Origin: Curvularia clavata
Lineage: Eukaryota
DNA: 64,000 nucleotides
NCBI GenBank assembly: GCA_023920165.1
Contig: CP089281.1
Span: 806,001 to 870,000 of the forward strand
Reading direction: 5' to 3'
This document shows, piece by piece, positions 1 through 64,000 of the stretch. The position numbers and the translations under genes are program-made. The notes below the pieces were generated by a model. That model saw nothing but the letters and a program-made list of their open reading frames with translations, was not told where the DNA came from and did no database searches. Position 1 is the first letter of the stretch. Each line of letters starts with the position of its first letter.

Positions 1-2
1 AA

Positions 3-464
3 AAGGCACGGAAGGTCTGGGTGACCGTCGACACTTCGCCAGATAAGTCGTTCCTTGCAAATTGCAAAGCATGTCAGACTGGCAAACGATATAACGAATG
101 CTACAATGCTGCAAGCCACCTCCGGAGGATGCATTTCCATCCGCACAAACGCGGTGAGAGAAAGATGACTGCAGCAGAGGCCCGAAGGGGCGGCAAGCCT
201 GGCGACTTGGATCCTCCTATGGATGTACTGAAAGCAAACTGGCTTCGAGAGGTGGACGAGATAGTCGAAGATGAAAATGAGCCAGGAGAAGAGAACGCAA
301 CAAATGCATCGTTGTCGCCTCCCCAGATGGTATCGCCGCAGACGCAGATGCAGCAGCAGCCTGCATCCAATAAGTCGGATGGCCAGGCGCCCCCGACACC
401 AACCACGCCGTCTACTCGGTCCATGGCAATAGACAGCATTGTCGATAAGGTGGATGCATCCTGA
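3..464 (+). CDS. 5'-partial protein, C-terminal Cys/His domain of the fungal 'key lime pathogenicity protein (KLAP1)-like' putative zinc-binding family
   Basis: Frame is open from the window edge: KVWVTVDTSPDKSFLANCKACQTGKRYNECYNAASHLRRMHF...PPMDVLKANW. This resembles the KVWxCxD..FLANCKAC..Y.A.YNAAAHLRR.HF motif as I recall it. Stop TGA at 462-464. Confidence 0.6.
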   Translation, partial: KARKVWVTVDTSPDKSFLANCKACQTGKRYNECYNAASHLRRMHFHPHKRGERKMTAAEARRGGKPGDLDPPMDVLKANWLREVDEIVEDENEPGEENATNASLSPPQMVSPQTQMQQQPASNKSDGQAPPTPTTPSTRSMAIDSIVDKVDAS

Positions 465-1373
465 GCCCAATGCGCTCACTGGGTGGGGCACCGACAGCAG
501 CAGCCAGAGTCGAAGAAAGACTACGAGGAGACATCTGGCTTGACGAGAGTACAACTACTACGCATACTCGTTGCAAAGCGTCTTGCCACCAGACAATTCT
601 TGGCAGATACAGCGACCTTGTCGGTTGAAGGAGGAACAGAAGCAATGCTGCAAGATAGTGTTGCTCAAATGCACCGAGCAAACCACCGAACTACGAGCAG
701 GGATACTGGGGTCGGCCATTCGGTCAATGTTCAGGTCGTTGATCTGCGGAGGACGTTTTGGTGTTCAAGGCGTCGAGTGGTGGGGAGGAGACGATTATCT
801 AAGGGAGCCAGCCAGAACCGAAAAGGCGTCCCATCCAATAGCGTTTGTAATTCTAGTCTGAAGCTGCGCGTTTGTGTATGTTCCAGTTCTAGGACAGTGC
901 TTTAGAATGTGAGACGGTTACTCTTTACGTATGATTTGCGTCATGCATATGGTAGTAGTAACAGAGGGCGATGCTGTAGACGAGTTGACAAGAAAAGGAT
1001 TCGTGAGCATAGTTTTTTTCCATGTGTACACGTGCCCAAGGGCAACGCAAAAGGGCGCATACGGCTATTTAAGTCAAAAGGACAGATGATGTGAAGTGCA
1101 ATTAAGACATGTGTCGATCGACGAAGGGTAGTAGCGGGTCCTGGGTCGGTACTCCCGCCAAACCGGGCTCGTGCGCAACAATTTGTCTTCTGCATCGCCG
1201 CCCATGCCCACAACGTTACCCACGCAGTCTTCCATTTGGCAATGGTCATCTCATCTTCCATTCGTATTCATAAACCGACTTGTTAGCGCTGTGAGAAAAG
1301 GCACATGCCATCTGTGGTAGATACCGTGGATTGAAGAGTACGTCAGGCCCGAGGAGGCGCATGCAAGCAAGCG

Positions 1374-2822
1374 ATGTCCTTCCGACGAGTGCATGGCAAC
1401 TATGTCAATCTGGGGAGACTATACAGCATCCCGCCATGGGGCACTGTGCCACCATATGGGCTGGCTGGGCCCCAGAAAAACCCTGTAAACCTTGGCAATC
1501 TGTACTCTAACAGCCAATCCAAATACCCTTCTGGATGGGCGTATTTCGAAGATGGCTCCATTTTTATACTGCCCCAAGGATGGTGCTCTCACGATACTTT
1601 GGAGGCACGTATGAAAATTTTAGCGCATTTTGTAAGAAGTCCTACACCGAAGATGCAGCAGATACGCGCCACGAGAACGCCCATGAAGCGTTTCGTCATT
1701 ATCGAGTAAGTCGCGCTGCTGTCTCGCCATGCATGCGGATGCGCTAACTTGAACATCAGCAAAAACGGCAGTGGTATACGCGAGAACATGCTCCGGATCC
1801 TGGCCCGCAATGCTCAAGATGGGCAGACAGTGTCTGTCGCTGACCCGCGATTTGAGAAAGTCGAGCTCAGCCTCGACCCCACTGGAACCCGCCCAGTCTC
1901 TGCTCGATTTAGTGACGCTCTTCAGTTGAGGTATGAGAACAGACTGCGGAATAGTCAAGCCTTGCAGACTTTTCGGGGAACTTTGGTTGACGGTGTTCTG
2001 CAACCTAATGTCCGCCTGGGGAACGGTCTACGACTATCGGATAAGCCCGAGATTTTGGAACCGCAAATAACAGAAAAGAGACGGAAACAGAACCGTGAAG
2101 CCACAAAACGCAGCGAGGGCGCGGGTTCGTCCTCAGAAACATCTGCAAAGTCGCCGCGCCAGGCAAATGTGTCGTCTGCGAAAAAGGTTGCACGAACTGA
2201 GCGCCCAAACAAAGCTATCCCTCCGCCACGAAAGAGCTTTGGAGATCTTGAAGTTGAGAAGCGAGAGGCTCAGGTAGCTCAGAGGGAGCGGGAGCTCATG
2301 CGACTCCAGCAACAACTACTGCGGGCATTGCATGCCCAAAGCGCACAGCTATATCAGGGCAAACGTAGAAATACAGTGCGACAGCTAACACACGAACCTC
2401 CTAAGATAGGCGCTAAAGCCGAACCTGATCCCAAGATTGCAGATATTGAGGCACGGGAACGAGCACTCGAGCAGAAGGAGGAGCTCTTACGATACAAACG
2501 CAAGACCTGGCTGCTAGAACAGAAGCTTGCACAGGCTACAGCACGTTCTCCGCCTCAACGTAGATTCTCCAACCCCAAGGTGGACATGCAAGAGCGCGAA
2601 GCAGGTGTCTATGAAGAACGCGATGGAGGTGTCTATCAAGAGCCCGAACCAGATCACGAAGCCGCTCAAGACTCATCCTATACTGATCCAAATAACGAGC
2701 AGCTCAGCGGCTTCAGCCTTCACGACACACCACCACCGGAGGCTCTTGAGAATCTAAGATCCCGCATACGACTTCCTACGAGGAGGATGATGCGGTCGAG
2801 TCGGAAGCCTGGGTATCGATGA
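1374..2822 (+). CDS. Hypothetical protein (~464 aa) with a basic, coiled-coil-rich C-terminal half
   Basis: ORFs 1374-1709 and 1749-2822 join in frame through a canonical intron at 1706-1759 (GTAAGT...GCTAAC...CAG). No recognisable domain. Confidence 0.6.
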
Positions 2823-4677
2823 GCTGAGATTCGTTGGCGTCGAATCCTCATGAACAGACTATCGTTTCGGTGTGTTCGATGCGATTATAATCGTGCTCCA
2901 CGAGTGAAGCTTCACCCAATCTTGGGCCGACTTTCGCAAACCAAATCACACACTCATCCCCTATGAGCGAACTCAATACATTAAGCAAGATTTGGTAGTA
3001 CAAAGGCCATCGAATCCTTTTCTGCCCAACCAATGTATACTGCCATACTACTGTACTATAAATCGACACTCAAACAATAAAGATAGATACCCTGTAAATA
3101 CGCGTGCACTGGCATGGTAAAGAACCAATACCTCGTATAACATAACAACTACCCCATATTCCCCATCATATTCTTACGCCTTCGCAGGTGATCCCGTGCT
3201 GAAGCTCTCACATACTTACCCTTTGTTCAAAAACCCTCTCTTCCGCTTCCATCCCAGCTGTCTTGCACCCTTCTCTCCCTCTCTCCCATCCACCTCACAC
3301 CAACACTCCATCAATCGCACAATCGTGGCGCCCCGACGAAGCGCCGAAAACAAGAATATATCTGCATATGTGTATGTATTCACTATACATGTGCGCGTCT
3401 CATCGTACGACTTTTTGACGTGGAGGGTGGGCTTGGCTTCTTAGGCTTCTTGGTATGCGTTTTTTTTTCTTTTTACATGTTTTCACTCCACCTTCCTTTT
3501 AGGCTTTACGGACTTTCGGTGATGGGTTGAGATTAGGTTTGAAGAGGTGGTGAGATCGAGATCTCTGTAATTGTGTGCAAGGGATTGAGGTAGATGGTGG
3601 GGCGGAAGAGAGTGGGGGGTTTGAACGGTCAGGAATTAGGGAGTGGTGAATAGTGTTTTTTGATGGTCGCTCTTGTCTTTGTTTTTGGGTAGAGATGTTT
3701 TCATTGATGTTTTCTTTTATGACCAGGTTTCTTTTTCCAGGAGGGAAATCGCATGTTTTTTGTCTTAGGGCTTGGCTATGGCATTGGAATGTTCTTGGGA
3801 TTAGGGTGGTGATGCGGGATGTTCGGCGATGCCGAAGTTTGCGCTCTTGAGACGGGGAGATGTGGGGAGGTGACACGAGGAGGATGGGTTCGGGTGTGTC
3901 GATCATCGGGTGGAAAGGGAGATCGCTCAAACATGACATGCAGAATTTAGCAATCTGGAGGCAACGTAGTAGTATACCTATAGATTCTACATCTTAACTT
4001 GGCACCAAGCAGCACCGTCTTAGCCTGGAGCAAAGTAAGCAATACCAAGCAAAGCAAAGCAGACTTGGTCGTGCAATGGCTCAGCCTCATTTCCCCTAAA
4101 CTTTAGCGTTGGTCTTGTTTGTCTGGGGTGGTGGGGCTTTTTTCACTTTTTTTTACGACGGCGGCGGGGAAAAGGGGGAGGGGAAGGGATTCCGACAGGT
4201 TTGAGTCGTGTAGGTGTAAATCTTTGATATTCTTGCGGGCACTAGGGGATGCTACGGATGCTCTTTTTTAGTTTCTTTTAGCGCTAGAAGAGCTACATTC
4301 TGTTGTTGTTTCGTTGTGTTGTTGGTTGTTCGTCGTTGGATGTGCAAGCGAAATGGAAATTTCACATGCCTGTTCAACTCAGTTGCTCGCTTGTGGTCGA
4401 ACACCTCGGTCTTTCACTCGTGTGCAAGAACTGGGCATTGCACGTATACCGATTTTCCCCTTTTTTTCAATTGTATTCTGTTTATTGGACGTGCCTATTC
4501 TGTTAGGGGGTATCTATATGGTATGTAGATTTCCTGTCTCGGCGGACAATGCGTTGTACAATGTCTGGAACGAGGAAACGAATTAGGAAAAATAATTACG
4601 TATGGGTCGCGTCAGTGCCGCGCAATGGGACCTGATACCTATTTTTAAGTGTACAGGATGAATGCTGAGAGCTAAGC

Positions 4678-6108
4678 TCATCGCAGTGGTTGAACGTTAG
4701 TATCAAGCCATTCTTGCGGCAGTGGTGACCCTCCTAATCCCCTGTCATCTGCCGTTTCGACATGTACACTGGTTTCAGTGACGATATTGATTGCATGCCC
4801 TGTTGGCATTGGCTTGATGATGGAGTCTTGCGACCCTGTTCGTGTGTAGCTGTCTTCATCGTACTCCATGTCATCGTTGTGTGATCGCGTAGCATAGCTA
4901 CGTGTGCCGCGAGAGTCAACTATGTGCGATATCTTTTTCCTTCCACCGGTGATTGTGATAGTACGTGAGGTCGAGGTGGGCTCCTTGGCATTCATAGAAT
5001 GGAGGTCGTAGTCACCTGGACGCGCAGCATTGGGGTTTGTTGCCGTAGCAGTCCTGTTGTAATGTCCTGTGCTCAAGTCTCCCGACACCAATACTCGTCT
5101 CGTCAGAGCATACAGGAGTGCATCGATCCATCCACAGGACGTAAGCAGACAGCCTGCGATGACGAAGAAGACGTCCGGGATATCATGACCTGTCATGACG
5201 ACCATACGCCCTACGGCAAGAGGTAGGGTTAGGATGACATAGACGGTGGGATACAGGACCATGAATTTGGTTGCCCGCGAAAGCTTGCTGGTGTTGTTTG
5301 CCACGACACTTCGAATGCGACCGCGTAGGTGAAAAAACAGATGCGCATAGATGGTAATTGTACCAAACTCGACAATGAAGATCCAAAGATAGTGTAGCCA
5401 GAGGCGCTCATCTTGATAGTCGTGTGAGACCCAACACTGTTACGCGTCAGTCCCAGGTTTTTCTCAAGACTTCGAAACAACAAGCAAACTTACCCATCCT
5501 GCAGCGCGAGAGAAGTACTGGTCTCTATGCATAGCCGGTCCCAGCACGGTAAGGAATAGCGCAAAGAACCAGATAGACAAAATCGCCATTACAAACCATT
5601 TGTATGGCATCTTGTATCCTTTGACCACGCCTAACCAAGTGTGTATAGCGATTGCAAGCACAAAGAAACCGCTCGAGACATCTCCGATTTGGAGGAACCA
5701 AGCCTGGATGAAGCATGCTCCCGTAGGCGCCAGAATCTTGTCGATTTTGAGCCAGTGGAATGATATGGAGAAGGCGACCGATTGCTGAAGATCAGCCAGT
5801 AGCAGGTTGTAGATGAGAATGACATATTGGTTGTAGCCGACGTATTGCTTGTAATGTTTTCGCCACGATATCATTCGCTGGGTGATGAAAGCAAGCAAGG
5901 CGGTAACAGATACCAAGCTCATGGTCGCAAATATGCCCAGAGGAACCAGACCTGCTTTGTAGATAGGCGTGAGAGGGTCTAGTGGCAGAGATACAGGTCA
6001 GTGTGACTCAGCAAATCGGTGCGTATATTACATACCCATACTATTGGGAGCTGCAAAGCGGTCCGCCCCAGGTGCTCGTGGTTCGAGAGAAGAGAACATG
6101 TCGGCCAT
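4678..6108 (-). CDS. Git3/Gpr1-like 7TM G-protein-coupled receptor
   Basis: Exons 6108-6036, 5978-5494 and 5436-4678; introns 5979-6035 and 5437-5493. Motifs LIYNLLLADLQQS, CFIQAWFLQIGDVSS, AAGWCWV, MVLYPTVYVILTLPLA, GWIDALLY. Confidence 0.85.
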
Positions 6109-9100
6109 GTTGTAGGATGATGTGCTCCCAATCCTAACAGAGTCGCTCACGATGAAGCAGGAAGATACTCGTGCTTTTAGCTCACCAGAACACCATGATC
6201 GGCAGTCAGAAAACCTTCGATTGTTCTAGTGAAGAATGAGTTTCGTGTGTTGTGTAGATCCAGCCGAGGGCTCCAGTGGCCCTATGCTTGATAGGGACTG
6301 ATAGGGAAGGTTTGATAGCAGACGTTGTACGTCGCTGTGAGGGCAGAGAAGATTGTTGACACTAGGGAGATTTCTGTCAAAGTATCCCAGAGAATGGGGA
6401 TTACGGGAAATATCAAATATCGCCCAAAAGCTAGTTGGGTGGAGTCAGGTGCCCTGTTAAGGAATCGGGTCCTCGGAGACAAGGGGATCAGCCAACAGAC
6501 CTGCTGCACCAGGTAAAACGGACATGCAGGCGCACCAGCCCTGACATGTTTACTGGGTCTGGGGTGCTTGACGATCGCCGAGACAGCAGGGCGCTACGCA
6601 TGCAGGGTTGAGGAGCGTACGTCGAGTTCGCGTTGGTGCCCCTCGTGTCGTCTGCTCCCCTTCCACTTCTAACGCCCATCGACATCAACAGCCGAGAACA
6701 TGCCCCGTATTAGGTATAGCCATCCTTTTCTAAGATGTAGAGAATATACCAGCAGGACGCCATATTCCCTTGTTTGTTCAGTGAGGCGTAACAGTGACGC
6801 AAAAGCAATGCACATAGACATGACTTGAAGCAAAGAGCAAAGTGTCGGCTTGTCAGAGATGTGGCGGGACGTTGTTGTTGATCCTGTTGGACGTAAGACG
6901 GGATAGGGTATGAACAACAGCCCGCCACCACGTGGAGCACGGCCCTGACATGGTTACGGATGGCACCTGTGAGGCTCGTCTGTGCAGACACCGAAAGCGA
7001 GCAAGATTGTCAGTGCCACAAAGCCGTGGCATCCGCTCCTCTCCGTATGGATGCGTACGCCATCAGTGGATCCTGCTTACAATGATTTGCCCTCGAGACG
7101 GTCTGTCATGTTGGTCTTGATGTCGGTTAGGACTGTGCCGCAGCTTGTGCGGCCCGGTATCCTTTCAAACCAGCACCGTCGCACGCCGTCCGCGGTCAAG
7201 GCCGTCTCCGTCTTGCCGCGCTCCATTTGTGGGGAGGGAGGGGGGATGTTGGCAGCTGGCGTCTGTGGAGGATGCGACACTAGGAGCAGGCGGATAATCA
7301 CTAGCAAGCTATGCTCTAGCGGCTTTTAGTGCAAAGGGGGTACTGCGCCGACAAGACGGCGTCGTGCGATGGAAAAACAATTGTCCATAACGCCATTAGT
7401 TACGTGCTTCAAATCCGTGTCGATGCGTAATTTGACAGGGGCGAACTATCCACCACATACGCACATCTAGACCCGCCCGTCTTCCTCTTTGCACATGCTA
7501 GGTATTTGAGATTGGCAATTGTCCCCTGGTTACCGAGACAGACGACATGGCTCGCCTGAACGGCAGTATGTGTAGATCCGTATAGCTGACTATCTAATGT
7601 CAAAATCAGGCTGTTAGACGCGGTAAGATACGGCCAGGTGCTTGTGGTACGAGCTTGGATGCAGGTGCTCTACACCAGTCAAATTCCAGCTACACAATAC
7701 AGCCTCATACTCATCAAGATATCCGGCAACTACCTGAGCAATTGGTCTTGAGGGGTTGTGGAATGTTCTTAGAGATGTGATCAACGGGTGTTGAATGACA
7801 GCTACTGGGCCCGGCAGAAGACGCCGAGTGACGGTGCCATTACGAGTAACTTTAACTCAATGGCTAGTATACAATTGGTTTGGACTCCTAAAAGAAATCT
7901 TTCTGTCGACTCCACAAGGCAGAGACGCGGGACTGTCATGGTCACAGGATCTGCATACCCCTGCTCCGCACCCGAGTCGTCTAACCCAACCACTTGTCAG
8001 GGGTCGGCCAAACCGCGGGCTACCTTCTCATCTGGCTAGAGTAGTGCTGTGCATTATACCTACCCCAGGCTTGGCTTCCCCAATCCAAGAAATGGGGTTG
8101 AGCTTCGTTTCCAACAACCATGCTGGTTATGGTTGTGGACAGCAGACCCTTCTGTTGTGTCATTTCCCCGCGGACGGATCCAGAACACCTGTAGAACCAA
8201 CACCCAATATAAGAAGGGCCGAGACCTGTTGTCAAAGAAAGGAAAAGCTCCGAGAATAGACATCGCGAGGTCCGTACCACTATGTATGTTACTCCTGCCG
8301 GCCGACATGACAGGAACGCAACAACGGGATTCAATACGCTCCTGGAACTAGGGCGTACCGGACATGCTATAAGATACTCGTCGCCTGATCGGTGTGACCA
8401 CCAATAGCTCTTGTGGCATAGTTGTATATTACCGTCGGCACATGTAGCGGCTCATATCGCCTGCTTTGGTTGACAGAAGAATCACACCATCTTTGATATG
8501 TGAATGAAGGGGTTGTCTATACCAGATGATCGTAGAAAGAGTTGAGCAATGAAAAAAAGAAGCATCAACATCTTGGTATAATGTCGCCTTGATTCAGTAC
8601 CAGCCAGCGTTGGCTACATTCGCAACACTCAACGAATGATTACAAGATTAGCCGGTCATCCAACCTTTTCAGTCTGCCTGTCTTCACCCGCGGAACCAAG
8701 GCGCTGCCTCAGAGGTGGCGTCCGGATACGAGGCGGAGATAAGATTTTACCGGGACTCTGTCGTCGAGATCTCGATATGATCCCGAGCTGTGTCCTAGTA
8801 GCCGCCAGATCTCTCCCTGCAAGCGATCATGAGGGGTACATACTCATGCTCCCATGTCTGTTCCAACATGGCCTGGCAGATTAGCCTTTGCCGCACAACA
8901 TGGAGTAGCAGATTTGTCAGATGAAACCTCTCACGCCGCTATGCCAATCTCCACTTCGTGCTTCGAGTATAGGCGAACCGTCTCGGTATGGATTAGCAGT
9001 CTTGCTAGCACTTGTGGAGGGAGGCCTCGAGCTGGCCTGGGTGCCGAGAGCTAGTCTAGGTGCCGCGGCTTTCTGCGGTGATGCTCCTCGGAGAAGTATT

Positions 9101-9366
9101 CGGCTTTGCGAGATTTTAGTCATGGAATGTTCGGCACCAGGTTGAAGCATAACGCGCGACTCAGCATAGGCGAATATTAAGATCAATTAGATACTCCTGA
9201 ACTTGCTTTAGAGGCCTAGAATTCTACCAAATATAACAGTTACCAGGAAGGAATCTAAAGAATCTTTTTCACTGTTCTCGAACATAATGTAGAGTTCCGA
9301 GGAAAACAAAAAAAAAGTACACAAAGAAAGTAATGATGATGGTAAAGTATCAGGCGTTTTTGCGTC

Positions 9367-9372
9367 ACGCGT
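9367..9372 (+). promoter_or_regulatory. MCB-like element ACGCGT upstream of separase
   Basis: Exact ACGCGT about 370 bp upstream of the ATG. A single hexamer, so it could be chance. Confidence 0.3.
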
Positions 9373-9740
9373 AGTTTTTCAGCCTGGTGGATGGATACAT
9401 ATAGCCGTAACAAACTTCAACAAGTACAATGATATACCAACCAGAGTTGAAGACATGTTCTTGCTCAGATTTGGCTGGGTAGATGGATGTACGGTGTCGT
9501 TATTGAACTGGGACTGTTCCCTGCCAGTCATTGCGGCTCCGGCGCGGGAGCAGGCAGCGGTTTGTACTAACCGGATGCGGTAGCGTGTTGTTAGGGCGCA
9601 ACATGGCAGCCAAACATCTCAACTTCGACGACACGCATGAGAGCATGCATACCTACCAGCGCACACTGTCTTCTTAATAATGTATAATCTAAGCCCCTGC
9701 CAAAAGTAGCGCATACGATCATACCACGTACTCCCGAAAG

Positions 9741-12700
9741 ATGGCGCCAAAAGACGAAGCGCACACGCGTATCAGCAACATCAAAGCCGAACTCAGATCC
9801 ATCTCGACATGCACCAACGCCACAGTGAGCGCACTGCAGGAAATTCTCTCCAAGAAGGAAGAGGAGACGCACCAAAAGGAAAATGTCAAGAATAAGGCCC
9901 AGGCGACTGTGCGGAGGAGAGCTGGGACTGCTGCAACTACGACTGCGGCAGCTGCCGATGTTCAGAAACAGAAGACATACACAATCGCGGCTAGAGAGAA
10001 ATACATCCTCGCCACTGAAGTTGCAAACAAGACCCTTCAGATCCTCGCTGAGGCACTGAAGAACCCACCGCCCACAATCACTGCCCGACCCCCTTCCAAA
10101 TCGAAACCAACGCCCACCGAAGATACGCGCAAGCCAGCACGAGCACGGCCTGGCCATGCAAAGACGCCGTCTGTCTCACAAAAGCCTCTGCAAGAGCGGT
10201 CCGCCTCTCAAGTTCATAACTCGCCTCAGAAACGTGCCCCACGTCGCTCGTCGTCATACTCTTCATTTCTCGCCCCAGGCCCCGACCCAGGCCTGATCGC
10301 CACGGCTGAGTGCGCAAGGACGGCATTCACATATCTGGGTACGCAAGAAGCGACAAAAGTTCTGGGAAAAGACTCTCAGGAGCTGCAGTACGAGAATGGC
10401 GTTCTCGTGCTCATCGGGAAGCTTGTCGCACACGGCCTGGATACCATGGCTGTTAAGGAGCTGCGAACTTTGAAAAGGAGACTAGACCGATACATTGGTC
10501 GTGACTCCGGATCAGAGCTGTCAAAGAGTGCCTCGCAGAATTCTGGAACTACCGATAAAGAAAGCCTCGCTTCGCTTCTGGACTTCGCAGCCATAGACTC
10601 CAACAGCCTGGTTGTCCCATTGGTTGCAAACTTCCAAACGTACACATTACGCATCATCGCAAAGCTTAAGAGGCCTCGAACAATCGAAGACACTTGGGAA
10701 TTTTTGAAACTAACGAATCCTTCGTCACCCGCGAATCTGCTCTTGCACACTGCAAAATCTCCAGCCAGCCAGGCCAAGGCTGCAAGGCAACTCGAATCTT
10801 TGGCTCAGACCATTCTCTCTTTATGTCCGAGTGTTTCGAGCGCTGAAGATGTGAACACCTTGCAGCCCTCTGCAGAAAAGGTACTGCTTCTGCAACACTT
10901 GGCCTTTAGCATAAGGAAGAAGTGGTGGAGCCTCGTCGACCATCAAGGGGACAAGGATCAAGAGCTGTCGGAACCTTTTGCAAAATGCTTAACTGCTTTT
11001 GCTCGCAGGTCGCAGCTCGTGGATAGCAAGAAGTATAAGTTGGCCGAGACTTTGTTCACGGACCTGCTAGGATGGTCTGACGGCGCCACTGTGTCTCCGA
11101 GTGGCGCTCCTGCCTCTGCTACTGCAAGCAAGACTCTGTCGTCTCTTGCTCAGTCTGCAGGCTTGTCCAATCAGGCCCTTCGATGGCTAGGCTCTTCCAA
11201 CACCTCTTCCTCCAAAACCTCTGCCGCAAAGCAAGCAGCGAGGAAGATACGAATAGCTACCATTACTCTGGACTCATACATAAAGGGTGAAATGAAGGCT
11301 GATCTGGACGACGTGATGGCGGATGCCCTCAATGCCTTGGGCGGAAGCTTGGGCGGATCAGCGACAGATCTTGAGTCGCTGTTTGCCGAAGTAAATGCTC
11401 TGAGACGGGCGGCAACCAAATTTCTTGTGGCACGGCTGTCCAAGTCTTCAAGCGGGGCTGGGAAACTGGCTGTAGAACAACACGCTGTGCCTATCGTTGC
11501 TGCGAGCATACATTTCCTAGGAAGGTTTCTGGGTAATGCACGCCCACAGGGAGCTGATGCGAAAGCTCAGAGTCAACACCACGAGCGGGTCACTCTCGCT
11601 TGGAAGTATATGAAGGGCACCCTTGACTCCGTCATGGCGTGCTGTAAACAGACCATTAACGATGAAAACGAGTGGAAAGAACTGGACGCCCTTCTACAAG
11701 AATGCTCGCACGTTGTTCGTCGCTTTGAAGAGGAGGTTGGAGATGGGATTCTTTCGGACAAAGAGGCCCAGGCTCTGATTAGTTCGTACTTTATTAAATT
11801 ATCGAACGGCTATTGGGCTCTTTACCTGCAGCTACGAAGGTCACGCTACAGCTCCAGTACACTCTTTTTGGCTATGCGGCGCTCCATTGACCTCATAGAA
11901 TCCAGGGACCCATCTGAGCAAGAGAGTGGCCTTCTTCCAACGAAACTTGAGCAATTAGGCGAAGTGCTGGAAGATTTGAAACAAACGGAAAAATCTCGAG
12001 ACGCTTTTCGACGATGCATTCGAAGTCACCTTACTGCACATATCCTCCGACAACTTTCTGAATCTGCCGCAAAATCTTCTCTTTGTGCGACCTTCGCTGA
12101 AGATGGGCCACTGGGCACCGTTGCCCGAGTTTTGAAAGCTTATCATCATTCGTTCCTCAAGTTCGGCATTCAACAGCCAGATGAAATCGCATTCTTTGAC
12201 GATGACACGATCCAACCAGAGGCTAGAGGAGTCATCTTAGAGTTGCAGATAAGCTTTTACTTACGCACACTATCTAAGAACCGAAAGTGGGACTCAAATC
12301 TAGACAAGTCCCTCTGCAGCCTGATCGAACGATTGTATGAATTGTATATACCGGAAACATATCCCATTCGACGTCTTAGGCTATCTATCGCAGTCCTGCA
12401 GCTTTCACAGCACGATCCTCAAATTCTGTCTCAGCTAGTACAAATCTCTGGTTCCACATCGGATGACAAGACACCAGTAGATGGTTCTCAGGACGAAGGA
12501 CTGAAAGAACATCGAGCTCATCTGAAAGCGCTTCGTGACCTCAAATCTGCGATGCAGCAGCCTTCTCCTCCTGTATCAATTCTCAAAGAATGCTTCGGCA
12601 CGTGGGAATCTCTTGTTCACTCTTCATCTTCCTGGGAAACATTGAAAGATCGAATTGATGATACGGATGGTTGGTTACAAGACCTTCAAGCCTGCCTTGA

Positions 12701-15700
12701 ATTCTTCAATACAAAAGGTGAGGAGTACCTTGCATTGCCGCTATTTCATCTCTTGGTTCGCATCTTTGAGCTTCAGAAGAGTGCCGATGGATCCAAGCTC
12801 CTTAGTACGATGTGTGCTTTGGGGTTACAATTCCTTCGTCTTGGCTACACTGGAAAAGCTGGTCTCTGTCTTGCCAAGGCTGAAGCGCTCATGGCATGCC
12901 GAACTTGTACAGTCGACGCCAAATTAGAGTGGCACTTGGCGTATGCAGAATATCTCTTGGGGGTAGGTAATACTGCGAAATGGTAAGAGGGAAACTCCGG
13001 TCGCTACTCACTATGTACTAATGTTTTGGCAGTTCGACAATTATGGCAAATGCCCAATCTATTGCTCTTGGAGATAACCAGTTCTTGGACCTCGCGAAGC
13101 CGACAACTACGCTTTCTGGCAGACTACGGTTCAACAGGATAGTAGCAGATGCATCTTATGTTCAGTCGCTGTTTGCCACTGCTGCTGGGTCGTATAAAGA
13201 AGCCGCTCGACATGCGAGACAGTGCGTCACACTGAACCGTCGCATTTGGGCCGCTCTTGAATCGCGGTCAAATGCCAGGAAAGCAACACCCGCGGACGAC
13301 TCCGAATCTGATATAGATGGGATGAGCCGAACAGCATTCGACCCATTGACCTCAGTGCGTATTGAAAAGGGAGTGCCTGTTGTTATGTCTGTAACACATG
13401 ACGCCCTCAACGGGCCTGACTTCTGGGCATTGGTCCCATCTCTGTATCGGGCTCTGATGCAACAGTCCCAGATATTTGCTCATCAAGGATTGCTACATGA
13501 GGCCATTTACGTTGCTGAACAAGCGGAAAAGGTTGCCTCTGCGACACAGTCTGCGACACTCAAGACCGATAATGCCAGCTGGCGTGCTGACTGTTGGGCG
13601 CAAAGCAATCGAACTGATAAAGCTGAAGCCATTCTGAAGGTGCTCGACGCACCTACTTCACGCAAATGTCTATCTACGGCCGGTTACTATTCCGCCGTTG
13701 CCAGGACCCATCACTGGAATGGCCAATACGAGCAAGAGATAGCGTCGTACAGCCTCATGGAGCAGCTCCTCACAGACTTGAGTTCACCCATATACATGAA
13801 GACTCTAGAATCTTTCTCTCCTTCAGTCGATACACTTACAGAACAACTGTCATCCTTGACCGTACAAGCTACCGAGGCGACCAAGCCAAAACCAGCAACG
13901 AGAGGCCGTAAGCCTGCAGCCAAAACAGCAACACGGGCAAATGCGAAACCGGCCACTGGTACTCGACCTAGAGCAGCCACGGGGCGAACAGCGAAGGCTG
14001 CTTCTAAAGTCAACCGCCAGCCTGATGCTCCGGCAGCACTGGATGGATCGAACACTGCAGAGCAATGTGCTGCATTATGTGTCTTCCAAGCTAGCATGAG
14101 AGATCGAGCCGTACTCGCAAATATCCTGCATGATGATCTCACCGAAGCATTGAAGCTCCTTGGACAAGCTGAAGATCTACAGAGCGGCCTCAATCAAGAA
14201 GTATCGCACATGTGGGCTACGTTCAAAGCGAGGCTTGCACAGAGCGCAAAACAAATTGCCGAGGATTTTACTGTCAACACGCTACCAGAGTCGACCATTG
14301 CGTTCCCTGCTTTTGGTCTCAAGGACCGCAGATTTTCCGAAGTGGGTCAAGTCGTTCCTCCCAAGAAAGGCACTGCAGGATCTTCTGCTGTTGCCAAATC
14401 TGGCCGAGCAAAGAAGCAATCGAAAGAGGATTTCATGGATACGCTGCGTGAAGCACGAGAAAGACTTGTAGAAGCACATGCTCTATGTGCTACTAATGGT
14501 TCCAATCATTTGTTTCGCCAAACCTCGATGGCCCTTGGCCACGTTACGGTACTGATGTCGGCCGTTTCTGGAAGCGACTTACCCGGCTCGTTGCACCCGT
14601 TGTATGCAGCTTACATGAGTGAACTACCCAAGGTCAATGCATTGCGACTGGTACAAGAGTCCACTGAAGCAGAGAAAGAGCAGCTATCCCGCGACGAGTG
14701 TCTGCGATGGCCAGTGACAGACCCCTCGTCTTTCTCGTTTGCTTCAGTCTCTGAGTTTCAGAGACTCTATGTTGACATCATTCCGGAAACATGGCATGCG
14801 ATATCGTTGGGTCTTAGCGAGGCCCGCGATGAGTTATTCATTACTCGCTTTGAGAGGGGACTATCTCCATTTGTGTTGCGTCTACCATTAGCTCGACACG
14901 CCTCTCGCGACATGGACGAAGACGAATTCTCGTTTGACGACGGAAAGAGAGACTTTGACGAACTCATTGAGCTTAGTGATTTCAGCACGCGGAGCGCCAA
15001 GGACATGACTTCCAGGGAGGCAAGACAGCAGTGGTGGGCCGAGCGCGAAGCTCTTGATACTCGGCTGCATGAGCTCCTGATCAACATGGAGAACATCTGG
15101 CTCGGAGGCTTCAAGGGTGTTTTTTCACAGCATGAGAGACAACCTGCTCTTCTTGCACAATTTCGGAAATCATTGGAAAGCATACTGGACGAGCACCTGC
15201 CGTCTCGCAGAAAGAAGAGTCAACAAAAGCGACCGGTGCTGGATACACGAGTTCTTGAGCTTTTCATTGGCCTAGGTGACGCTACCGACGAGGACCTTGA
15301 CCTGGACGAAGCGCTCATGGACTTGATCTACTTTGTCGTCGACATTCTCCAGTTCAACGGTGAGCGTAATGCCTATGATGAACTGGATTTCGATGCTATG
15401 GTGGTCGAGACATATGAAGCACTCCGTGCATACCACAGCGCGTCTCACAAACAGGAGGCAGTTACTTCTCATCACACAATACTCATCTTGGACAACAATC
15501 TCCATGCCTTTCCATGGGAGTCGCTGCCATGCCTGGAGCATCTTTCTATCTCGAGGCTGCCTTCTTTGGCTGCCCTCCGCGAAAGACTGCTCTCGGCCCA
15601 GCCATGTGCAGCCAAACCAGAAGACGCTCCACCTGGCCACTACATTCGTTCTAGCATTAGAGGAACTAGCATGCTCAACCCATCCGGAGACTTGGCTCAC

Positions 15701-16390
15701 ACGTCCAAAACGATAGCACCATGTCTAGATCAGCTACAGGGATCGTGGGACAGTATCAGCAACCGCGCACCATCGGAAAAAGAGTTTGAGAAGGCACTGC
15801 GAGAAAAAGACTTGGTGCTTTATTTTGGTCACGGGAGCGGTGCACAGTATGTCAAGTCCAAGGCGGTGCGCCGCCTTTACCCTGGCCAGCAAGGCGAGGA
15901 AAACAGGAAAGCAGGCTGTGCAACGACGCTGCTGTTTGGGTGCTCTTCGGTGCATCTTACCGAAAATGGCATATTTGAACCTTCGGGCATGCTTGCTTCT
16001 TATCTCACTGCCGGTGCACCCGCCGTCGTGGGCATGCTCTGGGATGTCACGGACAAGGACTGTGATCGTTTCGCTGTCAAGGCCGGCCAACTCTGGGGAC
16101 TGTGGCCAGAGGCACAAGAAGAAAGGGCTCCTTCCAAGACGCTGGCAAAGACTGCTGCGAAGAAGACGAAGGGCAAAGGCCGAGTTGGGCAATTGGTAGA
16201 TGAAGTGGGAGGGGCCAAGAAAGGGAAGAAGACTGCCAAGGCTAGTGACGAGGAGAGCGATGGTGAAGGCGAGAGGCGCAAGGGCGTGGGGCTGGATGAG
16301 GCAGTCCGCGATGCACGCAAAGCATGTGTCTTGAAGTATCTCAATGGGGCCGCGGCTGTTGTCTATGGCATCCCAGTGTATTTGGAGTAG
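9741..16390 (+). CDS. ESP1: Separase (peptidase C50; Esp1/Cut1/BimB)
   Basis: Two large ORFs join via intron 12983-13032. C-terminal WWAEREALD, FPWESLPCL, LNPSGDL; catalytic YFGHGSG (His) and LFGCSS (Cys); LWDVTDKDCD; VVYGIP. Confidence 0.95.
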
Positions 16391-16994
16391 GAAGACTGGC
16401 TAGGGGCTGAAACCGGCCAGGCAGTTTTGAATTTTAGTATTTTCTTTTTTTCCGCAAAGCCTCTCCAACTGATGACAGGGCAACGAGACATGGATGGCAT
16501 TGCAGCACACTTGGGTTAGCTAGCGATTGTTGAGGCCCAGGAGACCAGGACCGTTGTGATGTGATGAAATGCACAGACGGGCCCATTTTGTGGGTTGGTG
16601 GCCAGGGGGCTCGAGTTGGCCGAGTGGAGTGATCGGCCGAGCGCGATAACTATAACCAAGGTGACGGAGAAGGGCCGAGCGGGTGTGTGTGAAGTGCAAT
16701 GCAGCGCAGTGGGCCACGATCTACGTGCGAGGGGACATGTTTACACGTCCATCTAGACTCTGCCGGGCCAGCTGTCCGGACGTCGGTGCGCGCGTATGCT
16801 TTTTCGCGGAAGAGGCTCCGCTGGAGGCAAGCGAAGAATGACGACAAACTCTGCTGCCTTCTCCGGACACTACACTGGACCCTGATCCGCCGCCATGCCG
16901 TCAAGCCATAGTGCCTCTCCCCTGGGCACTTCACCACCCCACAAAGGCCACTCCTCCTAATCCTCTCTTGGGTGCTTATCCACGCGACACCGTC

Positions 16995-19530
16995 ATGACG
17001 GAACGCCCGGCCAAGTCGGCCTCGTCTCGCAAACGAGCCCTCGTGAGCTGCGACCGCTGCAAGATCCGCCGGGCGCGATGCATCCGCGACAATGCAGACA
17101 TGCCCTGCGCCGATTGCAAGGCCAGCGGCGTCCAGTGCGAGTCAAAACTCCCTCGCAAGCAGCGTGTCTACGGCAGTGTCGAGACGCTCAGTCTGCGCTA
17201 CAGGGCCCTCGAAGCCCTCGTCAAGGGCCTGTTCCCCAACGACAATGTCCAGGACACGGAAACCCTCTTCAAGATTGCCGCCGCCAGGAATATTGCCATG
17301 CCCGCCAGTGACGACTTCACGCCTGCCAACATCTTCAACAACAGTGCTAGTAGTGCCAGCCATCAACGGCCATCGTCACAGCATCAGCAACAACAACAAC
17401 AACAACAACCACGACAGCAACAAGCAAATCAACAATCTTTCCATACCTCGCCCTATTCACAGCAATCATCCTCTGGTGCCCACACCATCATCCATGAGGC
17501 TGCCCATTCTTCTGGAAGTAGTTCTCCACCCATCAAAAGCAAGCACCATCGCCGCAGTACATTCTCTGAGGCCCAGCGACCACCGTCTCGCGCCGAAGAA
17601 CTTCTGCGATCGAATCGACGCACTGCCCACTACTTTGGTCCCTCGAGTAGCTTTCGCCTCGCCACAACAATACGGACTCTTGCCGCCCGGTGGATAGCCG
17701 TCACGGGTGCAAGTGCTCACTCTTTCATCTCCGACCCTTCGAGTACCTCTGGCTCCATTCTGAAGCGCAGCAGTACCGACCCTTCAAACGAAGACCTCAC
17801 ATTGCATGAGACGACTCAACTTGTGATATCTGGTAAGGGAAACCGCAAACGATCCAGATCAGAGCTAGAAGAGTCTGGTGATGAGCCCATGCTCCGGGAG
17901 CAAAACGTCAATAGAGAGACCATTGGCAATTTCTTGCCCCCGAAAGCTACCGGCGAAGCACTGGTTTCCGCCTATTTCAGCCGCATTCACATGTATATGC
18001 CCCTGTTCAACAGAAGCGTCTTCCATCTTCGCCTGGAAGCAACCTATTCCCGGAACACCGAGCTGATTGAAGAATGCAAGGACACTGGCTGGTTAGTCGT
18101 CTTGGCTCTGGTCTTTTCTTTCGGATGCCAGCAACTGGACGAGCTTGATCCCAAGCAGGCCTACGATATGCGAATCCAGTACCTTGAATTTGCGAGAAGC
18201 CACTTCCGACAGCTTCTTACAACGGCATGCTTGGACAATGTTCAGGCACTCGTTCTGCTCAACATGCATCATCATAGTGTTGGGCAAAAGAGCAGCTCAT
18301 GGCTACTGATAGGTCTCGCTGCGCGCATGGTGAGTAGATAAACAGGTACACAGGTTCCTTTATTTACAACGTGTCCAGGCTACTACCATGGGAATGCACC
18401 GGGATGCGTCGAATCTGGAATTCGAATTTGTCGAGCGCAATACACGCCGCCAAGTGTGGTGGACCATTTACATTTTTGAAAAAACCCTGTGCAGCATTCT
18501 CGGACGCCCAACTGCAATCGATGATCGCGAAATGGCAATGCAGGTGCCGGAATCGCTGACGTGTGAGCAGCCAAGCATATCCCCAGACTCCATGAGTCTT
18601 TGCTTCGATCTCGTCCGCTTGTCCTACAGCGTCCGGCAACGCGCCTACTTCGATCAGACCTCGGCTGAAGAACGCTCACCAACGCCTGCAGTTGCAAAGG
18701 CGTTACTCCGAGAACTCGATACCTTTATCGCCAGTGTTCCTCCAAATATGTCGTTGGATTGCTACCCATTAACCGCGGAACACAAGTCCATGGTATTGCT
18801 ACTGCATATTTATTACTATCACACGCGTTGTATGATTACACGAGATTTCTTAGTGCAAAAGATTGAAAGCAACATATGCTTTCTGGAGAACGAAATGTTT
18901 CCCGGGTCGGATGACTGGCGAACAACTCTAATACTCGCCGAAGACTGCGTCGAGTCGGTACACAAAAGCTTGCAATGCATTAGGGGCGGAATCGAGCTCG
19001 GAATTATCGGGTACTCCTGGTTGGATTTCTTTTATGTTTTTCACTCAATAATGATTGTATGCGCCGACTTTCTCGCCCGACCAAAGGAGCAAGTAGAGAC
19101 GTCCAAGGACCATGAGCGCAAGGCAACTGTACGCGCCGTACTGGATCAAGTCCGCGACATGCAGGCTCTTGCGCCTACCTACAGGACACTCAGCCGAATC
19201 GCTTTACAATTTGCCAATATCACAGCTGTTGCCGACGATAGGAAGTCACTGACACCAACAGACACTCCACACGACCCGTCGCTGGAGCCTGTAGCGCCCG
19301 CAGCGAGCGACGCAGGTGCAGAGCATGTGATGCAGCTTGCAGATCTGGGCGAAGACTGGTTCACCAACGCGACCGCGGACCTGGGCTTAGATTTCTTTGA
19401 CTTGGGCCACGTGGCTAACCCGGTACCATACGCAATACCAGATCCTCCATGCTCTGATCAGACGGCCGAGCCGACTAACGACGTGGACGATTGGACTGCG
19501 AAAACACTAAAAGGACTACATACTTTGTAA
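16995..19530 (+). CDS. Zn(II)2Cys6 transcription factor with fungal-specific TF (middle homology) domain
   Basis: CDRCKIRRARC-x7-PCADCKASGVQC binuclear cluster, poly-Q linker, YFGPSS, LAARM|ATTMGMHRD, RRQVWWTIYIFEK, GRP. Intron 18330-18378. Confidence 0.92.
17384..17410 (+). repeat. (CAA)n microsatellite encoding poly-Gln
   Basis: cagcaacaacaacaacaacaacaacca inside the Zn2Cys6 gene. Confidence 0.8.
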
Positions 19531-19897
19531 TGACAAGTTCAAGTTTTGATGTTCATGTATATCAAGTAAATACTACGACTTTTTATCTTGCCGTCATGGA
19601 GTTTTTTGTATATAGCATGGATGACATCACGCTCTAGCATGGTGTTGGTGTTTGGGTCTAGCGAGCCGCCTGGAGCGATCCGCGTGCGCCATGTAATGCA
19701 CGATCGATCAGATCTGTCTATACCACTTTTGGAACTCCATGACGCATTTGTTTGACATTTATGTCGTGATAGCTACGAACAAATACAAGCCTGCAGTCGC
19801 TAATGCTTCTGTAGGATGTAGCTAAATTGCTACCCTTTTTTTCCCTTTTCTGATGCCATTCTCACACGATACAGAGCCCATACTGCCTACGACGAAC

Positions 19898-21775
19898 ATG
19901 GCGGGCGGCAACAACAAGGATGGGAAAAAGAAGAAGGTGCTTGTTGTAGGAGCTGGAGCTGCGGGTACTGTGACGAAAACTAGATTTGAAGTTTGCAGTT
20001 GTTAATGAGAGGCAGGAATGTCATGTGCTCACCATCTATCTGAGCACCCTGACAAATTCGACGTAACACTTATTGATGCAGTCGACTACTGCGGCGGCCA
20101 GGCTTTCTCCATTGGAATCGATAAAGAACGACATGGCGCAGACTGGCTCAACCAAGGTGTCCAAGGTGGCAGTTACATTTTCCACCATACCATGACCATG
20201 TTTGCTCGACAAGGTCACCACGCGGATCCTGTAAATCTCCATGTGTCGTTTGGCAAAGACGACATCTTCTGGACCAATGTCTTCCCGACTGAACTCCTAG
20301 CACGGCACCAGGGAGAAATCAAAAGGTTCTACAGAATGCTTAAAATTGTCCGTTGGTTTGAGCTGTTCTTCGCTCTGATCCCCATCAAAGTGCTTTTTAA
20401 AATGTTTTTCTTCTCCGAAGAATTCACAAACACCGTTGCTATGCCCATGATCGCGCTGTTCCTTGGTACCGGAAACGAGACGCCAAATGTACCGAGTATT
20501 ATTCTCGAGCGGCTCTGCACGAGTCCTACGTATGGAATGTGGTATCCGCCGGACAAGCATAGCATTGCCAGTAACTTGCCGCCGATGGTAGTGTTTCCCA
20601 AGTTCAGCGAATTTTATGAGCGCTGGAGGCAGGATTTGCTTAAGAGAGGGGTTAACGTTCGGCTTTCGACTGAGATCACTCAGGTTGTCAAGAGAGATAA
20701 GACTGGTGTTACTGTCAAGTTGATCAAGCGCACGCCTATGCCTGACGCGCATAACCCAAACAGTTCACATGTACCATATGATGATGAGCATAATGCGGAT
20801 GCCGATGCCCTGGAGAAAGAAGAGCATTACGACGAGCTGATACTCTGCGTCCTGTAAGTCCCACATCCTTCCTTCCTCTCCTCAAAACCCAACACTAACA
20901 TACCCGCCACTCTCAGCGCCGACACTGCCAAGCGCATTCTAGAACCCACCGCCTCCCTCCGCGAAAAGCGCGTCCTGGGCTCCGCAAAATTCTCCAACGA
21001 CATAACCGTCACGCACTGGGACTCAGACTACATGCTCAAACACTACGAAAACTTCTACACACCCACGCGCTCCGTGTCCTCGCTCAGCAACATCGACCAG
21101 TCCGGCCGAAACGACTACGCATCCAAAAACTTCAAGCCCATGTACTACATCAAAATGTATCCTCAAGACCGCTCCAAGCTAGAAATGTGCTTCGACTGCA
21201 CAAACTACCAATCGCAGTTCCCACCAGACATGCCCTTTGACAAGCACGTGTTCCAAACCATTTACCTGAACAAAGAGCGCGACGGCCACCTGTGGAGCAT
21301 CGATGAAATCGACAAGGACAAGATTATCCGAAAGGACTGGTGGCATCAGCTGTGCCACTCATGGACCCATTATCTCTTCGTGGTGCCCTGGATGTGGGCG
21401 CTCCAAGGACGCAAGCACACGCGTTTCGCAGCCGCATGGACACTAATCAACGCGCATGAAGTGGCCGTTATGAGCGGTATTGCGGCGGCTGTGGACCTGG
21501 GCGCAGAGTACCCTGCGGATCTGGAGAGGGATAGGTTTGCGTTTTTGTGCTTTAGACTGTACTATCTGCTCGCGTATGGAAAGTGGTATCGGAGGAGGGC
21601 GACAAAGAAGACAAAGGAGGGGCCGGGCAAGGACTGGGCGAGTGGGCTGTATGGGAGCGTGTATAGGGGTCCTGGTGTTACGGATGTGGATCGCTCGCAG
21701 TGGAGGGAGGAGAATGGGATTCAGAGTGAGCCGGAGAGGTATAAGTTTCCCAAGAATGCTGGGCATAGAGAGTGA
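19898..21775 (+). CDS. FAD/NAD(P)-binding flavoprotein (flavin-containing amine oxidase-like)
   Basis: N-terminal Rossmann motif KVLVVGAGAAGMSCA and YCGGQA. Introns 19965-20015 and 20854-20916 join the frames. C-terminal NAHEVAVMSG. Confidence 0.85.
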
Positions 21776-21803
21776 GTGAGTGAGTGAGTGAGGGAGGGAG
21801 GGG
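21769..21803 (+). repeat. (GAGT)n/(GAGG)n microsatellite
   Basis: gagtgagtgagtgagtgagtgagggagggaggg at the flavoprotein stop codon. Confidence 0.75.
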
Positions 21804-22241
21804 AAAGCTTGCTCGGGTGCTGAAGAGTTCCGTGTGGTGTCACTGGGAAGAGATGGATTTCGGTTGTCGAGCACTTGATACCTATCACATTATAATCAAT
21901 TTTCAGATTCACTTCCCACACGAATAAATCTCACAAGTAACCGATCGTGGAGCGATTAGTAAGGAAAGAAATCAAATATTAGGTGCATGCTACGGATAAC
22001 GACCCAGGCCAAACGAAGGAAAGGGGGTATATGTAAGCAGTGTGAACAGCATAAAAAGACCAAACATGCATATGCGATCCTAGAGAATACCACGGCTACA
22101 GTGCTCGGAAAGAAAACTTGCCACACCCAAATCAACGCCGAGACAGTCCCTTATTCTGGAATAGAATAAGCAGCCCGCAAACAAGAACTAGATTCGCTAC
22201 GTGATCGTCGTACGTCTGAGAAGTAAAGAAACGTCAGCACA

Positions 22242-23907
22242 CTACTTCCTCTCCCGAGTCGCTCCGTCTACAGGCTTCACGCTTGTGCTGCCCTCAAGTG
22301 GAGGAATGTAACCTAGCTGCTTATCCGCGTGATCACCTTGAGGCGTGTAAGGTGTGAAACCTCCCTCGGGAGATGCCTGCCACTTTGCCATGTCCTTCTT
22401 GAGCTGCTCGAGCTCCTTCTGAAAGCGATTTCCAAAGACATCAATGTAGTATGTGGCGCCGTTGTAAACACTCCAGACAAAGACAGTGCTGAGGAACAGA
22501 CCACTAGGCCAGCGGTACCAGAACCACAACTGGCAGGGAAGCATGGTGAGAACAGCGTAGCTGTATTGGATGAACATGAAGGCTGGCTCCTGGAGGAATT
22601 CGGGCAGCGACAGGACGATTTTACCAATCCACGTCTTGGCATACGACTTTCGGAGCCACGTGAAGCTGGTAGGTCGACCTGCTGCAATCTTATCGCGACG
22701 GCGTACGGTGATGAGGAAGTGGTAGGACAACTGCCAAATGGCATACGGGCAGGAGGCCCATAGCATCATCTGGAACAGGCCGTAATGGTGGGGAGAGGTC
22801 GGGTCCGAGTGGCGAATATTGTAGATGGCAGGATAGTGCTCTTGTTGATATTCTGGCGAGAGCAGGTGCACGATGCAGTGCAGCGTGACACAGGGCATGA
22901 TGTGAATGAAAAGACTATAAGAGTAAGTATGAACACGATACTGGGGGGATACGGGAGACTAACCTCACAACCTTGTCCATGCTGTGGAATACGAGCGAGT
23001 TCCTCCACATGATGATGGCGACGGCGTTGTTTCCATTGGCAAGGCAGTACGTAGCAATGAAGAGTCGCTTAGACTGGGGAAAGATCCACATGGTCAGGAC
23101 CATAAGGATGTTGACAAAGTAACACAGGTCGGCCAAGAAGTAGTGGTAGCCCTTCTTGTGGTAGGTGACGAAGCGGATGGGCATAAAGTAGAGGAGTTGG
23201 GCGGTATACCAGTGGGGAAAGTACTCTGGATGGGAACCAACCAAATATCCCGAGACGAAGATATTCATGACGGCAGCAATGAAGGATGCCTTTTCCCGTG
23301 CAGTCACTGTAATAGACTCTTTCCAGCGCTGGTTCAGACGGTCGACCGAACGGCGCATGCGCTTCCTGTACTTTTCGAGCTGCTCAGCTTCGGTTGGGAC
23401 TCTGCGTCGCCACTCTTCGACCACACGGTCTCTAGTTATGCCTCTGTTCTTTGCCTGGTTCTTGATCTTCTCCGTCTGGTTGGAGATGGAGGTCTGAATC
23501 TTCTCGATACGCTGCGCGAGCGCGAGATTCTCCACAAAATCGAACATGGTGAGCTTCTCAACAGGTGGAAAGAAAGAGGCATCTTCGTAGTCGGATTCGT
23601 CATGGTAGGAGCTGTTGGAGAAGGAAGCGGAGCGGGAGAGCCCCGGCGTAGAAGCTGGGTGGTTTGCGGATGAAGAGGCGTGGTCGTCCATGATAGCAGA
23701 GCCGGCATGAGTCGAGTCGCCGGGTAGCGGACGGGTAGAGAGCTCAGAGACTCCTAGCTGGGGCTCTGAGTGGGACTTGGGCACAGCGGCCGCATCATCG
23801 TCTAGGGTCGACATGATGGGAACCTCTTCCTGGACGATCTCAAGTCTCGAGGGAGTTCGGCGATGGAGGGGTCGCTTTAGGGAGCGGGGAGGAGAAGCTG
23901 GAGCCAT
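22242..23907 (-). CDS. GPC1: Glycerophosphocholine acyltransferase (DUF2838 family membrane protein)
   Basis: Motifs YHYFLADLCYFVN, WRNSLVFHSMDKVVSLFIH, RPTSFTWL, NGATYYIDVFG. Intron 22915-22963. Start at ATG 23907 is my choice; a downstream Met is possible. Confidence 0.85.
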
Positions 23908-24435
23908 GGTGGCCGTTAGCAGTCGTGCAGAGGCGAGTGTAGCTGGGATGGTCCATGGTGGAGTAGAAGGACCGACCCTTGGGGGCAAGAGCGTACAGTG
24001 ATGGAGAGCAGCCTGGACCAGATGCAGTCAGGCCTTATGTTCTCATGACAAGACGAGACGACAAGGATTTGCGGGGGTCTGAACAGCTTCGGCGGTGCTG
24101 AGTCTTGCAGCTTTCGAGAAATCGGATCGTGGGTGAATGCCAGCTGTTGATTGGCAAGCTTCCCACCGTCGTTGCTGGCGCGGGCACTGTTGGCGTGTGA
24201 GGGCAGACGGTCACGAGGGTTGGCGATCTGTGGAGCCGATGACTGGAGCGTCTGCAGAGCGTTTGCTGTGTGTATAGTTGTATACGAGACCGAGTCTGGG
24301 TGCGGGTGTGTATTTGTATATGCAAAGGTACGGTGAATCGAGCGAGCGCATGCCACCAAGAAGCCTGGCACCTGGTTTCGTCACTGCGGGCCACAATCAT
24401 GCGCCAACTACGGCGGGCGCTTTGTCCGCAGCTTG

Positions 24436-24448
24436 ACGCGACTACGCG
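24436..24448 (+). promoter_or_regulatory. Tandem MCB-like ACGCG cores upstream of SMC1
   Basis: gACGCGactACGCGc about 120-130 bp upstream of the SMC1 ATG. Cohesin genes are MBF targets in yeasts. Confidence 0.45.
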
Positions 24449-24567
24449 CTTCACCGCGGCCCTCGCCATTCACTACCTGCCAGACCCACCCCGCGACACT
24501 CCCCCGCGACGCCCCCCCTGCTGCAGCGCGCTCACGATTTCTGGTGTCGCCTCGCTCAACCGCAATC

Positions 24568-27500
24568 ATGGGCAAGCTCGTGAGGCTTGAGATTTACAGT
24601 GCGTCACGCCTTTACGCGCAATGGCTGCCCTCCGCTAACATGCCCAGACTTCAAGTCGTACCGGGGACGACACACGCTTCTTTTCGGCGACTCATATTTC
24701 ACCTCCATCATCGGCCCCAATGGATCCGGAAAGTCAAACAGTATGGACGCCATCTCCTTTGTCCTGGGAGTTAGGTCGTCCCATCTGCGCTCCGACAAGC
24801 TGAAGGACATGGTCTACCGCGGCAGAATCATTCAGGAAGCGCGAATTGCTGCCGATGGCACAGCGACCGAAGCTGGCGGCAATGGCAATGGCGAGTCCAA
24901 CGGTGACTCCCAAGAGAATGGCGAATCGCAGACGAGCAGCCAGCGCAACGATCCCCAGAATGCATGGGTCAAGGCTGTCTTCGAGGACGACGCGGAGCAG
25001 ACGCACGAATGGCAGCGCACCATCACCAGCTCCGGCTCCAGTGAATACCGCATCAACAATCGGGTCGTTACCCAGAAGCAGTACAACGACGCGCTTGAAG
25101 AGCACAGTATCTTGGTCAAGGCAAGAAACTTTCTCGTCTTCCAGGGAGACGTTGAAAAACTCGCCACAACAGCACCTGAGCAGCTTACGCTACAAGTTGA
25201 GCGCATCTCGGGCAGTCTGGAACAAAAGGCCGAATATGATCGTCTAAAGGAAGAATCCGAGGCGGCAACCGAGGACAATGCAAAGCATCTACACGAGCGC
25301 CGCGCAATTAACGGAGAACTCAAGACATACCAGGATCAGAAGGCCGAAGCCGACGAGTATGAGAAGAAGCTCGCTGAGCGGGACCAAGCTGTCATCACGA
25401 AGAACCTGTGGAAGCTTTATCTTTACCAGCAGGTTATGGAGAGAGCGAGGAGCAAGATTGCAAGTCACCAGGAGGAGCTCAAGGAGCATAAGCGCAGTGT
25501 CGAGAAGTACCATCAAAGACATGAGGCGGAAAGACAGGCTGAAGCCAAGATCAGGCGAGATCTCGCAAAGACTGACCAAAACACAAAAGCCAAAGAAAAG
25601 GAAATCGAGGACACCTCAAACGAGCTCGCACCCATCGAAGAAAAGATTCGTCTATCCAACGAAACCCGACGAAAGTATGAAAGCAGGATTGAGGAGCTTA
25701 GGAAGAAGCGAGACGCTGAGAAGAAGGCTGTCGAGAAGTGCCAGAAGGACCTGGAGCTTGTGCAAAAGGCTGAAAAGAAATGGGAGGATGACTTCAAAGC
25801 GGCTGCTCAAAACCAGGGACGAGAGCTCTCGGAACAGGACCTCCAGGAATATGGTCGTCTGCGCAGCGAAGTCTTGAAGCGCACCCACGGTGACCAGATG
25901 CAGATAGACAAGCTAAAGCGAGAAGTCGAGACAGATCGTGATCATGTCAGGAATCTGCAGCAGAGCGTCGAGAGCCACGAAAAGGCTGTTGAGAAACTGA
26001 ATGCAGACATCAGTCAGCTCGAGGAGCGTCAGCGAGCTTCCAAGGCACAGACTCAAGAGCTCGAGAGCGCAAGAGCCGCCAAGCAGCAAGAGCTGGACAG
26101 GCTCAGAGCCGACCGAAAGCAGATCGAGATGCAATACTACGAGAAGAACCAACTGCTGCAAGAAGTTCTGAAGCAGTTGAGCATCGTCGAAGGTAGCCGC
26201 CGCGAGTCAAGGAAGCAACAGGAGGCCCGCAGGACTATTGAGCGCCTCAAGACCCGATTTGGCTCTGAAAAGGTCCATGGCCGATACAAGGATCTGATTA
26301 CACCCAAGATGCAAAAGTATCGCAAGGCGATTGGTCGTGTGCTTGGACACCAGATGGATACCGTCATTGTCGACACCGAAGCCACTGCTAAAGCATGCAT
26401 TGATTACCTCAAAGCAGAACGTATCGGTGTCATGTCTTTCAACCCTCTTGACTCCATCCAGATTCAAGCCGTCGATCCCCAGCTCAAAGGTATGCACGAA
26501 GGCATGCGTCTTGCCATAGATTGCATCAACTACGAACCAAAGCATGAGAGAGCAATGACTGCCGCTTGTGGAAACACCATGATCTGCAACACAGAAAAGC
26601 TGGCGAAAGAGCTTCGATACTCCAAGCGGATCGAGGTGAAGGCTGTCACTCTGGACGGTCGCGTCATCGGAAAGGGCGGTACACAGACGGGTGGTGAGCT
26701 TGATCGAGATGATGATTCAAGCGAACAGCAGTGGGACGAGCGCTCTTACCAAACTCTGCTGGATAAGAGGAACAGGTACGAGGAAGAGCTCCGCGCCCTT
26801 CCCAAGCAAGACCGTCAATACACCCAAGAACAAACACTCGAGGTTGAGCTTCTTGATCTACAAGAGCAGATTGCTCGAGCTAAAGAGGAAGCGAGGGCAC
26901 TTAGCCGCAACATTGAGAGTGTTAAGAAGGAGCTGGCGCATCACAAGAGCGAGCTCAAAGGTGTTCGCCCCAACTACGACCAGCAGGTGCAGCGTCTGCA
27001 GAGTCGAGAGGAAGAACTCAGGCGTTACCAGGATACTGTCAACCAGGTCAATGACCAGGTCTTTGCTGCGTTCTGCCAGCGACTGGGATATGCATCAATA
27101 CGCGACTACGAAGCTCAGCAGGGTACTGTTCAGCAAGAAGCAGCTGAAAAGCGTCTCGAGTTTAGCAAGCAGCGTAGCAGGCTTCAGTACCTGATGAAGC
27201 AGGTCGACTCATCCCTGCGTGGTGTTGAGGAGCGCCTTAAGCAAGCAGAAGATGAGATCAAACGTAAAACTGCCGACATTACAGAGCTTGAGGGTAAGCA
27301 AGAGGAGCTGCAGAGCGCAAGAGATGTACTCCAAGCGGAGCTCGAGACATTGCAAGACAAGCGAAGGCGCTTGGAAGAAAAGCTTGCCGAGCGAGTCTCT
27401 GCGGTCAAGGAAGCACGCCGCGCCCTGGATCAGCGAAACGAAAAGGTCAAGCATGTGCTCAAGGCGGTTGATGAAGAGGACGCAAAGATCAAATCGAGCG

Positions 27501-28607
27501 CAACCAACCGGTACAATGTGCTCAAGGAATGCCGTGTCAACGAAATCAAGATTCCGCTTACTGAAGACTCGCGTCCACTGACTTCGTTACCCATGACCGA
27601 CATGCCACGACCAGATGCCGATGCAATGGATATTGACGAGGACCCCGATTCAACTCAGATCCAACCTGCAGAGGTAGATGATTACGGCATAGAGGTGGAC
27701 TTTGAGGAGCTGGAAGAAGAGCTGAGGACGGAGATTGTTGAGATACTTGAGAGCGTGAGTACATCAAGAGTGCGTAATTCGCTAGGATTCACTAACATGT
27801 TTCAGGAGGACGATCAGGACGAGCGTGTTCAATCGCAAGCCGGAACTCGCCTCAAGGCTGCCGAGTCCAAGTTGACCGATGTCATCACCAATCTGGAGAC
27901 CGACATCAACAAAGCGACGCCAAACATGCGCGCTGCTGAGCGTCTTGCTGCCACAGAGACACGACTGAAGGCCATCGATGAGGCGTTTGCCGAGACACGC
28001 AAGCGTGCGGCAGCGGCGAAGAAAGCCTTCGAGGAGGTTAAGACAAAGCGTTACGACCTTTTCATGAAGGCATTCAACCACATCTCAGAAAACATTGGTG
28101 GAACATACAAGGACCTGACAAAATCCCCACAGTTCCCACTGGGTGGACAGGCCTACCTGGATATGGAGGACAGCACAGAGCCATATCTTGCTGGTCTCAA
28201 GTACCATGCCATGCCACCGCTCAAGCGTTTCCGTGATATGGAGCATCTCTCTGGTGGTGAGAAGACCATCGCTGCATTGGCTCTGCTGTTTGCCATTCAC
28301 AGCTACCAGCCATCTCCCTTCTTCGTTCTCGATGAAGTTGATGCGGCGCTGGACAATGTCAATGTTAGCCGCGTGGCCAAGTATGTGCGCGAGCATGCTA
28401 GCCCGGGTATGCAGTTCATTGTCATTTCGCTCAAGGCCGGCTTCTTCCAAGAGAGTGAGACGTTGGTCGGTGTTATGCGGGATCAAGGCAAGATATCGAG
28501 TAAATACCTGAGTCTGGATGTAAGTTACCTTTGCTCTCACTTCTGCCACCCTCCTCTAGAGCACGTGCTGACATTTTTTGTAGCTCAGGAAATACCAGCC
28601 CGCGTAG
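24568..28607 (+). CDS. SMC1: Cohesin subunit SMC1 (Psm1)
   Basis: MGKLVRLEIYNFKSY, Walker A GPNGSGKSN, ARNFLVFQGDVE, hinge region, signature LSGGEKT, Walker B FFVLDEVDAALD. Introns 24599-24647, 27755-27805 and 28520-28583; ends LRKYQPA*. Confidence 0.96.
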
Positions 28608-29066
28608 GCTCGTATATATGGATATGTAACGTGATTTCGCCATTGCTATGGCAACACTTGTTTTTTATGACTCGGGCATGGAGGGTACGCTGCACTTTCT
28701 ACCTGTGTGTTGTATGCTCTATCAGATACGTATGGCAACAAAGTATAGTAGTTTCTTACTAGAAAGAAATCAGTAGAAAGAAAACTATGAACAAAACCAT
28801 TGGTTGACTCGACGCGTCCTCGTCGACGCGAGTTCCCGTGATCAATCTGCGACTTGCCTATCCCATCATAGCTCCGTTCACGGACATGGTGCGAGCTGGA
28901 AAAGCAGCGACATTAATTGGATAAGAGGCCTCCAGGCATGAACTGGAATTCTAAAGAGCCGCATCTCTGAGTCATCGCCTTGGCTGGGAAAGATACATAT
29001 CCCTTCCCATCCCGAGGTTTCGATGTTGCTGTGCTACATGAGGTTGCCTGCACGCAACACCCCGCA

Positions 29067-30821
29067 ATGGCACCAAATGGATCCTCGCCCCAGAACCAAC
29101 TCTCCAGCGAGACTGCACCACTGTTAGGCGGGCCATCTCCCGAACACAGAGGAGATGTCGAGCAACAAGCCAGTCGTAGCGACGCTTCCAAGCATCAGGG
29201 GTTGCCGGAAGTCAGGAAGCGTATGAAGTACATATTCCCTGCGATAGCTATTGGTGTAAGCCCAGAACATTCTTCAAGACATATATTTCAACCCATGACT
29301 ACAGACACAAAGCTAACAGGTACGCTCTAGGTCTTCCTCTCAGCAGCAGACCAAACCTTCGTAGTAACCACCTACGGTATCATCGGCACGGACCTACACG
29401 CACTATCCTCAACCTCCTGGATCGCAACCGGCTACTTCCTTACGCTCTCCGCCTTCCAACCTCTCTACGGCAAGCTCTCCGACATCTTCGGCCGCAAGCA
29501 ATGTCTCCTCTCCGCGTACCTGATCTTCGGCATCGGATGTATAGGATGTGGCCTCGCGAGAACGATCGGCGAGCTTATTGCTGCAAGAGCATTCGCGGGT
29601 ATAGGAGGGGGCGGCATGAGCGTGTGCACGAGCGTCTTGATGAGCGATATCCTCGGCTTAAGGGAAAGAGGTGCCTGGCAGGGCTATATCAATCTGATAT
29701 ATGCTGTTGGTGCTGCTGCAGGAGCACCGCTCGGCGGGTTGCTTGCGGACAGCATTGGATGGCGGTGGGCGTTTTTGGTCCAGGGACCAATGTGTGCCCT
29801 TGCTTTGATAGCTGTGGCCCTGGTGCTGCACCTCCCGGAACAAGATCAGTCGCATTGGAAAGAGAAGGTTAAGAAGATTGATTTCCTGGGCGCCGCCATC
29901 TTGATTGTGGCGGTGTTCGGGCTCTTGGTTGGACTTGATCGCGGCTCCAATGTTTCTTGGAGCAATCCGGTGACCGTTGCTGGACTCGCTATGACGCCGT
30001 TGTTTGTGGTGTTTGTCTTCGTGGAAAAGTATGTGGCTAGTAACCCTTTCGCACCTGGTCACATTATTCTCAACAAGACGCTATTTGCATGCTACCTGTG
30101 CAATTTCTTCTCATTCGGCGGCTGGCTCGCTGCCCAGTTCTTCTTGCCGCTCTATTGGCAGGTCATTGGCGACTATGACGCTTCAGAGGCTGGGTTGCTT
30201 CTGGTCCCATCTGTCATCACTAGCGTCCTAGGTTCGCTTTTCGGTGGCTTCTACATGAAGCGTACGGCGAAGTATTACTGGATCACAATTTCGGCATTCA
30301 CAGGTCTCACTGTTGGTCTTTCCCTTATTCTCATATTTGCTGGGGCATTGGCACAGAGTATCCCGGTCATGGTCGTAGGGATAGCCATATGCGGTTTTGG
30401 TCAAGGTCTCGGTGTAACAACCACGCTCATCGGGCTCATCGCCAACGCGGCACATGCAGACCAGGCGGTTGCAACGGCATGTTCTTACCTTTTCCGCTCT
30501 CTCGGCTCTGTATTTGGCATTTCGGTGTGCGCAACAGCATTCAACCAGACTCTGCGCAAATCGCTTCAAGATGCGCTCCAGGGTGACGACAACGCCGCCG
30601 AGATCGCAGAGAGAGTTAGAGCTGGCTTGGCGTACTACAGATCTCTTGATCCTGAACTTAAGATCATAGTCAGAGAGTGTTATGGAAAAGCTACGAGAAT
30701 GGCGCTGGGAGTGGGCATTGGTCTTGCTGCCAGCAGCGCACTTTTGGCGTGGTTCATCAAGGAAAAGAGTCTTGAGGACAACAAAGCTACAGAGGAAGAG
30801 ACGGATGGGGTCGAAGAGTAA
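29067..30821 (+). CDS. MFS 14-TM transporter (DHA2/Vba-like)
   Basis: VFLSAADQT, LYGKLSDIFGRK (motif A), RAFAGIGGGG, GWRWAFLVQ, KIDFLGA. Intron 29256-29330. Confidence 0.9.
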
Positions 30822-32056
30822 AACTGGGTTTCGGTGATGCTTGGGGTTGTGGCACGTCCCGATATTGCTCTCAGTCATACTGGTATTATGTCTGCAGCCA
30901 TTGGGAATTATACAGCGAATTGGAAACAGCTGTCACAGACGTAAGCGTCTTTAGTGCTTCCTCGACCCTTGAAAGTAGGTTATCAATCGTTTCTTTGTCC
31001 AAACACCTTCGTCAGGGCTGCTCGCAAATAAGCAATATAGTCTGGGGGTATAATTCTCCTTAATGTAGATAGTAGGCTGTGGGCTGTCCTCCATATTTTA
31101 AATCAGTCACTCCTTTACACGGCCCTTAGTCTCACACAAACAAACAATTCTTTTCAACAGCTTGCCTCAAACATTTCGTCATCTTGGTATCCGTATCCGA
31201 CATCGTGGGAGGACATGCACGAGGTCGGCGCTAGCAAGACCGATGATCGACAATATGCCACGATCGATGCCTGCAGTCGCACATTTGCTTCTCCCAGCAG
31301 ATTACCGTACACCACTAGGCACAACATCTCGATCACAACCGGCAGGTGAATTTAAGGCTACTGGTCACGCTACATGCTATCTGAGCGCCTCGATGACGTG
31401 GTACCAGACACCACACTTCTGAGTGTGTTTCTCAAGAAAATGATGTCACATGCACAGTACGCTCACGCTTTGACCATTGCACACACGAGGCTTATACTTT
31501 GGGAAACAATACGAGACGTCAGACCGTACACGCAGTCCGCCTCACTCATTACCAATTTCAGACATTGAAACAATACGGTGTAGACGCTTTCGGTCTGTAT
31601 CAAGTCCGTCGGGCCGAGAGAATCGGTCCTGGACATCAACACCACAGGGTCCAGGAATGGGATTTACTCCAGACAGTGGTACACAAGGCAATGACGTCAA
31701 TCTCCAAGTGTGCACGTTCCTGGTGCGGCCCGTAGCCGTGGGTATCCCAATTGAGAAAAAGCAAGGGGCCACCAATGGCGCTTTGCCAGCTGTACAAATT
31801 GATCATTAAGCATGAGACCGTTCAGACGGGGCAGGGTTAGTATGGGGAATGCTCGCTTCGGAGCTTATGACGATCATGCTAATGAGCCATGGGTCTGTTT
31901 AGTTTATATGTATGCGTTTAGACTAGAAGACCCTATGGCTGTGTTGGTTTAAGCTTTTAAGCTACCGAGACCCTTTTCTTTCTCTTAACGCGGGATTCTG
32001 TCCTGTATTATCAGGGAAAACAGATCCGAAGAAGACTCCCTCCAACAATACAAGAG

Positions 32057-33981
32057 ATGGGTATTGCTGTAAGTATTGGTGCGTAAAAATGGAGCACATG
32101 GTCTGGATGAAATGCTAAAGCTTGACCAGAACCCTTATACTGATCCTGCAAACGTTGTGCAGGCGCTTGTGTACATTCTTGCTGGGGTCTTTGACGCTAC
32201 AAAGGATCTATATCGCAACTTGGCGATCAAGGAACAGAGAGAGTATGAGCAGAATCTCAGGAGCAAAGGCTACCCAGCCTCGAGGAGAATCGAATACGTC
32301 AGGGATGAGAGACTGGGCAGTGAAGAGGCCATCATGACGGACAGGAAGGCAGTCGTCCGGCAGTTTGAGATTGGATACCATGCAATGGGCACCGAGTATG
32401 CAATGGGCGACGGTATGCTCTTTTCTATCGTACAGTCCATCATGTTGGTATTTGGAAGACATCAATAGCATTGCTGCACCCTTCCATTCACTTTCGAAGT
32501 GGGTCGGTTCTTGTAATATACCCAGCTAACAAGACATCCCAGTAACTGCCGAAATAGAGCTTCAGTCCCAGATCATCACCCTGCAAAGCGTCTTGGTGAC
32601 AACTACCATATACGGGCCTGGATCGACGGATTCAATTGCACATCAGTTGTCCAACATCAACACGGCATCCAGGGCAGCAGCGGCGAGATCGATTGAGATT
32701 CTGGCCCAGCTACAAGAACGCCAGATGGACGACCGGTCAGTCTCCCCGCGGTCGATGCACTCGGCTGCTACACTGCGTTCGAGCCCACGTCCGGCGCCTT
32801 CGCATGCGGAGTCTCATCATAGTTCCTATGCGCCGTCTATTACGCCTTCTCAATCGATATCTTGCGCGCGGGGAGTCACTGTTACTGTCGACCCACCTAA
32901 GGCACCTTCAAAAGCCTCGTCCCACGCTCCGTCTCAGGCACCTTCGAAAGCTCCATCAAAAGCGCCTTCGAAGGCACCGTCTCAGACTCCGTCACAGGCT
33001 CCGTCAAAGGTTCCGTCACAAGCTCCATCCAAAGCGCCATCGCAGGCTCCATCTAAAGCGCCATCACAGGCTCCGTCAAAAGCACCATCCCAAGCACCAT
33101 CAAAGGCACCGTCTCAAACCCCATCAAAGGCTCCGTCTCAGGCGCCTTCAAAAGTTTCATCAAAAGCACCATCAAAGGCACCATCACACGTATCATCGCA
33201 CGCACCCTCGCGAGTCCTGTCAATTCCCCAACCACCAATGGGCTCAAACTCACCTTCCGTGGTGTCCGTAAAGAAAGAGGAACCGACCGTCGTTCGAAGC
33301 GGCAGTCCAGTCAAGACCACGATACTCGACGGGCAACCACCAGCCGACTCCTCCTCCTCCTCTAATGCATCCAGCACATCGACGACGGGCCCACCGCCCT
33401 CATCCGCCCCGACATCCGCCCCAGGAAACCTATACTGTCCCTACGCCTACGACCTGCAGCGCGACCCCACGCAAGCCCTTCACAGCAGCATCCTCAGCAC
33501 CAGCGACCCGCGCTGCCCACACTGCACCAGCCCTCTGCACCTCTCACCAGGAAAAGCCTGGGAAATCTCCAAATGGGCAAACGACACGGAACGCACGTTC
33601 CAGGTCCAAAACCGCTTCGTAGTAAAGTGCCATCGGGACGGGCCAGACGGCCAGTATTGCTGTGTCATTTGCTCAAAGTATGCGGATGCGGATACAGTCT
33701 GTGGCGATGTCAAGGCGCTGGTTAAACATCTTTCTGAAGAGCATGATGTGCGCGAGTTGAAGCATGAAGAGGATGTCGTCGAGGTTATCGAGAAGGTGGT
33801 CCTCAGGGGCAAGAGGGATAGTGGCGTCGGGGGATATCCGAGGGGACCCTCGATTAGGACGAGGAGTAGGAGTCGCAGGAGGAGTGTAAGTGTTATGTCG
33901 GGGAGGGGGCTAAGGAGGAGGAGCTTGGGTGGATTGGATAGGGAGGTGGATATTTTTGAGGTGAGGTCGTTGAGGAGGTAG
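32057..33981 (+). CDS. Hypothetical protein: helical N-domain, (APSK/APSQ)n linker, C-terminal Cys/His putative Zn-binding domain
   Basis: Exons 32057-32068, 32130-32412 and 32543-33981 join in frame by canonical introns. C-terminal CPY..CPHC..KCH..CCVIC..H..H. Confidence 0.7.
32902..33213 (+). repeat. Coding 12-bp minisatellite, about 26 tetrapeptide units (A/T/V)-(P/S)-S-(K/Q/H/R)
   Basis: The translation shows APSK/APSQ repeats, encoded with varied synonymous codons. Confidence 0.9.
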
Positions 33982-33995
33982 GTAGGTAGGTAGGT
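33978..33995 (+). repeat. (GTAG)n microsatellite
   Basis: gtaggtaggtaggtaggt overlapping the stop codon. Confidence 0.7.
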
Positions 33996-34692
33996 GTGGG
34001 GGGATTGGGTTTGGGTTGATGTCTCTCTTCTCTTCTCTTTGCCTTCGAGAATTATGCGTTTATTGCTGTAGATGTAAGTTACGAATTTTCTTTGTTGTTT
34101 ATATTATGAATTTTGTTCTCATGACGAACGAGGTTGAGGTAAGTAGGGGGCCTGTTTCCTTGCTGTAGAATATTTATGATTGCGTTTCTTTATTATAGGA
34201 TCTTTGCTTTCTCTCCAGCATGTCGTGTTGTTCAGATAGCTTAAATATCAGGACAGACTGGCAATCTTTTGCCTCGAATTACAACACGTGTTGTTGTAGA
34301 ACAATATTTTCTTGCGTGAGTAGGCCCAGGAGACTAGGCTCCGACTGTTCTTTCGACTGCTCTTCACGTTCGTATGTATCCACCAAACACATCTTAAGAC
34401 ACTATGTTTGAGTCGCCTGGCTCTAAAACAAGGTTAATTCCAACAAACACCTAAGGATGCAGAGATCGAAGTTCCTGAAACAATCTTTTTCACGTGCATA
34501 ATTACGGTATTTCTTTTCACTCAGAAAGTAACTGGCACCTAATTCAATTATTTGAAAATCAATGAAACATAATTAATTTCCCTACAGAGAAAGCTACACA
34601 TCTTCACAGATGGGGTTTTCTTCCCCAATATTATCCAAACCTCACAGAAAGTAGACGTAGAATGGATATCCAAAGTTTGTACAACAAAGATC

Positions 34693-36653
34693 TTAGAAAT
34701 GAGGGGTGTTGAGTGCCATGAGGCACAAAAGACCGGAAATAAGACCGGCGACGGGAAGAGTAAGGACCTAGGCCATGTTAGTGAAGTGCAAATCAACGAC
34801 ATCTTCAAAGACGTACCCATCCAGAGAAGATGAAAGCAATCTGGCGCCAGTTGACAGCACCAAGATCGTAATTCATCAGTGCAACACCAACCGCCGAACC
34901 AGTCAAGCACTGGGTGGTTGACACCGGCAGTCCGAGCCTCGAGGCCAGCAGGACAGTAACGGCCGCACCCAGCTCGACGGAGAAACCACGAGTCGGTGAC
35001 ATCTGAGTGATCTTATTACCAAGCGAACGAACAATGTGGTATCCATAGAACCAGAAACCGAGACCGAGCAACAGACCAGCCACAATCAACATGAAGATGG
35101 GAGTGCCGGACCTGGTTGCTACCTCTCCAGCCCTAAAAGTCTGGTACACGGCCGACCAAGGGCCAACTGCATTCGCCACGTCGTTGGAGCCGTGAGCAAT
35201 CGACATCATCATAGCTGAAATGACCTATTTTTGTTAGCGTACAGCTGAGCCGTAGTCGGAGATATCTTACTTGGCAGTAAGTCCAGAGATGCTCGACGCG
35301 AACATCGTAGCGTCTGGCCTTGGAGTGGATAGCGCGAAGCAAGTCGTTATCGTGCGTAATGACATCGCGCGTGACTCCCTGGAGAAGCGCGAATTTGGTG
35401 TAGTTCCACCACTTTTTCGTATTGAACCAAGAGAGGTCCTTGACGGGAAGGATCCAGCGCTCATACGGCTCAGGCTTCTTCCGAACAAGTTGTTGGGTAG
35501 GAGCTCCGGATGTTTCTTCCACACGTGGCTTTTCAGGGTCACTGGGTAGAACTCCGTCGTTGCTGTGTTTTGCGGATCCAGATGCGGAACCATTGTCGAC
35601 TTTGCTGATGCTATCGTCTTGAGCAAGTTGCTTGGCAGTGCCTTTTTCGTCTTTTGTACCAGCGTGGACCTGACCATAGGCGTCTTCGTAGTAGTTGGTA
35701 ACGTATTCGTTACCCTTGCCAGGCCAGAAAAGGTGGGTGTTTTCGTTGAGTAGCTTGGGGCCGAGGATGACGTGCCAGATGCGAACGCGAGGGTCCTTCA
35801 TGATCAACTTGCGTTTGAAGAAAGGGACGAAGAATACGTAGCAGATGATTAAACATCCAAAAAAGACGCCGAGGATGATACCGCTGGCCTTTCCGGCACC
35901 GAATTCCTCAAGTGAGGGTGCAGTAGGAGCTTCGACAACGATGAAGAGAGCAAGGATGGCTCCTGTTAGAGCGAAGTAGAAGGGGATGAGGCGCATGGCA
36001 TTCTTGAATGGGTCCTTGCGCTCGAGAACCGAGTACTTTACTGTACCGAAGATGATGGCGGAAAAGGCACCAGCAATCAACGGTGCAATAGCCCAGGAGG
36101 CGGCGACTTGTGATACAGAGCCAGACTCCCACCCCCATTTGGCATCGGTTTGACTGGCAAATCCGGCTCCGACGATTGCACCCACGATAGTCTGAGTAGT
36201 AGAGACTGGCATACCCCAGTGGGTGGCAAACATTAACCAAGTTGCACTACCGACCTCTGATGGTTATTAGCTCGGCATCTTGATGATAGTGTTGTATATT
36301 CTCACCAGCGCAACCCATAACCAACATGAGCGCACCCGGGTGGCCATCGAAGCGTTTGATGTCGATGATACCATTCTTGATGGTCGAGGTTACTCGAGCT
36401 CCAAGTGCAACAGCACCAACGAACTCAGTGATGATGGCAAGAGGCCCAACCTGGACCATGGTCAAGGTGCGGGCCGCGACAGAGGCTGTGTTGATAGTCA
36501 GTCGGCATTGCTTAGATATGCATGGGCCCGTTGATGCTTACTCGCATAGGCATTGGCGACATCATTGGCACCGTTACCAAAGGCAGAAAAGACAAAGGCA
36601 ATAGTGGTGATTGCAAGAATCCAGTCATACTTTGCCGTCGCTGAAGACGCCAT
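34693..36653 (-). CDS. PHO89: Sodium/phosphate symporter, PiT family (Pho89/Pho-4-like)
   Basis: Both PiT signatures are present (GANDVAN and HGSNDVANAVGP), with PVSTTQ twice. Introns 36486-36541, 36257-36305, 35225-35270 and 34768-34816; ends LNTPHF*. Confidence 0.93.
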
Positions 36654-38394
36654 GTTGACGGTGCAGATATGGAATCGCAGTTTATGAGACCCAGGATACT
36701 GGAAAACCCGGTCAATCTTATATGTATGAGCAGAATGTACATGGAGCCCATGAACGATGCCAAGAGTAGGCTCGATGGCAGTGGAGAATGACAAGATCCG
36801 CCCAGAATATCAGACGGACCGCCGAGCATCAAGTCACGGGACGTCTTGGAGTTTAAATGGTCTTCAGCCATTGGAATGCCGTATTGAAGGTACGTTCCCG
36901 CTCTTGGAGAGGCCCCGCCAAGTGCATGAGACTTGCCCAGAGATTCCGCTCTCTTGTCTCCGCCTTGGACGCTGTGCAACCTGCAAACTCTGACAACCAA
37001 TAGGCGTGGGGTATGTAGGCACGCATAGGAGCAGTTGGATGTCGAGACTTCGCATGCGCCGAAGCGTGCAACACAGCCTTCCTATTGCTGGTGGGTTTGT
37101 TGGATCGAAGTGATGGATGCCATAATGAGATTGTGTCCCAAGACGACGCCAACAGCCTGACTGAAAGCCACTGCCCAGCACATGTGAGCTACTTGCACCG
37201 TGCTGATGCCGAATCAAATCTCATAGGTGACATTGTAGTGTGTGGTGATGGTTCACGGGTTTGATGGCAAGCTGCAAGGGGGTGTAGAGTGGGCTTATCC
37301 GGGCCTCTGTTCTGGTACGTTATGGCTTGGCACGACACGCGAAAATGGTTCGCATTTAAGCGTGTACTTGCTGTGCTTTAAACCGGCATCACTCGTCCTT
37401 TTGCTTGTCTGGGCCATAGTTTCCGGTTTTTGCCCTAGCCACAGTCAGCCTGGCGATTCTATTCCACGGGGCGAATACAACCAAACACGGACAAGAAACC
37501 CACAGCCGTACTCAACCACAACTGAAACACAACAATATGTCGCATTTGATTTCCGGCAAAGAATAAATTTGACAAGCTACATACTTCTATTTTTGTTAGC
37601 TTTTTCACAATTATAGTGCTGCATTTCTTCTATGAAGCCTATTAGTAAGTCAACAGCGTTTGGTTTCATTTGTCTAGGGGTGAAAGGCTGGCGCAGGGGG
37701 GTGCCTGCATATGTCGATGGTAAGATGGTGGAACGATGAGGTGGTGAGATATCAGTCCCTAATTAGTGATGATGCAGGAAGCCCAACACCGCAGTAAAGG
37801 ATCACGTGCACCCAGAGAGCAGGCGACAATGAAATTTGCCGGCACAGTCTGGGGTAGGTTGAGATCGCTGGTAGCACAGAGATCTGGTACTCGACGCAGC
37901 AGCTGCAACAGCGGCTTCACTACATATCAATATCACTTTTTTCCTATTAGCAGGCTGCGACGGGAGATGTGAGGCGCGCACCGACCTCGGTTGCGTCATT
38001 ATTATATATCCCGGTAATGAGGCGAGCCAGGGCGGTGGCTTTGTAAAAGCACACCACAGCAAATGACGCTGCCGGGAAGAAGGGTGCAGCGAGGCTGCCG
38101 GTAGTGATTGAGCGAATGCAAGATGAGCGGGCTGAAAGACCAGTGACTGGTAACTTTGTCGCGTGGGCGTGCTTTCCCCACGCTTCCTCAGTGACCCCCG
38201 CCAATCGCCCGCGATTAAAAATTAGCTTACCTCCGAGCTCGCAAACGGACCGCCAGCTCGACTCTCCTCGGACGGTGTGCCGGCCGACTCACCTCACGTC
38301 GCCTTGACTCAACCCACTCCTTCACTGACCTCTGCGACTTGCTTTGAGGCCAATTGCACTCGCTGAGCCCCGGACGACCGTCTACTCGCTCGCC

Positions 38395-40731
38395 ATGGCA
38401 TCTGTCAAGGAAGAAGTGCGCGAGGTGCTCCTCGGCACCACGGAAGAGCCCCAGCTGTCACAACTCACGCGCGCCGCCTTTATGAAGCACGCCCACAAGG
38501 ACGAGTCAGGCGAGTACTTTCTCAACGAGGACGAGTTCATCACGGCCGTCGCGCCAGAGGGTGAAGACTACGTAAGTATGCGAGGGTGTGCCGTCTTGTG
38601 TTGTTGTTGTTCCAAGTTGCAAGTTCCACTAACGGCGCAACCGCTTGTAGCACAAGATCAAGCGCTACCAATACGGTATCCTCTTCCAGGTGGCCGACCG
38701 TGATCAGAAGGGCAAGGTCAGCATCCACGACTGGTCCGTCTTCCAGAACCTGCTCGCAAAGCCCGACGCCGAGTATGAGGTCGTCTTCCGCTTCTTCGAC
38801 AGGCGGCGCACAGGCTACATCGACTTTGACGAATTCTACCAGACATGGAAGGCACACAAGACGGAGGACAGCCTGCCCTTTGACTGGGAAGGCCAGTGGG
38901 CGGCTCTATACATTGGCTCCAAGAAGCACAGGCACACCATGACGTACCCTCAGTTTGCTCAGTTGCTGCGCGGACTGCAGGGCGAGCGAGTGCGTCAAGG
39001 CTTCACATATTTTGACAAGAACCAGGATGGCTTTATTGAGCCCGAGGACTTCCAGCGGATCATACGCGAGACGGCGAGCCATAAATTGTCCGACTACCTG
39101 CTCGAGAATCTACCAACACTGTGCAACATTTCGACGGGCAGCAAGATTTCGTACGCCAACGTCCGCGCCTTCCAGAATGTCATTCAGCAGATGGACATGA
39201 TTGAGCTCATTGTCCGCAACGCCACGCAAAAGAGCTCCGACGGCAAGATTACCCGTACAGACTTCCTCAATGAGGCAGCGCGCATCAGCCGGTTCAACCT
39301 GTACACACCCATGGAGGCAGACATTCTGTTCCACTTTGCGGGCTTGGACGAGGCGTCTGGCCGGCTCGGCTTGCGAGACTTTGCTCGGGTGCTGGACCCG
39401 TCATGGCACAAGATGGGATCTCTGGCTGGTGCTACGGTTGCTGACGCAGGACAGAAGGTGTTTGCGACGACAAAGTCAGTATGGCACGACGTGCTTGAGT
39501 CTGTCCATCACTTTGCGCTCGGATCACTGGCTGGTGCGTTTGGTGCTTTCATGGTCTACCCCATTGACCTGGTCAAGACGAGGATGCAGAACCAGAGAAG
39601 CTCGGGTGTCGGCCAGGTCTTGTACAAGAACTCGCTCGACTGCGCCAAGAAGGTTATCAAGAACGAAGGATTCAAGGGTCTCTACTCGGGTGTTCTTCCC
39701 CAGCTTGTTGGTGTAGCGCCAGAGAAGGCCATCAAGCTGACGGTCAACGACCTGGTCCGAGGCAAGCTGACGGACAAGTCGACGGGCCAGATCAAGTTTG
39801 CCTCTGAGATGTTTGCGGGTGGAGCTGCGGGTGCCTGCCAAGTGGTAAGTGACCTGGGGATTACCGCGCGGCTAGCCAGCAGTGGGGAATGAGGCTGACA
39901 CGAGGCATTACAGGTCTTCACCAACCCACTCGAGATTGTCAAGATCCGGTTACAGGTCCAGGGAGAATTGTCCAAGAACGTCGAGGGTGTTCCCAGGCGG
40001 TCGGCCATGTGGATTGTGCGGAACCTGGGTCTCGTTGGTCTCTACAAGGGCGCCAGTGCTTGCTTGTTGCGTGATGGTATGTAGGGGTCTTGGGTTCAGG
40101 AACAACACGAGACTAACATGTGATCTAGTTCCCTTCTCGGCCATCTACTTCCCCACGTACAGCCATCTGAAGAAGGACTTTTTCGGCGAGAGCCCACAAA
40201 AGTCGCTGGGCGTGGTGCAGATGTTGACTGCTGGTGCCATGGCGGGTATGCCTGCGGCCTACTTTACCACACCATGCGATGTGATCAAGACACGACTGCA
40301 GGTAGAGGCGCGCAAGGGCGAGGTTGCGTACACGGGACTGCGGCACGCGGCTGCGACCATCTGGAAGGAGGAGGGATTCAAGGCGTTCTTCAAGGGCGGA
40401 CCAGCGCGTATCATGCGATCGTCTCCACAGTTTGGCTTCACGCTGGCTGGGTATGAGGTTCTGCAGCGAGGTAAGTAGGCAATGGGCGGCTATACAGGCA
40501 CATACTGACAAGTTGACAGCTCTGCCCATGCCGGGATCGTCTCACACGGACGCATCAAGCCTGGAACCATCCGTGGGGCTGGAAGAGGCAAAGGCACCGC
40601 TGCCGTACCTCCGCAGCCGCAACGCACTCAAAGTGATCCTTGACCTAGACGAGAACTTTGGCCGTCCCAAGATGCCCAAGGATGCAAAGTTTGCGGGGAT
40701 CCCTGGATTCGGCAGGAGGCCGGAGGCTTAG
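38395..40731 (+). CDS. AGC1: Mitochondrial Ca2+-binding aspartate/glutamate carrier (Aralar-like)
   Basis: N-terminal EF-hands ([12 protein letters not shown]) and three carrier signatures ([30 protein letters not shown]). Introns 38572-38650, 39845-39913, 40077-40128 and 40471-40519. Confidence 0.93.
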
Positions 40732-41355
40732 AGGGCAAGGTGATTGGTGGCTGGGCGGGGGTGATGATGAAGGGGCTGCAGGGTCACTGGCGGTAGCCGG
40801 TCACGTGACGGGTGCACATGCGCAGGGCGGCGGCGGCGTGGAGCATCGGGTACGGGTAGCGTCGACTGGGCGCTTCTCAGCGGCGGCACCGAAATAGAGC
40901 GGGCAGGGCACCAACAGGCGGTAACTGCAATGCACAATACAGCAGCGGCACGCGCCGGTTGTATTGGATAACTTGTTTCGAGTGGCCTGTGTTTCGTTTG
41001 GCATGTTTGTTTGCATGTGTCTATGTATGCATGCATGCATGCACGCACGTTGTCATTCATGATGGGTTTTGTTGCCTCGCCACGCCAGGCAGAGGGGCAC
41101 GAGTGGCAAGCGGCTGGCGACCGAGGGGTGTGGAATAGGGCCTACACAGCTTCTTTGTTATGAGTGTGCGTGTGTGTCTGATTGTCTAATTTTTTTATTT
41201 TATTTTTCCGCAGGCGCTGGGCAGCACCCCGTGGAGTTGGCTGTCGAGTGTGGGGTCGCTGGCAGACTAGCGGCTGCAAAAGCGGGGGAGGGCACAACGT
41301 GTGGGCCTGGACTTGGTGCGCAACGAGAGGCTCAACTCGACTCGACTGGACCGGA

Positions 41356-41382
41356 CGGCACTGGCACTGGCACTGGCACTGG
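41356..41382 (+). repeat. (GGCACT)4 hexanucleotide repeat
   Basis: ggcactggcactggcactggcactgg upstream of the C2H2 gene. Confidence 0.75.
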
Positions 41383-42409
41383 AGCCTCTCGCTCGCCCGC
41401 GCTGCGCCTCCTCTTCGCCAGCCAACCCGCCCACAACCATGGCGTCGCCTCTGCTTGCCTTCTTCACCTCCCCCGTCGAGCATAGTATACTACTGCACCT
41501 GCACCGCCCTCGCGCCCTGATAGCCCGTGCCTTGCAACCCAGGTTCCGCTCTTTCCCTCTCCATGCAGGGCAAGCCGGCCAGTCACCAACAGCCCACGAC
41601 CCCCCGCAATCAGCCTCCTCCTCCTCCTCTTCTCCAGCCAGCCCGCCCCATCCCTCGCACGTCCTGACCACAACCACGCCCACCGCGACACCAGCTCCTC
41701 GTCACCATCCATCCACGCCCGCTGAGCACCATCCCAACCGCCGTCGTCTATGCAACCCGCCCGCAGACTGCCCTCCCGCCACTCTACCTGCAAGTTGATG
41801 ACTGCCGTCGGCAGCCGTCTGCGACACCGCCTTGAGGCTGAAAGAGAGCCGTCGCACTGGCACCCTCGGGTATGTTTTTCACCGCGCAGAGCCGCTTCAT
41901 CGTCCGTCCCTTTTTTTTTTCTTAGAAAAATCCCACTTTGCATCATCTTCTCCACATATAATTCCCCAACTTGGGCTTTCCGGTTTTCGCGCCTGCCCAC
42001 CCCCCCCATGACTATCAATTCTTTTCTCCACCTGCCCATCCCTGCTTGCCCCAGTCGTCCTGCGAGCCTCCTTCGCTAGGACCCTTCTCCGCCTCCACCT
42101 CCACCTCGGCCGCGACCAAGCCTGCCCGCCTCGATACACAGCGCCCATCGCCCACCAAAATTGCTTTCCTTTTTTCCGTCTTCTATGCTTTCTGCATCGA
42201 CTCTTTCGTCGCCAGAAGAATGCACCATCTGGCCATGCTGACCCTCGCCCAGACAGCCATCCGAGACTGGTCTTGCTGTATTACTCGCTCCCATCATCGC
42301 TGCCTAGGTCTTTCCCTGGGTGCATTCGCCGAACGGTCTTTGGGATAGTTTTCCCTCGGCCCGCTCGCATCACTTTCTCATCTTTGCACTCGCTCTCTTT
42401 ATTTTCCAG

Positions 42410-44205
42410 ATGCTCAACCATAGCGACTACTACGCAGACGACGACGCAGTTTTGAAATCGCCTGGTTTAACAGCAGTTGTGGTAAAAACGACCCCATCCC
42501 CGACACCACCGCCCATTGTCACTTCATCAAATCCCTTCACAGACCGACAAGGCCCCAATTCTTCTCAGGATCAAAAGCGCCCTCATCGACACGGGTTCCG
42601 CGCACGGCCTACTCAAGGTGACCTGGTCCTCCTTCGGGAGATGGATCCGAACCGTCCGGATATTGCACAGAAAGCAAGCGAACAAGCCCTACATTGTTGC
42701 GACACCGACTCTGGCAGCGAAATGGAGGTCGAATCACCTGCTGTCGTCATGGCGTCGACCAACCTGAATGGCGCCAACTCCGCATCAGCCCGTCTTCAAT
42801 CCCTAGCCCTGCAACACTCTGTACAAGAACCCTTTGACTCGAGGCTCAACCCAAAAGCCACGGCTACTCATCGGGACTCAGTCCTCGAGGACGATTTTAA
42901 CCTTAGGCCTATTGGCTTGCTAGCAGACAGACGCCCGTCCCAGGCATCCTCTGTGCTGATAACATCAGATGGAATGCACCGCTCCTTGTCTAGCGCTTCT
43001 GCAGTCTCGAATACGTCTTTGAAACTACCAAACCAGCTTGGTGGTCAGACAAACGGGACCTCGCGAGACATCAACTCATCAACATCTCCAGGGCTCCGGC
43101 AATTGACCATCCCACAAGCAAGGGGGTTCTCCACCGACACTCTTCCAGCGCTGCAGGCTCCATCCCCTGCGCGCGATGGACCAGCCACCTCGCCGGCTCA
43201 ACAATTGCCCTCTTTCAGGCACATGGATGATATTGCACGCTCGGCCTCGAGTGACCACGAAGCAAACAGAGCCAACAGCTTCTCCCAACGACAATCGGTA
43301 TCCTCGATCGGACAGTCACCGACATCTAGAGTGCGGCAGTTGTCCATCAGCTCACACTCGCCTGCGACGCCCTTTACCTCGCTGAGCGCTTCATCACTCA
43401 ACGCCTCGTCCCCGATGAGCGCCAACGAGCCACCCCAACGCGGCGATTTGTTCCTGAGGACAGCAGGCGGGGGTGCTTTTGGAGATTCTCGGCGGCCGTC
43501 ACATGCTGCATCCGACTGCGCTCCGTATAACACACTGCATTCGGCGTCAAGTGAAAGTTACCAGAGCTCAGATGGCTTGAGTCCTGCTACACAGCCAACG
43601 CCCATTGAGCAACGTCCACGACATATGAGCTTGGACGGAGCACTGGCATCGCGAGTGCTACCGCCTCCAGTCGGCTCGGGCCTACCACCGAGCATCCCTT
43701 CGCATGCCACCGGTTCCTTCAAATGTGACCACCCAGGCTGCACGGCTGCTCCTTTCCAAACACAGTACCTTTTGAAGTGAGTATTCGGCTGTGACATCAC
43801 ATACCTGGCATACATGCTAACAATAGTAGTTCGCATACAAATGTGCATTCGTCCAACCGTCCACACTATTGTCCTGTCAAAGACTGCCCCAGGGGTGAGG
43901 GCGGCAAAGGCTTCAAGAGAAAAAATGAGATGATAAGACATGGTCTTGTGCACCAATCGCCAGGCTATGTGTGTCCCTTCTGCCCAGACCGCGAACACAA
44001 GTACCCTAGGCCAGATAATCTGCAAAGGTGAGTTGGTTGGAGTAGAACTTGTGACGTGCTAGGCTCACGTAATGACTACAGGCATGTACGCGTCCATCAC
44101 CCCGACAAAGATAAAGACGATCCTCAACTCCGCGATGTGCTCGCTCAACGTCCTGAAGGTGGTAGTCGTGGACGCAGGAGGCGTGTGAGCGACTCGGGGC
44201 ATTGA
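42410..44205 (+). CDS. C2H2 zinc-finger transcription factor (three C-terminal fingers)
   Basis: CDHPGC...LLNSHTNVH, CPVKDC...EMIRHGLVH, CPFC...NLQRHVRVHH. Introns 43777-43829 and 44028-44081. A possible extra upstream exon lies at 41798-41869. Confidence 0.88.
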
Positions 44206-44872
44206 TGCGCACCATGCTATGAAGTTGACATGACTGTTTTCTTTTTCAACGCCGCGCTACTCCCCGACGTGCCACACGCTGTGCCTCTCCACTTCCTTGT
44301 CGTACTCTTCCATTTCAACCATCAGCGATTATTTTCTCTAGCGAGGTTTTTTTTGTCGGAGGTATTCTAGTCACTATACACACTCACGAGGCAAACGAAG
44401 GTGGGCGGACTCTTTGTTAGTTTTCTCGGTATCTGTGTTTTTCCCTTCAAAGCGGGGAATGATATGTGTGCCTCATACCATTATGTTTGTAATCCCAAAT
44501 TCACAAGGAGGGACTTTTAGGTCTCGGGCTTTTCGGTGCTTCTGTTGAGCAAAGAGAGACATGATGTATATTCTCTTTTTACGTGGAACGAAAGTAATGA
44601 AAAATAATAATTTAGACTTGAATCTAAATGATGGTAATGACGGTATTTTAAAAAAGTGTATATATATCTCCTTCCTCTACGCGTTTTTATCTATCCTTGG
44701 TCCGTTTGCAAGGTAGACTAAGCAACTGTACACAATACTACCTGACTACCTAACCTAAGATGAGCATCGTTAATCCCAGAGTTCGGGGCATTCACTTCCT
44801 GATCCCCCTTTCGGTCCCTCTACTTTTGTACAAATCTTTTTCTTCGCCCTACCTACCTCCTTTTCTTCCTAA

Positions 44873-44893
44873 CCCCCCCCCCCCCCCCCCCCC
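44873..44893 (+). repeat. Poly-C homopolymer (21 nt)
   Basis: Run of 21 C read directly. Confidence 0.85.
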
Positions 44894-47192
44894 TTCCTTC
44901 TCCCCACGTGACTATCTCATCCACCAACGCCTTCACACCTAAGCGCCCCCTTGGTTTCAAACTCAAAATCCATGTGGAGCACACAAAAGAGATCCCCCAT
45001 CTCACTTCATCTACTTGTACATTTGTCAAAGCGTCCTCCGATGCGGCGACGGCGAAAGGCGACGGCGGATCAGCGGCTCGGGTGGATGGGGTAGTATAAC
45101 TAAAGGGCCCCACATTACTCTTATCTACAAGGTAAGAGCAATCTTCTACCAAGTTGGGAATGGAACAGAACCATGCGATTTGGGGGGTTTTGAGTTTTTT
45201 GAAAAATGCCACTAACTAAATATAAATATTGTGTTTGGATTCAATTTTTTCCATTGGTGGATTAAGATGTGAGCTGCGGTACGGAGTAATAGGGCAGAGA
45301 GGTATGTTTAAAAAAAATAGAATGATTGGGGGGAAAGATTAGAGCAGTTGGGGATTTTTTGATTCTTTTTTTCCTTTTTCATATCTACTGAGTCTACACT
45401 TTACTGTTTCTTAATTGTATTAGAGATTAAAAAAAGATTGTTGGGCACTGCGTACTTTGAAAATAAGAGAGAAATATACATATATATATAAACGCGGCAT
45501 TCCTTCCTTCCTTTGGTTGTGTAGCGGGGCTTTTATCAGGTACATTGGACCTTTTTTGTAACATCTCTAGTGTGCAACCCCACCTCCAAAAAAACAAAGC
45601 CTCCCCTTTCCCTCTCTCTTTTTTTTTCCGGCTACACATGCACGCGGCAGTTGGAGGTGGCCCGTGTCTATGTGCGTGCACTGTTGGAGGCTTCTGCCGG
45701 CGCCGATGGCCCAAGTTGCTGGAATCAAGCCAGATATCAAGGCGATCGGGATGGCTGATTGGATGGGATGAGGGGGGGTTCGGGCCGTTTTTATTTTCTG
45801 ATATAAGGAGATGTACCGTATCTGGGGACTCGAGGATTGAGGGTGATAATGAGTAAAAGGGAAGATTAGAGAGATTGCTATGCGGTCGTCGGTTTAGATG
45901 GGGAGATGTGTGGTACGAAAGTGAAGGGCGGATGTCGTTTCGAGAGGAGTTGCCAAGGAGGAGAATAGAAAAGAGAGGATGGGGCGGGTAGATGGGATAG
46001 GAGGATAAATGGTGTGTTGAGTTGGAACATATAATGAGGAAGGATTAGTCTACAGGACAGTTCTGGGCAAGGAACTGGCAAGTTGGCAGGTTGAGGGTTT
46101 GGATTAGTTATGTATAGCAGTGGACTGAAAAATAAACGAAAGGATTTCAACCCCCCTGACTTGGTGTAAAGTTACCTGAATGTGTTTGGATACCAATTCT
46201 TTTTATACTGGTTGCATTGTGTTCTTTTTCTCACTGTTGTTTGCTTGATTGGATTGAGAAAACGGCCATTTACTTAATTGGCAGGATAGGCTAGACGAGA
46301 AAATCCTATGTGCTAGTATAGCCACTGGACGAATTTGGGGAGAATACTCAACGTGTTTTTTTTTTTGAAAAAGGAAAAACTCAAACAGCATACCAACATA
46401 AGATTGGGGTTAGTAAATTTAAGAGACAATCACGCAGGAATTGGATTTTTAACAATACACAGGAACTGAATCAATAACAATCAGACAACTGCTCCACATG
46501 GCTCGTCACTAGATAGCCCAGTTAGTATATATGATGTCCAAAATTGTCAATGAACGCTGCGCAACGCTGGGTATTTTTCAAGAAAAGCAGTGGGAGGAGA
46601 CACAATCACCAGGACTTTAACTATTACGTATATCGCCTTACCTGAAATGAAATCTTGTTCTGCGTCGAAAGTGGCGAAATACTGCCATGACATCATTGGT
46701 AGTCATTGTATGGACCCATTTGTTTGTCAGAAAGTGTTACGACCAGTCTTGGCAGAAGTAATGTAGCTACGCCTCGGAGTATGAGGAAGCCACAACATAC
46801 GTACTGGATTTCTCAGAACTCTCCGCGGATATTAATTATGATTCGTTCGTTCTTTACCGTTGTTATTGCATCAGGCAATACATCCAAGGACTTACTGCTC
46901 CGCTTCTGCACCTTGCACGTCAGCCCCCAGCCACACGACCTATAGCAGGCACTACAGCACTGCCTCAACAAGACGCAATCAGGAGTATTGTTTCAAGTGC
47001 TGCATTGGTTGCGTCGTGGGATGTGTACCCTTGAATAGTAGTGATACCAGTGTCACGGAACTTGGTCGTCATAGTTGCCTCACCAAACGCCATCACTATG
47101 ATGTACCATCAGCCATCTAGACTTGGTATATCACTCAAACAGTGCTCAGCTCAGATTTGAGACGCTTTCAACCCATCTCACAAACATCAATC

Positions 47193-48766
47193 ATGAGTAC
47201 GCAAAACGTTATCGTCGTGCCAGTAGAAGGTGGTGCTGGCCACCAGCCTGGCCAAGACAGAACCGAGAGTAAGTGAAAAGCACCAGCTGAAAGCGTGCGT
47301 CATGGTTGCTGACAAGGTGTCTCCAATTTAGTTGCCTCGACAATTCAGCAAGCTTTGCATGAAAAAGCACATCCGAAGAAGGAGGAGCCCGGACCTTTCA
47401 AACAGATTATAGGTGCGAGATGCCACCCACACATGGCAAGAAATTGATACTAATGTGCTGCAGCTAATCAAGAGTCGCTCTATCAATACATCAATGTGGG
47501 TTCATCATTTTAAATTGTATTATATACAGTTCCTGATATATTCTCGCAGTGGAACGACCCCGTCCGTACTCTGGGCTCATACGTCGGCGTGCTCAGTCTC
47601 CTGTTCGGTGCACACTACCTTCCCCTTACTCAGATGGTGCTCAAAGGAGGAGTGACCGCTCTTGGATGTAAGTGGCAGTATGCAAACTATTTTCTTTAGG
47701 TACAACGCTGACCTGAGGCTACTAGTGGTGTCAGTGACTGAATCCGCCAGCCGGATGCTGGGCAATCGCTCTTTGTCCGCTCAGTTGCGACCCAGGGAGT
47801 ACAAAACATTCCCCGAGTCGACTCTCAATGCTACTCTCAAGGATATTCATGACTTTGTTCAGTATGCTGCTGTCCAAGTCCAGAGAATCGTATTTGGTCA
47901 GGATTTGCAAAAGACTTTTATTGTAAGTTGTCCCGCTGGCTATGCCATAGATGCACTCTGAACTGACCATTTCACAGTCCTTTCTCAGCCTGACTACTTT
48001 GTACTGGCTCGTAAAAGCTGTCCCTCCTTTCTGGCTAGCCGTAATGGCCCTGACCTCCGTCTACGCCGCTCCTCTCCTCGCCTCACCCCGAGGCCGTGAA
48101 GTCATCCGCGACGCAGGCACACAAGCTCAGGAACTTGCCAGCACAGCTACCCAAAAAGGACGTATGGCTGCCCAAGACGCCAGTGCCAATGCTCAAAAAC
48201 TCGCCAACGCCGCGACTGAAACCGGGCGCGCAGCTATCAACGATGCCAGCGCACGCGTCGGATCTCTGGCAAATAGCACAAAGGAGACTGGGCGAGCTGC
48301 TGCCAACAGCGTAACCTCCGGTGCGCAGAACGTAGCTAACCAAAGCAACGATCTCGCTCAAAAGGGTAAAAACACAGCGTCCAGTCTGTCTGAGCAAGCT
48401 AAGAACACCGCATCCCAAGCCTCTGAATCCGTCACTAGCAGCGTCAAATCCGCTCAGCAAATGGGCACCAATTCCGTACAGAAGACCGTCAACACTGTGA
48501 CCACCAACAACGCCTCTTCCTCCAGCAACAACAACAACACCAGAGCTCCAGTCCGCGGCCCCGAAGGCGATCGCGCGACTCCCCGTGGTACAGCTAATCA
48601 TGATACTCGCCAGCACCACAGCGCAGCAGCATCGTCTAACCCAGGTTTTACGGGTGCCGCGGTAACAGATACCAACACGCATCATCCGGCAGTCATGTAC
48701 ACGACTGCGCGCGATGAGGCGGTTGAGAGGGGTGTGCTGGATAGGTCAAGGGGGGTGGCAGTATGA
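47193..48766 (+). CDS. Reticulon-like protein with low-complexity amphipathic C-terminal repeats
   Basis: Six exons; introns 47269-47331, 47413-47463, 47496-47549, 47668-47725 and 47923-47977. Motif LYQYINWNDPVRTLGSY plus two long hydrophobic hairpins. Confidence 0.75.
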
Positions 48767-49682
48767 GGAGAGGATATTGCCGTGGGCTTTGATGAGGACT
48801 TGACATGTTTCATTGAAGGTGATTCAGTCGCTCTTGTACTGGGGACTGTACTCGGAGTTTTTGTAAGATAGGGTTATTGGGAGGGAGGTGATGTTGTTAT
48901 GATTGAACGAACTTGTATCATTAACTGCTGTGGAGTATGGTTGTAATTTATTATGGGATTTGCTCTCGGGACCGATTCAAAGAAATCACGTAACGAGTTG
49001 TGTTTTGAACATAGTGAGGTGTTTTTGAATCTTCTAGTTCATGGAATGTGCAAATATGTGGTTTGGAGAAATGTGGTATAGTGAAGAGGAGGCAGCGAAG
49101 TTCCATCGGGTTGACAAGCACCTACCGGATCTCCGCGGCCACTGGCATGTCGCATGTCCAGCTTGTAGATGCTGAGGATCAGCCCACGATTCATGGTTTC
49201 CTTTGAACGGGAAGACTTAGTCCAGCTTCCGCGAAATCGCTTACGGTTGGAAAATATTACAAACTGATCAACACCACCTACAATGCAAAGCAGAATTTGG
49301 AGGGTATTATGATTGAATGAGTAGAATATGTACCTAAGACACAGATCAGGTTCATGTACGAAGTATGTAGTCTGAGTTGTTCTTCTATGTAATTAACTCG
49401 ATAGCTTAGCCATACAGCATAATGCATACTGGTAGTACTAGAATTAGCCAGTAAGCAATCTCACTCCCAGTAAGTACTCCCACTCGAAATCTGGGTTATG
49501 CCATCATATGTGTCCTGTATTAATTGAATTTTCATTGGTAATGGAACTACTGGTATCAATCATGCTTAAACCATGTGTAATTTTCATTTCGTTCTTCACG
49601 CATGCATCTGATTCCAGGCGGACGTGAAACCGATTTACGAAGTCTCAGATGTGTACCCGAATATCATGAGTCGTCGGCTTTC

Positions 49683-52600
49683 TTAAATCTTGGTCCATTT
49701 GAGTAGCATCCCAGCTGCAACCACTGGCAGCACACTGACGAGCTCACCCAGCCCGGCGAACTCAGGTGGAATTCTTGCATGGACAAACGCTCCAGCCGCA
49801 AGCAAGATGGCGAAGGTATTATAAACGAAACTCCATCCAAAATTAAACCAAATGCGATGAGTCGATTTTCGACTGACTTTTATGGCGGTAAGTACGCCGG
49901 CAATACTTGGACGCATGAGAACAACGTCTGCCGCAGATTTGGCTACGTCGGTTCCTTCATTCATGTGTACGCCAATCGAGGCTTGGGCAAGGGCAACTGC
50001 ATCGTTGGTTCCATCTCCGCAGAACATGACGACTGGTTTTTCGCTGGGCTTCTTAGATCTCCGCGAGTCTGGGGCGGCGAAAAGCTCGTTGATGTAGTCT
50101 CGCTTCTCTGTCGGGGTGCAGCGGGATCGAACATTCGAAGCAGGAATACCAAGCTGAGTTGTGACTGCCAGAACTGCGCCTTCATCATCCCCGGAAAGGA
50201 CATGGACTGTGATACCATCTTTTTGTAGTTGGGTGATGGTCTGCAATGTATCGTCTCGAAGGGAGTCTTTGAGGCCAAACACGGCAGCGAGTTCACCATC
50301 GATAGTGAAACAGAAAGCAGTCAGACCTGGAGAGAGCATGGCCTGAACAGCAGTGTTTTCCGAGAGGCCGAGCCATCTGGAATTGCCCGCACGGAGACTA
50401 CGACCGGCAAAAGCACCCTCAATGCCTTTACCGACTAAATGTTTCGGGTCGGACACAGTCGTAGCAGCGACACCTTCGGCCTTGAGGTAATTTGCAACTG
50501 CAGCGGAAACTGGGTGTTTGCTGCTGCTGATCAACCCTAAAAGCAACGCTTTTGTGCTGGCCGAGGAGTTCAGGTATTCTTCTTGAGAAATGGTAAGTCT
50601 CCCTTGAGTCAGTGTACCCGTTTTGTCAAAAACAACATGAGCCGTCTTCCAGGCAGTTTCGATAGCGTCTGCAGACTTGAAGATAACGCCCCTCTCAGCA
50701 GCAACACCTGTCGATACGACTATCACCATTGGTACTGCGAGGCCAATGGCGCATGGGCATGATACGATCAAGACGGTGATGGCGTAGGTGATGGCTTGTA
50801 CCGTGGCCTCGGAAGCTGGTTTCTTTTGCACTGCGGTGCCAACAGCCATCCAAATGCAGAACACAATGACGGTGATGGAGATGACAACAGGCACAAAATA
50901 TGCTGCTACCCGATCCGCAATCTCTTGAATCTTGGGCTTAGATAGTTTGGCCTCGTCGACCATACTCGCGATAGTGCTAATGGTATTATCTCCAGGAACC
51001 CGAGTAAGCCGAACAGTTAGAACTCCTGACCCATTGATAGACCCAGCAATAACTGATGACCCTTTCGACTTCTCAACTGGCCTCGACTCGCCCGTGAGCA
51101 TGGACTCGTCGATCTCAGAAACGCCTGATATGACAGTTCCATCGGTAGGTATTCGCGAATCTGGTGATACTCTGAAAACGTCACCATACTGAAGTAGTCT
51201 TGCGTCAATAACCTCGTCCGCGTCGTCGATGCCCGACCGAACTAGCGTTGCAGAACTTGTTTGCAGAGAACGGATAGAAATCGACTCAACCGCTTTCTGA
51301 CGAGCAAGAGCAGCGATGAATCGACCAACCATGATGAGTGTGACTAGCAATGTACTCGTTTCGAAAAACTCGCCAGTCGATAGCGGCTTGTGATGAACGA
51401 GATAGCCAAACGCTACGACTGAGAAGATGTAGGCGGCACTTGTACTCAGAACAATAAGAAGGTCCATTTCAATCACCCTCGAGAAGATCAAGGCTTTGAG
51501 AGCTTTGGGATAAAATGGCCCAGCAACTACAACTTGGATGACAGTTGCGAATGCCAATGATATAGACCCGAATGTAATCTCCTTCTGGTCTTTGTTGGGA
51601 AGTGGTGCCCATGCTAGGACCAATACGGGAATTGTCAGAAGGATGGACAACAGTGTCATGTACCCTACATGACGGACATGTCGAGCACCGGCATCCAAAG
51701 TAGGATCAGCACTAGGCGAAGCCAGTGACATGGGGGTTGGCCAGCCCTTTTCGACGAGATCACGCGCCCCGATAACTTTTGCGTCGAAATCAACCCGAAT
51801 GGTTCTTTTGTCAACCACTCTGACTTCAATGACTCCGTTAGGCCAATCGCCCTTGACGATATCAGTGCTGTCGCCGGTGCAGATAAGGTCCAGACTAGAG
51901 CCTTGGTTTGTAATGCGCTCACATTTGAACTCGGTTGTTCTCTCTAAATGTTTAATGATTTCAGCTACAGATTGAGTGTGGGTGTCGAGATCGAATTCGG
52001 CGCGAGAAAGCACAAGGCTGGTCTTGAGTTTTGTGATCGATGGAAGTGTAGCTAGTGTGCGCGATAGCTTAGTCTCGCAACCAGTGCAAGTCATGCCTGA
52101 GATGCTGAGGATAACATGTTCCTTTGCTGCGAGACCCTTTTCGAGATCGTCGACCCGCGCCGTGGTTGATTGGACTTCTTTTATGTCTTGCAGTATGCCT
52201 GTCTTTGTATCCATACAACAGGTGTCCGCACCTGGCTCTTTGCTCTCACAGCAAGTGTCGGTACCTTGTGGAGGCTTTTCATCGCTGCAGCAAGTTTCAG
52301 TGCAGGAAGACTTTTTGATCGAGGCACCAGCTTCTTTAGCTTTGGGTGCGCAACAAGAGTCGGCTGAGACAGAAGATACAACTGAAACACAAGATCCTGA
52401 GGGCCTCTCCAAGGAAGGTCGTCGCAATCTCGAACAGCATGAATCTTGACCAGGAGCAAGCGTATCAACGGTAGGAGAGGGTTTGTCCCCACAACACTTT
52501 GTGGCCTTGATCGAATCGACTTTGTCGGTGTTGGAGGAGCAGTGGCTATCCTCGTCTGGTACATCTCCGGCTTGGTTCTCACAACAATCGTCCTGACAAC

Positions 52601-52736
52601 CAGCGGCAGAGTTGTAGTTTGTCTTTAGTTCGGCATTGGAACAGCTGTCTGTGTCATCGTTGGCTGGTTTCTGGGCCGAAGTGTGAGTGGCAGGAGGCGA
52701 TTGTTGGGGGCTACAACATCCGGAGCTGCAAGCCAT
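49683..52736 (-). CDS. PCA1: P1B-type heavy-metal-translocating ATPase, Pca1-like (Cd/Cu efflux)
   Basis: Intronless. Cys-rich N-terminus, HMA GMTCTGC, TGES, CPC, DKTGT, HP, GDGTND. C-terminal IPPEFAGLGELVSVLPV resembles yeast Pca1 as I recall it. Confidence 0.9.
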   Translation of the reverse strand: MACSSGCCSPQQSPPATHTSAQKPANDDTDSCSNAELKTNYNSAAGCQDDCCENQAGDVPDEDSHCSSNTDKVDSIKATKCCGDKPSPTVDTLAPGQDSCCSRLRRPSLERPSGSCVSVVSSVSADSCCAPKAKEAGASIKKSSCTETCCSDEKPPQGTDTCCESKEPGADTCCMDTKTGILQDIKEVQSTTARVDDLEKGLAAKEHVILSISGMTCTGCETKLSRTLATLPSITKLKTSLVLSRAEFDLDTHTQSVAEIIKHLERTTEFKCERITNQGSSLDLICTGDSTDIVKGDWPNGVIEVRVVDKRTIRVDFDAKVIGARDLVEKGWPTPMSLASPSADPTLDAGARHVRHVGYMTLLSILLTIPVLVLAWAPLPNKDQKEITFGSISLAFATVIQVVVAGPFYPKALKALIFSRVIEMDLLIVLSTSAAYIFSVVAFGYLVHHKPLSTGEFFETSTLLVTLIMVGRFIAALARQKAVESISIRSLQTSSATLVRSGIDDADEVIDARLLQYGDVFRVSPDSRIPTDGTVISGVSEIDESMLTGESRPVEKSKGSSVIAGSINGSGVLTVRLTRVPGDNTISTIASMVDEAKLSKPKIQEIADRVAAYFVPVVISITVIVFCIWMAVGTAVQKKPASEATVQAITYAITVLIVSCPCAIGLAVPMVIVVSTGVAAERGVIFKSADAIETAWKTAHVVFDKTGTLTQGRLTISQEEYLNSSASTKALLLGLISSSKHPVSAAVANYLKAEGVAATTVSDPKHLVGKGIEGAFAGRSLRAGNSRWLGLSENTAVQAMLSPGLTAFCFTIDGELAAVFGLKDSLRDDTLQTITQLQKDGITVHVLSGDDEGAVLAVTTQLGIPASNVRSRCTPTEKRDYINELFAAPDSRRSKKPSEKPVVMFCGDGTNDAVALAQASIGVHMNEGTDVAKSAADVVLMRPSIAGVLTAIKVSRKSTHRIWFNFGWSFVYNTFAILLAAGAFVHARIPPEFAGLGELVSVLPVVAAGMLLKWTKI

Positions 52737-52958
52737 GGCTGAAATTTGGATGAATGGTTTCAGCAATCCAAGATTTGGTGTATGGAGAAGTTTCCGCCGG
52801 AGGAATCAAACTGCCTTCAGAAGGTGGGCATGGGACAGGACCGCCTGCTTTTTATCATCGCGATACATGTGCTGTAGGTAGGTATAGAGTCCGTGCACTA
52901 TCATTCTGGTCATGGAAACCAACGAGTGAAAGCCAATGATATGCTTTGCATGGCTCAA

Positions 52959-53159
52959 CGATGACATATCGTTATTGGTAGCTCTTCAGTCAGACAAAAC
53001 TAGCTCTATGGGATACCTACCGCGCCTAGATCTCGGTCTAAGGCTGCATGAGTCTTTTGGAGATAGTATAAATTTCGATGTTAGCTTGAGCATGCTAAGG
53101 GAAGCCAGTTGCGAAGGTCCGTGCCATTTCGATGACATATCGATTTCGGTGACATATCG
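52959..53159. promoter_or_regulatory. Three copies of CG(A/G)TGACATATCG upstream of the heavy-metal ATPase
   Basis: Copies at 52959-52971, 53130-53142 and 53147-53159. Confidence 0.55.
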
Positions 53160-53496
53160 CTTCAAAGACATCGCTTTCACCAAGCTACTGCGGGGTAGAG
53201 ACTCTTGGCAGAACCACAGTCCCGATAAGACGAAGTAAGAGGTGTTACATGAAACCTTCGGATATCTCGATAGTAGCTTGGCAAAAGAGCATGACATCAG
53301 GCTCACTATGTTTCTATGATGTTATAACAGCGATGAACTGTGCATACGTAACTTTGAGTGAAGGGATAAAGTAGGCAATGGCTCTAATAGCCGAACAGTA
53401 AGAACGACGAGATCCGCTCGATAGCAAGCAGAGTCGATGCGTATCAGAGGACGTGTCTACAAAGTGGAGAAGGACATTATCGCACTCTAAGACGAA

Positions 53497-55152
53497 CTAC
53501 ATAACTAGACTATTGAGGCGAAGGACTACCTTCTCGATATAGCGAGCTCCGACAAGAATTCCATTCTCGTCTTCGAACGCTTTCTCATCTCCAAAATCAA
53601 CATTGCCTGGATCCAAGCAAGTCAAACAAGTTTCCACGATCTCCGCATACCTATCGCCCATGCTCCCTGGGAGACGGCATCGAACAAGAGATATGAAACA
53701 ATCTTTTATCTGGTCTCCGGAATGTGGCAATACGGATTCTTTGCGTTCCAAAGATGGCCCCGAAAGTAGTTGCGAAAGTGTGCGTGCCCCAGTAACGCGA
53801 TTATAGTCTACTAAACTCCTCCAAAGACCAACTTCTAATAAGCAAACACCCAAACTGTATATGTCGTGGCGCATCTCGTAGTCGTCACGAGGGTTGAAAC
53901 CTTGGCGCGATGGATGTCTATACAAGTTCTTGTCAGGCATATCATCACCTCGTCGCTGCGTCCAGCCTTCGTCTCGTCGGAAGTTTTCGAAGCCAACCAA
54001 TGCGGCTCTGCTTTGTCGATTGTCGCGATTGAAGATAATGATTGATTCCGGACGTATGTTCTTGTGTACAAAGCCGAAGGTATGCACATAGCTAACAGAT
54101 TTGGCTAAATCTCGTGCGATTTCAAGTCGTCGAGTGATGGATGTGGATGCTGGCGTGTGAAGTAAAATGTCTCGCAAACTCTTCAAATCATGCGAAGCTG
54201 GAGGATTTCGGAACACCAGCGTTATGGATAGATTTTGAATAAGTCCTGCTGAGACTAGTTCCGCTACGAAACCTTTGCACTTCAGCAAGCCAAAAGTATT
54301 CGGGTCATCAGCTTGTAGCTTTTGCACCAAGTCGCGAACATTTCGTTTGAGTATTTGTGGCTTCGCACCAGGTTCGCACTGTATGTGGTTCAGGATGTAC
54401 CTGCTTACTGATCCATTTGAGTGTGTCCTGGTTGCCACCGCGATGCCTTCGCAGAAGGGAATTGCTTGGGTGGTCATACTCCTCAAATCGCTAGAGCTTA
54501 GAGTAACGTGTTCAGCTGTTGAAACCCCATGATTTGAATCAGCTGTGTGCTGCAAGCCAGCGCGTATGGTTTTCATTGTCTTCATAACCGTGCCAGATCT
54601 AGGTTCGTTGCTGCTGCCGCATATAGCTAATGCTTGGTCCACTTGGCTATTAGCGATTCTCAGAAGAAGGAACCAAGACTGGTCAGCTACTCCTTGCCAC
54701 TTTTCGAGATCCTCGATGGCTTCATCTAGGCTGCTTTTCTTTCCTGCATATTTCCATCGACGGACCTTGTACGTGGATAATGATGTTTGTTCTTCGCTTC
54801 CCGGCTGCGGTTTTACAAGATCCCTCAACAGCGACACAACGATGCCCAATTTGTTTTGAAGAATGTCCAAAGTCTGACTGTACACCTCTCTTTGCTCATC
54901 CTCCATTACTGGATAGGTGCGTTGGAAGAAATTCAGCTGGGATAGGAATCGTATCCAGTTATTGTCGAGCCGCACACAACGCTCAGAAACTTCAGTATTG
55001 GCATGTTTCAGGGTAGAGCATAAATCTCTTCCCTCCTTGATATACCTTTCTTCGCGTTAGCAATATCGAGACGAGCTCCGGCTCTTTTGCACAACTTACT
55101 TGAGGCAGAGATCTATGGTTGGGGGAACCGCTAGCAGAAGTTCTGCGGACAT
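53497..55152 (-). CDS. HeLo-like helical domain + pseudokinase (MLKL-like architecture), ~533 aa
   Basis: Exon 1 55152-55100, intron 55046-55099 (GTAAGT..GCTAAC..AAG), exon 2 55045-53497. N-terminus MSAELLLAVPPTIDLCLKY...RLDNNWIRFLSQLNF. Kinase-like C-lobe VHKNIRPES, LVGFENF, LYRHP, DIYSLGVCLLEVGLW. Confidence 0.82.
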
Positions 55153-55671
55153 GTCGAGCGGCTACCAAATTCAAGTTTTGAGGATTTATTTTTATGAGAA
55201 GGGGTCAAAATAATCGAGAAGACGAGACAAACAACTTCAGTCGGATGATAATGAGCAGCGGCTAGACTAATTAATGAGGTCTACGTGGAGGCACTGCACT
55301 CCATGAGGCAAAAACTAACACTAGAACTCGCCGTGCCAGTTGCCTTGCATAATACGCGACAACGCGTATGACAAGGCTGAGTTGATTTGTCACATTTAGG
55401 GCTATACATGTGGCTTCCAGCCTCTGGTCCGATTCGTTGTCTTAGAAGCCGAAACGGTCATAGTAGCTCAGCCTCGTGCGCTCCGCCCCAATAATGGGGT
55501 GGGTGGATTGGATTCCTGAAACCCCACTTATATACACTGCCGCCTAACAATCTCACCTTACGTACCATTACTTCTACTCTTGATCAACTTCTTTCGCCTT
55601 ATCCACTGCATCTTAATGTATCTATATGTTGTACAGCCACTGTTCCACGACTTTGGTGCTCATGAGTTCAG
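55153..55671. promoter_or_regulatory. Shared divergent promoter between the pseudokinase and kinase genes
   Basis: The two ATGs point away from each other, 519 bp apart. TATA-like TTATATACA near 55528. Confidence 0.55.
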
Positions 55672-58292
55672 ATGACGCCTTTACGCGAGTTGCCAGAGCT
55701 TGTCCAAGATTCACAACTCCAGGTAACCATTCGCGATAACATCACCATCCACATCGAGCCACTCGAATGTCGAGATGCCTTCGCACCACAAACATGGCAG
55801 TCAAAGAGAGTGGTTGGCCGCGGAGGGGACGGTACTGTGTTCCTTCAGCATAAGATCGAAGGACCCGGCGCACTAGATATGATCGCTGTTAAGCAGATGA
55901 GCCTCAATGCTGATCTTGATTCTGAAGACCACGACAGCAAAAGATACGTGCGCGAGCTTGAGGCTTTAGCGAAGTTTGCGCAAGGAAAAGTGTGTTACAC
56001 GAGAATGCTGTTTGTAAACGTTACTGATATTTCGTGCAGTATTCGCGTTACTTTGTAAGATCATATGGTTGGTACAAAGAGGATGGTTGGCTCTATATAT
56101 GTATGGAGTATTGTAAACATTTGGACCTTGGAAAGCATCTGAGAACCCATGGGCCATTGTCTGAAGAAACTGCCAGGACCATTGCTCTGCAAGTTCTCCA
56201 AGGATTAGTCCAGATGCACAGAAACAAGATCGCCCATAGGGACCTGAAGCCCGCAGTAAGCGTTGTGCAATCCGCGTCCTAGCCAAAACATGGCTGATTA
56301 ACTTCACAGAATATCTTGATACATCGAAAGCTCCCAGAGGATGACGCTTGGTGGGTTGTGCTTGGAGATCTTGGTCTTAGTCGGCGCAGCGGTGCCTCCT
56401 CGGGAACGACCACCATCCGCGGCACTCCAAGTTTTATGGCTCCTGAGACAATTGGAAAACCCTTTTTGGGACACCCGAGTGACGCAGATCCCTTTCTTGC
56501 TGATATGTGGTGTTTAGGGGAGACGATATCATGCGCTATAACGGGACATGGCACGTTTTCCGACAATGAGCAACTCCTTCGGTACCAGAAACACCGTGCA
56601 AGCTTTCCCGATAGCGCTTTGAAAGAATCAGGGGCCAGTTCCGATGCGATTGACTTCATCCGTTCCCTCATGGATGTGAACCCTCAACGGAGACTGACTG
56701 CTCCGCAAGCTCTGAATCACCCTTGGATCAAGACCAATCATACTTCACATACTTATACTATTGGCGCTGCTATTCCAGGCACAATGCATAAAAGTGGGGA
56801 AAAGTCTTCAATAACCCTCAAAAGATCCGAAAAGGATACATTTGATATCGAAGATCAGAAGATCCCAAGGGTCACCCAGACAACACAAGCTTCTGCACAA
56901 TGGACACAGACGTTGCCCATACACTCAAGCAACACCAAAGCTTCTCAAGATTGGGATGCAACTGTTGCATACACCAAACTGAAGGGAAACAGCTCGGCGT
57001 CCCTTGATAGATTGGCAGGTTCTGGAAGTAGCCTAAAACCCACAACCATGCACACGCAAAGTACACCGGCGCTCGGTCAAGCCCTAAGCCTCTCGTCATC
57101 TGAAAAGGCTGAACCGAATCTGGGTCAAGGTGGCCATAAGTTGAAAGAAGTGCCTGAACAACACGCTTCTCAATTGTTCGAACAGGATGTTCTCGATTCA
57201 TTCAAGCGATGGTCAGTGGCCGAAAAGCTACGCATAGTCGAAATGCAAAACAATTTGGGACGTGAGAACATTGAGATAACACTAAGTGATCTTGAAAGAT
57301 TCAATGAAAATTTCAAGCTCGGCACTTCTGTTCCATGGGATCTTCTTCCCATTCTATCCAATGATAAAGAGAAGCAAAAACAGATCGAAGAAAGGCAAAG
57401 ACGAATAGAGACCTCTATCAAACAGGAAGTACCTATGCGTAATTTTGAGGCTGAACCAATGTACTATGGGACTCCAAAGGCGTCACAAGAAGCGCAAGAA
57501 TACGGTGTCCATAGATTGGAGAGAACATCGCCAACCTTGCAAGGGTCACAGCATAAACACGGTCCGACACGTTCATGGGCATCAGTGGCCGATAGCTCTT
57601 CATCACCCCAGGAACAATCGAAATTCCAGTCAGATGTAATTATCGTTTCGGATTCAGAATCAGCGGAGCCAGAAGAGCCAGGAGATTCAGACACGCTTTC
57701 AGATTCGAATGCGACCCTAAGCCTCTCACGACCTCTAGTTTCATATCCCATTCGAGAAATGAAACCAATTGCACCACCGGTTGCTCTGCACAAGGCTAGA
57801 CGCCCTATGGTTAAGTGGGCCGATTTGATAGGGGTAGAAAATTCTCGGTTTGGGAAGAGTGAAGAGAGAAGTTTGAAAGGAAGTAAGGCGGAAGAGGTCA
57901 GGAGAGATGGCAAATCTGGACGACGCAAGGTCCGGTTCGACGAATCAAACATAATGTCGGACAACCCGATAGTGCCGGAAAAGTCGCGGCTTACCGAGGA
58001 TAACATGAGAAGTTTTGAACGAATTCAGGCGAAGAGAGAAAGAGAGGCGGAAAGAAAAAAAGAGGTGGAGAGAGAAAGAGAGGCGAAGAGAGAAAGAGAA
58101 GCGAAGAGAGATAGATATGTGATAGAGGACGAAGTTGATTGGGTTAGGAAGAATTTCGAGAGAATATCGGAGCAAATGAAGGCGGACAAAGGGACAAGAG
58201 ACATGGATGCGGCAAAGGCAAAGTGGGAAAAAGAGGCGGCAGAGCGAAAAAGAGGCACCACCAACACAAGGAGGAAGGCAGTGAAATTCTGA
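55672..58292 (+). CDS. Ser/Thr protein kinase (~838 aa) with a long C-terminal tail containing a Pbp1/ataxin-2-like segment
   Basis: Introns 55990-56039 and 56256-56309. Motifs GRGGDGTV, IAVKQ, RELEAL, HRDLKPAN, DLG, GTPSFMAPE, DMWCLG, RLTAPQALNHPW. Confidence 0.88.
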
Positions 58293-59493
58293 ATTTCTGG
58301 CCTACAAAGTCCGAATCTGGCTCAGGAATGATAATAATATGCTTTTTCTCCATCTGTGGCGTGGTGCTAGAGACGGGGAACTCCTAAAACAACCCGCTTG
58401 CTGGGGAACGCCATCAAGAAATGTGGCTAGTGATTCAACTGCCTTTCCAGACACATGATGTACGGTTGTTTTAATAAATACATGTTGATATTTATCTAAT
58501 TCATGGTTAAATTAGCAAAAACTAGTGACAAGATTCAAGTGAAAGGCCCTACTGGGTGTGTACAGCTATGTCGTTAAGGCTTAAAGAGAGCCTAAGCACT
58601 AATAGTAGATGCAGCATTTGTGCAAAGTACACTAGGCGTAGTCATGTACGGAGACCTGGCACGGTGCCGTTTATGGAGACCTTTCTTCAGCTGCAGCATT
58701 ATTTCCACGAGACAAATGCTGATGTAGATGCGCTCTTCAAGAGTCAGCTCAACCAAAATCACATTGTTCGAGAACTATGACTGCACCTCGGCCGTAATGG
58801 CAGTGACGATGGACTCCTAAGTTTAAATGCACCAAGCGGATAAATCAGCATTCACGGTCTATTCCAACCAAGTAGATGTGCTTGCGAATAAGATCATCGA
58901 TAACGACAGGAGGTAGAGAGGCATGATTTCGTCATGGCGTAAAGATAGGCCATGATGCATCCCTCATGTTTGTTGAATGCTCGTGGGCGGTCGCAGCAGC
59001 CGATATTGCTTCATAAGCAAAGTAACATGTTTCAAAAAATCGCAGGAACTGGTACGGAATAGGCCAGGGAAATTTAAATCATACTCGTAACGCCAGTCGT
59101 GATGAGGTAAATCTGTACCTGTGCCGCTGCAGTAAAGTAGACACGCAGTCGCACATGACCAAACCTGTTCAAAAATTCCATGGTACTTTCAAATTGAAGC
59201 TAAATACTTTCCAAGTGCTGCCCCGTTTGAGAGCATCTTCGGAGTAGGATGGGACTGGAGTAACTGGTATTGACGAGGGGCGTCGGCGGACCGTGCTAGC
59301 GGCGACTGGTCCAAGCGTTCGCCGTGGAGGCCCTCTACATCACCGACAGCCGCAACACTAGACCAAACAACACCGCGGTCCCATCCAACGCCTTTCTTCT
59401 TGAAGACGTGCTTTGTATCCGAAAAGACTGCTTCTTCTGAGAGCAATCAAGTAGAGCAGCACCCGAGAGAATCCACATCACGACCCCGCCACC

Positions 59494-61180
59494 ATGTCTG
59501 CCGGAGAGGTGCTCAAGGCCGACAAGGACTTTACCAAAGAAGTCGATGCGGCGATTCCAGAGGCGGAGAAGCTAGCTGCTGTAGGTCACGCAGCTGTTCC
59601 GCTATGCAGCGAAAGCTAATGCACTTGTTTAGAGCAACCCTCAAGCTGGAATCGATAAGCTACTGGTGCTCGAGAAGCAGACACGCCAGGTAGACACCGA
59701 CGTATCCCGCGCGCACGAACGTGTTCTAATCTATCCCAGGCTTCCGATCTTGCCTCGACCTCCAGAGTCATAATTGCCATCGTCACAATAGCGAAGAATG
59801 CGAAGGATTGGAATTTGATGAATGAGCAGGTCCTGCTCCTCTCCAAGAAGCATGGACAGCTCAAGCAGGCAACTACCAAGATGGTGCAAACTGTCATGGG
59901 ATTCCTGGATGAAACACCAAACCTGGAGACAAAGCTATCGGTTATTGAGACCCTGCGCACTGTCACAGAGGGCAAGGTAAGTGGCCACAATGTTGTCGAC
60001 ATATCAGCTGCTGACACATTATCAGATCTTCGTCGAGGTCGAGCGGGCGAGGGTAACGCGTATACTTTCAAACATCAAGAAGGAGCAGGGCGATATTGAT
60101 GCTGCCACAAACATCCTTTGCGAACTCCAAGTCGAGACATTCGGCTCTATGACTCGACGAGAGAAGACCGAGTTCATCCTACAACAAGTGGCGCTGTGCA
60201 TACAGAAGGGTGATTGGACACAGGCTGGTATCCTTAGCAGGAAGATTAGCACAAGGTACTTTGCACGAAAACCAAAGAAGACGCCGGAGCAGCTCGAGAA
60301 GGAACAAAAGGAGCGCGAGGAGCGTGAGAAGAACCGAAGCGTAGACGATCCTCCCATTGAGCCAGAGGATGATGTGACAGATCTGAAGCTTAAGTACTAC
60401 GAGCAGCAAATCCTTCTGGCGAAGCACGACGACAAGTACCTCGACGTTTGCAAACACTACAGACAGGTTCTGGACACAGAGGCTGTTGAAGAGGACCCCA
60501 ACAAGCTTCGAGCGGTATGCGACACTCCGCTTTGACATTTGAACTGTCACTGACCCCCACAGATTCTTCAACGCGTCATCTACTTCATCATCCTCGCACC
60601 ATACGACAACGAGCAATCTGATCTCATCCACCGTATCCAGCGCGACACTCGCAACTCTCAGATCCCACAAGACGCACAATTAGTGAAGCTCTTCACTGTC
60701 CCTGAGCTCATGAGGTGGCCAATGGTAGCCAAGCAATTTGGACCTCATCTCACCGAGAGTGACGTCTTCGACGCTGAGAAAGGCGACTCAGATGATCCAA
60801 AGGCATTCCAGCGGTGGCAGGACCTACGAAAGCGTGTGATTGAGCACAACGTCCGCGTTGTCGCAAAGTACTACACGCGTATCCAGATCCCACGCCTCAC
60901 TGAGCTGCTAGACTTGACCGAGGACGAGACGGAAAAGAACATCAGCGAGCTGGTATCAGCAAAGACTATCTATGCCAAGATCGATCGTCCCGCTCGCATC
61001 GTCACCTTTTCCAGGCCTAGGGACGCCGACGATGTATTGAATGAGTGGAGTAGTAATATGAAGAGCTTGCTTGGTCTTCTTGAGCGTGTCGACCATCTTA
61101 TCACCAAGGAGGAGATGATGGCACGCATTCAGCCGACCAAGGTAGACAAGAGCAAGGTGGCGAAGGGCAAAGCGAAATAG
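59494..61180 (+). CDS. RPN5: 26S proteasome lid subunit Rpn5 (PSMD12)
   Basis: LEKQTRQASD, LLSKKHGQLKQA, VTEGKIFVEVERAR, LQVETFGSM, PCI domain RVIEHNVRVVAKYYTRI, AKIDRP. Introns 59581-59632, 59690-59739, 59977-60025 and 60515-60562. Confidence 0.96.
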
Positions 61181-61564
61181 AAGTCGCAAGTATCTGCCGA
61201 GCGGTGCCTGCAAAGCGGTTGCCGATATCGAAGAATATTTGTGTAGACTTCGTTATGCTCAGCACTGATGACACATGAAGAAGAGTTATGATTAGTCTAG
61301 ACATTGGTGACCTCTCAAGGTTCTGCGCGAGTCGCGTATGTATAATAGACATTCAATCAAGCTACACGATCCTTGACCGCTTTCATCTTATCATGCTATT
61401 TGGTGCAGCTCGCTTTGAAGCATGACATGGAATGTAAGCCCCACTCCGCTCACTAGCCTATGACGGAGCCGCGGTCTCTCGGGCATGTCGTATCTGCCTG
61501 CCTAACTATAACGTCCCTACATCACACTATTGGACTCTTCCACCAAATTTAAATATCCTACTAC

Positions 61565-62551
61565 ATGCGCTTGCGGCACCTCTTCTCACTCGCAGATCCC
61601 CGCCTCTACACGCCTACCAATTTACGCATTCGCTCTCACTGGCGCACCATGGCCGCCACCGCCCCCACACCCAATCGGCCTATCAAGATACTGATGCTGC
61701 ATGGCTTCACGCAGTCCGGTCCTTTATTCCAAGCCAAGACAGGCGCGCTTCGCAAAACGCTAGCCAAAGCATTTCCCAAAGGCATAGAACTCGTCTACCC
61801 TACAGGCCCCATACGGCTCACCCCAGCCGACAATCCCTTCAGCAACCTAGACAGCAAAGAAGGCGGCGAGGAGAAGCAGGAACTTGACGCATATGGGTGG
61901 TGGCGGCGAAAAACCACAACAGACGGCCCCTACATCTTCGAAGGCTTCGAACAAGGTCTTGCGCACATTGCCAGCGTGCTCAAAGCCCAGGGCCCCTTCG
62001 ACGGCGTAATTGGTTTCTCACAGGGCGCCGCGGCAGCAGCTATCGTTGCGTCGCTGCTCGAACCCAACCGCCGCGCTGCATTTGACGCACAGCATGCTGC
62101 GGGCAAGGGCATAGCGTTCCCCGCCAGCTTCGAAGGCGGTATCCATCCACCGTTCAAGTTCGCGGTTTCGTATAGCGGGTTCGCGGCGATACCGCCGACG
62201 GCGGCAGGAGCGGCGGCAGGCGAGTCGCCATATGGCGCCTTTTACGACCCGAAGATTGCGACGCCGATGCTGCATTTCATAGGCATGCAGGATGTTGTGA
62301 TTGAGGAGGCGCGTAGTCTGGCGCTGGTGGAGAGGTGCGAGCGTAGGGAAGAGCGATACGTCGTATATCATCCTGGAGGCCACTTTTTGCCCAGTACGCA
62401 GAAGGCGAGTGTGAATGCGCTGATTGGGTTTATCAGAGAGATCATTTGGGAACAAGAGGGCGGAAAGGAAAAAGAGGAAGACAGTCTGGATGATATGATG
62501 GGCCATTTTGACAACCCGAGTACAACTCAGGAGGCTAAGCAGCACCTTTGA
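61565..62551 (+). CDS. FSH1/OVCA2-family serine hydrolase
   Basis: ILMLHGFTQSG, GPFDGVIGFSQGAA (nucleophile Ser), D in GMQDVVI, HPGGHFLP. Intronless, with an alternative ATG at 61649. Confidence 0.9.
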   Translation: MRLRHLFSLADPRLYTPTNLRIRSHWRTMAATAPTPNRPIKILMLHGFTQSGPLFQAKTGALRKTLAKAFPKGIELVYPTGPIRLTPADNPFSNLDSKEGGEEKQELDAYGWWRRKTTTDGPYIFEGFEQGLAHIASVLKAQGPFDGVIGFSQGAAAAAIVASLLEPNRRAAFDAQHAAGKGIAFPASFEGGIHPPFKFAVSYSGFAAIPPTAAGAAAGESPYGAFYDPKIATPMLHFIGMQDVVIEEARSLALVERCERREERYVVYHPGGHFLPSTQKASVNALIGFIREIIWEQEGGKEKEEDSLDDMMGHFDNPSTTQEAKQHL

Positions 62552-63228
62552 AAGAGGTGGGTGACGGGAGTTCAACAGGAGGTGCCGCCTGGTGTAGATA
62601 TCATTTGCAGATCATGCATATAGATAAGAGGAAGATGGGCTGTCTAGATTTCGTATATCGGTTAGACGCAGTACTCATAGATCACAACGATACACTATAG
62701 AGCACGAGAACAGTAATGAAGAGTTCAAATGATCATTCTCTTATGCCGACATGACTAGAGTAGTTAAACAAGTAAAAACAGAGACAATTTCTAACCTCCA
62801 TGGGAGTGAATGTGTGGAGAACGCCGTTATACCGGTCCCAATGCAATATCCCTTTCCGTATCCAGTACGCATACTGTTGATACACCCCAAACGCCCAAAA
62901 AGAAACCGCATATCTCGAGTAGGTACCAAAGCATGCACATATACTACTGCTGCCTCTTTCTTTCTTTCTTTAACCGGCTGACCGAAAAGGCTTCCACGGG
63001 CGCCAGCTCTTGCGAGGAGGCTGCAACTCAGACTGGAAACCCTCAGCCGCCATGATAAAGCAGAGAAATACGCAGAAAGCAAAAGCACAACTCTGACATC
63101 CATTCGAGACGCTGCGGAACAAAACAAAAACATCTTTATCAAAATACAACGCCTCCCAATGCGTCCGTGAATGTTTGAAAACACCGCAGGTGACATAGCT
63201 TCGTACCATCAGCACCAAATATCGATAA

Positions 63229-63999
63229 CTAGAACAGACGCAGCTTCCTAGGCGGGCCCAGAGAGCTGTTGAAGAGAGAAGATGTTGGACGCTTCTTGAC
63301 CGTAGAGAAAGCCTGAGGAGCAGGCTTTACCGCAGAAAAGCTGAGTTTCGAGGGGGTGGTCAGGTGGAAGAGTGGTCTGGACGGAGTCTTGATGGCTGAC
63401 TGGCCGAACAAGAAAGTCGACTTCTTGTTAGGAACGGTACGAGGAGCAAGAGGACTCTTGTCGAAGAATGCGCCAACCTCGCAGTTCTCTTTGTCGGCGT
63501 CGAAGGAACGGTCAAACTCAGAGCTGGTAGGAGTGCTGGGTGTCTTGCATTGGGAAGACGGAGGAAGAGCGTACTTGGAAGGCGTCTTGGCAGGTGTAAA
63601 CGGCTTCATGGTGGCAGTAGGGAGAGGGGATGCAGGCCTAGCGACGGAGAGATCAACCAAATAGGAATCTTCATCCATACGCTTCTTGTTCGCCTCGCTG
63701 TCCAAGACCCAACCTACATTGACACACTTGATAGCTCCCTTACTAGCAAAACACTTCTCCAATGTGGACATGCTTCCATCCTTGAACAAGACGTGTGTCA
63801 CGGAAGAATGCGAGATGTCAGTGACGACCTTAGCGCCAAGATCCTCTAGCAGACCGCGGAACAAGAAGTTCTGCTCCTTTCCATTGCGTGTAACATCGAC
63901 ATAAAAGACCATGCCTTGAAGGATGCCGTCGTAAAAATTCAATTCGCTCTCGTCAGCTTGGATATCGGTCCAGGCGACAGACTTCTTCGGGGTCTTTGC
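63229..63999 (-). CDS. 5'-partial BRCT-domain protein
   Basis: Frame is open to the window edge. ILQGMVFYVDV..LEDLGAKV..VTHVLFKDG..CVNVGWVLDS is a BRCT pattern. S/TP-rich tail with DKEN. Confidence 0.8.
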   Translation of the reverse strand, partial: AKTPKKSVAWTDIQADESELNFYDGILQGMVFYVDVTRNGKEQNFLFRGLLEDLGAKVVTDISHSSVTHVLFKDGSMSTLEKCFASKGAIKCVNVGWVLDSEANKKRMDEDSYLVDLSVARPASPLPTATMKPFTPAKTPSKYALPPSSQCKTPSTPTSSEFDRSFDADKENCEVGAFFDKSPLAPRTVPNKKSTFLFGQSAIKTPSRPLFHLTTPSKLSFSAVKPAPQAFSTVKKRPTSSLFNSSLGPPRKLRLF

Positions 64000-64000
64000 A

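Follow-up and report, generated by a model that had tools for sequence, protein, structure and literature searches.

The window, a 64,000-nucleotide stretch of Curvularia clavata contig CP089281.1, carries two divergent genes; one encodes a predicted helical bundle joined to a kinase fold that has lost its catalytic residues, and the other encodes an intact Ser/Thr kinase. Homologues of the two genes lie side by side at many other loci. With chances that are about evenly balanced, the pair represents one conserved two-gene module of filamentous ascomycetes, in which a CAMK-like kinase would be the activator and an MLKL-like protein the executor of cell death or immunity, with phosphorylation of threonine T380 as the switch. 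No description of this kinase and bundle-pseudokinase pairing was found in a literature search.

Gene models and transcription

An earlier note on this DNA had described two divergent genes 519 bp apart; this is confirmed, and the gene models are backed by spliced transcripts. The bundle-pseudokinase gene is on the minus strand, has two exons and encodes 533 aa. The neighbouring Ser/Thr kinase gene is on the plus strand, has three exons and encodes 838 aa. The features are located as follows.

53497..55045, minus strand: bundle-pseudokinase exon 2; 515 codons plus stop, open frame, splice joint in X1, X3 and X9
53512..54495, minus strand: pseudokinase domain, frame residues 184-511 (VIA-align, Foldseek, Pfam)
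53959..53961, minus strand: activation-loop Thr T380, candidate phospho-acceptor; conserved in the family, presumed to be phosphorylated
53986..53994, minus strand: GFE replacing DFG, residues 369-371 of the 533-aa protein (translation)
54058..54066, minus strand: HKN replacing the catalytic HRD, residues 345-347 of the 533-aa protein (translation)
54550..55044, minus strand: N-terminal four-helix bundle and two short linker ('brace-like') helices, frame residues 1-165 (AF2)
55046..55099, minus strand: bundle-pseudokinase intron; 54 nt, GT..AG on the minus strand, skipped in X1, X3 and X9
55100..55152, minus strand: bundle-pseudokinase exon 1; 17 codons plus two bases of the 18th
55153..55671, no strand: divergent intergenic region (shared promoter region), 519 bp between the start codons
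55672..55989, plus strand: kinase exon 1 with the G-loop GRGGDG, the AVK lysine and the alpha-C Glu; intron boundary from RNA
56040..56255, plus strand: kinase exon 2, ending in HRDLKPA; Pfam Pkinase 1.3e-17, joints from RNA
56310..58292, plus strand: kinase exon 3; C-lobe (GDLG, APE) to about 56732, then the tail; Pkinase 1.8e-17
56883..56912, plus strand: conserved tail motif TQASAQWTQT, in the close kinase homologues P0121-P0127
57192..57377, plus strand: conserved tail segment LDSFKRW ... LLPILSNDKEKQ, kept in P0121-P0135; no Pfam family

Transcript contigs from the public runs X1, X3 and X9 skip the bundle-pseudokinase intron and the first kinase intron; those from X1 and X3 also skip the second kinase intron. 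Since all three introns are skipped, both genes are transcribed and spliced as modelled; the same runs yield spliced transcripts of both. Exon 1 of the bundle-pseudokinase gene encodes MSAELLLAVPPTIDLCL, followed by a K completed in exon 2. It forms the start of helix 1, agrees with the family consensus N-terminus and lies within transcript contigs that extend to 55272 and 55303. Contigs end in the intergenic region at these two positions on one side and at 55556/55558 on the other. Exon 1 of the kinase gene holds a family-specific N-terminal motif, LPELVQDSQLQVTI.

Kinase domains and helical bundle

The kinase motifs can be read directly (GRGGDG, AVK, HRDLKPAN, GDLG, APE). Among homologues, all 30 representatives covering exon 1 have the AVK Lys and the alpha-C Glu; for the other residues the counts are 37/37 representatives for the HRD Asp, 36/36 aligned for the DFG Asp and 37/37 for the APE Glu. 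The earlier description of an intact Ser/Thr kinase holds, as the catalytic residues are kept in all representatives aligned over them. The suggestion that it is RIPK-like does not: its best solved relatives in the PDB are Rad53 (7.4e-19), CaMK1/2, Chk2 and DAPK1, so that a TKL-group RIP kinase identity is rejected and the kinase is CAMK-like by these matches. The C-terminal tail is long (about 520 aa) and of low complexity, with two conserved motifs; neither RHIM nor any other Pfam family was found in it. The LDSFKRW segment is the sole part of the tail recovered by tblastn in loci L004 and L008-L010.

In the 533-aa protein, HRD is replaced by HKN and DFG by GFE. These losses extend to the whole bundle-pseudokinase family: the catalytic HRD Asp is absent in 51/51 clusters, the DFG Asp is also absent in 51/51, with Gly in its place, and the beta3 Lys is missing across the family. 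The activation-loop position of T380 is Thr in 50/51 clusters and Ser in 1/51; this conserved residue could be structural. The activation loop, the C-lobe and the bundle are the most conserved parts of the protein. Pfam gives only a weak kinase match, in the C-terminal half (PK_Tyr_Ser-Thr, 5.1e-6). In VIA-align the pseudokinase domain matches TK/TKL kinases with Z up to 20.4; the rat MLKL pseudokinase (Z 18.1, rmsd 4.6, 244 residues) ranks 25th in the fold search, within 2.3 Z of many TK/TKL kinases.

The AF2 model of the window's protein (pLDDT 73.8, pTM 0.73) begins with four long helices, followed by a linker of two short ones (133-140 and 151-165) and then the kinase fold (184-511); parts of the linker have pLDDT <50. 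Together with the HKN and GFE readings, this model bears out the helical N-terminus and catalytically degenerate kinase fold proposed earlier. For a complete homologous N-terminus, AF2 predicts helices at 2-30, 35-64, 67-94 and 115-147 (pLDDT 77.9, pTM 0.71), and the window's own model agrees with this four-helix bundle.

The N-terminus had also been likened to HeLo and four-helix-bundle domains. The four-helix bundle stands in the AF2 model; a HeLo match by Pfam was not obtained. The first 215 or 315 residues of the 533-aa protein have no Pfam match at E up to 10. HeLo (PF14479), HeLo-like N (PF17111) and SesA (PF17107) match 0/35 N-terminal domains, 0/36 full proteins and 0/92 further family representatives at E 0.01. 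In the ESM-Atlas, the nearest clusters to the truncated N-terminus of the window's protein are HeLo (score 0.92, 158 shared features); with the complete N-terminus taken from homologue P0024, a PF14479 cluster reaches a score of 0.95 and shares 181 features. A further Atlas cluster, made up of 513-aa ascomycete proteins, matches this complete N-terminus structurally at TM 0.73 (147 residues); 32% of its proteins are labelled HeLo, 29% DUF7580 and 16% PK_Tyr_Ser-Thr. The putative HeLo homology of the bundle is probable and derives from these ESM-Atlas look-alikes, not from Pfam. In the VIA fold search the bundle matches generic helical bundles, with a best Z of 11.7 to unrelated proteins; NRG1 CC-R (Z 8.6), MLA13 CC (Z 9.5) and the AtMLKL3 N-terminal bundle (Z 7.7, rmsd 3.9, 125 residues) are within this helical background.

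Proteins combining HeLo with a DUF7580 (PF24476) kinase domain resemble the family in two respects. DUF7580 is weakly matched by 21/92 family representatives (best 4.7e-6; one match with its score shown has 19.2 bits, below the curated cut-off of 27), and the 513-aa Atlas cluster carries the labels of both domains. They differ in that the window's protein has no match to PF14479 or PF24476; in addition, the available portions of the literature on these proteins do not mention a conserved adjacent kinase.

Conserved adjacency and sensor repeats

The bundle-pseudokinase has 903 homologues, and its family comprises 823 representatives at 50% identity (E 1e-30 or better). A kinase homologue lies <=3 kb from the pseudokinase in 53/80 metagenome loci, or 39/58 clusters at 90% identity, which is the arrangement of executor and putative sensor gene found in fungal two-gene regulated-cell-death clusters; as these loci were picked for their similarity to one gene and are mutually related, common descent inflates both the adjacency and the tree counts. 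Where at least 3 kb is present on both flanks, the figure is 19/21 clusters, all with a kinase of one family, as expected from the earlier proposal that homologues recur beside a kinase. The median gap is 664 bp. Sequence more than 4 kb away from the pseudokinase served as a control: across 321,486 bases of it the family HMM detects 1 kinase-like gene, and the adjacency greatly exceeds what chance would give. Among the fully assessable clusters, the exceptions are L026 and L056, where no kinase is nearby; in L016 the kinase is lost.

Three arrangements occur: divergent genes (29 clusters), a kinase in tandem downstream (8 clusters) and a kinase upstream but on the same strand (3 clusters). Between L041 and L063 the kinase is inverted over 2.8 kb yet still adjacent, and adjacency is kept down to 33-40% protein identity. 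In 7 database protein pairs, each a kinase and a pseudokinase homologue, the longest contig is of identical size within the pair. Congruent trees, also anticipated in the earlier note, were found: 11/34 splits are common to the kinase and pseudokinase trees, a number reached by 0/10,000 label shuffles (maximum 4), and the Mantel r between the two gene families is 0.84, reached by 0/2,000 shuffles. Plain vertical inheritance could account for part of both the congruence and the adjacency.

Partner kinases of other clades carry repeats that the window's kinase does not; Pfam finds no WD40, TPR or ANK repeat in the latter. WD40 repeats are present in 17/34 clusters examined, TPR_10/12 in 1/34 (5e-86) and ANK in 1/34 (1.5e-58), giving 19/34 clusters in which the partner kinase has a sensor-type repeat. 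Repeat units of 126 bp have an internal DNA identity of 73-85%. WD40, TPR or ANK repeats of high internal DNA identity are the signature of fungal non-self sensors. The available portion of PMC12881547 describes the same signature, and states that WD40, TPR or ANK repeats are often found on the sensors of fungal executor-sensor two-gene clusters. No NACHT or NB-ARC is present among the Pfam matches of 14 kinase-tail and 45 downstream ORFs. One of the 34 clusters (L025) has a partner kinase with KA1 (3.3e-10). KA1 is a membrane-binding domain, found on MARK-type signalling kinases.

Proposed mechanism, alternatives and known systems

In the proposed mechanism, a trigger would be sensed through the C-terminal part of the kinase. 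The activated kinase would bind the neighbouring pseudokinase and phosphorylate T380, beside GFE in the activation loop; the resulting change of conformation would free the N-terminal bundle, which may then oligomerise and attack a membrane, with regulated cell death, or an immune output akin to it, as the result. GFE with a conserved Thr, as in MLKL, and the WD40, TPR or ANK repeats of partner kinases fit a cell-death or immunity reading.

A non-lethal role is unlikely, though it deserves more weight than the other alternatives. LKB1-STRAD and RAF-KSR are examples of allosteric kinase-pseudokinase heterodimers or scaffolds. The fungal pair could act in the same way, its bundle having no task beyond localisation or oligomerisation and its output being ordinary signalling (stress, growth or membrane) and not cell death. 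Members of the window's clade are 43-72% identical between Dothideomycetes, Sordariomycetes and Leotiomycetes; as identity between classes is about 50%, a stable role in the cell seems a better fit for the clade than that of an immune gene evolving fast. The absence of a sensor repeat from the window's kinase, the MARK-like KA1 in L025, a bundle that the fold search does not separate from generic helical bundles and the transcription of both genes in ordinary RNA samples with no sign of lethality also suit such a role. It does not account well for partner kinases fused in 19/34 clusters to repeats of high internal DNA identity, for HeLo as the nearest ESM-Atlas families of the bundle, or for a family as large and diverse as this one.

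Roles may also be reversed, which is improbable: the pseudokinase would be a decoy, guard or inhibitor of the kinase, or an effector bait, with output from the kinase and its repeats, and any phosphorylation of the pseudokinase would restrain rather than trigger. Restraint was already allowed in the earlier note; strict co-inheritance and co-transcription suit toxin-antidote or guard logic equally well, and kinase domains integrated in Sordariales NLRs are proposed as decoys in the available text of a 2025 PLoS Genetics paper (PMC12258605). However, the variable repeats sit on the kinase side, and the conservation of activation loop, C-lobe and bundle in the pseudokinase protein fits an effector with its own output. 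It is very improbable that the genes are functionally unlinked neighbours, held together only by inherited synteny or a shared bidirectional promoter. Selection of related loci does inflate the counts in favour of a link; nevertheless, adjacency persists to 33-40% identity through three arrangements and one inversion, against 1 kinase-like gene in the 321 kb of background taken from the same contigs, and the contrast between intact and dead catalytic sites is absolute.

The activator-executor reading bears on whether kinase-to-MLKL signalling exists outside animals. As a presumptive activating kinase adjoins each MLKL-like gene, partner and likely phospho-site (T380) are both given beforehand, and two genes with three point mutants are enough to put the question to a direct test. 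A family this large, with kinases whose sensor modules are interchangeable, could amount to a substantial part of fungal innate immunity that has been overlooked. More tentatively, at somewhat below even chances, filamentous fungi may possess a large, diversified family of genetically hard-wired necroptosis-like cassettes. A CAMK-like sensor kinase would detect a trigger by way of WD40, TPR, ankyrin or other C-terminal modules and directly phosphorylate the activation-loop Thr of its adjacent HeLo-pseudokinase, which would permeabilise membranes. If true, amyloid templating and all-in-one NLRs would be joined by a third way of activating fungal HeLo executors, and RIPK3-to-MLKL signalling would have an independent or ancestral counterpart; hundreds of co-evolving kinase-substrate pairs would be available, supplying natural material for specificity studies. 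The available text of a 2025 review of fungal cell death notes only some HELL domains on kinase or pseudokinase proteins, and urges broader study of HeLo/four-helix-bundle proteins.

The RIPK3-MLKL necroptosis system of animals also pairs an active Ser/Thr kinase with an executor made of a four-helix bundle, linker helices and a pseudokinase, as in the AF2 model of the window's protein. In both executors GFE replaces DFG and HRD is lost; according to the available portion of PMC6013482, MLKL orthologues have GFE, with the RIPK3 sites T357/S358 just after it, and MLKL has HGK. The conserved fungal Thr is likewise a few residues past GFE. In contrast, the fungal partner is CAMK-like rather than a TKL RIP kinase, with no RHIM family found in its tail, and the fungal genes are physically linked and co-inherited. 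MLKL retains the beta3 Lys (VAIK) that the fungal family lacks, and MLKL was not detected as a sequence relative of the window's protein among the best 60 profile matches to solved structures.

Plant MLKLs (AtMLKL1-3, Pm13) share with the window's protein a pseudokinase and a HeLo-type N-terminal bundle, its HeLo nature in the window being putative. The activation loop is proposed as a regulator of their activity in the available portion of 10.1101/681015, which names no dedicated adjacent or upstream kinase for them.

Fungal HET-S/NWD2, HELLP/PNT1 and gasdermin with an adjacent protease are also two-gene clusters of executor and sensor, as described in the available text of PMC12881547. The proposed switch differs from theirs, being phosphorylation instead of amyloid templating or proteolysis; unlike fungal NLR clusters, no NACHT or NB-ARC was found in the kinase genes, and unlike HET-S and HELLP, the window's executor has a pseudokinase and no prion-forming tail. 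WD40, TPR or ANK repeats like those of the sensors in HeLo/HELL-NLR clusters occur on partner kinases in 19/34 clusters examined, and were not found on the window's own kinase.

Gene models and catalytic contrast

The window DNA is fungal. Two genes stand head to head in it, with 519 bp between their starts. The minus-strand gene encodes a 533-aa protein with a helical bundle, linker helices and a dead kinase fold (the bundle-pseudokinase); the plus-strand gene, which starts at 55672, encodes an 838-aa Ser/Thr kinase (the partner kinase). X1, X3 and X9 are public RNA runs.

55100-55152, minus strand: bundle-pseudokinase exon 1 (53 bases), from the sequence and transcript contigs
55046-55099, minus strand: bundle-pseudokinase intron (54 nt), skipped in X1, X3 and X9 transcript contigs
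53497-55045, minus strand: bundle-pseudokinase exon 2 (long), spliced with exon 1 to give 533 aa
55672-55989, 56040-56255 and 56310-58292, plus strand: partner kinase exons (838 aa), from transcript contigs

The bundle-pseudokinase intron and the first kinase intron are exactly skipped in contigs of all three runs, and the second kinase intron in those of X1 and X3. Because the public-run contigs skip exactly these three introns, the gene models are correct and the same samples contain transcripts of both genes; this confirms the two genes described in the earlier note, including the 533-aa protein. Runs X10-X20, which contain only small shares of the window, add no support. At window 58083, where the kinase tail ends in a Lys/Glu-rich segment, two bases are missing in two short X9 contigs; this may reflect variation between strains or, since the segment is of low complexity, a fault of assembly.

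The 533-aa protein has only a weak Pfam match, to PK_Tyr_Ser-Thr (5.1e-6), in its C-terminal half; the N-terminal 215 or 315 residues have no Pfam match. Its translation reads HKN at the HRD site and GFE at the DFG site. The AF2 model (pLDDT 73.8, pTM 0.73) is made up of long helices at the N-terminus, a pair of short linker helices and, from residue 184, a kinase fold. The kinase fold is unambiguous in this model: VIA-align gives Z values up to 20.4, mostly for TK/TKL kinases (FES, BRAF, IRAK1, IRAK4, plant RIPK), and Foldseek agrees. Rat MLKL pseudokinase is found at rank 25 among these matches (Z 18.1, rmsd 4.6, 244 aligned); MLKL is therefore compatible with the fold, but not singled out. 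A profile search against the sequences of solved structures gives weak matches to the kinase C-lobe only, and no match for the bundle.

Catalytic residues were surveyed in 51 clusters of the bundle-pseudokinase family with 400 or more aligned residues apiece. All 51 lack the HRD Asp (Asn in 39, Gly in 7, Ser in 3, Thr in 2) and have Gly in place of the DFG Asp, and none has the beta3 Lys. The activation-loop position nine residues past GFE (T380 in the window protein) is Thr in 50 clusters and Ser in one. According to the available part of PMC6013482, human MLKL also has GFE at this motif, with HGK in place of HRD; its RIPK3 sites, T357/S358, follow GFE at a distance of six and seven residues.

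Partner kinases are the catalytic opposite of the bundle-pseudokinases. Among 37 representatives, the HRD Asp and the APE Glu are present in 37/37 and the DFG Asp in 36/36 aligned; all 30 that include exon 1 have the AVK Lys and the alpha-C Glu. The pieces of the window kinase have Pkinase matches in Pfam at 1.3e-17 and 1.8e-17 and contain the motifs GRGGDG, AVK, HRDLKPAN, GDLG and APE. An N-terminal motif before the G-loop, LPxLVRDSKLxTxF, is common to the partner kinases. The nearest solved relatives belong to the CAMK group (Rad53 at 7.4e-19, then CaMK1/2, Chk2 and DAPK1); the partner kinases are not RIP kinases, and the earlier description of the kinase as RIPK-like does not hold.

Linkage and co-inheritance of the two genes

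A total of 903 bundle-pseudokinase homologues were detected; among the matches listed, the named ones come from Pleosporales, Sordariales, Hypocreales, Xylariales, Diaporthales and Helotiales. An exhaustive profile search yields 823 representatives (50%-identity clusters) at E <=1e-30 and 3,525 at <=1e-10.

A scan of metagenome contigs gave 80 loci with a bundle-pseudokinase homologue (numbered with L), which form 58 clusters at 90% identity. The bundle-pseudokinase has a homologue of the window kinase, built from the same exon pieces, no more than 3 kb away in 53 of the 80 loci and 39 of the 58 clusters; the median gap is 664 bp. Most of the 19 kinase-negative clusters are contigs which end close to the gene. 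Where at least 3 kb is available on both sides, 19 of 21 clusters have the kinase within 3 kb. As a control, the partner-kinase HMM finds one kinase-like gene in 321,486 bases, taken from these contigs and the window, that lie more than 4 kb from a pseudokinase. The recurrent adjacent kinase expected in the earlier note is thus borne out by 19/21 assessable clusters against a single background gene.

This background match is the farther of two kinase-family genes downstream of one pseudokinase in L079 (13364-14494 and 20144-21132, plus strand). In L017, a second kinase-like frame (6023-6802, minus strand; Pfam Pkinase 4.8e-27) is located just past the partner kinase, and some loci may have two kinases. 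The fully assessable exceptions without a kinase are L026 and L056, in which the neighbours are unrelated or of unknown kind. Directly upstream of the L026 pseudokinase and on the same strand is a 488-aa frame without a Pfam family (8233-9696, plus strand); it could be a different partner.

The arrangement of the two genes varies. In 29 clusters the two genes are divergent; another 8 have the kinase downstream in tandem, and in 3 it is upstream with both genes on one strand. At L002, which encodes a protein 97.9% identical to one of Alternaria ethzedia, the kinase is 552 bp upstream. Among database proteins, seven pairs of a kinase and a pseudokinase homologue agree exactly in the length of their longest contig. 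L041 and L063 have near-identical pseudokinase genes, and the kinase is inverted between them on a clean 2.8-kb segment. The pseudokinase genes of L016 and L017 are also near-identical; the L016 kinase has been lost via a rearrangement 330 bp upstream, for which an assembly artefact is possible. L005 and L007 have pseudokinases that group as sisters, and the rest of the DNA at the two loci is unalike. The kinase adjoining the L007 pseudokinase (4937-7122, minus strand) is very divergent, with a long branch, 24-42% identity to the window pieces and a weak SH3 match; it may be a partner replacement.

The trees of 37 paired sequences are congruent, as the earlier note had anticipated. They have 11 of 34 splits in common, which none of 10,000 label shuffles matches (maximum 4), and their patristic distances correlate with r 0.84, which none of 2,000 shuffles reaches; since the loci are relatives, these figures and those for adjacency are inflated by common descent.

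Repeats in the kinase tails and the nature of the bundle

The C-terminal regions of the partner kinases were covered in 34 of the 39 kinase-bearing clusters, through 14 tail ORFs and 45 of the 122 ORFs located downstream on the same strand. In 17 of these 34 clusters, the kinase is followed by WD40 repeats. At L013, L048/L050 and L059 the repeats share one open frame with the kinase, which proves a WD40-kinase fusion. Other loci have TPR_10/TPR_12 (L076, 5e-86), ankyrin repeats (L077, 1.5e-58) or a KA1 domain (L025, 3.3e-10) after the kinase; the Pfam matches of the 14 tail and 45 downstream ORFs include neither NACHT nor NB-ARC. The repeat units are 126 bp long with an internal DNA identity of 73-85%, and 126-bp units with such identity are typical of fungal NLR repeats. 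The partner kinases thus resemble sensors. In fungi, cell-death pathways frequently consist of clusters of two or three genes, with sensors that have WD40, TPR or ANK repeats (PMC12881547, available part); these three repeat types are also found with partner kinases.

In the window clade (the window and L001-L012), the kinase tail is about 500 aa long, has no Pfam family and includes two conserved motifs.

56883-56912, plus strand: conserved kinase tail motif 1, window clade
57192-57377, plus strand: conserved kinase tail motif 2, window clade

A resemblance of the kinase tail motif to an ataxin-2/Pbp1 segment was considered and dropped, with neither LsmAD nor any other Pfam match in 17 sequences. 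In Hypocreales, the more remote relatives of the kinase are kinase-TPR proteins roughly 1,000 aa long, such as the database proteins P0137-P0140 (825-1,060 aa; Dactylonectria, Clonostachys, Stachybotrys). The gene model of another kinase homologue, P0133 (755 aa), also has an AflR domain (PF08493, 4e-23); the model probably merges two genes that are not really fused.

The claim that the bundle is a HeLo domain fares differently by method. No Pfam HeLo-type family is found in the window protein, in 35 N-terminal domains, in 36 full-length relatives or in 92 further representatives. For P0024, a homologue with a complete N-terminus, AF2 models residues 1-198 (pLDDT 77.9) as four helices, each roughly 30 residues long. 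Fold searches with this model return generic helical bundles (top VIA-align Z 11.7); the tool itself warns that such values, among them those for the MLA13 CC (9.5), the NRG1 CC-R (8.6) and the AtMLKL3 bundle (7.7), are at background level for proteins made of helices. Foldseek gives no match at E <=0.001. HET-s and the animal MLKL 4HB are not among the best 50 matches listed, from which it does not follow that a similarity to them is absent. When the profile of the N-terminal alignment A3 is used to look for free-standing HeLo relatives, in a search whose reach is narrowed by a word filter, it recovers only five fragments of the same family.

In the ESM Atlas, the nearest clusters are PF14479 HeLo, both for the window's truncated N-terminal frame (score 0.92, 158 shared features) and for the complete P0024 N-terminus (score 0.95, 181 features). 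By structure, the latter matches a cluster of 513-aa ascomycete proteins (TM 0.73 over 147 residues), labelled 32% HeLo, 29% DUF7580 and 16% PK_Tyr_Ser-Thr. DUF7580 is a weak match in 21 of 92 relatives, over the kinase-like part. The bundle-pseudokinase is probably a divergent sister of HeLo-DUF7580 proteins, and HeLo-like, although this is not proven.

Predicted function of the pair

The best reading of the pair is a cassette of a sensor kinase and an MLKL-like executor. A trigger would act via the C-terminal part of the kinase; the kinase would bind the neighbouring pseudokinase and phosphorylate T380; the pseudokinase would then switch and free the bundle, and the freed bundle would attack the membrane. 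The earlier note had proposed a RIPK/MLKL-like death or immunity module, in which the kinase phosphorylates a HeLo-pseudokinase neighbour to trigger or restrain death. The comparative evidence (catalytic contrast, linkage, trees and sensor repeats) supports the module in part; the RIPK identity falls away and HeLo stays at the level of probability.

Other explanations have to be weighed against the cassette. The two proteins could form a non-lethal kinase/pseudokinase signalling pair; this has some support, in that the window clade is well conserved between classes (among the matches listed) and is without sensor repeats. The pseudokinase could also act as a decoy or inhibitor of its partner. 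Mere synteny of both genes is a further rival; that the genes stay adjacent through rearrangements, at identities as low as 33-40%, speaks for selection on their linkage.

The available parts of PMC12881547, PMC9815663, PMC10197012, PMC12258605, PMC4835503, 10.1101/681015 and PMC6013482 make no mention of a kinase gene conserved beside HeLo-pseudokinase genes. A search of the main text of available papers turned up none that describes a pair of this kind. The proposed sensor-executor cassette is best called a new variation on known fungal executor-sensor clusters and on RIPK3-MLKL logic, with a predicted function.

The pair is flanked in the window by further genes. A 1,017-aa open frame (49683-52736, minus strand) has a Cys-rich N-terminus and CPC and DKTGT motifs; it is presumably a heavy-metal P-type ATPase. 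Downstream of the pair, 59990-60535 (plus strand) and neighbouring frames are exon-like frames of a conserved gene, which looks like that of a proteasome-lid or PCI-type subunit.
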